From Pavona decussata (Eukaryota), in assembly GCA_977016875.1 (NCBI GenBank), contig CDRNST010000144.1, forward strand, positions 1,736,001 through 1,800,000: 64,000 nt of DNA, given 5' to 3'. The stretch's first letter is position 1. The number at the start of each line of letters is the position of its first letter. The position numbers and the translations under genes are program-made. The notes beneath the pieces are model-generated. The model searched no databases, was not told the DNA's origin, and worked only from the letters and a program-made list of their open reading frames with translations. Below, in pieces: positions 1 through 64,000 of the stretch.

Positions 1-278
1 GTACTGTACCAAAACGTGCTCTTTTACCTTAAATGTTTCCGCTTGTAATTGTAAAGATTCTAGAGATTAATTACAGGTCAAGTCCATAGATCAAGTTCAC
101 CATAGGTAGCGACTGACGAGGTAGAGAAAAGCAGTAGATTGCAAGTAATAGTAGTAGCAGATATAAATGGGAGTAGTAATTGTACTAGTAGGTTCGAACT
201 GAAAAGCGATAGTTGAGAATACGTCCTACTTAGATAAGACATGAAATACAAATCTAACAGAGTAAAACAATCATTACG

Positions 279-1230
279 ATGCGTCAGTCAATTCCAGCAG
301 TGCCCATCCCCCCCCCCCCCCCCCCCCGGCCTAACCCCTGCTGGGGACACATAAGCTGTCTAAATGCCCCGGGGTGGGGATGAAGGAAGAGGGCAAATGC
401 CCCGCCCCGGGATCGTCGCCTTCCATCACCACTGCAGTTTTTTTTTTTTTATATATATATAATTAAAAAGTCGCCTATTGCTATTAAACATCACTACGAA
501 TTCAATGAAAACAATTCGTACTGCTTTAAAAACTATTTCAGAGCCTTTTAAGAACAAAAAAGTTATGGAGCTTTTGGAAAATTTAATATTTATATTTAAT
601 AAACTGTGCTGGGATTGCAGAGGACGCCCTTCCTGCCGTGAGCGATGATAGGCGCCTGTATTTGCAGGCTTCGTTTTTTGATATGATGCATTGCATTTTA
701 AGCTTGCAAGATCTGTCTTGAAGATCGTATCATATGAATTGTCAAACCTAAATTATTGCAAAGTGCACCCCAGGTTGACTTTCGTGAATTTAAAAAATGC
801 TATGCTAGTTTTGAATGCAAAATGCAAAATACAGCTGTAGTTGTTCACGTTGATTGTTTCCCATTTCTCGATATGTGACAAACAAGATATAGTTCAAGTT
901 GTTGCTTTTTATATTTATATGCTTTCAACTAATGAAGAAATATCTAAAATTGAGAAAACATACCTTTAAAAACATCCACAAGTTTGTGTAGTCCCTGACG
1001 GACTAGCCAATCCTCAACAAACGCCTCGTCTTTGCCGATGAATTCCTCCATGGCACTTTCGAAAAAATGTGTGTCAAATGCTCGGGGCTCGCCCCAGAGT
1101 AGGCAAATGCTCAGCCCCTGGGCTGCGATAAAATTACGAATGCCCCACCGCCCAGACTGACAATGTGAGCAAATGCCCCGGGGTTGCCCAAAGGAAGGGG
1201 GATGGGCACCGCCGGAATTGACTGATGCAT
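279..1230. mobile_element. Non-autonomous DNA transposon (MITE) with ~32-bp TIRs and CAAATGCCCC subterminal repeats
   Basis: atgcgtcagtcaattccagcagtgcccatccc (279-310) is the near reverse complement of gggatgggcaccgccggaattgactgatgcat (1199-1230); repeated aaatgcccc/aaatgctc motifs near both ends; no coding capacity. Confidence 0.85.
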
Positions 1231-1541
1231 AAAACTAACACAATCATAGCGTGAGATAAATAGACAATTGATACTTGAAACTAATAACAAAGATGTCAAG
1301 GGCTATCTTGCAAAATAGCTTAATATAGCGTGAAAGGATATCATTTTGTTAATCATAGTCACTAATGTCTGCCCCCTTTGCTTCTTGTAGATGACTGATT
1401 ATTAGCAGAATCTTTTAATTTTTCAATTTTTTTCTTGTATGGAAGGGAGGGTTTTTTCAAGTAAGTGTCAAATTCAAAAACAGAGATTTTAACCCTCCAG
1501 ATAGTAGTAACTCTTCCCAATTGTTATCCTCGTTCTCGGTT

Positions 1542-2250
1542 TCATCGCTTCTCAACGGTTGCTTGACTTTGCAAATCTTTGGAAAAATGGAGATGTTTTG
1601 AATAATCTAGGTATATTTTAACTAGTTCCTCAGGAACAAACGGAGAAGAAAATTCTGCAATTTCTTTCCCTGTGTTCAGCTTTCCTTCATCGAAGGAATA
1701 ACACATAAAGCCATTAACAGTATTGGTCATGCTGTTCCATTTAAAGAAGTAGCCGGGGATTCAAAGACATTTTAATTTGCACCTTGACTTCTTTCTCTTT
1801 ATCCGGGAAAGTGCGTGGAATTCTGTCCATCATGAAGCCAGCCAACCATTTTCACATGAATCGCACTGTTGCTCTTTCTTAACCTTGTAGGTGTCTTTGA
1901 CAAATTCCATGTGTAACTCTAGCCACAAATTTTAGCAAAATAAGTATAGCTGGATACTACATGTTTCTTTCAACTTTCAGATGCCTTCATATAATCATGA
2001 TTAGCTGGGTCCTGTTGAGTAAAAAACCCCGCCTGCTCCTCTCTCTCTGTTACAAATGCTCTTATGTAATCTGACAACAGGTACATCATCAATGGGCAAC
2101 GCTATGTCATGAAGAAGCCTCCATGCATTTCCTTCCATTCTTTAACCTCGTAGCTTGTAACAGTCATCTTCTAAATTTCTTTGTCTGATTTGATGTCAAT
2201 CTTGTCTTCATTTCGAGACTTAAAATTCTAGACTCATTCAAAAACAGTCT
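1542..2250 (-). pseudogene. Degraded coding remnant of unknown (probably TE-borne) protein
   Basis: Protein-like pieces in shifting frames (YEVKEWKEMHGGFF, CDSCENGW, DRIPRTFPD, FDEGKLNTGKEIAEFSS...ELVKIYLD) with many stops; family not identified. Confidence 0.3.
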
Positions 2251-2521
2251 TTCTCTTTTCACTTATCATGAATAATATTCTGTTGACAAATAGTATCAAT
2301 ATTTTCTTGGCAAATAATCACAAAATATCACAAATGTTCTCTTTATATCGAATGTTTTCTTGGTAATTTTTGTTTCAAGTGTAACTTCATCATCGGTATA
2401 CAAACTCAATCAAAGTTAAAAAACGTTCATGTCTCTTGACATTTTATAAAAGAGAATGTGAGTGATGTAACATAATTAATCATTATTCATAAAATCAACG
2501 TTAACAACGTTCATTGATTTG

Positions 2522-2917
2522 TTATTGCATAGACCACAAAGTCAAACGAATGCCAATACTGTTCTCCTTGCAGGCTTGTCTCGGTTCTTTGTTTGTCCCT
2601 TTCTCCACAGATTTAGCATCGCATTTGACTTCAAATTTTTCGGCGAAGAGCAGCTTCTCGCCAAGAGAATTCTCGTCTAATGGCAAAACATCTTCGCCGA
2701 GCAATTCCTTGAGAATTTCACTGGTTACTTTCTGTAGGAGTTACTTTCTGGTGTCGTCAATGACTTTGATGGTACCTGATAAACCATTAACAGTTATTGG
2801 CTTTTATCATACCACATTTTATACAGTGTGCAACTTTCGTTGCTTCTGCCTGGCTTATTTTGTTGAACATTTATAACACTTCAAGAACCTTTCGAAATGT
2901 GGGACACTTGTTACTTC
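2522..2917 (-). pseudogene. 3' half of RPA70-like OB-fold / C4 zinc-ribbon gene
   Basis: Reads EVTSVPHFERFLKCYKCSTK...VAHCIKCG...LLGEDVLPLDENSLGEKLLFAEKFEV with frameshifts; joins in frame to 11259-11592 across the Merlin TSD. Confidence 0.55.
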
Positions 2918-3699
2918 GGTAATTTTGAAGAAGAGCTCCCCAAACCGACTGTCGGTAAATTGTCGGCCGACAGTGGACCGATAGCTAACCGACAGTTTAC
3001 CGACAGATCAATTCCACTGTACAATATAAGTGAGATTACAAGTCTACTTGAGCAGTCCACGAACCGAACTTATTTTATGGTATCTAAGCTCACGTTTTAT
3101 GTTACAAACAAAACACTGTTCTGTATTACTCGATCAAAATAAGCTGTAGAATTAAAACTATACATACATTCAGTAGTTGAAAGAGAATCAAATAAGAGAA
3201 ATGTCCATTTCGAAATAATTTTCTTTGAAATTATCCACTGCTCCCTCTTAAACTTCACTCATTTTCTCATCAATAAGCGTAGTTAAAAGCGTTTTGGAAT
3301 CGCCCTATAATGCTTTGCACCTCTCTGTGTGTAAGTGTGTCATGTATCTCCACATAAAGTTTGTCTTTACGAACGTTGACATTTTCATCACTCTCTTGTA
3401 ACATTTTGCGGTGGCATGGTGTCACTCAGACTACTGGCTTTGAGTGAAAGGTTTAGTCTGCCCAGAAAATGACCGAACCATTATATTTGAGTTCAGATTA
3501 TGATAATACTGATAAAAACGAGATGAAACATTCACGTTCCAAAGTGACCGAGTTGTAAACTTTTAGACAATACAAAACTTACCTCTTAAAAAACATGCGC
3601 GGATGCTTTTGTATTGTAAACCATTTAACGAAAATAATTCACACTAGAATGATGATCCTAACGATCACATGCAAAAACCAAGATGGCGGTGTGTTTACA

Positions 3700-4083
3700 T
3701 ATGGATACACTTTCCGTCAGTTGAACTCGTCAAGATAACTAGGCAGTTTGTCACTGTGGGCCCCGTTGATTGCTTTCAACTTTCTCTTCACCTGACTCCA
3801 GACTCCTTCTATGGTGTTCATGTGAGCTCCTGTGTAAGGATCGACAAAGTTCTCCGAATGGTTCACCATGAGATGAACATGACCATTTCTTGTTCAGTTT
3901 GAAGTAGGGCGAAAACTTGCCAGAAATGATGAGAGTTCTGGGTTCAATGAAGTTCTGCACAAGGCCAGTAACCAGGGTTTCTCTGGTACGGTCGGGTACT
4001 CGAAAGGTGAGAGCTCTGCCACTTCCTCTTTTAATTATGCCGAACACCCCGGTGCCTTTGGAAATGCACCCTGTATTGTATTT
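3700..4083 (-). pseudogene. Merlin transposase, C-terminal part
   Basis: KYNTG...GVFGIIKRGSGRALTFRVPDRTRETL...FIEPRTLIISG and, after a frameshift, VNHSENFVDPYTGAHMNTIEGVWSQVKRK: IS1595-family DDE motifs, second Asp mutated. Confidence 0.88.
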
Positions 4084-4418
4084 ATGCCTTTTCCTCTTTA
4101 ACCCTAAGATCTTTTCCCCAGGAAAAAGCCGCCTTGCCTGAGCTTCGTTTACTGGGCAATAAACAAAATTCAAAGTTTGGACTTATATGGCTATGGACAA
4201 AGGCCCATAGCCGCTTTTATTAAAATCTCAAATTTCATAAAATTAATAATTAACATTCTGGCCCAGTAAAGGTGAGGGCACTGAAAACGCCACAAGCATA
4301 TGAGAAACATATGCTGCCCCACCCCAGGCAAGTGCAGCACGAAATAACAAAAGAGGGGAAAAGCACTAAAAACATGAAGTAATAAGTAAGCAATAAGTGG
4401 AAAACAAAATTGGTGAGA

Positions 4419-4975
4419 CAGTCGCCCCTGCAAACTGTACCCGCAAACGTTGTGCAACTAGAGTTAATAAAAGCTAAATGACAAGGTGAAAACAGTCGCC
4501 CATGCAAACTGTATCCTAAAAACAATGGCAACAAATACCAGAGGAGTATCTATAGGAGAATGGCTTAAGGGGGCCCAACAATGCAGCCGCCCATGCTAAC
4601 TGTACCCCTGAGCCACCCTGACCAGCTTAATGAAAAAACAGCTGCCCATTAACACCAGCACATTTTGGAAAACAGAAACCGGTGGACAGTCGCCCCTGCA
4701 AACTGTTGAGTGTAACGGGAGTTAATAAAAGCTAAATGACAAGGTTAAAACAGCCGCCCATGCAAACTGTATCCTAAAAGCAATGACAACAAATACCAGA
4801 GTAGTATCGATAGAAGAATGGCTTAAGGGGGCCCAACAGTGCAGCCGCCCATGCTAACTGCACCCCTGAACCCCCTTGACCATCTTAATGTAAACAACTG
4901 CCCACCAACACCAGTGCATTACAACTAAAAGACCGGACCAACTGGGCCCGACAATGCAGCCACCCATACCAACTG
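4419..4975 (-). repeat. Array of seven 19-nt hairpin-like motifs within a ~258-bp higher-order duplication
   Basis: cagYcgcccMtgcWaactg-like motif at 4419, 4493, 4584, 4687, 4751, 4842, 4957; 4493/4751 and 4584/4842 are 258 bp apart. Confidence 0.85.
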
Positions 4976-5007
4976 TACCATCAGGCCCACTTGACCAGCA
5001 CATTAGG

Positions 5008-5932
5008 TTACCGAGAAAGGCTAGGCAATCTGATATACTTCTGGAAAGCGTTTGATTTCCAACACCCCAATAAACGAATCTGGGCATCAGAAAACCCCTG
5101 ATCTGCAGCATGCGAGGCAGCGCCAATACGAAAACTATGCCCTTTACAGCGAGAGGGAGCAAGCCCACATAAACTGATTGCCATCGACAGTTGCGCAGAA
5201 AAAACCGATCTAGAAACAGGTAAGTCATCCACTGTGATGAAAAGGGGGCCTGGATGATTACCACGCTTAGCCAAGTATTGCGATAACAAGTCCACCGGAC
5301 AAAAACGAGCCTGATGAGAGATAACAAGGGAAAAAGGGCGACGATTGTAATTATGCTTAAAATTCCGAAAAGTCAACTTATAAGCAACTAGATCGCCCAT
5401 GGGATTTAACAATTTCTTAAAGTGGCTGAGATGAAGTGGAAGATTAGCCCCCCGCCCCGAGCTTAAAGTAATTTCACCTACGCGTAAAAAGGCAAAAATG
5501 CTAGGGAACACATCGCCCGGAACTGGCTCACCTGATAAGGAGAGCCCTGTAGCTGATCAGCCACGAATATCAACTTGTCCAAAATAGGTGGTGTGATGGG
5601 TAAACGGCTGTCTAAGCGGAAACCAACTTTACTATAACCTTTCAGCAATTGAAAAACATAAAAAAAATTTTGGCAGGGTCCGAAAAACCCATGAGCTTAT
5701 GAGAGTAGCCCAATGCCGAAACATAAGTGGTAACAGTGGATGGAGCATAGTGAGAATCAAACAAATAAGCGATAAAAAGAGCGAGCACCGGTGGCAAAAT
5801 AGGCAATGGACCACAAGGAGACTGGAATACCGACTGATGAAACTGATGGAAAAGGTGCCACGCGCGTTTGTATGTAGGGATAGAAGAAGGCTGGAGACTG
5901 GAATGCAACAAAAACGACGCTAAATTTGCCAA
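5008..5932 (-). pseudogene. DIRS tyrosine recombinase (frameshifted)
   Basis: N-terminal SAM-like part (YKRAW...STVTTYVSALGYSHKL), then FAFLRVGE, CPV, GHSFRIGAAS, LGCWKSNAFQKYIR: R-HxxR-W-Y tyrosine recombinase motifs. Confidence 0.92.
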
Positions 5933-5959
5933 TTGAGCGGTTGCAGATGCCGAGGGTTT

Positions 5960-7585
5960 CTGTGGGAGATGGATGCATGAAGGCTGGTGCTAGTTGGTGG
6001 AAGGTCTGCAATTGTAACCGAGACAAAGAATCAGCTAATTTGTTTTTCACACCTGGAATATGCTTTGCTTTGAAAACAATATTATGGGATAAACATACTA
6101 GTACCAGCCTACGCACAAAGACCATCAACTCCTTATCCCGACAAGATTGCTTATTAATTAATTATTTCGAGGACTCTTTTGTAAATCACTTATTAGTGAC
6201 ATTTATTTCCTCAATAAAGATTATTATTATTTATTTATTTATAATAACGTGCACTAATGCCTCATTGTCGGTAAAAAACAAAATTCGGCAATTACACATC
6301 TCGTTACCCCACAAATGGATACTCAAAACAATGGGATAAAATTCCAAGATTGCGATATTTTGATGCCTCCAACTGATCGGCCACTCTCCATAGCACCAAT
6401 GGGCGCCAAAAAATTGCCCCAAAACCAACAGCACCAGAGGCATCGGTAAATAATTGGAGTTGGTTAGAATTATACCAAACCTCAGAAAGAAAAATAGTGC
6501 GCCCATTGAACCCAGCCAAAAATTGCTGCCAAACCCGCAGGTCCTCCTTGACAGCCTGGGAGAGGCGAATACGAAAATGAGGGCTTCTAATTCCCAAGGT
6601 GAGGTCAATTAAGCAACGAAGAAAGGCTCGTCCAGGGACCACCACTGCACAAGCAAAATTCAGTAAACCAGTCAAGGATTGTATTTCCTTAAGAGTAACT
6701 TTTCGACGCTGACGAAAAATGGAAATCAATTCCTGGCATTTATCAATCTTCTCCTGGGGCAAGCGAGCTTCCATCAAAATGGAATCTAACTCAATACCTG
6801 CAAAAGCAATGGTGGTCGATGGACCGACAGTCTTCTCGGGGGCCATTGGAATACCCAAGTAACTACAAAGCATCAAAAATAACTCCAATTGTTTCCGACA
6901 GGTTTTCTCAGTGTGAGAAACAAGCAAAAAATCATCCAACAAATGTAAAATAAACGGGATGTGCAGTTTTGTTTGAGCGATCCATTCAACAGCTGATGAA
7001 AGCATTTCAAAAGTTTTGCAAGAGCTTGAACAGCCGATAGGCATACAGCGGTCATAATAATACATACCCGCCAACATATGCCCAAGAGATGATAATCCTG
7101 GGGCTGGATGGGAACTATCTGAAAAGCGTTCTTGATGTCGGTTTTTGCAAGAAAACACCCCGGACCAACAGACTGGATTAAACGGATGGCATCCTCAACA
7201 GTGGCATACGAAACACTGGTAAACTCAACAGGAATGTTATCATTCAACGAACCACCCTTCGGGTACGAGAAGTGATGAATCAAACGAAACTCACCCTTCA
7301 CTTTTTTAGGAACCAAACCGAGTGGAGAGACCCGAAAAACCAAAAAAGGTGGAGAGGAGAAAGGCCCTGCAAGCCTATGCGCCTCAAGCTCTTTCGTAAT
7401 CTTAGCATCGACCGCGGCAGGATTCTGAATGGCTGAGAGTAAATTGGAGGCATGAAAAGAAGGCGAGCCCTCATAATGTAAGGGAAACCCCTGTGTAAAA
7501 CCCTTAACTAAAACTTCAGCAATTGATGGGTCGTACCCAGACAGAAAGAAAAACAAACGATCACTATTGACGGGTGTTGGTAGGC
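5960..7585 (-). pseudogene. DIRS reverse transcriptase / RNase H (frameshifted)
   Basis: SPLGLVPKK..FRLIHH, AKTDIKNAF, MPIGCSSSC, HLLDDFL, LFTDASG, IAILEFYPI, FTDNEALV, HIPGVKNKLADSLSR; ~85-bp AT-rich insert at about 6155-6240. Confidence 0.92.
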
Positions 7586-8805
7586 GCTGTGGATTTTGAC
7601 TGAGGCAGGGCCCGGCTGCCAGTGGGCTTACCGGGGTCACGAAACTGGGAGTTGGGACCTGTATGCTTCCCAAAGGCACGAAAATTACAATTAAGGGCCC
7701 TGTGGGAACCCTCGCACTTGGGACACAAATGTTTGAAGGCACAGCCCGAGCAATCACCGCCCCGGTGAAATTTGAAACAGTATCCTTTGGGGATACTAGT
7801 GGAAGAACCTGATCGCACAGAACCCACCTGAGGCAGTGATCTCTTAGGGGCACCTTGCGACCTAAGCCACAACTCCATGTGAATATTGCCCCAGGGGACA
7901 GAGGTAGTTGGGGACTGCCGCAAAAAACGGAAATGCTCGTCGTGAAAGCACCAGTTGTTCCCCTGAGCAGCCAGGTCCTGAACAGTTGCCCCATATTTCA
8001 TGAGACCTTGGGCCTCGTGGGGGTATCACCCAACATAAATACCAACAAAAACATGGAAAGCCTGCATCCAGGCATCAATAGTAGTAATACGCTTGGGTTT
8101 TGTCAAAGGCTCAAGCTTGGGTTTCGTCAAAGGCTCAAGCGCCAATGATGGCGAGGAGCCCTCCCCAGAATTCTGGATGGTGAATTGAAAACCACCATCC
8201 AGTGTTGGATTGACGAACAAGGACCCAAAATCAATATATTCCTCCTGCCAAATTTTGGTCTTAATCTTGGCAGGAACACGGGCATCAACAGGCAAATAAA
8301 CCGAGGTAAACAATTCAGTGGGCTTGGCCGTCCCAGGTAAAGAGCTGGTCTCACCTGCCAAGGACGAGTGAAGGTGCTGAACAGCCACTTGGACTTGTTC
8401 ACTGGCCTCTGTGACCGCAGCTGGTGCGTGATCCCGGGCCTGGTCTTGCTCGAGGGGAACTTCAACGAGTGGTTGGGAAAGGTGATTACCTGCCTGCGCC
8501 TGTTCCTGGCTGGGTTGAGGTGCCGCCATGAAAGGGCGCAGCTGCCTTGTCACCTCGGAAGTCACCTGGGCAACAATCTGGCTCAAAAGCTCCGGGGGCA
8601 ACTGTAAGGTTGCGGCGGAAGAAGTAGGCATGCCTGTCGGTGGCAGCAAAGTAGCAGCACGGGTGCCGGCAGGTGCAACATCCCCACTGGACGCTAGGGG
8701 AGCAGCAGTAGTAGCGGTGGTGCTCACTGGAGGCGCCCCACCAGGTGCACTTTGGCCAGAGCTGGCCCGCGATCGCCGTGGGGGTGACACCACCAGAGCC
8801 TCCAA
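7564..8805 (-). pseudogene. DIRS gag-like ORF with Cys/His zinc finger (frameshifted)
   Basis: IKTKIWQEEYIDFGSL, ITTIDAWMQAFHVFVGIY, WCFHDEHFR, CFKFHRGGDCSGCAFKHLCPKCEGSHRALNC; internal 24-bp duplication LEPLTKPK x2. Confidence 0.85.
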
Positions 8806-9015
8806 TGCTTGGGAAGAGGGGCACTTCTGGCGTTGTCAACGTCGAGGAGGCATCTAGGAAGACAAAAACAAAGCCAGAATCGAGCACAAGGCAGGAACAT
8901 GCGAAATAAAACTTTGCAAAGAAAATAAATAACCAAGGAACAAGGCCTTGGACCAAATAAACAAGCCAAGCAGGCTAAGTAAAGTCATTTAAAGTCATTG
9001 AAAGGCAGGAATAAG

Positions 9016-9425
9016 CATGGCTGACACATGGCCGCCGGCAACCGCAATTTCCTTAAACGCCTAATCAAAAAAGAATGTGGAGGAACAAAGCCTCGCAACA
9101 TCTAACATAAAAAACAGGAACAGAGCCTGGGACAACTAAAGCAAAACCGAGGAACAAAAGCCTCGGACAGGAACGAGCATTGCTGGCATAATGCCGCCGC
9201 AACCGCAAGTTCCTTAAACGCCTATTAAAAAAAGAATGTGGAGGAACAAAGCCTCGCAACGTCTAACATAAAACCAGGAACAGAGCCTGGGAGAACTAAA
9301 CAAAAAAAAAAAAACCAAGGAACAAAAGCCTCGGGACAAATGATACAAAAATTGCGTATGAAGGGCAGGAGCGAGCAAGGCTGGCATAATGCTACCACAA
9401 TAGCAAGTTCCAGAAACGTCTAACA
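9016..9425. repeat. ~162-bp tandem duplication (2 copies + partial third) in the DIRS inter-ORF region
   Basis: gcaaccgcaa(t/g)ttccttaaacgccta..aaaaaagaatgtggaggaacaaagcctcgcaac repeated near 9037 and 9199; partial copy near 9380. Confidence 0.8.
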
Positions 9426-9762
9426 AATAAATAAAGAAATAAATAAAAATAAAAAATGCACAACAATAAAGAAAGTGAGGAATAAAAACTTTGAGCTTTA
9501 CTGGAACAAGGCCCCAGAACAAAAAATTGGGGCGACAACAGACTTCAAGCAAGGAACGAAAACAAAACACTGCAACAAAATTATATAACGGGAAAAAATC
9601 TCGATCAAATATGGCCAACCGGGGAAACAAGTCCTCAAATTAACATGCATGAATGGATAAAAATGAATGAAAATTGAACCATGGGAGACAGCCGCCCATG
9701 CAAACTAGCCCCCCAAAAGTAAAATGAATAAATGAGCAAACATAACAATGGAGAGTATACAG

Positions 9763-10348
9763 TTACAGCGAAGGTGTGAAATACAACAGGGAACGAGCAT
9801 GCAACATGGCGCCACGATAACTCCGGTACCACCAGTATTGACCCAATTTATTCACATGGACACCATCTGGTAAATACGGACTCACCGAGGGATTACTAAA
9901 ACCCCTGTGCTGCCAACAAAAAACATTAAGAAACGGGTCTAAAACCACCCGAAGATACTGATTCAGGACCGGGACCGCCTCGTTAAAGGCTGGTTGCCCA
10001 ACACGAGGTATTACCTCGCACACACCGATCGCTCGACCGAATCAGTGTCCAATAACAAATTCACCAGCTCCTCGATGCGTGAGCCAACTACTTCAGGCCC
10101 ACTGGCAGCCAAATCATTTGTGCTGATATCCAAAATCACTACATCGGGGCGAGGGAAGACGCAATAACCAGATCACTACGCAAACCAAGGACCGTAAGAC
10201 CGCCTTTGCCATGTAAATGAACAATGGTGTCGTCTGAGATGCCGTAAGAAATATCTGCCCGAGGATCAAAATTAGCCTCAAGAGCTTCCTTTGTTCGCCG
10301 GACAAATGAATGACCCAAAACAAGAACCGTATGACGATAAGAAGCCAT
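9763..10348 (-). pseudogene. SGNH/GDSL hydrolase ORF of the DIRS element (frameshifted)
   Basis: VLVLGHSFVRR (block I), GKGGLTV (II), STNDL (III), YLPDGVHVNKLG (block V DxxH), YRSYRGA. Confidence 0.85.
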
Positions 10349-10731
10349 GGGAAAAAACCCCCAACTAAGAAAGCAAACGACCACGAGGGAGCGAGCGCTT
10401 GCGAGACGAAGAAATCGTGTGATGGAAACAAAGATGACACGAAAAGTATATATGTACGAGCCAAGAAAAAAGAGGGGGACAAGTTACCCGCAGCTAAACC
10501 AATGATCGAGACAAAAACCCTCAAAAGACAATTGTTGGCTTACCTAGCAACAAAAAACACGTCTTGATCGATGTAAAACGAGAGACGAATGACGAGCACA
10601 TGGAGCGAATGATCACCTGACCAATGAAATACTAGAGGGGGTTTCCTCAACTACCATAAACTCCTCCCCAAGACTTCTCCTATTTACATTTACTTATTAC
10701 ACAGAGAAAAAGGGGCATAAAAATCCTATTT

Positions 10732-10970
10732 GCGTTTGTGGCCGAACATCGATTCATCGATCTCCACTGTCTCTCCGCGCCTGCCTAACTTAATGTGACC
10801 ATGTAGGATCCTCAGGGAGCAGATGTTTCTGAGTGCCTGCAGTGCTGTGGTGACTGTCCTCAGTGATAACCCCATCAGCATTGCCACTTTTTTGCTTTGT
10901 ATTTCAATGGACCACGGGAAAATGACATACAGCCAATGTGCCAGCGGGATCTTTGAATTTTCGAAAAAGG
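10732..10970 (-). pseudogene. Merlin transposase, N-terminal part
   Basis: FFENSKIPLAHWLYVIFPWS...KLGRRGETVEIDESMFGHKRK, containing the first catalytic Asp (VEIDES). Confidence 0.88.
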
Positions 10971-11258
10971 GGGATTGGGTATTAGTAAACAGTTACGGCA
11001 AAAATACAATATGGCGTCCCAGCACACAGGCAGAAACATAAGTAAATTAAGCAAATCTAATCCAATTCTTGTTATTTCTTTGATAATGCATTTATTTTAA
11101 TGTATTTTCAACCTAAATCCTACCGACAACTCACCGACAGATCACAACAGTCGACCGACAGTCGGTCGACAATCTGTTTATAAACTGTCAGCTGACTGTT
11201 GGCCGTTTGTTGGCCGATTGTCATCAACAGTCGGTTTGGGGAGCTCTTCAAAATTACC

Positions 11259-11592
11259 GTTACTTCTGTGATTAGAGCGGTGGACAGGGGATCTTCGACA
11301 TCATGTTGCTTAACAATGATGGTGGTTAAACTTTTGTCATTAATTTCTGTTATGGTGGTTTATGGTGGCTTTGTTGTGGAAATCTTCTTGGGGCCCGCCA
11401 CACCTTTAACTGCACGTTGGTCAACTTGTGGGACTTGCCTGCCAATATCTTCGGGATGTGTTCTTGAAACACATCCAGGGAATGGAACCTGTAGTGTTGG
11501 TGAAAGTCGCCTCCACGAACTGAAGGGGCTTTAGTGGGTTGCCTACAGTGTTCGGATTCTTTAGTTGGCTGACCTTTCCCACCATGCTGACA
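11259..11592 (-). pseudogene. 5' half of RPA-like OB-fold gene
   Basis: TVSMVGKVSQL...FVEATFTNTTGSIP/LDVFQEHIPKILAGKSHKLTNVQLKVW..KKISTT: OB-fold pattern (VxGKV, DxTGxI, TNV); truncated upstream by the L2 tail. Confidence 0.55.
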
Positions 11593-11593
11593 G

Positions 11594-12870
11594 TAATAAT
11601 AATTATAATAAATATAAAACTTTTATTGGGCATATACAATAGAAATATTTTCATATGCACATAACAGTAAATCAATTAAAAGCTATCTTAAAAAAGTATG
11701 TTTTGAGAGCTTGTTTAAAAGAAACAATATGTATGTGTATTTAGTACATCCAATATCAAAACTGCCTCTTAAGAGTGATCTGCAAGTTCCTAGTACTGGA
11801 GAGAGTACTCAGTGGCCTGTGGTGTTCCAACGACGGTCATGTCCTTCACAAGTATCTTTTCTTTGTCCTCCGTGTACACATGATTTACCAGCTTTATCGC
11901 AGTTCTGCTTGTTTCACTTTTCTCCAATAAGGCTTTCGTATAGCGTATTAAGTTTCATTCTCTTAGTGCAACAGAACAGCGAAAGCTCTATCTCCATAAG
12001 TCTCGGTTGCATTAAGAGTTCATTACTAACAGACCTCAATGATCTAGTATAAGAACAATAACGCAGTTTCTGAGATAAGTAGCTAGGCGATGTTCCATTC
12101 AGTGATTTGTACACGAGAAGCAGAATCTTGAAAATAAAACGATATTGAATGGGTAGCCAGTGAAGCTCGCACAAAACAGGTGTAATATACTGAAACTTAC
12201 TCACTTGCAACACAACTCTAACCGCCGTGTTTTTTACATACTGCAATCTTTGTAGCTGGCACATAGGCAGGCCATACGATAAGGCATTACAATAATCTAG
12301 TTTCGATGTGACAAATGCATGAACAGCAACTTCTGCTGATTCTTGAGTGAAATACTACCCAATTCTAAATAGGTTCCTAAGATGATAAAATGATGATCTA
12401 CGGATGCTAGACACGTGCATGAAAAGACGTGCTCATCAAAGATAACACCAAGGCTCCTAGCCGAATGAGAGGCAGCCACGCTCTCATCACCAACACATAA
12501 GGACTGAAAGGATGGAGAGGGACGATACTTTGAGTGGATGAGCATGACCACTGTTTTGTCGTGGTTTAACTTCAATTCATTGAGATCCATCCAGCAACAT
12601 ATTGCAGAAATGCAATTCTCAACCCTCGATTTAGCAGTATCCACATCCATCAATGTGAATGCAAAGTATCACTGATTATCGTCAGCGTATAGATGATAAT
12701 CCAAGCTATAAGATCTAATCACTTTAGCAAGTGGCGTAGTATACAGAAGGTAGAGTACAGGTCCCAGAATTGAACCTTGGGGTACACCCACGGGAAGATC
12801 TCGTACCATAGAATCCGCCTCATTGAGAAAGGTAAGAATCGAACCATTGCAGTACCATTCCTCTGATGCC
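11594..12870 (-). mobile_element. 5'-truncated L2/CR1-group LINE fragment
   Basis: [72 protein letters not shown]; (ATT)-rich tail near 11594. Confidence 0.9.
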
Positions 12871-13299
12871 AAATTAATGATTTCTGCAGTCGTTCTAGCA
12901 GCAAGGAGAGGTTATACGCCGGTGTTTATGGTAATAATTACAATTGTTGTCATTATTTTATGTCCTTTTTGGTGTCCTGTTATACAATGTAACTCATGCT
13001 ACTTATAAATAAGACTTAAGATCTTCACTCTTAAAAGCCACTTCAATTGTAGTAATCTAATCTCTAGCTTTACAAAAGTTAAGAATTTCACCTAGCACAA
13101 ACTTGCTGAGTCTCAAGCGAAGACTTCATGATTGTCTCAAATAATTTCAACATTTTGTTTCAGTTACAGAACCTTTACAGATGATGCAAATCAATTTGTT
13201 TGTTAAAACTACCAACACTCAAATTAGGCAACATAACAAAATTACAATTAATCTTTCTGAAAATGATTTGGGAAATGTGTTGCATATCCAACCTCATTA

Positions 13300-13762
13300 T
13301 CCGAAAACTTCATGCACAGACATCAATGATCTCTTCAAGAAGGACTATATCAAATCTGTCCTTGTTTGGATGTCGGAGGGAAACAATATGGTGTATTGGC
13401 TTACCCAACAGTTCATGGCATTCACAGATGTGTTGGCAAGATTTTGACATTGGAGCAAATGACAGCCCCACAGGTCATTGCTGGATCCTGCCGGACCAAA
13501 AAGAACACTTCAATTTGCCCATATCTTGTGCCTTCTTCTTGCCTGTAGGCAACGGTCAAGCTGTTCCTTCTTGAAACTCTCTTGTACTTTTGGGAATGGA
13601 ACACTGCATCTCCAAGTTGCATTCAATTGAAAAACATGACATCAGCACTTGATTCCATGCCAAGGAACAAAAGAAGATCATCTTCAAAAGCTGTATCAAG
13701 TTTGCCTTTCTTTAATGCACCAATTGGATAGAGGTCGTCTTTGAAATGTGTCCTGTTGGTTC
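13300..13762 (-). pseudogene. EnSpm/CACTA(Mirage)-type transposase C-terminal exon
   Basis: GDAVFHSQKYKRVSRRNSLTVAY...YGQIEVFF, characteristic of the C-terminus of animal CMC transposases; catalytic core not found. Confidence 0.6.
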
Positions 13763-15740
13763 TGAAAAAGGAAGAGCAAAATTAATTGTAATATGGATTG
13801 GTGAGACAAGGAAGTCTTAATATGGGAGAACGTAGCCTCACTGGCTAGTTAAGATAAGAAAAAATACAGCTAAGTTGGGTACATCTAGGAGTCATTTACA
13901 AGCTCAATACCCCACCCCTCTTTCTCAAAGCACTGAGAGTTGTTACCGTGGGAATTTCATGGGATGTCACATAAAAAGTTGCAAATCTGTCAGAATGCCC
14001 TCATAGACGCAACACCATGTCTTTGGCTTCTCCTGGAGGCATCTCATTTATCATCTCAGTTTGGAATGTTTATTGCATTAATTTTCTTGTGAGATGGTTG
14101 GTCTAGGTTTGTGTAAAGTTTCAAGTTCATTGGGTTATTTTACACCATGAACGGGGCTTCGTCCTTTGACCTAAATTTTCGCGGTTTTCACCTAGGCCAC
14201 ATTTCAAACTCTTGCCATTTTCTCAAAAAATAAAATGCTTTGGAACTTTAAAACATGATTTTCGAAAATGGTTAATCTAAGGATATCTTCAGACGAAATA
14301 TCAGAAATTCGACCAAGTGGTCGCTGAAATGCAGTTCTTGATTCTTACAGGCAGCCGCTCTCAAGATAAATATTGTCTATCCACAAAAGGTGTTTTGAAA
14401 TATTAACAGTGTCTTGAGTCGTACTGCATTTGGTCTTGCTGAATGTGTACTTGAGCAGCTTGCAGCTGCTTTTGTTGGGGTGCACTGTGTGCCAATGGTT
14501 GTTGTTCCTGTGGGAGTAAAACCTTGTTATTCAAAATGCATTTTGTATTTTCACATAGTAATTAACATTCTCCAAATTCAATTGTCAATTATCATGACAA
14601 ATGTCTGTTACAGGTGAAATTAAATTCATGTTAAAATTTTTAATCTAATTAGGATTATTCTCTATTTCCATTGTCTCCTACCCCTGAGTTTTCATGAATT
14701 AGGGTCAAAACACAAGAACATTTGAGAATCAACCTATGTTAAAAAAAATGTAACATAAAATTGTGACCTGCCATATCCACCTTATAATTTATTGTCTAGC
14801 AGTGCTGTGAGGTCTTTTCCATGTCATTGCGTAGATAGACTCTAATGATATGCTTTGCACATGAAAATTATTAAGTTTTAATATATTTGATAATTGTCAA
14901 TCCTTAACATTTGAATAAGCTGGTTATGCAGTCAAAGTCCAGTTTCAGAACTAGGAACAATCATTTCTAAACCTGATACCTTTTGTGATACCATAATCCA
15001 AGCACCACCCAGTGGGCCCTAAAAGGCCGATTAGCGCTAATCCAGAATTCAATTATTGTTTGCACTTTTGTACCTTCCTATTGATTGCTAAGAGTAACAA
15101 TTTAGTGTTATCATTACTGTAAAGGCTCAACATTATTTTGAGAGTCCTTATGACAAGAAAGCCTTGCTTGAGATTTGGCTTGATCCTGGGTTAAACTGAA
15201 CCATCTTTCTTTTTTTGTCTAAATATTGCTTTTGGCAACCAGGACATTTTTACACCTTTTTTTTTTTTTTTTTTTTTTTTTCATAATTGTACCTATTCAT
15301 AATACAGCATTAGCTTTAAGCTCAAAAGCTAATCTCGTCTGACCACCATACAATTCCATAAAAACCATTAATTTCTTTTCCTTTTATTTTTTTTTATTTT
15401 TTTGTTTTATTTTATGCCTATGGTACCATGTGTTTTGACATATAAATGTGAGTTGTATATAAAAGTTGGTATAAACTGAATTTAAGGTACTGGGCCATCT
15501 TCTTGGAGCACAGCCTCGCATTTTAATCCAATAGCCGGAGCTGATGATTCTTGTGTTTTGCTTGAAGCCCATTTTAAAGATAAAAATCTTCTCACTTTTA
15601 ACTTAGTTTGTTTCTCAACTAGAGAAACAGTGAGGTCCCATGTTATTTACCCACCATTTCAAAGGCCCTTTTCCTTCTTGGGGTAAGGGTTTGAAAAAAC
15701 TTGTTTCGAGGCTGGAGACAGTTTCTGTATAGATCCAGAT

Positions 15741-16206
15741 CCCAGGGGGGGTACTCGGGTATATTAGTTACGGGGAGGTGCGAATGAGGCCAAATTTTGA
15801 AACCCAAAAAAAGTCCTGTCACGCTAAGGAAAACCCAAATAAAGTCCAGCAGCCAAAAACGTAACCCAAAAAAAGTCCAAATTTTTTAAGCATCAAAAAC
15901 AATAAAAGTACAAAACACCAAGAGAATGCGAGATATTTCATGCGTCCGACTTTATTCATTCCTCGTGCATCTGTCACAACACTTTAGGCAGACTGCAGTC
16001 ATTTTTCAAAGTCGTTTTGCGTACAATCAAGAATGGTAGGGCACGATTTTCATCAACCCCTAAAAAAGTCCTCGCCAAAATCTTAAGGGCAAAAAAAGTC
16101 CACCAGAAAATTTCAAACCCAAAAAAAGTCCCAAGCCGAGAATTTCAAACCCAAAAAAGGTCTTCGCAAGTCCCCGTTACTAATATACCCGAGTACCCCC
16201 CCTGGG
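15741..16206. mobile_element. MITE with CCC(A/G)GGGGGGGTACTC termini
   Basis: cccagggggggtactcgggtatattagttacgggga vs tccccgttactaatatacccgagtacccccctggg; aacccaaaaaaagtcc subterminal repeats; flanked by atccagat on both sides. Confidence 0.92.
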
Positions 16207-17905
16207 ATCCAGATAGATATACATAAATTTAAAACAAAATGGTATTGTATTAATATTTTCACATTCAATTAACATCTGAGTGTGGAAATGAAACTTCTCA
16301 ATAGCAAATATATAATTTTAATTCTCAATTTATTTACATAATCATAATTATTTACATAATTTTTTACATAATTATTTACATAATCATAATTTATTTTCAA
16401 TCAATTTATTTACATAATTTTAATTTGCACATTAGAAAATAATTTTCCGTCTTTTATTATATTCTAACCTGTTACCATATTTACCCATGATCATGCTCCT
16501 CCGTTTTCACTTTCTTAAGTGCCAAATTGTTGCCATATAATGTTAAGATCAGACTGTTCTTAATTCCTGTAAAAAGGGTATCTGAGGAATTGCCTTGGCA
16601 TACTCAGACATGTACAATGCTTCTTGAGGCTCAGGTTCCCTGTTAAACTGTCTATGATCGTTGTTTAGAGGGTCCTGATTGAATGCTGACGAAATGTCGA
16701 TGAATAAATGATTAGATATTGACAGAACCTTTTTGATTAAAGAATTGTTGATTATCACATACCTTGCACTCTTGTTAGAATTGTATGTTCCAGGATGGAA
16801 ACCTCTTCATACAATTGAGTAGTTGGCAACTGATCTTCCATTTCCATTTCATTCCCTGCATTAAAGTCTTCCGCAAGTTTTTGGTCAGTGATACCAAGTG
16901 CTGCCAAGTTAGCTCAGGGTTATGCAATCCTTAATAAAAGAAATCTAATAATGCAAGAATACATGTTGGGGTCGAATGGTCTTTTCGACTTGAATGAGTC
17001 ATGAACTGCTCACTATTGGCACCCTTTCAAAGTGTAGTGTAACCAAGTGTTTCAGATGCCCATTTTAATAATTTTGTAATCATAATAAATAAATATTACA
17101 AATTTGTTATTTATAATAATATCTACAGTACTATCCCACTAATGGTGCTTACCGTAATTTAGCCACTCCACAAAAGATGGATCAAGGATTCTGAGAGTGA
17201 TCTTGTGTGCCCTCTTACTTGTGACTGCAGAATCTCCTGCCTTCCTTGACCTCAGCGCCAATATAAGGGTGTTGGCATCTGAGGCAAAGGTTATCGGCTG
17301 TGACATGCCATTCACCATATTGAGTTTGTGGAGAAAACTGTCAATTTCCTAAAAGGAAGATAAAAGGGACTGGGGAAGAGCACTATGGTACACGGACATA
17401 TTCTCTGAAGTTCTACACAAAATGGTTATTTTCCTCAGCTAAATGAGTACATCTAGCAGCACTTCTGGATCAAGAAATCGATTAACAAGTTTTTAAAAGC
17501 TTTCCTTACGACAGAAGCAGTATTTCTGTACTCTTATGGGCAGAAAACGTCAGAAATAAAGATCGAGTTCATCCGTAGATGAAGATGACATGGCCGCCTC
17601 CAAGTTTAAATCTCTACAGAACTCTAAAGATAGTTTGAACAAAGTGGTGATGCACAGCTTTGCGAACATCCATACTGATATAGCAACCTCCGCTTCGAAT
17701 TTAAGACCGAAATTTAGGGGATTAAATCTACTATTAAAGATATCGAAAGAGGTTTGGAGAGCACGCCAGAAGATGTCGTGAGCGTAAAGGAGGACGTAAA
17801 AGTCACAGCAAATGCAACAATGTTCTACAGAAATGTGGATGTTTTGAACATTATACTTTCCGTGAACATGCCTTACTTTTCCTCCCCTGTCAAAAGAAAA
17901 AAAAC

Positions 17906-17912
17906 ATTGTTA

Positions 17913-17974
<62 letters not shown>
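17906..17974. repeat. (TTA)n microsatellite
   Basis: About 20 tandem TTA/TTG units. Confidence 0.97.
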
Positions 17975-17977
<3 letters not shown>

Positions 17978-20825
17978 TGGCACTTCCTTACCTTCCTGCT
18001 TTTTGAGAGCATAATCTCTTATGTCCCCCGGGTAAATTGCTCCTATACATGTAGCATCCACTACCTGCTCTGGGTAGATGAGTGAGCTACCATCCCCAAT
18101 GCCATTGTCATGCAGCAACCAGATTTAGATATTGAATTGGATATATGTTTATCCTTTCGGAAGAGACGTCGACCAAGCAGATTTTTGAACAAACAATGAG
18201 TTAATAACAGTTAAGTTTTGTGTTTTACGTTGTCAAACTACAAAGGGGAAAAAAAGAGAGATATAGACGTTAGAGTATTTTACAGATACAGCTAACTACA
18301 GGAATTGCAAAAGGTACAAGAAAATCACTAAAACTACTTACAATTCTGGTTGCCTTCTCTTCTGACTTAATGAAGCGAGGCACCTACCTATTTATCCTTT
18401 ACAAAAATATGCGTGATATGTAAGACGCGTATCTTTTAACACGTATTTATTAGTCCTTTTACAAAGTCCCAACTTTTACATCTAAAAATATGTGCATTAT
18501 ACAAAACAGATATATTACTTTTTAGTAATAGTAGAGTGCACTGTGTTATGACCCCTCCCCTCAACAACATGAAGACACTCTCCTACACCCTTTGATTATG
18601 ATTTGTTTGATTGTTGGATTTTATTTAAATCTGTTTTCTCCTACTAAGAGACGCCAAATAAACAAATTAGGAGAACGAAATATGTGGGTCTTTCTGGAAT
18701 ACTTGTTCCTGCTCTGAAAAATGGCAGTTTGGCTCATAAATCTTATGTTATATAAGATAATTTCGACCACGTGCGCTCTACAGAGTACAAAATTTCTCAC
18801 CTTCTGGCTGCACATCCGATTTCAGTGAAATTGTTTCTCCAAGATATATTGAACAACATATCCCTCATAAAATGATGGGTATCAGGCGAATAGGAACATT
18901 TCATTCCAAAAAAGGAATATTTGACTAGCTGACTGATGTAAAGCCAGAAAATGACCTTGCTTACCGCCAGAAACGTGTACATGACACGATAAATAAATGA
19001 ACGTATTTCTTTGTTGTGAACGTTGGGTTTCCCCGACATTTCTCTCGCCTCAGCCAGCAATTGTCGTGGACGCTTTGGCAAATCAAAGCTGCAAGTTGAC
19101 ATAACAAATATTTGTGAGAATCATTCACAAGCCAGGCAAAACAAGTTTAAATAATCTCACTCACCCCAGCATTCTTACACTCTCTATGATCGGAATTAGC
19201 GCTTTGTTTAGTTTTGTTTCGAAGGAGATTTTTTGAAACAGAGTATTTGGATTAGTTTGAATTTTAATGTTCTATAAACGAAACTGAAAGTGAACTTACC
19301 AGCCACCAAAATATGGCTCTCTTGTCACACTGTTTCGCGCGAATGAGTGTGATTTCACGCGAGGTCTCATTAGGACTCCCACTGACAGAAACAAATTGTG
19401 CAAGGTTGTGGGTTCCGCTGGCTGCCACTTGAGACCGATGGCGACCTTGACGACGATATTTTAACATTGCTCACGGTGAAACCAGTAAAAAGTAAAGCCT
19501 TATGTTTTCACATAAGTTATAGATGTGTATGCCCTTTCAGATGACAGAGAATGAAGGCAGTTTTTTTTCTCGTTCACACATATGGACCACCTTAAGTGGC
19601 CATCTTTGAACATCTGAATTAACTTCTCCAGCATGGTCTTATATCCATCCTTCGAAATGTTCTCTGCATCTTTAATTGATATTGAAGGTAAAATTCCAAA
19701 TAAGCTTACTTGGTATAAGCAGGCACCAGGGGAAATAGCTTTTTGGTCAAGAACATCTGTACTAAAGACAACCACGGAGTGGTCGCAACGAAGAACCATC
19801 TTTGATATTCTTAGGAAAATTTCAAGTGCAGTTTCAATAAAATTCACAATGACCACTGAAAATTAGGGGAACACAGCCCTTTTTGTGTTAGAGTTAGAAA
19901 GGCCAAAATACAATTTTACTAACATCATCATGTTACAATGCTGACTGAGTGTATTAATATCAACGAGGAAAAATGCATTGACATGAATAAATATATATAT
20001 AAAAAAAAAAACGACTTACCGTCTATTTACTGGAAAGAAGTAATAACTGCTCTTCCATTCAAGGTATAGCCATACGGGTCATCCATTATCCTCACAGGTA
20101 GAGGAGGGACGTTGGATAATCAGATGGTAAAAGAATAGCTATGTTTGGCCTATGCACTTTAGTAAATATACATGCAAAATATATAGCTTCCAGCTAGAGC
20201 AGCAAAAGTGATATTCCCCCAAAGGCAACCAATTTATGTTCAGCAGTTTAACTATGTACACCCCTTTATTTTGGTTTAAATGCATGTATACAAGCACACC
20301 CAGTAATCACATTGAATCACGTAAATGTTCGATAAAGATGCAAAGTTAAAATCCTTCATCACATAGCATTGATTTTTGTTTGTTCTTTTGTTGGTTCAAA
20401 ATAAACAAAACCGCAACAGCTGCATCAACTGATGCAATTTTTCTTTGCACATAAAGAAATTTTGCAATGCCTGAATTTAAGTAGATGGCTTACTCAAAAG
20501 TCCATCTTCTGGGTCCAAAATAACACTGCATTCTGTCGGACATGAAGTATCCAGTTGGATTCCAGAACATCAAATTGGGGATACTGACTTTGGGCAAATG
20601 CACTGAACTCTTGAAGTGTGATTCCCGTGTCCTTGGTACTGCAAATGAAAATAATTTAAAAACTGTGCCTTTGAAAATTATGGCCATACATTATTACATG
20701 TATTACCTGGAGTTTCCTATAGAGGGATAACTATGGTAACTGAAAGATTTTGATAATTCGGCATGAAGGCAACTTTATGGGGGGCGTTTAGAGAACGACA
20801 TAATATGTTGTTATCGCAGTATATA

Positions 20826-22283
20826 CAGGGTGTTTCAAAAGTTCGTGGACACTTTTTTTAATACAAATAAATGGTAGTTTTAGGAATCCGATATTAATGA
20901 AGGTTTTCCAGTTTTATGTACATTGTTTCCTTTGACCACTGTTGAAACATCAATATCCAGAGTGCCCCCCATTGTTCTGTATAACGTTTTTGAGCCGTTG
21001 CGGCATGGAACGAGCTAGCTCCCTTAGGCTTGCTAGCAGTATGTTCCGCCAGGCTTGCCGTAACCTTGATTTTAGTCCTCCCATCGTCTTGGGGATCGGA
21101 ACTCTGTATGCAGCTTCGTCGATGATGCTCCATAGGTTTTCAATGGGGTTAAGGTCAGGTTAATTTGCTGGCCACTCATCTTTTTGGATAAAATTCGGGA
21201 GGTTTCTCTTGCACCACTGCTGTGTTGCTTTCGCCGTATGAGCTGGTGCGCCATCTTGAACGAAAGTCGCACTGCTATTGTTCGTGAAAAGCTTTCGTTT
21301 TATAGGCTCTTCTGTTGTAGATCTTCGGCTGAAAAGGGGCTTCACTTCTTTCTCAAGGATTTTTGTGATATAATACTCTGCCGTTACAGTTTGTCCTTGC
21401 GGGATGAAATGTAGGGAAGTAAGGCCGCGGCCTGTCATGCCACTCCAAACCATCCATTTGGCGCTTCCTTTAACTTGGTACGATGGCGGAACTTGACTCT
21501 CCTGTGAGCCCCATACGATATCGTTTTTAGGGTTCGGAAGATGAAAAAGGTATTTAGGGCACTCATCGCTAAGCGAAAATTTTCCCATTCATCTGCTGTA
21601 AATTTACGATATTTACGAGCGAATACTAAGCGAGCTTTCCTCTGGTTGTTGCTCAGAAGTGGAAGCTTTTTTCGTCTCAAAGGTTTCCATCCTTTTCTTG
21701 ACAGATACCTCCACACTGTTGGTGCAGATCCAGGCAGACTTTTGTTCTTCAGTTGTTTGCTGATTTTTCTTGCAGAATTTCCTCTTTTATACTTTGCTTT
21801 TTCTATAACTTTCTTTGCGGTTCTGTCAAGGACTGATGGTCGACCACTTCTTGGCTTGTCGTAAAACTCTTGTGAACTTGACCACTTCGCTACCCAGCTC
21901 TTGCTTTTTTGCAGTATTTTAGCCGTTTCTCGAACAGATACTCCAGATGATCGTAGAATTGCTGCCTGTGCTCCTAAATAGACTGCTTTTTTAGGGTTCA
22001 TAATTAGAAATTATATCAAGACGTTGAAAATCTACAGTATGTAGTTGCTACTGAAAACAAACAAAAATGGCGGGAAAGTACAGAAACACACATGACACAG
22101 ATTTGCACCTTTTGGCGGGAAAATATTTATTTCAACGAGGCTTTTTATCTGACTCATACAAAAGTTCTGAAAATCGATAAACAATAAGATTTGTTAATAT
22201 CTGCAAGAAAATGGAGAGAAATATAAGAAATCTGGACAAAGTATAGACTTTTTAAAATGTCCACGAACTTTTGAAACACCCTG
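20826..22283 (-). mobile_element. Full-length Tc1/mariner element (DD37E)
   Basis: TIRs cagggtgtttcaaaagttcgtggaca / tgtccacgaacttttgaaacaccctg; TA TSDs at 20824-20825 and 22284-22285. Confidence 0.96.
20950..22001 (-). pseudogene. DD37E transposase with one frameshift (~21575) and one stop (21160-21162)
   Basis: HTH region with KPRSGRP, SDE, MVWSGM, FVQDGAPAH, WPAN*PDLNPIENLW; 37 residues between second D and E. Confidence 0.92.
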
Positions 22284-22285
22284 TA

Positions 22286-22670
22286 TACTGTGACATTTTA
22301 GGCGACTAACTTTGGTCTGTATATTATATTATGCAACAGACGCAAATTAGGCCTGTAACTATTGGCCTAAAATGTCGCAGTATGTAGTAGGTGTTAACAT
22401 ACCGACAGCAAATAAGCCAGTAGTTACTGGCCTAAAATGTTGCAATATGTAATAAGAGTTAATATACCGACGGCAAACTGGCCTAAAATGTTGCAATATG
22501 AGTTAAAATACCGATGGAAAATAAGCCAGTAGTTACTGGCCTAAAATGTCACAGTATGTAATATAAGTGGATCCAAATTTGGCCTTTAGTTACTGGCCTA
22601 AAATGTTGCAGTATGTATTAGGAGCAGTTTCAAATTAGGCCATTAGTTACTGGCCTGAAAAGTCACATAC
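22286..22670. repeat. Short tandem array of (TAGTTACT)GGCCTAAAATGTYRCARTATGTA units
   Basis: Six direct copies (about 22364, 22429, 22480, 22538, 22595, 22652) plus one inverted copy right after the Tc1 TA. Confidence 0.8.
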
Positions 22671-22753
22671 TGGTTTATGTATACAGTTTAAACTGTACAC
22701 GCTACATCCCTTGGACGCGAGACATCTCTAAAAGTATACAGTAAATGTAGTAT

Positions 22754-22820
22754 AAAAACAGTAAATGTTCACCAATCCACATAAATTATCTATGCGGATT
22801 GGTGAACATTTATTGTTTTT
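22754..22820. repeat. 30-bp inverted repeat with 7-nt loop
   Basis: aaaaacagtaaatgttcaccaatccacata-aattatc-tatgcggattggtgaacatttattgttttt, two mismatches. Confidence 0.9.
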
Positions 22821-24180
22821 GCGTTAAAAATTAATGTGGTGCCACTGCGAGGCGCACTTCTTCTTGCAGCAGGACACCGACTTCTGATGTGGCCCAGACG
22901 GCCACAATTATAACATCTCCCTGTGAAAGAAAATAATTGAAATTAGTTTTAATTCTGGTTAATATTAGTGTATGGATTGACATACTTACTTTCTCTGTTA
23001 TGCTGCCTCGATCTTCGAGAGAACTGACGTGATCCAGCTTCTCCTCCCCTCCTGAATGCCTCATCACAAGCCTCCCTCCTTCAAGGCTCGCTTGTGACCC
23101 AGTTTAGTTCTCAGAGAATATCAGCTCGTGGCCTTGGTTCTTCTTCATTATCAGGTTCTTGATTTTCTCTTTGTGATTCTTTGTGAGCCTTCTCTCCTCC
23201 TCTGGAGTAGGCTCTGGCAAAGGAACATTGGAGGAATCCGCCAGACTATCCTGCGAGTTTTCTAAAGCCATCTAACAAAAAAAGAAAGCCATTTAATGCA
23301 ACTACAACTGGGACGCATTGAATTCCATAGGTTAATGCTCTCTTTCACATAAACAGGAAGCACAACTTTGACGTAACAAAATAATGAGACACAAACATCG
23401 ACTCATTATATTGGTCAAAACGAACAAAGTAATCTTTGTTATATGACAAAGGAGTGAGTCCCCCAGCAAGGGAATGTAAATCAGTGGAGTGAACCAATTA
23501 CTTAGACCACTAATAGGCTGATTTAGCAACAGAATGGGAACGTCAGTTGACAACGGCGGGCGCATCAAGAATACCCATACATAGTCGAAATAGACTGTTG
23601 TCCAGACTATTCCGCGAGCTCTCGCGTCCTCAAATGACATTCTCGTTCTGTTGCTAAGGAAGGAAACGATCAGGGAAAGTTTGGAGTAAATCTCACTTCA
23701 ACTTCTTGAACGAAAGAATCACCTTAAAATGGTTCCAGAATGACAATTGTTCTGAAAAATGCAGTAAAATGCAAATTATGCGACCATATAAGGTTATTTG
23801 GAATGAATACCTTTTACGGTTTCTTCAAATACTTGTTAATTTACAGATAGATATTCCAATTTTCCGACTACTGCAATTACAGGAAATTTGCTTTTTTTGA
23901 TTGGAGCACGTAATTATGACAAACATTCACGGCCAGAGTGCGTCACGCCCCTCGTGACTCAGGCAAACTAATAAGAACAAGATGCATATACTGGCATTTA
24001 CGCGTGATGCTGATTCATTTATTCCAAGTGTATGCTTCGCAGATTGATAAATGTATCCATGCTAATGGAATAGTTTGAGTCACGATGATCGGGTGATGTT
24101 GTTTTCCTTGTAGTTGTACTGGAAATCCATTAGTGATTACGATAACGTAAGCTGATAAATGAGCTCTTCTCAGTCTCATC

Positions 24181-25390
24181 GTGGTTCTACAACTGTCAAA
24201 CTACGATTTTTTCAAAGGAATTAAAGAAAGTTGTAGTTGCGTACCTGTGATGACACTAACTGCCACTGTAAGTCAGGCCCAGCTGGAGAGTTTGTGCGCT
24301 GATTATTTGAAGAATCCTGTCCTCGTTAAAAGTTCGATCAATCGTATCAACATCAAGTTGAACATGAAATCATACGTTATATCAAGGAAGAAGACGAATT
24401 CCAGTTCAGATGAAAAAACAAATAGGAAGGAAGAAATCTGGTCACAATGTGCTAAGGACAAAAAGAATATATCAGGTGAGGAATATGCCATTGTCTACAT
24501 GGATTTTTGCAGCGATGTAGAACTAATGACGTCATTACTCAAGTTGCTTTTGGGAAAAGAAAATGTTAGACCCTACTATGAAAGGGGCATGACGCCAATG
24601 TTAAGAAGAAGACTGACTCTGACTTCAGGTCAAAAGAGTTCCAAGTTTTGGTAGCCACTGAGTCATACAAGGTTGGCACACATAGTCCACACGTGGACAA
24701 TATTTTCAGGGTGGGTTGCATGCGTAACCTCAGCGTCTTAATCCAAGAATTTGGCAGAGCTGGAAGAAGTGGTAACAGTGCCAATGGTTTTCTCTTAGTC
24801 AATGAGTCAAAAGATGACCAACGCTTAGCTTACTGGACCAAAAACTGTTCAAAGATAGAAGAAGAAGAGATACAAACAATTGATTCAGTCATGGCGTTGG
24901 GCATACTCTATATACTGCGGAAGATATATGAGAGAGGAAATCATCAGGAAGTTTGGAGAAGGCCAGCTGGACTTGCAGTGTGTAGATGAATGTTGTTCCA
25001 GTTGTGATATCAAAGAGGAAAGAGATCTTAATGCAAAGCAAGCAATAAGCCTTCTTATTGAGGCGGTTTTAGACCTTGGACAAATGCAAGCTTACAAGGA
25101 AGGGGTAAAAGAGGAAGTACTAATTGGATGGCTACGAGGTAGCAAAAAACATGCATTCTCACTGCCCGTAATTAAAAAATCATGGAGCAAACACAAACAT
25201 ATTCCGCTGGTACGCAGAATTTTGGACCTAAAAGTTCTAATGGGTGGTGGTCAAGGATTTTAAGACAAGCTATCCATTTACAGTTCATTGACATAAAATA
25301 TAATAAGGTGCAACTCGTTCCCAAGAATATGGAGGTGTTACAAAGTTTCTGGAATAGGGAAACAATTCCTAGATTCTCCATATGACGTCC
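24181..25390 (+). pseudogene. RecQ-family helicase (motif III to RQC), 5'-truncated and frameshifted
   Basis: VPVMTLTAT (III), SINRINI, AIVY (IV), VATESYKVG (V), LIQEFGRAGRSG (VI), C..R...CCSSC zinc site, LIGWLRGS and WWSRILRQ winged-helix motifs. Confidence 0.85.
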
Positions 25391-25525
25391 TCGTTTTGGA
25401 TCCAAGAAACGATCCGCTAGACCAAAAAGTAAAGGAGAAGAGGGTTGCCACTACAGCAAGGACTGGGAGAGGGCATCATCATCTTCCAACAATAAAGGAA
25501 TTCTTGAGAAGATCAACAAATTGAG

Positions 25526-27130
25526 TTGAAAAACAAGTCCCAGTACGAATTCCCAGGTTTCAACGCAGACTCTGAGACCAAGCAAAGAAGCTTTGCCCTC
25601 ATAAAAGATTGTAGAAAGTTTGAGTTCGCCCCCAGTAGTCGACCTCACTTTATTTGGGACGATAATCAGGTTTCCAAACGAGGCACGCAAACAGCAAAGC
25701 ACAACATAGCTATTGATGGTGTGAATACCTTAGTAAACGTGAAAAGAGGGCCCTGTGAAGGAGTAAAGAAGTATACTGGCCCTGACTGTTCCTACGTTGT
25801 CTCTAACAGACAAAAGGTGAATCGATGGGTACATCTCAAAGGCAGCTTTTCTCTCGTTTTCACTGTAGCATGTCCCACGCACATGGTTTACATATGGCCA
25901 TCCTGTGATGATGGAAGGCGATGGATTGGGGTTGTGCCAGGCACAAAACACTATCGCTCTACACCAGCACCACATATCTTGTCGAGCAAAGTCAAAGAAG
26001 ACATCCAAAAAGTGGTATCTGATGATAGTACTAAAACTAGTTAAGATATCATGAAAGGGTATGGACTTGGTTATGTCCCCGCTGAAGCCAGTTCACCTGC
26101 AGCCAACGCTGACCGTGTCAGGCGGGAGAGGAAGATGGCGCTTGGTAAATGGACATCTTGTCATAAAGAACTTCGTCCACTAGATGAGTTTCTTGGATTT
26201 GAGAACATTAGGAAAAAAGTGGAAGGCAACCAGTTTTGTGATGAAAACATGAATATCAGCGAACAAGTTAACAAAATGATGGGACAGTATCAGATGGAAG
26301 GAGGTGAGTATATTTTCACGCCTTCTAGGAAGTATGTGTTCTTTATGTCGCCATTTCAATCATCTATTTTGAGTAAAGCAGAAGACCTATTCATGGATGT
26401 GACCTACAGTGGTAATGACGTTTTTCCATACCTCCTCAACATTGTAACTTTCAATGAATAAACGTACATGTATAACGCGGTCGCTAGGGTCATGTGCAGT
26501 AGGCAAGATAGCGAGACATATGCAAACTCGATAACCTCGATTTTCAATAAGGTTTTTAGGGATCACACCCATTTTATGAATGGCATAAATTTGAGGTCTA
26601 TACTCGTGGACTTCGACGATGCATAATACAAAGGACTAAAACAATGCATCGGTGACGAACTGGCCAGGAAAGTCATACGAGGATGCAGTGTTCATTGGCA
26701 ACGATCGGTCAATAGAGTTTGTAAGTTGGTTTGCCAAAGCGAGGCTGAATCGCGTTTCTTTAAATCCCTAGCTCTCAATATTGAACAAGAAACAGATAAA
26801 GAGAATGTGTACTTGATTTTCAATGTACTATCGGGCTCCAGAAAACTACAGGATGCCAAGGCGTTGATTGATACAGACCTGTCTTCTTCACTTGACAAGC
26901 TTGATAACCAAAACTGGAAAAAACTAAAGCATTGGAGCAGATGGTGGTGTCGGTTAAATCACCTAGCAATGTTTACAAGGGCCTTTAAGGAAATGAAAGA
27001 CAAGGATTGCGAACAGGGACCATGTACCACCAATCCAGTTGAAGCATTGAATCGATAATCATTGCAAGAGGGGTGCACTGTTCTTCATACGTTGATGGAG
27101 AACATTTTCCATGAAGATCGCTTACAGGCA
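25526..27130 (+). pseudogene. GCM-like zinc domain plus MULE/Mutator-type DDE transposase
   Basis: CEGVKK..PDC...CPTHMVYIW...RRWIG...H..TPAPH (GCM/WRKY-like); LFMDVTY, ILVDFDDA, GCSVHWQRSV (CxxH), CTTNPVEALNR; several stops; cut at about 27133 by a MITE-like insertion. Confidence 0.8.
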
Positions 27131-30100
27131 GTTAGGGATCGGTCATTATTTATCACCTGGGGGGGAGGATTTGGGGTTGAACACGATAAAATTAACAGTT
27201 GAGGCAATCGTAGCACAATTTATCACACCTGTGCGAGGATATGAAACTTGTCACAAATCCGTGATCTCCAGTTCTAAGAAAAAAAAGTTGCTATGAAGAA
27301 ACAAGCTTCAGTTGTATTTCTCGATGTAAATTGAATCTGTTTTCCTTTTTCTTCAGGGAGACTTTCAAATGGAGGAGGGTAGCTTTCCTTCACACCATGT
27401 TCAGCCCGAAACTGACCCGGGGATTAACTTGGTACCCGATATGCAAACGGTAAGCTACAGTGCAATTTATTTATTTATTTTTAGTTTCAGGTTGCTTGAA
27501 TTGAATGATATTCCTTCTCTGATCTCTGAAGACTCCAGTTCATATAATGTGCAAGTGTTGTAAATTATAAACTAAAAACACGCCTGTTATTCCAGGAGAT
27601 AGCTAAATCTATTGTTGTGGTGGATTATTTCTATTGGAGTGTACTTCTCCTGGAGGTCTGGCCGCCTAGAAAGCTTCCTTGACTTGTATATGTCCCATTG
27701 CAATTACCAGACGTGTTATGTTTATACATGGTATCTGTGTAACGTGGTGTTATTATTGTTTTATTGGATGAAAAATATATAAATCTATGAAAATGAGGGA
27801 AAGTGGAATGTTGTTGTTGCTAGCTCTCCATAACTTGTGTTTGTTCTTTATTCTAACATTTGAGACTGAAGCGTTTCTGATGCAACTATTTCAGGTCAAC
27901 ACTGAATCAGATGTAGCAAACAACAGCATAGCTGCTACTTCACATTCATTTGCATCAAGAGGAACACAAGAGCCTATTCCTCCATTGAGGCCTTACCAAG
28001 AAGCCCAAGATAGAACCAAAAGGGCCATACGTTAAGAAATAATTGAGACAATTAAGACAGTGGCGATGAAGTATGTACACTTTGAACCTGGACCACCTTT
28101 GATAAAACTAATGGAGGACATTGTGCAAAGTAGAAATTGGCAGCAAACATTTGGCTTTTCATTGCTACAACAACCATTTCATGAAAAAGCGATTTTCTGC
28201 GAACCTTAGCAAAGGAGTACAAGGCATGTAAGGACAAAGAGTCTACCAAACAAGTCAAGGACAATGCTAAGTTACAAAAACAGAAACTTTTGATTGGCAA
28301 TACAAAGACACAAAGCAAAATTGCTATAATTAGAGATACCCCCCTGGATGTAAACTCAAGGGTTGCAGCAGCCAAAAGGCTTGGCAGAATTCGTCACTAT
28401 GGGGACGAGAAACGAAGATTGCTTTCAATTGTGGCCCATGACTACCCATACACTTTTCTGCAAAATTTGTTTCAATGTTCCCCAAATACTATCACGGCAG
28501 CAAGAGTCCATGCTATCCTGTTTGGATGTCGTGGTGTTCCACCAAGTGAGTTTAAATTCAGCAGGCAGCGAGTAAGTTCAAAAACATAAGAAGAACTGAC
28601 AATTTCTTAATTGTGATGCCATTGCCAGAGCATCATCATGTCGGGGAGTCTTGGTTGATGGCAAAGAAACTGCTGTACGTTATTGGCAAGACTCCCTGAA
28701 GAGCATTGTACAGCAGTACCTTTTGGTAAACCCCAACAGTGTCAAGAGGACATTTATTTACACACACCTACCACAGAACTTTCGCATGAACACCATGCTT
28801 GCAGGACTGTGTAATTTGTGTGACAGTTACGGTCATACAAACTTTGATCTGATGTGTGAGCTTCCTCATGAAATTGCCAACCTGGGAGGAGAAGCAACCA
28901 ACATTGACTCTGCTTCTGTGGCAAGGCAGTTGAGGAACCACCAAACATTAGCAGAAAGTTAGCAGAAAGGCATTCTTCATGTTTGGAACTTTGCCTTACC
29001 CATGCTTTTGGTACTTGTTCAGAAGAACACCCTGATAGCCTACATGAAATGACAGGGTTTTATGTGGCTTGTGACAATCTTACATCAGCCCTCCAGGAAT
29101 CATCCAGTGGGGTTGCAAAAGAAAAGCTCAACCAGAAACTTCAAAAAACTGTCAACACCCATTGGGATTATGTCTCCCACCTCTTGCGCACAAAGCATCA
29201 AACAGACTATTACTAATACGTCCTGAAAAACTTGAAGCCTGGTGAGTGTGTTGTAGTAGTTGTCTACAAGATGAAGTTGGAATTAGGAAAGCGAACACGG
29301 GAGAATCAAAGGGAAGAGGGGCATCTCACTCCATGGGTTCTATGTTACTGCTCAAGTATTGCCAGACCAGGGATCTGCTGAGGTGATAGACCTATGGAGT
29401 AAGGACACAAAACAAGACACCTGGTGTATTCAGAGTGCCCTTGATGTTGGTTTTCACTGGCTTGAGACTGCATTCCAGGATTCAAGGTCTATTTGTTCTC
29501 TGGTAAGTGATATCTCTCACACCAGTTACTGAAGGTGGGCATATACAAGGGTGTAAAAGTTGATTGCTACAAGTACATGTAAAGGAGAGTTGCATTGTAT
29601 ACCTCACTGCTATGAGAGGACTTGTTTGAAGGGAAGTTTGGTTTGTTTCTCATACTGCAGCTATTACTTGTTTCTTGACGAGTAAGAAGTCCTTTTACTT
29701 TTCTCTTTAAATCAAAGGAATGTAAAATAATTGAATGTGCATACAAAGGTAGTTCTTGTTGTGCATCAGCTTTATTGGTCCTAATTATACACACATATTT
29801 CCAATGTTTCTTCATGCTTGTCCATTGTATATGTACCTAATATATCCAGTCACTGTTTCTGAGTGAATAAGAAAATTATTGAACCACAACAGAAATATTT
29901 AAAGGTGTACAGACTGCATAAAATTATGGTCCAAAATTGATACTTCAAACAGTAACACAAATGAAAGTATATTAGTTTGATGCTGTGAAAGAACATGGTC
30001 TCTAAATTTAGAGCTCACATATTTTTATTATTATTTTATTTTATTTGCAGACAATGGACCGCATTACCACAACACCAGTTTCTTGGCTTAATTGGCTGAA

Positions 30101-30799
30101 GTGAATGAAACCTTTGATTTGATACAGGCTGAGTACAACAACTTTGAGGCGGGAGAGGGCAAAACAGTTTTGGACGCCCATTTTGCCCACATAATTGTTC
30201 GCTGGGTACGTGTGGGAAACAACTTGGAGACTGGAGAACAGCTAATCTTGTGTCTGCAAGTCTAACTTGCCTTTTTGTACGTAAAACCAAGACGCACAAT
30301 CGATTGACACATTGTTGCAATCAGCTAAGCCGGGTCCCTGTAACGGCGTGAAACCAGTCTTGGTATTCATCTATATAGAGTTCCGGCTTGCTCCTAACCA
30401 TCGCCTTCTCTATCTGTTCAGATACCAGGCAAAGAAACGTTTATGCTAGCATATATTGGTCAAAATATTGTTCAAGAAACCAAACATAAACAATACAAAC
30501 ACGAGCTTACAAGACAAGATTCTTTGATTCTTTCCTTTTCTTCTCTTTCAGTTTACCTCGCCACGTTGCCGATACAATCTACGGATTTTTGAAACTCGTA
30601 AAAATAACATTGGCTGTTTCCTTTATGGAGCTCCCGTACAAATATTGGTGATAAATCACCCGCCACCTCAAGTCTTTGTACAGAACCTTCATGATTTTGC
30701 GAGTTCATCGATGAGCTTGGTAAATTATCGCTCGAATCATATTGTCGAATCATGTAAAAAAAATCCGGGTCTATACACAGCAATGAAATCAGCTGTAAC

Positions 30800-30950
30800 A
30801 ATATTAAATAAAAAATAAATCACTCTATTTAAGTGTCAATGTATTTAGCACAGAGCACTAATTGGGGACACTTTCCAGATCGAATTGGAATTTAGAAGTG
30901 TTGGTTTTTGAGGAGAGGGGAAAACCGGAGTACGCGGAGAAAAACCTCAA
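30800..30950 (-). mobile_element. SINE 3' fragment in a Sola3 intron
   Basis: ggtttttgaggagaggggaaaaccggagtacgcggagaaaaacctc core shared with the SINE at 45961-46128. Confidence 0.65.
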
Positions 30951-31635
30951 TGAGCAAAAAAATTTCCATACCACTAAGAAACCAGGTCCCTTTGCAAAAA
31001 CTGAACTTGTGTTAAGAGAACCTTGGACAAGATATTATTACTATTTATACGTCTTGTCTTATTCCCAGATGCATTGTTGGGGGTGGGGGGTAACCCTGCA
31101 TTAGCCAATTTAAAAGCAGCAGAGGACTGAGAACAAGTTTTTAAAATATGTCAATTGATGAACAACACATGTACATCTGTTATCCAATAAATTACGTTAG
31201 AAATAATCACCCTGCCAAGTTTGCAACTAAGGGGGTGATTAGATTTACTGAAAAAATGGCATAACAATCAGATAGTTCACCAATAATTTACAGATAGTTC
31301 TGCTCTCTCATCTCAAATTTGGTCCAACAGCCCTTGCAGTTTTTTTAGAAGTGACCACCTGCCTGTTTTAAGATGTCTGTTGCCATGTTTATTACACTGT
31401 AGAAATCTTTGCAATCAAATGGCTGTGTACTCCAGCATTATACTTTTTGTTGTAATGCTGTACTGTCCAAAGAGAAAAAAATGACCTGGAGTTTGCACAG
31501 CAGATGTCTAACCATAAATAATTGAATGTTTTTTGCAGAGCATCAAGAATACATCCTGCTTTCAGCTCTTGATAGACAGAGAAAAGGCACCAAAGAAAGT
31601 GGGCACCCTCAAGGATATATCCTTGTTTGGGAGCT

Positions 31636-32161
31636 TGTTACGAAAAATTGTTGCGTGACCGTTTGCTAATTTAGTCTAGAATATTCTCGCATATTTAATT
31701 AGTTTTGCATCATAGTGACTAAGCAGTTTCTGAAGCCGTTTACGTATGATCCCGTAAATAGATTTATATTGTAATGTTACTTTATTTAGTTGCGCCGGAA
31801 AGTTCTAGAATCTTACGCTCATTAGTATATAAGGAAATCGGTTTAGCTTTTAGAGAGGTTGTTGTTTATGAGAAGAGAGTACGTGTTTATCGTAGTGTGA
31901 CAAAGGTCACGTGTAAAGTTTGGCAGAGGCCGTGTTTATTGAAGTGTGACAGAGGTCGTGTGTATATTTGGCAGAGGCCGTGTTTATTCAAGTGTGACAG
32001 AGGGCGAACTGTAATTTACAAGCCTAGCGTGTGCTTGTTGTGAAGTTTTGTGTTGAATTTGCTACGCTCATTTGGAATAAATAACCTTGTTGTTGTTCCG
32101 ACAACCCTGCGTTCTGTTTAGACTACGAACTATTCGCCACTCACAAAACGAACTCGTAACA
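31636..32161 (+). repeat. 5' LTR
   Basis: tgttacg...cgtaaca; differs from the 3' LTR at one position seen (gaccgtttg vs gaccgtatg). Confidence 0.98.
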
Positions 32162-32162
32162 T

Positions 32163-32179
32163 TGGGGGCCTGTCCGGGA
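32163..32179 (+). promoter_or_regulatory. Primer-binding site, tRNA-Pro type
   Basis: tgggggcctgtccggga resembles the canonical tRNA-Pro PBS TGGGGGCTCGTCCGGGA. Confidence 0.8.
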
Positions 32180-32308
32180 GAGTGGAATTCAAGGAACTGT
32201 TTGTTGTCTACCGATAACCAGGAAAGGATCGCAACTCGGAAGGAAGTAACTGTGCCGTAGAAACAAGTGGTAGCAAGTGAAAGAGCCTTGGAATTCTAAC
32301 GCTGTCAA

Positions 32309-35300
32309 ATGGAGAAACTTATGCAACTTGGTAAGGAGTTTGGACTAGAAGGTGAAAAGCTACTCGAATTTGTGCGTGAACAACAGAAGTTGGAAGAAGA
32401 GAGAGAAGAAAAAGAAAGACGTGAGGAAGAAGAGAGCAGAAAAACAAAGGCAGTTAGTAAAGGAGCAGAAGCTCGAGGAAGAAGAGAGAGCAGAAAGGCA
32501 AAGACGTGAGGAAGAAGAGAGAGCAGAAAGGCAAAGACGTGAGGAAGAAGAGAAAGCAGAAAGGCAGAGACGTGAGGAAGAAGAGAGGGAAGAGAGACGC
32601 AGACGCCAGGATGAAGAAAGGGAAGCGAGACGTCAGGAAAGAGAAATTAGGAAATTACAACATGAAGCTGACCTCATGAGACAGAAGGAAATTGCTGAGG
32701 CCGCCAAGAGAGAACATGAGTTGGAACTTGCTAGGTTAGCAGCAACGAATGGTGATGGTCGTACCGCAGAGAGAGATGATAGAGCTAAAGCGCCGAAACT
32801 TCCAGCGTTCGTGGATGGTAAAGATGATTTGGACGCATATTTGCAGAGGTTCGAGAGATTTGCAGATACAGCCAAGTGGCATAGAACTGGATGGGCATCA
32901 AAGCTCAGTGCTCTGTTGTCTGGACGGGCACTCAAAGTGTACTCACGCCTATCTGAAGAAGCAGCTAGAGATTACGGTAAAGTCAAGATTGCGCTGATGA
33001 AGAGATATGATCTCACAGAAGACGGCTATCGTCGTAAATTCAGAGCGTCTAAGCCGGAAGTTGACGAAAGTCCGGACCAGTTTATCGTGCGACTGGACAG
33101 GTACCTGTTACGGTGGCTAGAGCTTTCGGATACTGAGCGAACCTTTGACGGTCTAAAGGACTTGATAGTGAAAGAACAGTTTATTGACTCCTGCCCTAAG
33201 GATTTGGCCATTCACCTACGAGAAAGGGCACCTGAAACCCTAGCGCAGATTGCAAAGATCGCTGACCAGTACTTAGAGGCCCATGGTAAGCATTTGTTTA
33301 GCCCAGTGAGCAGAAAGCCGGTATTACCGCCTGAGAGGGAGGAAGCCAAGAACACACAGTCTAATTCAACAGCCCTCCAGTGCTTTAGGTGTAACGCTCG
33401 TGGTCATAGAGCCGCCAACTGCCCAACCATAGGAAAAAGGTGTTTTCTGTGTGGCAAGCAAGGACACGAAGCTAGAAACTGTCGATCAGGTGGACGGAGA
33501 TCCGGAGGACAAAGTAAGGATGGTAACCCTGTGCAACGTGGTCAAGTGAGCGCCAGTTGCTTAGTCCAGCAGACTGAGAGTAAACCCACAGCGGAAGAAG
33601 TTAAGTCCTGTATGAAAGATGAGAAGCTGCTGTTAGCCTGTGGTAAGAAGATTCCATTATTGAGTAGCGCCTGTGTTGAACCTTTGTCTGGAGTGAGAAG
33701 TAAAATGCCTGTAGTGAAAGGTAGAGTTGGAGAGAAGTCTGTTGATGTCCTGAGAGACACTGGCTGTAGCGGAATAGTAGTAAAGAAGGATCTTGTGTCT
33801 GAGGATCAGTTCACTGGCGAATTTAATGTTATGCTGCTCATCGACAACACGGCAAGGAAAGTGCCCATTGCAAAGATTGACGTTGATACACCTTATCTCA
33901 AGGGCCAAGTGGAAGCGCAGTGTCTTCCCGATGCTGTTTATGATTTAATTGTTGGTAATGTACCAGGCGCGAGAGCTGCTGACGACCCAGATCCAAGCTG
34001 GCAAGATCATGTGCAAGAGGCGTGTGCTGTAACCACGAGAGGTCAAGCAAAGAAGGCCGGAGAACGTATCCCATTGAAGGTACCGAGTACTAAAGAAAGT
34101 CCTGTAGTTGATAGAGAAAAGCTCAAACAAATGCAAAATGATGACGAGAGCTTACAAAAATATTGGGAGCGAAATGATGTAGTTGTGAGAGGCCAGGCTG
34201 AGATTTCATTTGAAGTGAAAGGTGGAGTTTTGTACCGCGTCTACAAACACCCTTACGTGAATAATGGTAAACCCCTGAAGCAAGTTATGGTTCCTGTGCA
34301 GCTGAGAAGTCGGATCATGGAACTAGCTCACGGATCGCTCATGGGAGGTCACATGGGAATAAAGAAGACGGCTGATAAGATTCAAAGCGCATTCTATTGG
34401 CCAGGTATTCAAGGGGACGTGACTCGTTACTGCAAGTCATGTGATGTATGTCAGAAGACGGTTAACAAGGGTTCTGTACCGAAGGTTCCCCTGGAGAAGA
34501 TGCCATTAATTGACAAGCCGTTCAAGAGAGTAGCAATCGATCTGGTTGGGCCTATTGGCCCCCCGAGTGAAGACGGTCATAGATACATATTGACGTTGGT
34601 CGACTTTGCAACCCGTTATCCTGAAGCTGTCCCGCTCAAAAACATTGATACGGAGACTGTGGCGGAAGCGTTGGTGGATATCTTCAGTCGTTTAGGAGTG
34701 CCTGAAGAGATCTTGAGTGACCTCGGCACGCAATTTGTATCTGAGTGTATGAAGGAAGTGACACGGTTGTTGAGCATTAAACAGCTCACTACGACTCCTT
34801 ATCACCCTATGTGTAATGGCCTGACGGAGAAGTTTAATGGAACCATGAAAAGTATGTTAAAGAGATTGTGCAGCGAGCAGCCGAGACAGTGGAATCGTTA
34901 CATCAACGCTTTATTGTTTGCGTATCGTGAAGTTCCTCAGGAGTCTACTGGTTTTTCGCCGTTTGAGTTGCTGTATGGAAGAGCTGTCAGAGGGCCGATG
35001 TTTATTCTTAAAGAGCTCTGGACGAAAGAGTTGGAGGAACCTGAAGTAAAGAACAGCTACCAGTATGTGTTGGAGCTACGTGAGAAGCTGGAAGATACCC
35101 TCAAGCTTGCGCATACTGAACTTCAGAAAGCACAGCACAAAGGCAAGCATTACTACGATCGTAAGGCTAAAGCCAGAAGGTTTGCACAAGGAGATAAAGT
35201 ATTAATACTGCTACCGACCGACCATAACAAGCTTCTAATGCAGTGGAAAGGTCCATTTGAGGTTAGTGCAGTAGTGGGTCTCACTGATTATAAGGTGTGT

Positions 35301-36908
35301 GTCAAAGGAAAGGAGAGAGTTTACCATGCCAACCTGCTAAAGAAGTATTTTGAACGAGAGGATTCTGTACCCGTTGGAGCAGTGGCTGTCGAAGTGAACG
35401 CTGACATTAGTAAGAGCGGACATGCTAAAAATGAAGCAGAAGAAGTTGATCCTGTGGATGGTGTTGATTTTTTAGAAATTGGTGGATATGTCGCTAAAGA
35501 GTCAATCAAAGATGTGGCTACTGGAGATAACCTTACTGATGAGCAAAGAGCAGAGTTCAAAGACCTTGCAAGTCAGTTTCAAAGCTTGTTTACAGAAGCT
35601 CCAGGTACTACAAGTTTGGCTCAACATCATATAAAACTTACATCCGATCAACCAGTCAGATCAAGACCTTACCCAGTACCGTATAGCCTGAGAGAATCGC
35701 TGAAGAAGGATATTACAGACATGATGAAGATGGGAGTTATAAGAGAGTCAAGTTCATCATATGCCTCACCTGTCGTGGTTGTTAAGAAAAAAGACAACAC
35801 AAATAGGATATGCGTGGACTACCGGAAGTTGAACAAATTAACTGTGTTTGACCCTGGACCTATGCCGACTGCCGAGCATTTGTTCCAGAAGTTGAATGGT
35901 GACAAGTATTTCACAAGAATTGATTTGAGTAAGGGCTACTGGCAAATTTCTATCCCTGAGGAAGACATACCAAAGACCGCTTTTGTGACGCCTGACGGAT
36001 CATACGAATTCCTGAAGATGCCGTTTGGTATGATCAACTCCGCAGCGATCTTAAAGAGAGCCATGAAGAAGCTATTGCATGGAATGGATAACGTAGAGTT
36101 TTACTGGGATGATATTTTGGTTCACACCCGTACGTGGGAAGAACACATCAAGATACTACAAGAGTTGTTTACACGATTATTAGCAGCTGGAATGACCATA
36201 AGACCGACTAAATGTCTTTTTGGAGTTAACGCTGTTGACTTTCTCGGTCATCGTTTGGAGGGAGGTTTAATTGGTCTTCATCAAGACAACGTGGCAAAGA
36301 TTAGAGATGCTCCAAGACCTACTACAAAGAAGCAGATAAGATCGTTCATGGGTTTAGCCGGATATTATCGAGATTTTATTCCCAACTTCGCAGCCTTAGC
36401 TGCCCCGCTGACAGACCTCACGCGCAAAGGTCAACCGAACAAAGTCGAATGGGGCGAGGCACAAGAGAAAGCCTATCAGAGTATTAAGGCCCTCCTCACA
36501 AAAGAACCAATCCTGCGGCTGCCAGATCCAGAGAAAACCTACTTTCTGCGGACTGATGCCTCCGACAGTGGTATTGGTGCTGTACTAATGCAGGAACATG
36601 ATGGCAAGCTGTTCCCCGTTTGCTACGGTAGCAAGAAATTATCAAGTGCGGAGCGTAATTACTCAACCATTGAGAAAGAGTGTTTAGCCATTGTGTGGGG
36701 ATTCAACAGGTTTCACCTGTATTTATACGGAGTTCCCTTTGTACTGCAAACTGATCACGAACCACTGAAGTATATCAACAGTGCGAAGTTCGCTAATGGA
36801 CGGCTCATGCGTTGGGCTATGTTTCTTCAGAGCTACAACTTTAGAGTTGAGGCTATCAAGGGATCCGAGAATGTAGGAGCAGATTATCTGAGCAGAGTAG
36901 AGGAATAA
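32309..36908 (+). CDS. Gag-Pol polyprotein (one frameshift near 32435)
   Basis: ATG 32309 (MEKLMQLGKEFGLEG), E/R coiled coil, two CCHC knuckles, LRDTGCS protease, HHCC + D,D,E integrase with GPF, RT (YWDD), RNase H (TDAS, EKECLA, TDH, ADYLSR). Confidence 0.95.
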
Positions 36909-37004
36909 CTTTAGAGACATTGGACTACCTCCTCTCTTTGCACTATTTAATTAATTTTTCGTCGTTAGTAGAAATTTAAGAAATTTCTTCTCAAGAGGGG
37001 GTTA

Positions 37005-37530
37005 TGTTACGAAAAATTGTTGCGTGACCGTATGCTAATTTAGTCTAGAATATTCTCGCATATTTAATTAGTTTTGCATCATAGTGACTAAGCAGTTTCT
37101 GAAGCCGTTTACGTATGATCCCGTAAATAGATTTATATTGTAATGTTACTTTATTTAGTTGCGCCGGAAAGTTCTAGAATCTTACGCTCATTAGTATATA
37201 AGGAAATCGGTTTAGCTTTTAGAGAGGTTGTTGTTTATGAGAAGAGAGTACGTGTTTATCGTAGTGTGACAAAGGTCACGTGTAAAGTTTGGCAGAGGCC
37301 GTGTTTATTGAAGTGTGACAGAGGTCGTGTGTATATTTGGCAGAGGCCGTGTTTATTCAAGTGTGACAGAGGGCGAACTGTAATTTACAAGCCTAGCGTG
37401 TGCTTGTTGTGAAGTTTTGTGTTGAATTTGCTACGCTCATTTGGAATAAATAACCTTGTTGTTGTTCCGACAACCCTGCGTTCTGTTTAGACTACGAACT
37501 ATTCGCCACTCACAAAACGAACTCGTAACA
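37005..37530 (+). repeat. 3' LTR
   Basis: Near-identical to 31636-32161. Confidence 0.98.
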
Positions 37531-39012
37531 GAGCTTCACTTTTCCACTAGAAGGAAAACATGCTGGAGGTCTGGTTGCAAGGTCGTTGGCAGCAGTGGGA
37601 AAGGAGCTCAAGAGAACTAAGCAACAGTTGCAAGCACTGTCTGGAAGAACGAGCCCACTTGCTGGTGCGACAGGAGCCACTATCCAGCAAGAGTCAACAC
37701 CAGTGGCCAGAGTACAATCCCAGCCCAGAGTACCTGCTGCTATTTATAGCATCAATTTGTTCAGCATGCAGCCGATTCTCTCATCACAGCAAACAGAGTC
37801 AGAGTAGAGCGATATCCTCATAGTGAGAAGCAGCCGTTACCCGCCTTTGCCTTGAAGAAAGGCAGTGGAAAACACGTGACGTCTACCTTGGCACAAAAAG
37901 AAGTAATGATAGAATTTTACGAACGTCAAGCTACCCAGGGAATTCGTGCAAACCCAAAGGATGCAATCGAGGTAATGAGGCAGCGTGGTATTAAAGCCCT
38001 AAAGGAAATCCAAATACGCAGTTGGTGGAGCTCATACCACCAAAAAATGAAAAATGCTGTCAACAATCTCGCTGAAGAGGTTAACATGATCTCCACGTCA
38101 AGAAGTGAACAAAACCATGCTGCAGTACAGCCGAGAGAGAACGTTTTAGATGAACCAATCAGTGGAGGTCCACAGCAACCAACCTGTAATGCACCATCAA
38201 GCACCTTTTTGCTCCTTTGGAAAAATTCCAATGGTCCCGTTGACACTTGAGGTGCCAGGATTGTCACTGGAAGCACCAGAATTTACAGAAGAAATATCAC
38301 CTGCAAAGCCAAACACAGTCAATGTTTGTAGTGCATTAACAAGAATACATTGACCACGTTCCTAAGTGATTTCGCTGTTCTGGAATTAGGACATATACTA
38401 CCAGCTTCACAAGTTTGTAGATAAAAAGGGAAACAAAGAATAATAAATTTCGATCTCACACATATCACATAAATTTTGATACTGAGGTTCAAATTGTGTG
38501 AGTTTGGCTGCCAATTGTTCTAGTACTAATTAGGGTAGCCTGGAACCACAGACTATTTCTGGTCATCACATAGATCTCCATCGGAAAAACCTGGAATCTG
38601 ATGCTTTCGCAGGCTAGTACAAGGGCTGTTAAGGAAGATAAACCCAATTAAGCTCCTTTAAGTCCTATTGTTTTGTCTGTTTTGTCTTTTGTTGAGAGTT
38701 TCGTAACAAAATATTCAAAAGTGATATTCATGCAGCTACTGGCAGTACTTCAATATTATTCCATATCACCAGGAAGTCTGAAGAGTTGGTTATATGTTAG
38801 AAATATATCAATTAATAATGATGATTGATTTTGCCACATTACTTTGCAAGCTGTTAATAACAGGACAGAAATTATACATGACAGGAAGTTTACAATATTG
38901 AATCACATTTATCTTCCTTTCCATCTTCTTCCTCTAGGTGTAAAGCTAGCCTTTTTGACACTCCAAGCTTATATCCCTTCAATTTAAATGTGTAGAACAT
39001 GTCTATTTTTTA

Positions 39013-39300
39013 TTAGTAAAATTTGACTAGTGGCCTATTATCAATGCTGCAATGTGATTGGTTGAGCTACTACTAGGCTACCTATATGTTATGGCCCACT
39101 AGTAGCAAAAAGCGACGGCTTTGAAAGGTAAAACGATGGCTTTAAGTCTAGCTTTAACTAGCTAAAGTTGTTTTGTCTCAATATTTTTGGCCAACTAGTT
39201 GGATTTTACTAAAACATTATTTCATTTCCCTCGCCCTCATGGCCTATGAGTCAATAGCTATTGCCTCAGAGCCCAGTCAGGCTTGAGGAAAAATTGTTAA
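39013..39300. mobile_element. Small non-autonomous repeat, Crypton-like ends
   Basis: Ends ...ctcgccctcatggcctatgagtcaatagc...gaggaaaaattgttaa, related to the ttaacaattattcc terminus at 51686; family from recollection only. Confidence 0.5.
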
Positions 39301-40590
39301 TAACATTTTTGAACAAATCATTGTTTCAAAGTAGACACACTTAGTGGATTTCAAAATTTGTATAACTGGTGTTTTACATCACCAGGAAGACATCTTGCTT
39401 AACAGTGAAATCACTTAAATTCAATATTATTAAGTTGAAGGCCTATGTTCACCCAGGTGGATTTGGGTGATTGTCCCTTTGTTTGGAAAAATTCATCTGT
39501 TGAATGCATTGTTCTGATTGGCGTTCAATTCTCAAATGGCAATTTTTAACTACACAAAATTCTCACAATGCATTAAGGGTGACAATGGGCCTTAGCTGCA
39601 AGGACATCCAAAGCAGGGCCTAATTCTCTTACTCTTTTTGAGCTGCATTTTAGTGATATGCTTGACAAGTAATTTAAATTAGCAAAGAAGAATGTAAAAT
39701 CTATTTTAAAGTACCTGTATGAAAACTTTTCTGCTCTTTGGAGTGTATTGCTCTGCCGTTCGTTTTGAATTCGGAGTCATTGCCTCCATTGTGTCCAAGA
39801 TGTACATATTTTTTTTAAATTAATAGAAACTTGTCTATTAACATCCAAAGCCTGCAGCTATTATCTTACAACTTAAAGATCTTCTCATTTCGATCAACTG
39901 ATCACGATAAAGAAGTTATGATCAATACCCCTGGCCAACATTACAATTAAGACTTGCCTCTGGAGTCTCTTGAGGAGTTGTAAAGATTTCTCCATCACTC
40001 CCCTCTGCAAAACAACAATCTTGCATCAAACCATTAGATACCACACATAATGTATGATCACAGGTACGATTTACAAGACATTAATTTGTGCAATGACCTA
40101 ATGTTATGTGCAGTTCATCTCCTTTTCTTATTATATTACCAGTACATCACCACCGGACTTAATTACTCACTCGAATTTACACTTAATTGGCATAATATTT
40201 AGTTCAGGGAATAAACGTTTAATAACTTGCAAATCTACTATTTATTAGCTAACCTTCTACAAGTTTCTCGAGCTTGGCAGAAAGCTGGTTGATGCTGTCC
40301 CTTCATTTGACACTGAGTACCTGGGCAGTGCTATTGGAGCCAGGAATTTCATCTTGAATTAATGTTCCATTAAGAAAGTCTTCAAGAACATCCTCTTCAT
40401 TGCCTGCATTTCCTGTCACTATAAATAAGATTTCAATAGATAGAATATTGTGGAATAGCAATAATTGTGAAAAAATTGTAATACAGCAGAAGCTCATAAA
40501 TGTATAAGCAGATGCAGTTTAACTCGTGAGTGTCTCTGAACAAATTAACCCCATTTAAAGTCCCATGTAAGCTCTGTACATGTATATGTA

Positions 40591-40833
40591 CAGCTATTTC
40601 GAGAAAGGTTGTCGGAAAAGTGCACGTGACAATTTCAACAGGTACTGTGGATGGTTTTTGAGTTCACTGTTCTTCGAAGAAAACGTGGACATATGTTTGA
40701 GAGTGCTAAAGTAAATCAACAATAAAAGATTCGACAGCTACAGTGTCAGGAACAGTGTATTGATCATATTCCACATTACCTTTCAAGATTGTTGTGGGCA
40801 CATGTTTTCTGACAAGCATTCTCGAAATAGCTG
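40591..40833. mobile_element. Tc1/mariner-type MITE
   Basis: TIRs cagctatttcgagaa...gtcggaaaa / ttttctgac...ttctcgaaatagctg with TA on both sides. Confidence 0.85.
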
Positions 40834-41664
40834 TATGCATTTCCATAATGAGAAATAAGGCCGTATACACTTTCTTGGGTTAAGATTGAGACGTTCCTTT
40901 GTTTAAAAGCTCAAGCTACTAGACACCCAAAAGGAGATTCCATAATTACCCCTCACTCCTTTCAACTTTACGCTATACAGTTCTCTGAGGAGAATTCTCA
41001 CCAGTTTCTTATTGTTAGAAAAAGCAGTAAACAGTCATGGAACCTCAAGAAATCTTGGTTCCGTTGATGCGTTTCGCTTAATTAAATAAGCCTAACCCCC
41101 ACTCTTTTACCCCCCCCCCCCCCCTGGGGGTCTTAACAGAGGATTTACTGTATCCTCAAAATCTATTTTAATTAAACTTTGCATCGCTTTTCGTCACAAT
41201 GTGTTACAGAACAGAGTATGCCATGCAGATATATTTCATTACCCATCAACTATGTATATTGCACGAGCATTTTGGAGTGAATTCAATTATCATTAGTAAA
41301 AATTTGCTCAAACCTGCATCTATCAGAGCCACTAAGCTACTATTGAGTTCCCTCTTTGGAAGCTTGATGCCTTTCTTCATTTCGCTCTTTGGTGACCTTT
41401 TTGTAAGGTCACTTGTTGAGCATTCACTCTCATTTCCAAAGGTAATTGCCACATTAACACAAGATACACCATACTTCTCTGCCTCCGTTGAAAGTTCCTA
41501 TGTAGGGCACAAAGATTGAAGAATACATACATGTTTCGATCATTATCATTAACTTACTATCTTTGTGGAGATATGGATAATTGCATTGATTGCACACTGC
41601 TACCTGCGCATATAGCCTATTAAGAAATTACATATATGAATTAAAAGTGAAGAAGAGCTCCCAA

Positions 41665-42760
41665 ATCAATCAATCAATCAATAATCTTTATTTATACACA
41701 ATAAGTATTAAAGCGACGCTTCGCTTGTGGGGTCGTGTCCAAATAATTAAATAAGTTTACCAATGAATTAGAAAATAAATAGGATATACACCAGCTAAAA
41801 TATAGCTACTTACTACATATAAGTCTAAAACGATAAAAGCTTAAAATTCTAAAGTACAAGGTGGTACTCTAGTATCGACTAATTATTAACACTAATTATA
41901 CTTGAAATCTTCCTCCCTTCTGGACAATGTTTGAGGGGAGATACAGTCGAAATCTAGGTGTAGCAGAGTCTTTGACCGTCTTGCCATAATCGCATATTTC
42001 TTAACATTGTCTATATCTTCATTGAGTTGAGGAACCAACTTGTTCCAAACTATTGCTCCTCTACGAGCTACAGAGTTCCTCATGTAGTTGGTGTTGAAAC
42101 GAGGGACATCAATTTTCAGTTTCTTTCTAAGTTGATATCGCTTGATGTTATCACTGTTCTTAATAATAGCTGACATAGCGTCTGGAGTCAGGTTATTGTT
42201 GATTTTATACATAAGCTTAGCTAAGCTAATTTTATACATAAAGGCTAAAGAAGACCAATTAGCCTTTTTCAGAACATCTGCATTAGATATCTCCCAAGGT
42301 AGCTCAAAGATAATTCTCCGGCTCTACAGTGCAATGTTTCTAATGCCTTAAAACCTTCCTTATTGGTGAGGCCTCCCCATACTGATATACCATATACAAT
42401 CAACGGCATAATAACTCTAAAATACAAGTCTAATAGCATATTCTTTGGAAGAAATTTGGTACGTTTTAACAAGGTTAACATATCAACAAAGCCTTTTTTA
42501 ACAACACTAACATGTTTAGACCAGTTTAGTTGATCATCTATCAATACGCCTAATAGACGAGAGTGTGTAACCCATTTGATGGTGTGCTGGGCCAACGTTG
42601 ACTCTTTCAATGGGCCAGTGAATCTTCCACGGTTGAGGATCATTGCTTCGCATTTCTTTGGATGAGGCACAAGCGAGTTTGTTTTGCACCAGTATAGAGG
42701 CTCTTCCAAAGCTCTGTTAAGTTCAGAAATTACTACCTCGATTGAATCGCCAATGCAATA
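41665..42760 (-). mobile_element. 5'-truncated CR1/L2-group LINE fragment
   Basis: WCKTNSLVPHPKKCEAM, RLLGVLIDDQLNWSKHV, YGISVWG, RGAIVWNKL; (ATTG)n tail at 41665-41682. Confidence 0.9.
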
Positions 42761-43597
42761 GAACAAGAGAAAAGAGACAAAAGAACTCTGTTGGTTGACT
42801 GTCGGCATACTGTCAGCCATCAGTTTACCAACAATTGACCTACAGTAAACCATCACTGCTATAAACTGAAATAAAATAGCAATTCCCGCATCTAAAACAA
42901 AACTGTTTGTTTCTAAAATTGTAGAATCCTTTTCTGTCTAGTATCATACTTGTCTTGAGACTTCTGCCCACTGATCCGTAGTTTTGGCCCTGATGCCAAT
43001 TCCAGGCACAAAACTTTTTCCTCCATCACTTTGAGTGTTGACATTCACAGATGGATGAAGCCAGGAAAGGACGTAAATTTGAAAGAAAGCCGATATATGA
43101 TATGAAATTGAAATGATTCAAACATGCAACATGTAACAACTTATATACTTGTAATAAACAAAGTAAACCATCCTTTGTTTTATGTAGAAGAAATGTGCCA
43201 ATTTTAATGAATTAAAAAGGAAGATCAGTTTTAACAAAGGCAGGATTAGTGATCAGTGCCAACTCTTGTAAGTGACCAGCTCTAAGATACAATCAGTTTT
43301 AAAAATCCTCGAAGTGGTTGCTTAAATATTATGGGAGCTTCAACTGTATTCAAAATCATATAGAAAGACATCAAACACTTATTCCCTGTTATATTCCCAT
43401 TGAAGAAATATTAAATTGCATGTGAACAGGTTTCAATAAAATGTTTTTTCTACATAAGATAACCTCTGCATGAGTAGAGGTCTTAACCCTTTAATTCCCA
43501 TAGTGAACAACAACAATTTTCTCCTAACAATATCCATACAGTGTCAACTAAGTTGTAATTCAAATTAATACACTACCCATCAAAAGTAAATATTTAC

Positions 43598-46500
43598 CAT
43601 GTTTTTACTCTCTTTGAGCTTTGTCGCTGTTACGTCTTTTTCCTCCTGCCCGTACCTAAAAGAAAAAGTGAAGAAGTAATAAATACAATGGAAACAAAAT
43701 AACTCAAATTAACATACGACAGAAGGAAACCTCGCTCTAAGTGATCAATTAATCATCCACTATTTGCCCACTGCTTTGTAGCGGCGTTCTCCATCCAAGG
43801 AAGCGTCTAAAAAAGTCCTGTATACAACTTGGGGACTGAAAACAGAAGTATTAAGATGGAGCTGGAAGTTTGAAGAAATCCATAGACCAAATTTCTAGGA
43901 TAGTTGGTTCAAGACCTGTTTGCTCAATCCTTCAATATAACTGCACCATTATTTCAACATGACGTTTGAAATGGGAAAGAACGTCAAGATTTAAATCAAA
44001 CAGGTAATTTCCTTCGCAACGAAGATGGAATGTAATAATAGGAACGTACAAAAGTTTCATGGATGAATATTTCGCGTGTGATCGGAATCAGTGTTTCTTT
44101 TAAGTTTCATTTTTAGTATTTGGGGATTCTAAAAAGGAAATAGTCGCAATCTCTTCTCTTCTTAGGTATAAAAAACTTGAATCTTTAGAGCTCTAGATAA
44201 AATACTTCAGAGAGGTCGATTACCTCTACTTCTCGCTCTTCTCTTGCAACGAGCCTTACTAGCTCCCGTTCTGCTCGTGAAATTTCTTCACTTTCTTACC
44301 TCTGAGGCTCTTCTGCCCGTGCCTTAAACAACAGAGGAAGTATCCATCTTGGAGTGGCTTCTTCTACTTTGTCCGGGTTTTGCAAAAACAATTCCCACCA
44401 TTTTGTTGCGTCGTCATCAAAATGGAGGCGAAACTTATTTAAGTCTGCCTTAATCCTCTCTAGGTTCATTTTCGAAGTGTTTGCCTCTACAACCTATCAC
44501 AACAAATTAGAGCATATTATATTTATTTACTCGGTGGAAGTTACCCACGTGTTCCAAGACATTCGAACTATTTTGACACCTAATCCAACCAAAGTTAAAA
44601 GTAATTCAAGTCAAAAAGAGTGTGTTACGCGAGAGTTTACCACTAACTTGACATGTTTTAAACATACTGGTGGTGTTCCTTTGGGAATTCTTTTTAAAAG
44701 AGTGATTCCTTCTGAATCTTCAGGGAGCCAGACCTCACTAGTCGACCACTTTTTGTACTTTAGTTTTGCCTTACCGTCCCTGCCCTTAGTGACCTGCAAA
44801 TTACCAAAAGCAATCAAAACAGGTTGACAATGAGAAAAAACCCTTGCCAGAAGAAAAGTCCATCAATTATTTAACAAAACTAGTAAATTACTGTAATCAA
44901 ATTCAATTGCACGTGGGTGCTTCGTATTCCCGGTGTGCACTCGGATAATGTCAGCATAGAAATGCCTCGAGAAAAAATTACCTACCGCGTTGAAAATGTT
45001 AAAATAAATTTTTCTTGCCTCAGCTGTACGTTCATAGAGATATGAAGCACACGGGAAGTTTGAAGAGCACTCATGAGGCATCTTTCAGAAAGACTATTGT
45101 CCTTAGGATTTGATGTTCTTAGCATGGAGCTACCAGCAGACTTGGCTATTGTGCTGCAAATTACTTTAAAAAATTTAATTTTATCCCAAGTCCATAGGCA
45201 TCTAATATTTACCTTGAATTGATTCGGTTCCACATGACCGCTGAGATCATTTTCCGCGTATGTTTCCAACCAACCTTTTACTTCGAACATAAACTTTAAC
45301 AGGGACACGAGGATGGCTGGCGTATAGCTCTCACCAATTTCCTTCAGCAAATCTGGCAGTGTAAGAACATTTAACTTTGTTAGTCGAGAATAGCTGGTCC
45401 ACGTCTTCGTGCATGTGGCGCACCATTAAAAAACAAATTTTGATCTCAAATGAAAAAGAGAATAAACCAAATTACTTAAGAACTAAAATTTATAAAGTTG
45501 AGTACCTGACAAGGGAAGGTTGATTTGTATCTTCAGTGGGACGAAATATAAAACTGAAGGTTATATCAATTAAAAAAAAACTGCCTGAATATTGCTGTGT
45601 CTTCTGTTCTGACTAACGAAATCTGCAGCAAGTATGAAAATGAAGAGTGGTACAGCTTTTATTAACTTTCACGGAATGGAGACTAAATTCGGAAATTAAG
45701 AAATCAATTATTAGCATTTACCTTCTTGAAAATGTCTAACTCCACGAGGAGGGCAAGGAAGGTTAAAATGTACCGATTCTTGCACTCCCTCCAACAGTTG
45801 TCCATTTGGAGATATAATGTAGATGGCAGATGGCCCATCTAGACAAATTCAAATTGAACAGAAAAGTGAGTTGTGGATGTACGCCATTAAGCAAAAAAAG
45901 GTAGTGATTAAGCAAGTTAATAGAAAATCTCAAAAATGGCTCAAAATTTGTGCTAGGTTACAGAGGCGAAAACCGGAGTACCCAGAGAAAAAGCTCTTGG
46001 AGTAAGGATAAGAACCAGACAAAAATAACAAACAAAATAAATCCACTAATGATGCGGAATCAGGAAATTGAACCCGGGCCACTCTCGTGAGAGGCAAGTG
46101 CTTTCACCACTGTAGCACCCCTACTCCCCTACAAATTTTTTCGCTTTCGTTGATATGTCATGAAAACTTTAGGTATGTTTGTTTTAAGCGTTCAAACTTC
46201 AGATATTACCGATGTTTGTATCCATAACAACAGGTGGAGAAGAACATTGATGGTTAGGTTTGAATCGTGAGGCCTCTGACACAAGTCAAGGTGGGCGGCA
46301 CCGGAAGACCTCCAGTTGACCAGGACCCCTGTGATGTGTGTCTTCAAGCGCCAGGTGCTTCCATCAACCTTAAATTAAACCAATAAAGTTGGTTTGTTGA
46401 ATGCTCATTTCAAGAGCTAAATGATGCATTTATTAAAATTTTAACTACCCTTCAACTGGCTTCAAATATAACCAAGTTTGCTACATCACGAGAATGTAAT

Positions 46501-48350
46501 GAAATCAAGTCATATGCTACAGGGGAACCTGGTAACCTTTTTTTTGTTCTTTCACCTAATTTTTAGTCTCCCAATAAATGCTAGTTTAACCGAGACTGCA
46601 CGATAAAAGATTGAAGTTAAAAGGTTAATAAAAGGAAATGGTATACCTACATGCAAATAAAATCATTCATTGTAAGTCACGATTTAACTTGTACGATTTA
46701 GCCAGAAATTTATTTACCAGAAGTTCATGACTTCCTTTCAATCTTCCTAGAAAATTGGAAAAAGTTGCTCTTGAACTTTGGGACAGCAAACTCGTAGTAT
46801 ACATGTTTAAATAATAACATATATATACTTCTCTAATGGCGGAAGGCCTGAATCGTGAGCTCTTGATTTCGCTGAAAAAAAATAGTTCAGCCATTTACCT
46901 TGGTGCTTGTGGCAAAGTTCGATAAATTATGTTTGCCCTGATCCATTCCATCAAGGATGATGGACAGGTACTTCTCCGGGTTTGTTTTAGCTTTCAACCC
47001 ATGCTTGTAATATTTGTTTCTTTCTGCCCTGTAGATTAGTAAGTACGTAATTAGAATAGCCTCTTCAGAAGGTCTTCCATAAAAGTTCTTAACTCGTCGT
47101 AATTGTCAATGCAGTCTAGCCCCAAGCTAAGATTTGGGTCATCCCATTGAATTATGTTGTTTTATGTATCCTTCCCGCTTTACCTTTTTAATATGGATTA
47201 CCTGTTCCCTGTTGATGTTTGTATCTCCCATTACTTTAATTAAATCAATGCAATACGTGAAGCACATTTTGTTCACAAGGCATACTTACAATTGCTGCGT
47301 GAGGTGTATCTTCCTCATTAGACCGAGCTCAATCCTCCTTTCACCTGATGTACCTGGACTTAAGAGGCGTTCTTTGATGTGTACACAAATTGCACACTTG
47401 CTGAACCGGCTTTGCTGTAAAAAAAAATAAAAATAAAAGCGAAAGATGCGTTATTAATAGTTTAATTTCAATTCTTAAGCATTTTAAGGAAGTAAGGTTA
47501 ATGGATATGTATTTTTTATCTTTTGAGAAAATAAAGACTTTTATTATATTATTATTATCATTGTTATTAATGTACCTCAATTATTGCGCCTTTGAAGACG
47601 AGTTATCTCCTAAAAGTTAATTAAGTTAATTAACTTAGTTAGTTATTAAGTTAATTATTTATTATTGATCAGTTCGTCGACCATCGAAGATAGCCATCAA
47701 TTCATAGCTAAGGCTTGCAAAGGAATATTTAGAAGAGGCCACGATCCAGTGATAGTGACATGCATCAATCTGTTTTGCAACTTACTATCCTCTTAATCAA
47801 ATACGCTTTGGCCATACCCAGAATAAATAACGTTTCGACGAGCATTATCTATAAAGGGGGAAATCAGTAAACTGGTGGTGTCCTGGGCTGAATTATTGTT
47901 ATAATCGTCATTTCCACAGGTGGAGACAATTTCATCTCCATCGTGGAGTATGCAGATATGGATTATTAGAAAGTAACGTATCCTTGGCTGACAAATCAAG
48001 CCTGAAAACAGGCTCACAATAAGATATGTGTGTAATACATGGTCTTATTTCCACCAACCTTTGGAATTATTACGTTTCCAAAATGTTTCTTCCACATGCC
48101 ATACACGAACGAAGTATGCATTTAAGTTGGCTTCCCAGCCATCTGCTCCCGGTACAGCTGGAACACGGCTGTCTTTGAGAGGCACGAGGGAAGGGTTTTT
48201 GTCGCACAGTTGGGCATGTGGTCTGCATTTTTTTCAAATTTTTTGAACCACTCCAACGCTAGAGAGTATGCGAGAGAACAACCTCTTCCCTGGTGTTTCT
48301 CGGGGTTGGCTTCCACGCTTTCTCTCATTTGTTTTACCCTCTCGTAATAA
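43598..48350 (-). pseudogene. Intron-rich Sola1-type DDD transposase (at least 9 exons)
   Basis: GT-AG exons about 48350-48059 (ADHMP..LPSCL), 47414-47290 (RFSKCAIC), 47028-46899 (SIILDGMDQGK), 46369-46210 (HITG..HDSNLT), 45838-45722 (LYLQMDNCWRECKN), 45445-45213 (FLMVRHMHEDVDQLFS), 44793-44668, 44494-44224, 43655-43598; a few stops and frameshifts. Confidence 0.8.
45961..46128 (-). mobile_element. tRNA-derived SINE in a Sola1 intron
   Basis: Minus-strand head gggagtagggg..cagtggtgaaagcacttgcctc..cccgggttcaatttcc (A/B-box-like) followed by the ggtactccggtttt core. Confidence 0.75.
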
Positions 48351-48651
48351 CTGAAATGGAAAAAGGAAGACTTTTTTGGGATCTTAAGGTATGGGCCCTG
48401 GATAATTTTAGCATTTCAGATTCAAGCGATTTTTGGCCTGTTTGCAGTTTATAACACTTAATTTTAAAAAAGTATGGTTTTAGGCCGATATGAGGGATGC
48501 TTAGACTTCTATGCCTTGACAAGTTTTGTTGTTTTCACCGGAAGTTAGTTCCTATGACCGAGGAGGGGGCTGGGGCGGTTACTAGGGAAAAGTTGAGCTT
48601 GCGAAATTCTGGGCAGCGGTTTTCCACTCCTCGCTTCACGTGAAGGAAAAG

Positions 48652-49459
48652 ATGGCGGCGGCTGAGTCATTGAAAGAGGCAAGAAAGAGGCAAAGAGTGC
48701 AAGGCTCTATCGGAACCTATTTTTGAAGTTGTGGGTAAGTGAAAACTAGCGCATACAGTTTCCCTTGTTCATTCCTTGTATAGAGCCATTTTGTCGTATT
48801 TTTGTGGGTTCATCTTTGTTTGAAGCAAGCAAGGATTACTCCTTTACCTACTTTTATGCATCTATTGATCTACTAATGACAGTCATACATGTACACAGCT
48901 TCGTGTTGCCCAACAATCTAAACAGACATATGCTTTGATTATGGAGCAAAAATTCGGGACCAATTGTAATAAATAATTGCCAACTGCAATTTAACATCAG
49001 TAATACGAAAACGTTTAGAAATGGCTGACAATGTTTCTTTTCCCAATGCAGCATGGAAGTGGGCAAACGCTGGGGGCAGAGGTTGGCTGCCAGCCAACTT
49101 ACGTTTTCCCTCCCACTCTGAAAGGAGTGGTGAGGGAAATCATTCCCGGCTGCCCTGTAGAGAAGCCTGACCCAACGCACGCAAAGGTAAACAGATAGAA
49201 ATGTTATTTGTGGAAAAGTCAAAATCAGATAAAACCTTTGTTATCTCCTGTATGCCCATGTTCTAGTTGCTACCTCAATTCTCCCAGGTCCAACTGCTGG
49301 AAATGGGTGGGTATGAATGAAAATAACTTGTGACCGTAGACTTTACATGATATTTTATCCCATTTTCAGGTGTACAAGGTCAACATTGGTGACCTTTCAA
49401 AAGCTAAGTGGCCAGCGATCAAGACCAGGGAAATGAAGTCAAAGGGAAAGAAAAAATGA
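48652..49459 (+). pseudogene. KolX-like accessory gene, 4 exons, about 124 aa, two TGA stops
   Basis: Exons 48652-48734, 48899-48965, 49052-49186, 49370-49459 join in frame with GT-AG sites: ...NNLNRHML*LWSKNSGPIHGSGQTLG...FPPTLKGVVREIIP...; stops at 48724 and 48936. Confidence 0.6.
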
Positions 49460-50057
49460 TCATGGTTTTTTTTTTTTTTTATAAAGATATATTTTTTTTT
49501 CAAATGATTACATCATCATTATCAAATCATGAATATTCAAAGAGTATTTTGAAGAAGTGCAGTGTAAACAAAGAAAATTATATGAAGAAAAATTATATAC
49601 ATAATGTTTACACATAGGCTAATAAAAGTGTAATGCCGTCTCAGGGGGATGATATCAAAGAGAAAGAAAAAATGATCGTGGTCTATTTTTTTTTATAAAG
49701 ATATATATTTTTTCAAATGATTACATCATCATTATCAAATCATGAATATTCAAAGAGTATTTTGAAGAAGTACAGTGTAAACAAAGAAAATTATATGAAG
49801 AAAAATTATATACATAATATTTACACAAAGGCTAATAAAAGTGTTTGTACGATCTCAGGGAAATAAAGTCAAAGGGAAAGAAAAAATGATTGTGGTCTAT
49901 TTTTTTTATAAAGATATATTTTTTTCAAATAATTACATCATCATTATCAAATCACGAATATTCAAAGAGTATTTTGAAGAAGTACAGTTTGAACAAAGAA
50001 AATTATATGAAGAAAATTATATATATAATATTTACACATAGGCTAATAAAAGTGTTT
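49426..50057 (+). repeat. Three tandem ~215-bp units, each ending in AATAAA
   Basis: Units start near 49426, 49642, 49856 (cagggaaat..gtcaaagggaaagaaaaaatgat...ggctaataaaagtgt). Confidence 0.92.
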
Positions 50058-50711
50058 ATGCAATCTTCAATAGCCCTGTTACTATGAGCATGGTTTGAAT
50101 TCCTAACAATGAAGTATCACTAAAAGGACCCCACACAGTACACTGCTGTTTCAAAAATGCCCTAATTTGGTAAACATTGGTCCATCATGCTCTAACTTTC
50201 ATGTGAAGCAAAACCTGAACGAAATAGACCCTGAAACAAAGCTGTAGCAATGAGTTTCGTTTGTATGCTTAGTGGCCTGTCTTGGTGGGAACAAAGCATG
50301 CTTACTGGAGGTGTATTTGTTTGATGCAAACTTTCCTCCTTTTGAATAATAATAAGTCAGAGTTTTTACAATGTAAGCAAACAAGACATTGCTTTCCATC
50401 ACAGGGGTGCTCAGGAGGCTTCAACTAACATATCAAAAGTCTAACTAACTGGAATGTAACCAAAAATGTTTTTTTTTCTGTGCAGAAAAATTGTTATGGA
50501 CACGATGATGATGACGATCTAGGCAATGAGGAGGAAGCATGCTGCATCTGGTACAACAAAAATTTCTACCAAAAACAGACTCATGCAGGAAATTTCAAAC
50601 ACAAGAAAATTACAATATCAAAAATTTCAAACCAAAAGGTCTTGCTACTTCCCCAACATTAAAAGTACCTGAGTACCCCTCTCAATTGAAAAACATTAGT
50701 TGTTATTGTTA

Positions 50712-50906
50712 CAGACTACTACTACTATTACCGGGGTCACTTAAAACTGGCCAATAAGATCACATTATGATACAAACGGTGAATAATTTCAAAACTCCGT
50801 CTACTGGTGATTGGTTCAATCAACTTTGGTTGAAATTTATTGTTCTAGTCTTGCAATCTGATTGGCCAGTTTTGATTAAGTGACCCCGGTAACAGTAGTC
50901 GAACTG
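50712..50906. mobile_element. Palindromic MITE with TA flanks
   Basis: ttaccggggtcacttaa..aactggccaat vs attggccagtttt..ttaagtgaccccggtaa. Confidence 0.8.
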
Positions 50907-50952
50907 TAAAATATATACACGATAGCGCTTGTGTCCAACTCCACATTTTCAT

Positions 50953-51764
50953 TTACTTCTTCTTGTTCAGTGGACATGACTTGTGCGATGTCCGCTTGTG
51001 TTCAGTGGACCCACAGCGACAGCTCTTTCCACTTATAACCACATTACTACTTGGTCCATCTGTTGTACCAGATGTTTCCTCCTCATTACCTAGATCGTCA
51101 TCATCATCATGCCCGTAGGTGTGCTCAATGGCTTTTCGCTTCAACCATTTTCTTCTGGCCTCCTGATCTTCTGCCCTGGCGACTTTCATGTGTACTCGGT
51201 TGGCCTTTGCTTCGTCAGTCCTCTCCTTTTGTAGTGTTGCTGCCCTCTCTTCCACAGCTTTCTGCAATGCCTGTACGACAGCTGGTAACACAGGTAGATT
51301 TAACTGCTCATAGAGATCAGCAACCCAGTGATAATTCGCTCCTCGAACTTCATAGCACCATGACATGTTGCCTTGACACAGCCCTGCATTGGTAGATGCC
51401 ATGTAGTGCAATCTAAGTAAACAAAAGAATACTGTTTATAAACATCCCATGTGACTTGATTTTCAGTACACACAAGTCACAAATGGGATATTCACAGCCT
51501 CACATGAAAATCTATAAAAGAATTTACATTTATCATATGACCCTGTGCACGCTTTCTATACCAAACTTACTAGCGCAAACAGGGAAAGAAAATCTGGTGG
51601 GGCCTTTGCTGCATTTGGTCTGTATGCTGTGTCCTCCAGAAAACTTTTCTCTGGTCCAGCCCTCCCACTCAGTCAATAAGTGTATTTAACAATTATTCCA
51701 TGAGCGTGCGTTTAATATGAGATGACAGATAGCCAACGAGGTGCGTAGGCCCGAGTTGGCTATA

Positions 51765-51796
<32 letters not shown>

Positions 51797-54142
51797 TGTT
51801 TTTAAAAACAATCAAGTAATATTAGTAGGCCTTGCTGATTTCCTTTTCAAGAACAACTAGAAAGCAATTTATAGTTGCTATTTCTCGGGCTGGGTATAAT
51901 GGCTTATATACCTTGGCCACTGAGCCCTCCCTGGCATTGTATTATACAATGATCCAGTTATTAATAAAAAATGTAATATCACATGGAGGTTTTGCTTGCT
52001 TTCTTTATCAGGAGGGGTACTCTAATAGAGGGGAGGGCTTTGCAAAAGTCTTGCTTCTTTAGGATCCTAGCTACTAAATACATTATGGTATTTATCATAC
52101 CTGTCAAGACTTTGATCCTTTGCTCAAAATTGCGGCAGAACAGTGAAATGGGCTTCACAAAGATTAGAATGGCCTCGCCCTAACTCTGGGTGGATTACTT
52201 TCTCGGCTTGCTCTGCTCTGTTTTTGCATTCAATTCTGTATGACATCCAATGGAAATCACACGTGAGAGGACACTTGGTTTTGTATGGAATGCCATCGCA
52301 TTGCAAATCTTTATCCTCGGCACATTTCTTGCAAGAACATGTCAGGGCATCATGGAAATCACAAGACCCGCCTTCCCATTCGTGAACATCTCTGCAGTGG
52401 TGGGTCGATAAATCTCTGATACGGCTGGCGTATTCCTCCGGTGTTTTACTCTGCTGCAGAATGATGAAGTGGTTGATGCGGGCCCCTTTGATGAAACTGT
52501 CAGATAAACAGCCACATCCAGACTTGTGCCTAGTTCCACTACATTTGCATTTTATTGTTTCAATGGTAGGAAATTTTTCCTTGTACTTCCTTTTGATGTC
52601 GTCGGTGAATTCCTTCTTTTTTGAGGATTCTTTCAAATTGTTTGTGTGGGCTCTTCCTACATGCCCTCCACATTTATAAACTTTTGCTGTGGGATGGGTG
52701 CTATTTACAGCTTTTGCCGATGTAGAGTCGCCATCTTGCCAAACCGTGTTCACTTTGCATCCTTCATCCTTTGCTTGTTGGTAACACTCATCTGCCAAAA
52801 CTCCTTCCATGGATTTCGCAGTGCCCTCGTACAGGTCTTCCTCAATGACGTTATCCTTTCCTCTCATGCACTTATGGCCATACCAAAGGAGCCCTCCAGT
52901 TAGGTAGTTCTTAATAATAAAAGAACCATTCTTACTGAAGTGCCCCCTGGTATGCCAAACACCATCAGATGTGACAACCGCTTTTTTCCAACTACCAAGA
53001 ACATCAGGTGAGATTGATTTCATTCGCTCCTTCTCGTCTTCGCACATTTCATTCAAAATATCCGTAACAACAGGGTATACAAGCTTAATGATCTCGTAGT
53101 AACGATTCTTGGTGACACAGCTGATGCCTAGGAACTGTCTCAAAGTTCTGTCAAACTTGGCAAATCCATGACCAGATAGAAAAAAGGCTACCCCAAGGGC
53201 AAGCCCCACAACAGTTCGCCGAGATCCTTCAACAAGGGCTGATCCTTGGAAATTAACTGTACGCAGTTGGCAACTGTTACACGTGAAGGTGGCATTCAGG
53301 CTCCCCCCTTGACCGACTGCCTCAACTTTGGAAAGCACTAGAAAACCTAACAAATTTGGAATACGAGAGTTAGCTTAGAAATATAACTCTGTGACAGAAA
53401 AGACATGCAAAGCTGTTGATCATAAATTATATTTCTTCATTTAGCATTTCATGGGCATAACAGCTCAGGTCATCTGTATACAATAAGGGCAAATGTGGGC
53501 AGATAACTTTTTAGCAGGAGCAAGATAGCAGAGACATGCAGAGGTGCGAGAATATCAAGAAAACAATGAAAATATTCTGTTGGCTTTTGCAGATGTAACA
53601 TAGCAATAAAGTTTGTAAAATGTTGAGGCTAACTTACCATTACAGTTTGCCGTAGAACACTTGGAGGTGTCGTTAATTTGCTGGACGAAATCCATGAGCT
53701 GTGATGACTCACAGACAAATAAGCGGCGCTCCATATGTTGACCACGTGCAGTTTTGTCATCTTCGCTGTCACATTCGACCACTTGTAACTTCTCTGGCAA
53801 TCCCTCATCAGAAAGCAAATAGTCAGAATCGTCAGTCTTTCCCTCGTCTTGGCTGTCAGAGCTTAGTTTCTCAAGTAGACATGCATCCATTTTCCTCGAC
53901 TTGAGAGCTTCTTTAACGGCTGCCTGCGTTTTGTATACTGTTTTACCTGGACTTGAAAACTGCAACTGGGTCTTTGAACCACGTTGGTACCTTTTTTCTC
54001 TCCAGTTGGCTGGAAGGCTGCTAAACGTCTTCCTGCTTCCAAGGCCTTTTCCACGTTTTTCTGCACTTTTCATCCCTCTTTCTTCTGCTAATTTCTTCTT
54101 CTCAGCGGAAGAAATCTTTCTCCTCTTCTTCGGCGGCGCCAT
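50953..54142 (-). pseudogene. Kolobok-type DDE transposase with N-terminal NLS and MBD-like domain; 3 exons, 736 codons, single premature TGA
   Basis: Exons 54142-53638, 53346-52101, 51412-50953 join in frame (2211 nt); SDGVWHTRGH, TAKSME, QDGDS, KCGGH, SNLCEAHF; C-terminal CRCGSTEHKRTSHKSCP knuckle; stop at 52124-52126. Confidence 0.88.
51686..51968. mobile_element. Small non-autonomous repeat (Crypton-like) in Kolobok intron 2
   Basis: ttaacaattattcc terminus and internal palindrome atagccaac..gttggctat. Confidence 0.5.
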
Positions 54143-56739
54143 TTTTGATGATTCGAGAGAATATCACAGCATGCGCACATGACCGGAAGTTCTTCCGCAT
54201 AGCAACGACCGAAACGTCACCTGACTAGGGAGGGGTGAGGGAATAAAAAGCGTTTTCTGCTCTGCGATAGATTTGGACAGCGGAGAAAGACCAAGATGGC
54301 GTCCAAGTTGAGAAATCGAATGAAATGAGCAATTTTTGGTGTAATCGGACATTTTGACTAATGGATTTCCACTTTTAAACTTCTTCACAGGTAGGGGCAC
54401 TAGGAGAAATGAAAATTCTCGGGAATTATTGAGCATTTTCTCATAAAACTTGGCATGATGAACGATTACGTGCCGATGTACAATCCTAGTTTCGATACCG
54501 TCCGGGGAATAAAAATGAGGTCAACAAAAAAATACGACCGTGAGTATACCGTTTGCAATTGAAAAATATTAATTTTTAATAAAAATATTCCACTTCAAGG
54601 TGGTATTAAAACCATGTCAGTGCATTATGTGGAACTGAAACAGATTCAGTAAAGTTTTTGCCATAATGTTACATACCAGAGAAGAAAAACAGAAAGTTCC
54701 TGATTTTGATTCGATTAATAATTAAACCAGTGTGCACCATAGGGTGGCTATGTGTAAAATCTCTTGATGTTTCTGTGTTCTACTATAAACATTATGTCAC
54801 CTTGATTAAATAAAAGGAACTCAGCCAAGGTATAAGTATTTTATTTTATTTTTTCAAAATTCACCATTTTAGCCAGGGCACATACCTTAAAACTATTTCA
54901 ATATAAATATAAGCACAGTACATTTCACTCGAAAACTCATTAACAATTCATAAGCCCATTGACCAATAAAATGGTCCATAAAACATCACTTGCAGTGGTT
55001 TTAAATCTCGATAAAACACTGCTGCTCGTGTTTTAAACATTAGTTAAACTATATCTTCCCTTTTTAGTACATTTGATACAAAAAACTCAACGCTTTTTGA
55101 GAATAATCGGAAATTGGTCAGTTCTCTATTCCAAAGTTATTGATGCGACACTCTTGAAGTGCATCTTCACTCGTGAAGATTTACACTACCAGCTTCGACT
55201 AGCATTTACCGTTGGAGGATACTGTATGCGTGTGTGATAAGAAATCAATCTCTGTGGATAAAACACTAGCCTCCAAATTTTGGAAATTTGCTGACGAGGC
55301 GATATATTTGACTGCTTGCGGCTCCTTCCAGAGCATGGGGACCCCCCTTTTTAATTTCATTTTTGGAGTTTTCTTATTATGGTCAACGAATGAGCAAAGT
55401 TAGGAAAAAATCTATGTTTATTTCTGTTTCGGGGGAATGACGTTAAAAGCATCCATCAAGCATGGAAATTATCTCTGCTATTAATTGCTGGGTAGTGTGG
55501 TTGTTGCTTGTTGATCTCCTAATTGAACGTTGAAAACATTACCTTCACTCAAACGTTTTACTGTTTGCTTGATCAAGAGGTTCCCATAACTAATAACTAC
55601 CAATTTAATAAGAGTCAACACTTGGCCATGACAGAAAATAAGTTTACATTTCCACTGCCAATGTCAAGGACAGGATCTCCCTCCTTTGAAAAAGTTGCTA
55701 TAAAATTCTTTTGGATGGCCTTGAACACTTTCCTTCTCCACCTCAATCAAATTTGTTGTGTTTCTGGAAACATGTCTATCAGTTAGCTTCTTGTCAGAGA
55801 CTGCCCAGTGGCCCACAACAAAGCAGTCAATGGCTTCAGTCATAAGTAAGTTTGAAAGACAAAATGCATGTTTGCAAGCTTCAACAACCTATTAAACATT
55901 AGCCTGCATGGCAAAGCATTATTTGGACAAGGGGCAAGCAAAGCCGTGGGGATCCTGGTAGGGAGAGCACAAGCTTTCACTGTGGGAGGATTGAGAGGGG
56001 GATAGAGGCTCCTTGTGGATTGCAGCCCCACTCTTTTCACGGCTGCACACTCTCATCACGCGCTGTGGCTTCGTTCACTCTGTGGCCAAAGAATGACTCA
56101 GGACCACACAGGCTTAGTAAACATCACTCAGTGGGGAATGCTAACTTTAATCAGTATCCATAATGGTAAACCAATGTGTATACATAAACATGTTTAACAT
56201 TATTTGTAACTTTTACTACAGTAATGTTGTAGTTTTGTATTGCAGCAGAACTACAAGTGTAGATAGACTTGATGATTTATACTGGAGAAACCTGCCAATT
56301 ACATTGTTGGCAATTAAATAACTTTTTCTGTTTAAGTTTTTCTTGAAGGAGGGGAAAGCTGTTCAAGGGCTAGCATCACACATCAGATATTTTAGTTATA
56401 CGCATTCAAAACCAGAACAACCATGTTCAAGTTGGGGTGCTTTGCTTTCGAGTTTCGAGGGTGCTGCGTGCTTAGGTTGAGTGATTCATTTTCGATACTA
56501 CCCATGAAGCACTAGTGCACTTACCTTTGGTTTTCTAAATCGGGCATTTTTGCTCCCTACAAAGCCCCATTGGGTCATGGCAGTTCCATGAGACAAGACA
56601 GCTTGCTGAACTTGGTGTGATGCTGCAGCAGGGCATACTATTATGAGGTTGACGATTGTCATCAGCCTTTTAAAATTTATGCGTATCACCAGATCAACAA
56701 TGTCGCGGACTTCATTCTCTAAGTCCTGCTGGAAAGAAA

Positions 56740-57172
56740 GTTAAACCTCCTGTATGCGACCACCCCAAAAATGTCAAGCCTAGGTGGTAGCTTACGAGAG
56801 GCAAAACCATACGCAAATGGTAATTTTTAAATTCACAAGAAAAGTCTATTTCGGAAAATACCTCCTGTACCTCCAACTGTGAAATTTCAGCCTCTTGTCT
56901 ACGCAATGATGAGAGAATGTTACTAATAACAGTTGATTACAAATTATCTATTTTTTTGCTGATTATCTGTCAAGTGGTCGCTTATGGGAGATTAAAAAAA
57001 ACAAGAAAATTTTCAACTTTCAGCTGTAAAAGTGGTCGTGGTCACAACGAGAGGTGGTCGCTTACAAGAGGTTCTAACTGTAGTGACTTGAAAACTCTTG
57101 GTATTTTGGAAAACTGGTCGCTCAGGAGAGGTGGTCTCTTATGAGGGGTGGTCGCGGAGGGAGGTTCAACTG
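56740..57172. mobile_element. MITE with GGTGGTCGCTTA subterminal repeats
   Basis: aacctcc..gcgaccacc at left, repeated gaggtggtcgctt and ggaggttcaactg-ta at right. Confidence 0.7.
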
Positions 57173-58801
57173 TATTGTTAACATTTAGCTAATATCAGAT
57201 GCACTTTTTGTTCGATTCAAATTACTATTATTACGTTTCTGTTAAACTGCCTTCTTTTCAGGACAAAGGCACAGAACCCAAGAAAATACATGTATTGTGC
57301 TAAGTACTATGCCTGATGTTTTAACACCTGTAGTGTATGAGATGGTTGAGATAAAAATCTGATTTCAGTGGTTCAGCTTGTATTCTCCAAACAACAACTG
57401 TTGCAATTATGACTCAATTACTGTGCGAATCCGAAAACCTTGTACACACCGGGCTACATAGTGCAGAAGAGTTTCTTATGCAAGACTGCAGTGCATGTAT
57501 TCATGTACATGTATATGCCTCTTGTCATAAAAGCCGCATTAACTAAGTTACATTATTGATCCACTAACCTCATAATTGAACCCTGCATGTCCCACTGACA
57601 AGAATGCCCCATTTTCAAAGTATGCCAATGCCTCCTCTATATTGATATCCTTATATCTGGAAAAGACAATGTGGCCGCTTACACCATCGAGTCCAGTTAT
57701 CACCATGTCGTTTGTTTCCTCCTCCTCTCCTCTGTCTGCTTTGTCTTTGAGGTGTTTTAAAAACACCTTGAAATCGTGTAATTCCCCAAAATCACTCTAT
57801 AATTTTAACAGAATATATTATATGTGGCTAAATTTAATTTAGGCAAGATTAAACCTGAGTCAATGCAGCCAGCAGTCCTTCCCTTAGCTGTATGTGACCT
57901 GTGGGGTGGCCAAAGGGATTTTGCTGGACTTGCTCGTATATACTCTCCATGCTGGCTGGTCTTGGATGATCATTGCGGATTCTTCCTGACGCTTGTTTGC
58001 ATTAAGTCATTGTGGATGCATGTTGAAGCTTTGTTTGCGAATCGTTTTGTATTCTGGTTAGCTTCATTTGCGAATCGTAGCAGATTGTTGCAGATTATTG
58101 CTCCCACTCCACTCACCCTATTGGTACATATGCAGCAAAGTAAATAGTGGGTTAGGTGAGTATGGTTTCCACTTACTCCGTCAGTATGACGGTGCCGGTT
58201 GGTGGCATGTAGCTGATAGATGGTGCAATGTAAGAAGTAATGATAATTTAACTTAATGAGTTTTTTTTTTAAGTAACACAATCAGGTCTACCCTAAACCG
58301 TAGAAGCCTTTCTGAACAAACAATGCCTCCAAATTTTCTCACTGCCTCCTACCAGCTGATTATTTTGAAAAAATTTCCAATTGCCTCCTGCACTTGAGAA
58401 AGAGCGTTCACATCATTGGCTTCATCTTTCAGCTCTTTCAAGCTCAACTCCCTTTCCTTTACCTAAAAGGTAGGAAATCATGTTTTAGAAAACTTTACAG
58501 TAAATAATGGAACCTGCATACATTATATAGTCAATCCAGGCAGCGTTAATCTAACATACAATAACAAAATGGTGAGTGTGGCCAAAAGAACTAGATAGTC
58601 AGATTTATTTCCTAATTATACTAATTGCCTGAATTAACATGCACATCCTCCAAATGATGCCCTGGGTGTTTATTTCAATTTTTGCAGTTCAATGAAGGCT
58701 GCTACATGTACTACATGTAAATGCAGTATGATAATAAATATGATTGTACAGTTCCACTAGACCGGGATACATGTAGTTGAAGTTGTTTGTGTGTATGTTA
58801 A

Positions 58802-59113
58802 AGGGGCAGCTGTACCACCAACTTTTAGTATCACTGAAAAGAGCCAAAAATGAAACGCATGTGTATCAATGAAAGGCTAGAGTAAGACATTTAAAATAGA
58901 CCAGTGTTGTTAAATGACTGGCTATTATATTACGCAGAAGCTATTAATAAAATATTAATGAATATGTCTGGTCACCAATGGCCAGGATGGAAATGGAGTC
59001 CAACTTTGTTCCCTTCATTGTCTGAAAGAAATCTATGTACTGCCCAAGGTACTTTGATATAAATTTAGCAAATGTGTGACAAAAATTAAGAAAATTGCCA
59101 TGACACTGCCCCT
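58802..59113. mobile_element. Kolobok-type MITE
   Basis: TTAA-aggggcag ... ctgcccct-TTAA. Confidence 0.75.
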
Positions 59114-60499
59114 TTAATTATGGTTCACATATATCACAAAATTTTGATGTACAGTAAAAGAAACAGGAGCAGCATGCATATGTGCCAATAAGGGACATAA
59201 CTGACTGCAACGTTAGCTTGAACTAAGTTAATTAACAGGCACAGCTGTTGAAACCTACAATCCACAGCAGTATATCTTAGACTGTAGTTCCCTTGTTTAC
59301 ATACAGTATGTATAATATGTATTTATAACATTACTGTAAATGTATTAAAAAAATGCTCAATGCAAAATAACACAAGATTATATATCAACTTTAAATACTA
59401 TGAACAACAATTAACACTGTACGTGTACACTTCACCTTTCTTAACAAAGAGAGTCTTTGCTCGTCCGTCAGGCTGCATAATGGCTTCATGTGTGACTGCT
59501 TCAGCGTTACAATTACCCGTACCGCTTCTCCAACACTAACTTTTTGGTCCTTCAAATTCCCTTTCTCGTACAGAGCATTAACTTCTTGGAAATCCTTCCA
59601 GACATCTTTTCTGACTCTGGGTATAGCAAAAACTTTTTTCTGTAAATATGTACAAAAAAAATGATCATATGAATAAGAAATACACTGTAAAAGAAAAATA
59701 CTCTTAGTTGTGAAAGGGCCCAAAAAAGTTCATTTTCTTGACAAAATGTATTCACTATTATTTTAATAGAGAGAGGGCGTTTATTTGGAACATTTAGAAC
59801 CAATGTACATGTACAATGAGAAACAGCTGAATATCTGGTACTTCGTACTCCCAACTCAGACAGTAAAATGGATTTCTGTCCATAACAAAATGGGCGATGA
59901 GAAGTTACCTCTCTACATAACAAGCGAGAACATTCATCCCTCCATGTTTGACTCGGTTCTGGTGGATCACCTGAAATGTCCTCCTGCCCAAACAACTGGC
60001 TACGGCACCTCTCAACCTAGTATATCAAATGGAGATACAATTTGGTATTCAGAATTCCGTCAACACCCTGGTTCTTAAATGTAGGCACATGAAATTATTT
60101 AATTTTACTTGGCCGTTTGAACAATTGCATGTACATGTAAGGTATTTTTGTACAATGCATGTGCAAGCAACCTGACATGAATTCCATAGCTGGCTTCCAT
60201 AGAGAGGAACATATATCTGGTTTATTAGTCTTAAGGACATTAATTTTTCTGACACATGTAAATGAAATTCGACCAGAACCTAGCCAGGTATTGACTGAAG
60301 TCCACCTTTGAGTCAGGCGGGCATTATTTTAAAATTTATACTTTTGTAGTACAACTATAAACATTTCCTAAATGAATCTCAGTGTACCTCTGAAATAATA
60401 AAATTGCTGAAAAATCAAATGCTATTAATATTTATTTCTATTTATTCACTTGGTAAGTCTCCTGTACATGTACATGTATCTCTTGCCAGAACATTCCTA

Positions 60500-63400
60500 T
60501 ATTAAAATTTATAAAGAGCTTTACCTCCTCTATATTAGTAACGTCATGTTGAAACATCCATGTTTGTGTCAGCCCAATACGCCCAAGAAGCGACAAATCC
60601 AACAAAGAACTGTTTTATTCGCTCTACAGCGATCAGTAGTTTTACATTCTCTCCGATTCTCTCTTCAGGCTAGTGCCAGTCCTTTTCGGTTAACTTAGTA
60701 ACTAGTTCCAGTTCTCTACATTTCTCTCCGCTAAAAGGAATGTTGTCCTCAAGATTAGGTAGTGAATCAAATGTCACTGACTAATGTACATGAGTTCTCT
60801 GTGTTCTTATTTGTCATCCACGAGTGAACGTATTTAAATTATTATTCCGGGTGATCAGGCCAGAACAATAGCTTTTGTCACACTCAAGTCTCGGTCTCCT
60901 GCTGCAGCATAACACAAAAATCACTATATCTACATCATCCCATACTCTATACAAAGAACTTTCCATAAAAGAAACGATCTCCGAAACGGAATTACACCCC
61001 TTGAATACTCTCCTTGAACATAGGCCAAAATAGTCATAATATAACGTGATTTATAAAAGGACATTAATTACTTAGTGTTATCTCAAAATGAACGTGACTC
61101 CAACAGATACAAATCAGTTCAATTGTTCCTTTCCAAGGAGCTATCAATAGCACCAGGGAACACAGGGAAACGGTTGGACTGGTGCAGGAAGGTAGACAAC
61201 GCAAATCTGAGGCTGCAGGGTAGATTGTAACATCCATGGCACTGTAAACGGTTGCCATACAAACTGCTGTGGATGTGATGCTATAATACCTTGAATTCCA
61301 GCTGGAAAGGAAGGCTGTCCCAGTGTATCATATGTCATTCTAAGCAGTGGTCTGCTAGTTCATTGCGACTGCCTTGGAGGTGCTCCATCTATAGCATCAT
61401 CTAAAATCACCTCCGGTTGTGCTAGGCCTTCCATATCATGCTCTGAGTCAAGGTCATCAGCCTGATGAGGATCGACATTCTGTTCTGCTAACCCTGCGGC
61501 AGATCTAGTGTTATCTTCTTCATGATAGCTTGTAGACCCGTAAAATTCTTGAAGCTGATTTGGTGTTAAACTAGGAACGTCCTCATCAGTGGCAACGGAA
61601 ATTTCCTCTTGTGGGATCACTTGCTTGCTGGTGCTCCTGGATGTTCGTTGGCTACGTTTCAATGGTTTAGTTTCACTTTCAACAGGAAAGTAAGAGCATG
61701 GCAATAGGAGGTTGCGATGCAGAACTCTGGATCTTCCATCCCCATTCTCCGGCTTTACTTCATAAACTGGTGTATCTTTCATGTTATGAGTTACAACATA
61801 AATTTGTTGCTCCCAGTAAGGGCGTAATTTGCCTGGGCCACCTCGCTCGTTCATATTCCTCACTAGCACGCGATCTCCTTCGTAAAGGGCAGTATGTCTC
61901 ACTCTCTTGTCATACTGTTGTTTACCAGTTTCTGCACTTTTCTTTGCATGAGCAGACGTCAAGTCATAAGCTTCTTTCATCGCTTGTCTCCATTTCCTGA
62001 CATATTCCGGATATGTCGATTACCCTGCTGGAGGCTTCAGGCCAAACATTAGATCGATGGGGAGTCGTGGGTTTCTCCCAAATAGTAGATAGAATGGTGA
62101 GAAGCCAGTGGAGTCGTGACGGGTACAGTTATAGCCGTGGACTACCTTATTAAGGTGGTCACGCCAGCGGGATTTCTGTTCGCAGGTAGTGCTAGCAGCA
62201 TTGACAAGAGTGTCCAGTTGAACCTCTCAACCTGTCCGTTCCCCTGCGGGTGATAGGGTGTTGTTCGCGAATGTTTGATACCACTAAGTTTCTCGAGATT
62301 GTAGAAAAGCTTATTTTCGAATTCACCTCCTTGATCATGATGAATGGTCTCCGGGAATCCAAATCTCATGATAAAGTCATTATACAGCCTATCAGCAGCA
62401 GTCTTGGCTGATTTGTCACGCGTGGCATACGCTTGAGCAAATCTCGTGAAGTGGCCCATGATCACCAGTATATATTGATATCCACCAGAGCTTGGTTCGA
62501 GATGGACAAAATCCATGGATACAAGTTGAAAAGGTGCTGTAGAAGTGATGGGCTGAAGTGGTGCATTAATGTGGGTTGTAGGCTTTCGTTGTTTCAGGCA
62601 CCGGCACACTTCTGTAACATAATGAGTGATGTCTGCCCGCATAAAAGGCCAATAGAAACGCTGTCTGGCTAGTTCAATAACTCTATCTGCTCGCAAATGT
62701 CCCATATTCTTATGCAGTTCCTCATAAACTCTTTTGTGGTACTTCCTGGGCAACACCATTTGATTTCTAGATCCAGACTTGTGATAGAGAATTCCATCTT
62801 CAGCAACGAACAGGTTATTCCACTCGTGTAAAAGCTGTCGTACCATAGCAGGCTCCTTCTGTCTCTCCTGGTAGGTGCGACGCCTCCTGATTTGCATGAA
62901 ATGTAAAGCACGAGCAATTGTTGGGTCTTCCTGTTGGGCAGCTACAATTTCAAAAGTGGGCAAAGTTGCTACGTCTTCACAGTCTTCCTTTAACAGGTCA
63001 GGTACCGCCGCGAGGGAGGACAACCAGGCAGTTTGACCAGAGTTTGTTTCATGAATTGATGATGTAACAGCATTCAAGACATCCTGACTGACTACTTCTG
63101 AGCAACCTTCCATGTATTCCTCAAAACTAAGTGGCACATGCGACAGGGTATCAGCATCTGCATTCGCTTTGCCTGGTCCATATCTGATTTCAAAGTGGAA
63201 ATCAGCAAGTTCATTCACCCATCGCAGACCTGTTGCATTAAGTTTCGCTGATGTGAGGATGTAGGTCAGGGAATTATTGTCGGTGAAAACAGTAAACTTG
63301 GGAGTGTAGTACAAGTAATCGCAGAACTGGTCAGTAATTGCCCACTTCAGGGCCAGAAACTCCAGCTTGCCTGCGTGGAGGTGGTAGTTCCTTTCAGCTG

Positions 63401-64000
63401 GTGACAATGCTCGTGAAGCATAAGCAATTACTCTCATGACGTCATTCTGTTTCTGGTACAACACTGCTCCTAGGCCCTCTCCACTTGCATCAGTATGAAG
63501 AGTAAATGCTTTCAAGAAATCCGGGTAGGCCATGATAGGTGGACTACTGAGGTTTCCCACGAGCTCCTCCAGGGCTGCTTGCTGTTTACTTCCCCAGCAA
63601 ACTGGTGTCTTTGAGGATGGCTGCCCATTCTTTCCTGTGGTTGTTAGCAGGTTATATATTGGTCGTGCAACCTTTGCAAAGTTCTTGATGTATCGACGGT
63701 AGTAACTGAGTATTCCAGCAAGCTGTCTTACTTCACCAACACTTCTTGGCCTTGCTTCCTTTAGCTTCTCGATGGCTCTAACACTTCCTGGATCCATTCG
63801 ATAACCATCACCAGACACAATCCTCCCCAGGAAACAGACCTCACCCTTAAACAGACTACATTTTTTTGGCTTTAACTTCACTCCATGCTGAAGCAGCTTC
63901 CTTAACACTGCTCTCAGGTGCTCAACATGCTCTTCAAAAGTCCTACTAAACACAATTATGTCATCAAGGTATGGAATGGCCACCTTATCTCTCAGTTCAC
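60500..64000 (-). mobile_element. Gypsy LTR retrotransposon, 3' part (runs off window)
   Basis: RT-RH-IN order; putative 3' LTR beginning tgtgaca at 60882 on the minus strand, left boundary uncertain. Confidence 0.88.
61200..63983 (-). pseudogene. Gypsy pol (RT, RNase H, integrase, C-terminal extension), frameshifted
   Basis: [69 protein letters not shown]. Confidence 0.92.

Follow-up and report, generated by a model that had tools for sequence, protein, structure and literature searches.

A RecQ helicase in one reading frame with a Mutator-like transposase: a truncated transposon relic in Pavona decussata and its intact relatives

Helicases have been taken up repeatedly by DNA transposons, as exemplified by Pif1 in Helitrons. 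Mutator-like elements possess terminal inverted repeats (TIRs), which are often long, and usually generate target-site duplications of 8-11 bp; their transposases typically harbor a WRKY/GCM1 finger upstream of the catalytic core. Those Mutator-like elements that encode a WRKY/GCM1-FAR1-type domain, some of them with a fused protease, share several features with the element described here: the C-x-x-H DDE core with a zinc domain directly before it, a weak match to the Pfam family PF10551, neighbours of the IS256/MULE/FAR1 type, long inverted ends, and accessory enzymatic domains in the transposase gene. They differ from it in that here a complete RecQ helicase, a protein kinase, and a Tudor/Agenet-like tail are present in frame, and in that PF10551 stays below threshold.

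Published DDE transposons bearing a RecQ helicase belong to Academ and Kolobok lineages (PMC3627910, PMC10045372, PMC9587614), and the remark of an initial annotation of this DNA that RecQ cargo is established for Academ agrees with two of these sources (PMC3627910, PMC10045372). AcademH is denoted as the Academ lineage that encodes a helicase (Kojima, 2020, as cited in PMC10045372 and PMC10799480). It resembles the present element as an animal/fungal DDE cut-and-paste transposon of large size and low copy number with a RecQ-type DEAD/Helicase_C helicase. Its target-site duplication measures 9-10 bp (PMC10045372), a length that could not separate AcademH from Mutator-like elements, whose usual range includes it. 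KolobokH likewise encodes RecQ together with a C/DxxH DDE transposase. In the literature, no description was found of a RecQ helicase and a Mutator-type transposase (with kinase, protease, and chromatin reader) in a single gene; what the present analysis adds is that the helicase shares a frame with a Mutator-type transposase.

The stretch of DNA analysed, hereafter the window, comprises 64 kb of the Pavona decussata assembly. Its positions 20781-27134 are, in our view with good confidence, what is left of a large, now defunct cut-and-paste DNA transposon of the Mutator-like kind (MuDR/MULE superfamily), whose single-frame gene encodes, in intact relatives, kinase, RecQ helicase, zinc domain, DDE core, and tail. 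The following features were recognized:

20781..20825, + strand: outer 5' terminal sequence, the outer part of the TIR (begins GGGGCGTTTAGAG), matched at at least 13 other genomic loci
20826..22283, - strand: nested Tc1/mariner-like insertion splitting the terminal sequence and foreign to the element, with inverted ends and TA duplication
22284..22667, + strand: remaining terminal sequence and degenerate array of 50-57-bp subterminal repeats, from TRF and matching arrays
22668..23959, + strand: 5' internal non-coding region, from identity to DNA upstream of the C20 copy and to C45, C195, and C90
23960..24201, no strand assigned: unrelated high-copy repeat at the joint of an internal deletion, from more than 40 copies that are 88-95% identical
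24196..25390, + strand: relic of a RecQ-family helicase (motifs III-VI, zinc-binding part, RQC/winged helix) in three frames
25391..25560, + strand: linker from helicase to zinc domain (GRGHHHLPTIKEFL..YEFPGF), conserved in all aligned homologues
25561..26041, + strand: WRKY/GCM1-type zinc DNA-binding domain, from invariant columns and an AF2 model
26042..27134, + strand: MULE-like DDE core (DVTYSG, VDFDD, C-x-x-H, TTNPVE) with four in-frame stops and an abrupt end at 27134

The nested insertion has inverted ends that agree perfectly over 25 bp, and TA is duplicated on either side of it (20824-25 and 22284-85). It contains an ORF (21435-22001, minus strand) matching HTH_Tnp_Tc3_2 at 4e-11, and its excision in silico yields the terminal sequence as found in the relative L068. 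In the adjoining array, TRF detects a period of 57 at 22518-22667, each subterminal repeat with a near-palindrome of the GCCAGTAGTTACTGGC type; the array resembles 57-bp arrays beside other copies as well as inverted arrays at the opposite end of the element. The 5' non-coding region is 76-81% identical to C45, C195, C90, and the DNA about 3.5 kb upstream of the first kinase ORF on contig C20 (C20:1659011), with two short 3' segments reaching 88-90% identity at C45. A MITE-like insertion of about 150 bp inside this region (~23508-23657) is a separate high-copy repeat. The other copies of the repeat at 23960..24201 have flanks unrelated to the element.

The part of the gene that survives (24196-27134, + strand) leads from RecQ motifs III-VI and RQC via the linker and the GCM/WRKY-type zinc domain to the DDE core. 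This is the succession the initial annotation had read from the ORF pieces at 24181-27202 (+), which contain RTGRGHHHLPTIKEFL, YEFPGF, FMDVTYSGND, ILVDFDDA, RGCSVHW, and TTNPVEALNR and show weak Pfam matches to Helicase_C (4e-4) and RQC (0.12) at the corresponding places. Of the span it proposed, 24181-27130, the right end lies close to position 27134, where homology with other copies stops; the left end does not hold, as homology begins at 24196. The latter position was also considered as a family-wide 5' end, since three copies appeared to start there, and was rejected: the C20 copy continues upstream, and 24196 is the window's own break. Compared with the 94%-identical C20 copy, the window shows five frameshifting deletions, four of them in the helicase relic (near 24596, 24876, 25174, and 25303) and one, of 5 bp, in the linker (~25523), together with in-frame TAA codons at 26042, 26459, and 26624; a fourth in-frame stop at 27059 directly follows TTNPVEALNR. 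Within the 1667 aa that were read of the protein of the paralogue C80, the helicase relic aligns with residues 555-996. Mapped on the C20 frame, with its single TAG read through as X, the whole window copy corresponds to residues 688-1533 only. Helicase motifs I-II, all N-terminal sequence, and about 140 final residues are missing, and no further gene pieces were found elsewhere in the 64-kb window. The similarity of the relic to the paralogous proteins greatly exceeds what chance could produce (tblastn E = 0), and the genome contains about 20 related loci. The window copy is a truncated relic, cut at both ends, of a large cut-and-paste transposon. An internal block reaching from the kinase to helicase motif II is gone from it, as is the 3' third; the 5' TIR and the subterminal 57-bp repeats are kept.

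Apart from the two weak matches mentioned, Pfam is almost empty on the window's own ORF pieces, and the case for a fusion is therefore built on intact paralogues. The paralogue C80 has an open frame of 1917 aa without a stop. The 1667 aa that were read (all except the first ~250 aa) proceed from the kinase end of the protein to the helicase, the zinc domain, the MULE core, and the tail. The C20 copy is near-intact, with 838 and 707 aa in one frame interrupted by a single TAG (1546 aa). Proteins from other assemblies display the same domain order, namely P0013 (1746 aa), P0016 (1713 aa), P0007 (1707 aa), and P0023 (1450 aa); in P0013, P0016, P0017, P0007, P0011, and P0023, Pkinase and/or DEAD plus Helicase_C precede the same C-terminal module. 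The helicase-transposase of more than 1000 aa that had been postulated is thus present in these frames, and one ORF across DExH, RQC, GCM, and MULE, proposed as a check, is found in C80, in C20 (apart from its TAG), and in the proteins from other assemblies. In intact relatives (~1,450-1,950 aa), the order is kinase, protease (herpes-tegument-like cysteine protease, one lineage only), RecQ helicase, WRKY/GCM1 zinc domain, DDE core, and Tudor/Agenet-like tail, and this order is conserved across lineages only 34-50% identical to each other. The kinase, the protease, and the tail go beyond the parts that the initial annotation had recognized. One young subfamily shows a conserved, probable intron, the two exons of which were left unjoined in the searches. 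Indications of transcription are thin: two short contigs of low depth, whose source runs were taken to be RNA by guesswork alone.

It could be supposed that the remains of a MULE merely came to lie next to, or nested with, a RecQ pseudogene to which they are unrelated, without the two ever forming a common gene. The window taken by itself, with its two halves in different frames and its many breaks, is compatible with such a juxtaposition, and so is the annotated coral protein P0010 (759 aa), which comprises the transposase module without a helicase. P0010 groups in the alignment with the helicase-bearing P0005 and P0007, so that an incomplete gene model or truncation of the copy is its probable explanation, and the frame changes in the window reduce to five small deletions relative to the C20 copy. 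Above all, the junction of helicase, linker, and transposase occurs in the uninterrupted frames of C80, C20, C82, and C204 and recurs in other assemblies, in proteins that are 34-50% identical. This contradicts the notion that intact copies keep RecQ and MULE apart, which had been named as the observation that would speak against the fusion. Between the C20 copy and L068, dN/dS amounts to 0.17 in the helicase half and 0.15 in the transposase half, with a dS of 0.63 in both; the two halves are under purifying selection of equal strength and age. The probability of a chance juxtaposition is close to negligible.

The helicase of the intact relatives is, as judged from its sequence, a complete member of the RecQ family. 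In C80, Pfam detects DEAD (1.9e-27) and Helicase_C (4.4e-14), while RQC (0.006) and RecQ_Zn_bind (0.17) are both sub-threshold. Phmmer against the PDB aligns the C80 helicase with residues 39-503 of the 541 residues of the RecQ chain 4tmu (1e-35), followed by WRN, BLM, RECQ1, and RECQ5 in the range of 1e-35 to 1e-24. The alignment to solved RecQ structures covers the zinc and winged-helix parts. For the C80 region homologous to the window relic, E-values against the solved structures of RecQ, WRN, and BLM lie between 1e-35 and 1e-30. SF2 motifs I, II (DExH), and VI are present in C80, along with the C-terminal zinc/winged-helix parts. The helicase therefore resembles cellular RecQ proteins (bacterial RecQ, WRN, BLM, RECQ1, and RECQ5) in motifs I-VI, the zinc-binding part, and the winged helix; it deviates from them in being embedded in a transposase polyprotein in which neither HRDC nor an exonuclease domain was detected.

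The evidence on the catalytic core supports its classification as Mutator-like, i.e. a MULE-type DDE core with C-x-x-H, as the initial annotation had proposed from the D, D, CxxH, TTNxVE pattern. The Pfam MULE family PF10551 recurs at the segment from the first to the second D in about 9 of the approximately 25 proteins scanned, among them C80, C20, P0023, P0037, and 6 of the 15 members of the alignment; every match misses the gathering cut-off of 27.6 bits, the best ones scoring 16.5-21.9 bits (E 1.2e-4 to 1.2e-2). Conservation of D, D, C-x-x-H, and E is complete or almost complete. C398 and H401 of the C-x-x-H motif, 25 residues past D373, are invariant in the 15 sequences (RGCSVHW in the window), and the E of TTNPVES is nearly invariant. 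An AF2 model of the core (pLDDT 71) adopts an RNase H-like fold. Its top PDB match in Foldseek is ISCth4, a transposase of the IS256 family (E 3e-4, probability 1.0), to which VIA aligns 217 residues of the model at Z 8.1; a Z of about 8 is modest, and retroviral integrase cores attain values as high over fewer residues. A shape search of the Atlas returned PF10551 MULE in 8 of 10 rows, several with FAR1, SWIM, or ZSWIM (216-298 residues aligned), the other two rows being SWIM-type clusters that share no common Pfam family; no SWIM finger was detected in the element protein. Language-model neighbours of the core are MULE/FLYWCH/SWIM clusters (0.89-0.94). No PDB sequence was matched by a profile of the core. 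Against 1.84 billion proteins, the core profile matched 1109 cluster representatives at E <= 0.001; since the best 150 of these matches are the family's own fragments only, this search contributes counts and no bridge to classical MULEs.

The zinc domain had been described as GCM-like, which is borne out by its model. Across the aligned homologues, this domain retains its C, C, C, C, H, C, and N-H columns without exception. The AF2 model (pLDDT 76), compared exhaustively with 48,161 chains, ranks the GCM domain 1odh first (Z 5.4, 99 residues) and AtWRKY1 second (Z 5.0), with other WRKY domains at ranks 5, 6, and 11 and FLYWCH at rank 20, a Z of about 5 being modest. The GCM/WRKY similarity emerged only from the exhaustive aligner; Foldseek gave no match for the zinc domain alone.

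These observations bear on two other assignments within the DDE transposons. If the element were an AcademH, its core would be an Academ transposase that is Mutator-like in appearance only. Academ is a superfamily of published DDE elements with RecQ cargo (PMC3627910, PMC10045372), and the present family is set apart from it indirectly, through published descriptions. According to these descriptions, the RNase H-like domains of Academ show no detectable similarity to any Pfam domain (PMC5751038), whereas MULE is the sole transposase family matched in the Pfam scans of the ~25 proteins here. Academ is not among the C/DxxH superfamilies listed in PMC9587614, whereas the core described here has the C/DxxH signature and IS256 and MULE/FAR1 as structural neighbours. 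The WRKY/GCM1 finger upstream of the core is, moreover, a Mutator-like arrangement. We consider an AcademH element quite unlikely. A Kolobok-superfamily transposase with RecQ, as in KolobokH, would account for the C/DxxH signature, given that one Kolobok lineage carries RecQ (PMC9587614). In that lineage, the helicase lies downstream of the transposase and the hosts reported are exclusively fungi (PMC9587614), whereas here it is located upstream in every long frame and the host is an animal. Pfam found no THAP domain in the element proteins, and all structural and feature neighbours of the MULE-like core are MULE, none Kolobok. A KolobokH-type element is thus extremely unlikely.

The ends of the element were traced through its copies. 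The 5' terminus is discrete, every match at the other loci (at least 13) starting within window positions 20781-20786. Beyond the 3' end of the gene, the terminal sequence (~80 bp) and the 57-bp arrays recur in inverted orientation in L068, C233, C359, and C20; in the 10 kb upstream in L068, no inverted partner of its 3' terminus was found. Only in L067 are the arrays of both ends visible; this relative measures about 20 kb and carries arrays at 1022-2914 and 20171-21437, inverted on both sides of the gene, with 54-bp units and 92% identity over 1.3 kb. The search for termini and target-site duplication suggested earlier thus yielded a discrete 5' terminus and no readable duplication: flanks did not match at C233 or L067, and no copy with two undamaged ends was present among those examined. 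C233 and C359 resemble derivatives in which an internal part was deleted and the ends were kept. The young subfamily comprises at least seven loci, two of them nearly identical over about 1,650 aa.

A host origin would explain part of the picture. In such a scenario, a domesticated Mutator-type transposase joined to RecQ, kinase, and Tudor domains would serve DNA repair or chromatin, and the window would be an ordinary pseudogene duplicate. The intact 1917-aa frame of C80, the purifying selection across assemblies, the conserved probable intron of one subfamily, and the low copy number would all fit. A host gene family does not account for terminal sequences that start at the same base at no fewer than 13 loci, for inverted satellite arrays around the gene in two lineages, or for internally deleted derivatives that retain their ends. 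Near-identical young copies lie on different contigs, many of them already broken, and all DDE residues are retained. A host gene family is very unlikely as an explanation; the family is a transposon, and individual copies such as C80 could be domesticated.

For the Mutator-like transposon favoured here, the domain content suggests a division of labour. The zinc domain would bind near the ends, at the near-palindromes of the subterminal arrays, and the DDE core would cut and rejoin the element ends. The covalently attached RecQ helicase may act in cis on the transposition intermediate, where it could open the long, repeat-rich, and hairpin-prone ends or influence how the vacated donor site is repaired. 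Ubiquitin signalling or the damage signalling of the host might be modulated by the kinase and the protease, and chromatin at targets may be read by the Tudor-like tail. Tentatively, the family may represent a third, independent recruitment of RecQ by DDE transposons, this time inside Mutator and in frame with three further modules (kinase, deubiquitinase-like protease, Tudor-like reader), so that one polypeptide would bind ends, cut and paste, unwind or repair, and signal; the lineage might then be an old one, widespread in marine invertebrates and uncatalogued.

For genome annotation, the consequence is that these loci should not be named host RecQ or kinase genes. We know of no established role of a helicase in the DDE cut-and-paste reaction. 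If the family is a Mutator lineage with a RecQ helicase covalently fused ahead of its DNA-binding and catalytic domains, it would be a convenient system in which to ask if excision, integration, or donor repair depends on unwinding. Judging from the kinase, the protease, and the Tudor-like domain, large invertebrate transposons seem to put together whole toolkits directed at the DNA-damage and chromatin systems of their hosts.

Between 24181 and 27202 on the forward strand, the ORF listing of the window shows a row of short ORFs in alternating frames, in which the linker strings RTGRGHHHLPTIKEFL and YEFPGF are followed by FMDVTYSGND, ILVDFDDA, RGCSVHW, and TTNPVEALNR. Pfam returned only weak matches on these pieces (Helicase_C, 4e-4; RQC, 0.12). 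The ORF pieces and the alignment to the copy on contig C20, the best-preserved one of this family, confirm the quoted strings and the order of helicase, zinc domain, and DDE motifs that the initial annotation had read at 24181-27130. DNA searches of the 602-Mb assembly of the window revealed a low-copy family (C-handles denote its contigs and the copies on them).

DNA matches to the window copy in its own assembly
C20: 94% identity
C117: 91-93% identity
C359 and C233: partial matches, 93-95% identity
C90: 80-87% identity

Every gene alignment is bounded by 24196 (start) and 27134 (end), which are the window copy's own breaks. Of the C20 reading frame, solely residues 688-1533 are covered, and no other portions of the gene were found across the rest of the window. 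Relative to C20, the window carries five frameshifting deletions (at about 24596, 24876, 25174, 25303, and 25523). TAA also falls in frame at 26042, 26459, and 26624, and another stop stands at 27059, after TTNPVEALNR. What the window holds of the gene is a fragment of a pseudogene. The exact joint of the missing internal block is occupied by an unrelated repeat of ~200-240 bp (23960-24201; >40 genome copies, 88-95% identity). A different low-copy repeat lies immediately past the 3' break (27207-28600); C273:3197444-3198743 is 90% identical to it, and pieces of it recur at C20:5136006-5139742. Several ORFs of 70-100 aa at 28290-29216 gave no Pfam matches.

Protein searches of the genome with two pieces of the relic as queries matched ~20 loci each, several of them within long open frames. 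On C80, the match lies inside a stop-free frame of 1917 aa, of which 1667 aa were read, in the order kinase end, middle domain, complete helicase (PTGSGKS, DEIH, QEFGRAGR), linker (GRGCHHLPKIR...YEFPGF), Cys/His-rich domain, DDE motifs (DITYTG, VDFDDAE, GCQVHW, TTNPVESINR), and C-terminal tail. The C20 copy encodes 838 + 707 aa in one frame, interrupted by one TAG. The same domain order was found in a younger subfamily at no fewer than seven loci (C82, C204, C8, C129, C80:1.36 Mb, C245, and C261). Two of its copies, C82:1854558-1859528 and C204:54323-59272, differ by few residues over ~1,650 aa, and despite this near-identity the young copies already bear differing stops. C82 and C204, the two members that were read, both lose the frame at one identical position after VDYSDAQIQG, probably at a short intron.

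Beyond the Pavona assembly, a word-indexed search yielded 21 proteins (P-handles, predicted proteins from other assemblies). Pkinase and/or DEAD plus Helicase_C domains precede the same C-terminal module in P0013 (1746 aa), P0016 (1713 aa), P0017 (1745 aa), P0007 (1707 aa), P0011, P0012, P0005, and P0020, and P0023 (1450 aa), from an exhaustive profile search, shows the same arrangement of helicase and C-terminal module. The suspected single ORF of >1000 aa from helicase to MULE core is thereby borne out by the 1917-aa frame of C80 and by P0013, P0016, P0017, P0007, and P0023: the helicase-transposase fusion is real. It is also old, since the fused proteins from other assemblies share just 34-50% identity with C80. 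L068, a relative from another public assembly, has ~83% DNA identity to the C20 copy and four collinear ORFs (263+729+709+254 aa). Between these two, the helicase C-terminus with RQC has a dN/dS of 0.17 and the zinc finger with the DDE core one of 0.15, both at a dS of 0.63; dN/dS is 0.22 for the upstream part with kinase, protease, and helicase N-terminus. The helicase and transposase halves have evolved as a single coding unit. A stretch of ~4 kb between the two kinase ORFs of C20 (L021:3200-7240; G000:C20:1663199-1667239) is missing from L068; it contains a 236-aa ORF with weak Myb/SANT/MADF-like matches (6e-5) and is probably another inserted element.

The helicase belongs with RecQ. When all PDB sequences were searched with the C80 protein (phmmer), bacterial RecQ 4tmu was the best match (1e-35, through chain residues 39-503), followed by WRN, BLM, RECQ1, and RECQ5, with DEAD-box RNA helicases far weaker. 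Pfam detected DEAD (1.9e-27) and Helicase_C (4e-14), and the RQC and RecQ_Zn_bind matches are correctly placed and sub-threshold.

In an alignment of 15 sequences, D302, D373/D375, and C398-x-x-H401 are invariant and the E of TTNPVES is nearly so. Matches to Pfam MULE (PF10551) span the first to the second D (C80, C20, P0023, P0037; 6 of the 15 alignment members); at E 1e-4 to 1e-2, none of them reaches the gathering score, and Pfam scans of these proteins gave no transposase family other than MULE. In the ESM Atlas, the core has MULE/FLYWCH/SWIM clusters as its language-model neighbours (0.89-0.94). The AlphaFold model of the core (pLDDT 71) shows an RNase H-like fold at residues ~292-556, with the IS256-family transposase ISCth4 as top PDB match in Foldseek (E 3e-4, probability 1.0); Mutator has its bacterial sister group in IS256. 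A second structural aligner gave Z 8.1 over 217 residues for ISCth4, Z ~8 over ~110 residues for integrase cores, and Z 7.0 for Hermes. Among the Atlas representatives found by shape search, eight of ten carry PF10551, several also FAR1, SWIM, or ZSWIM1-3; the remaining two are SWIM-type clusters without a common Pfam family. The zinc domain, modelled alone (pLDDT 76) and aligned to all 48,161 PDB representatives, matched the GCM domain 1odh at rank 1 (Z 5.4, 99/121 residues) and AtWRKY1 at rank 2 (Z 5.0), with other WRKY domains at ranks 5, 6, and 11 and FLYWCH at rank 20; Foldseek on this domain alone gave no matches. Mutator/FAR1 proteins classically have a WRKY/GCM1-fold finger immediately N-terminal to their MULE core. 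Both assignments of the initial annotation are supported, the GCM-like zinc domain by its two top fold matches and the Mutator-type core by sub-threshold PF10551, C-x-x-H, ISCth4, and MULE in the Atlas representatives.

Of the accessory parts, the kinase is a standard Pkinase in Pfam, and the C-terminal tail has weak Agenet matches in 8 of the 15 alignment members. In the C80/C20/P0013 lineage, the middle domain is similar by features to Herpes_teg_N cysteine proteases (clusters at 0.91-0.92; 193 shared features at 0.92), and Pfam gave no match on that of C80. It lies between kinase and helicase (L055:1-3600:- residues 95-345 in C80; pattern GSNAC...DTH) and is missing from P0016 and, in the younger subfamily, from C82 and C204; Herpes_teg_N itself is a herpesvirus tegument cysteine protease/deubiquitinase. 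The evidence supports a single gene in intact relatives for the kinase, the protease where present, the RecQ helicase, the WRKY/GCM1 finger, the MULE-type DDE core, and the Tudor-like tail. On the C80 gene, two runs guessed to be RNA have a single short, low-depth contig apiece; one of these (231 nt, 100% identity) crosses the junction of RQC, linker, and zinc finger, a hint of transcription short of proof.

An end of the element was found in the window, upstream of the relic.

Features at the element end (window coordinates)
20781-20825 and 22284 onward: terminal sequence, one unit split by an insertion
20826-22283: Tc1/mariner-like insertion with perfect 25-bp inverted ends and TA duplication
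21435-22001, - strand: 188-aa ORF of this insertion, HTH_Tnp_Tc3_2 (4e-11)
22284-22667: 50-57-bp repeats, each with a near-palindrome, after the terminal sequence

The ORF list contains no DDE part of the Tc1/mariner-like insertion. The terminal sequence is matched at at least 13 other genome loci, and all matches start within 20781-20786. Downstream, 22668 to ~24000 has 76-81% identity to DNA ~3.5 kb upstream of the first kinase ORF of C20 and to C45, C195, and C90, two short 3' segments reaching 88-90% at C45. Within it, ~23508-23657 is a high-copy repeat of ~150 bp (dozens of copies, 89-94%), whose ends also match reversed and which resembles a miniature inverted-repeat element that has inserted into the 5' part of the transposon. 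In L068, terminal sequence and satellite recur inverted downstream of the gene (terminus at 16578). C233, C359, and C20 show this inverted unit 100% identical over 110 bp, with unrelated DNA beyond; in C233 and C359 the 5' array adjoins gene position 26246, and these two look like internally deleted derivatives. At L067, where P0013 is encoded, the gene lies between two arrays of 54-bp repeats ~20 kb apart, one at 1022-2914 and its inverted counterpart, of 92% identity, at 20171-21437; a separate 3.6-kb array of 74-bp repeats (L067:16155-19747) lies in the 3' non-coding part. Of the termini and the target-site duplication named as marks to look for in the initial annotation, a shared terminus at 20781-20786 and inverted arrays were recovered, and no duplication was readable at any copy examined, none having two clean ends. 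Exhaustive searching with the core profile recovered 1109 cluster representatives at E <= 0.001, of which 477 reach E <= 1e-10; most are fragments. Window 20781-27134 is supported as a dead copy of a Mutator-like transposon, internally deleted and 3'-truncated.

In a possible mechanism, the WRKY/GCM1 finger would bind the near-palindromes repeated in the terminal arrays and the DDE core would perform cut and paste, while the RecQ helicase may work in cis, on element ends or donor repair, and kinase, protease, and Tudor-like tail may handle the host.

Academ elements are documented carriers of a RecQ helicase (PMC3627910), and their cores are said to be without similarity to any Pfam domain (PMC5751038); for AcademH, RecQ and 9-10-bp duplications are reported (PMC10045372). 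In KolobokH, of a fungal lineage, RecQ is documented downstream of the transposase (PMC9587614). Among papers searched in full text for RecQ together with MuDR or MULE, none described a RecQ helicase in a Mutator-like element. RecQ in DDE transposons is precedented in two other superfamilies, Academ and Kolobok, and what the present work adds is a RecQ helicase in one reading frame with a Mutator-like transposase.
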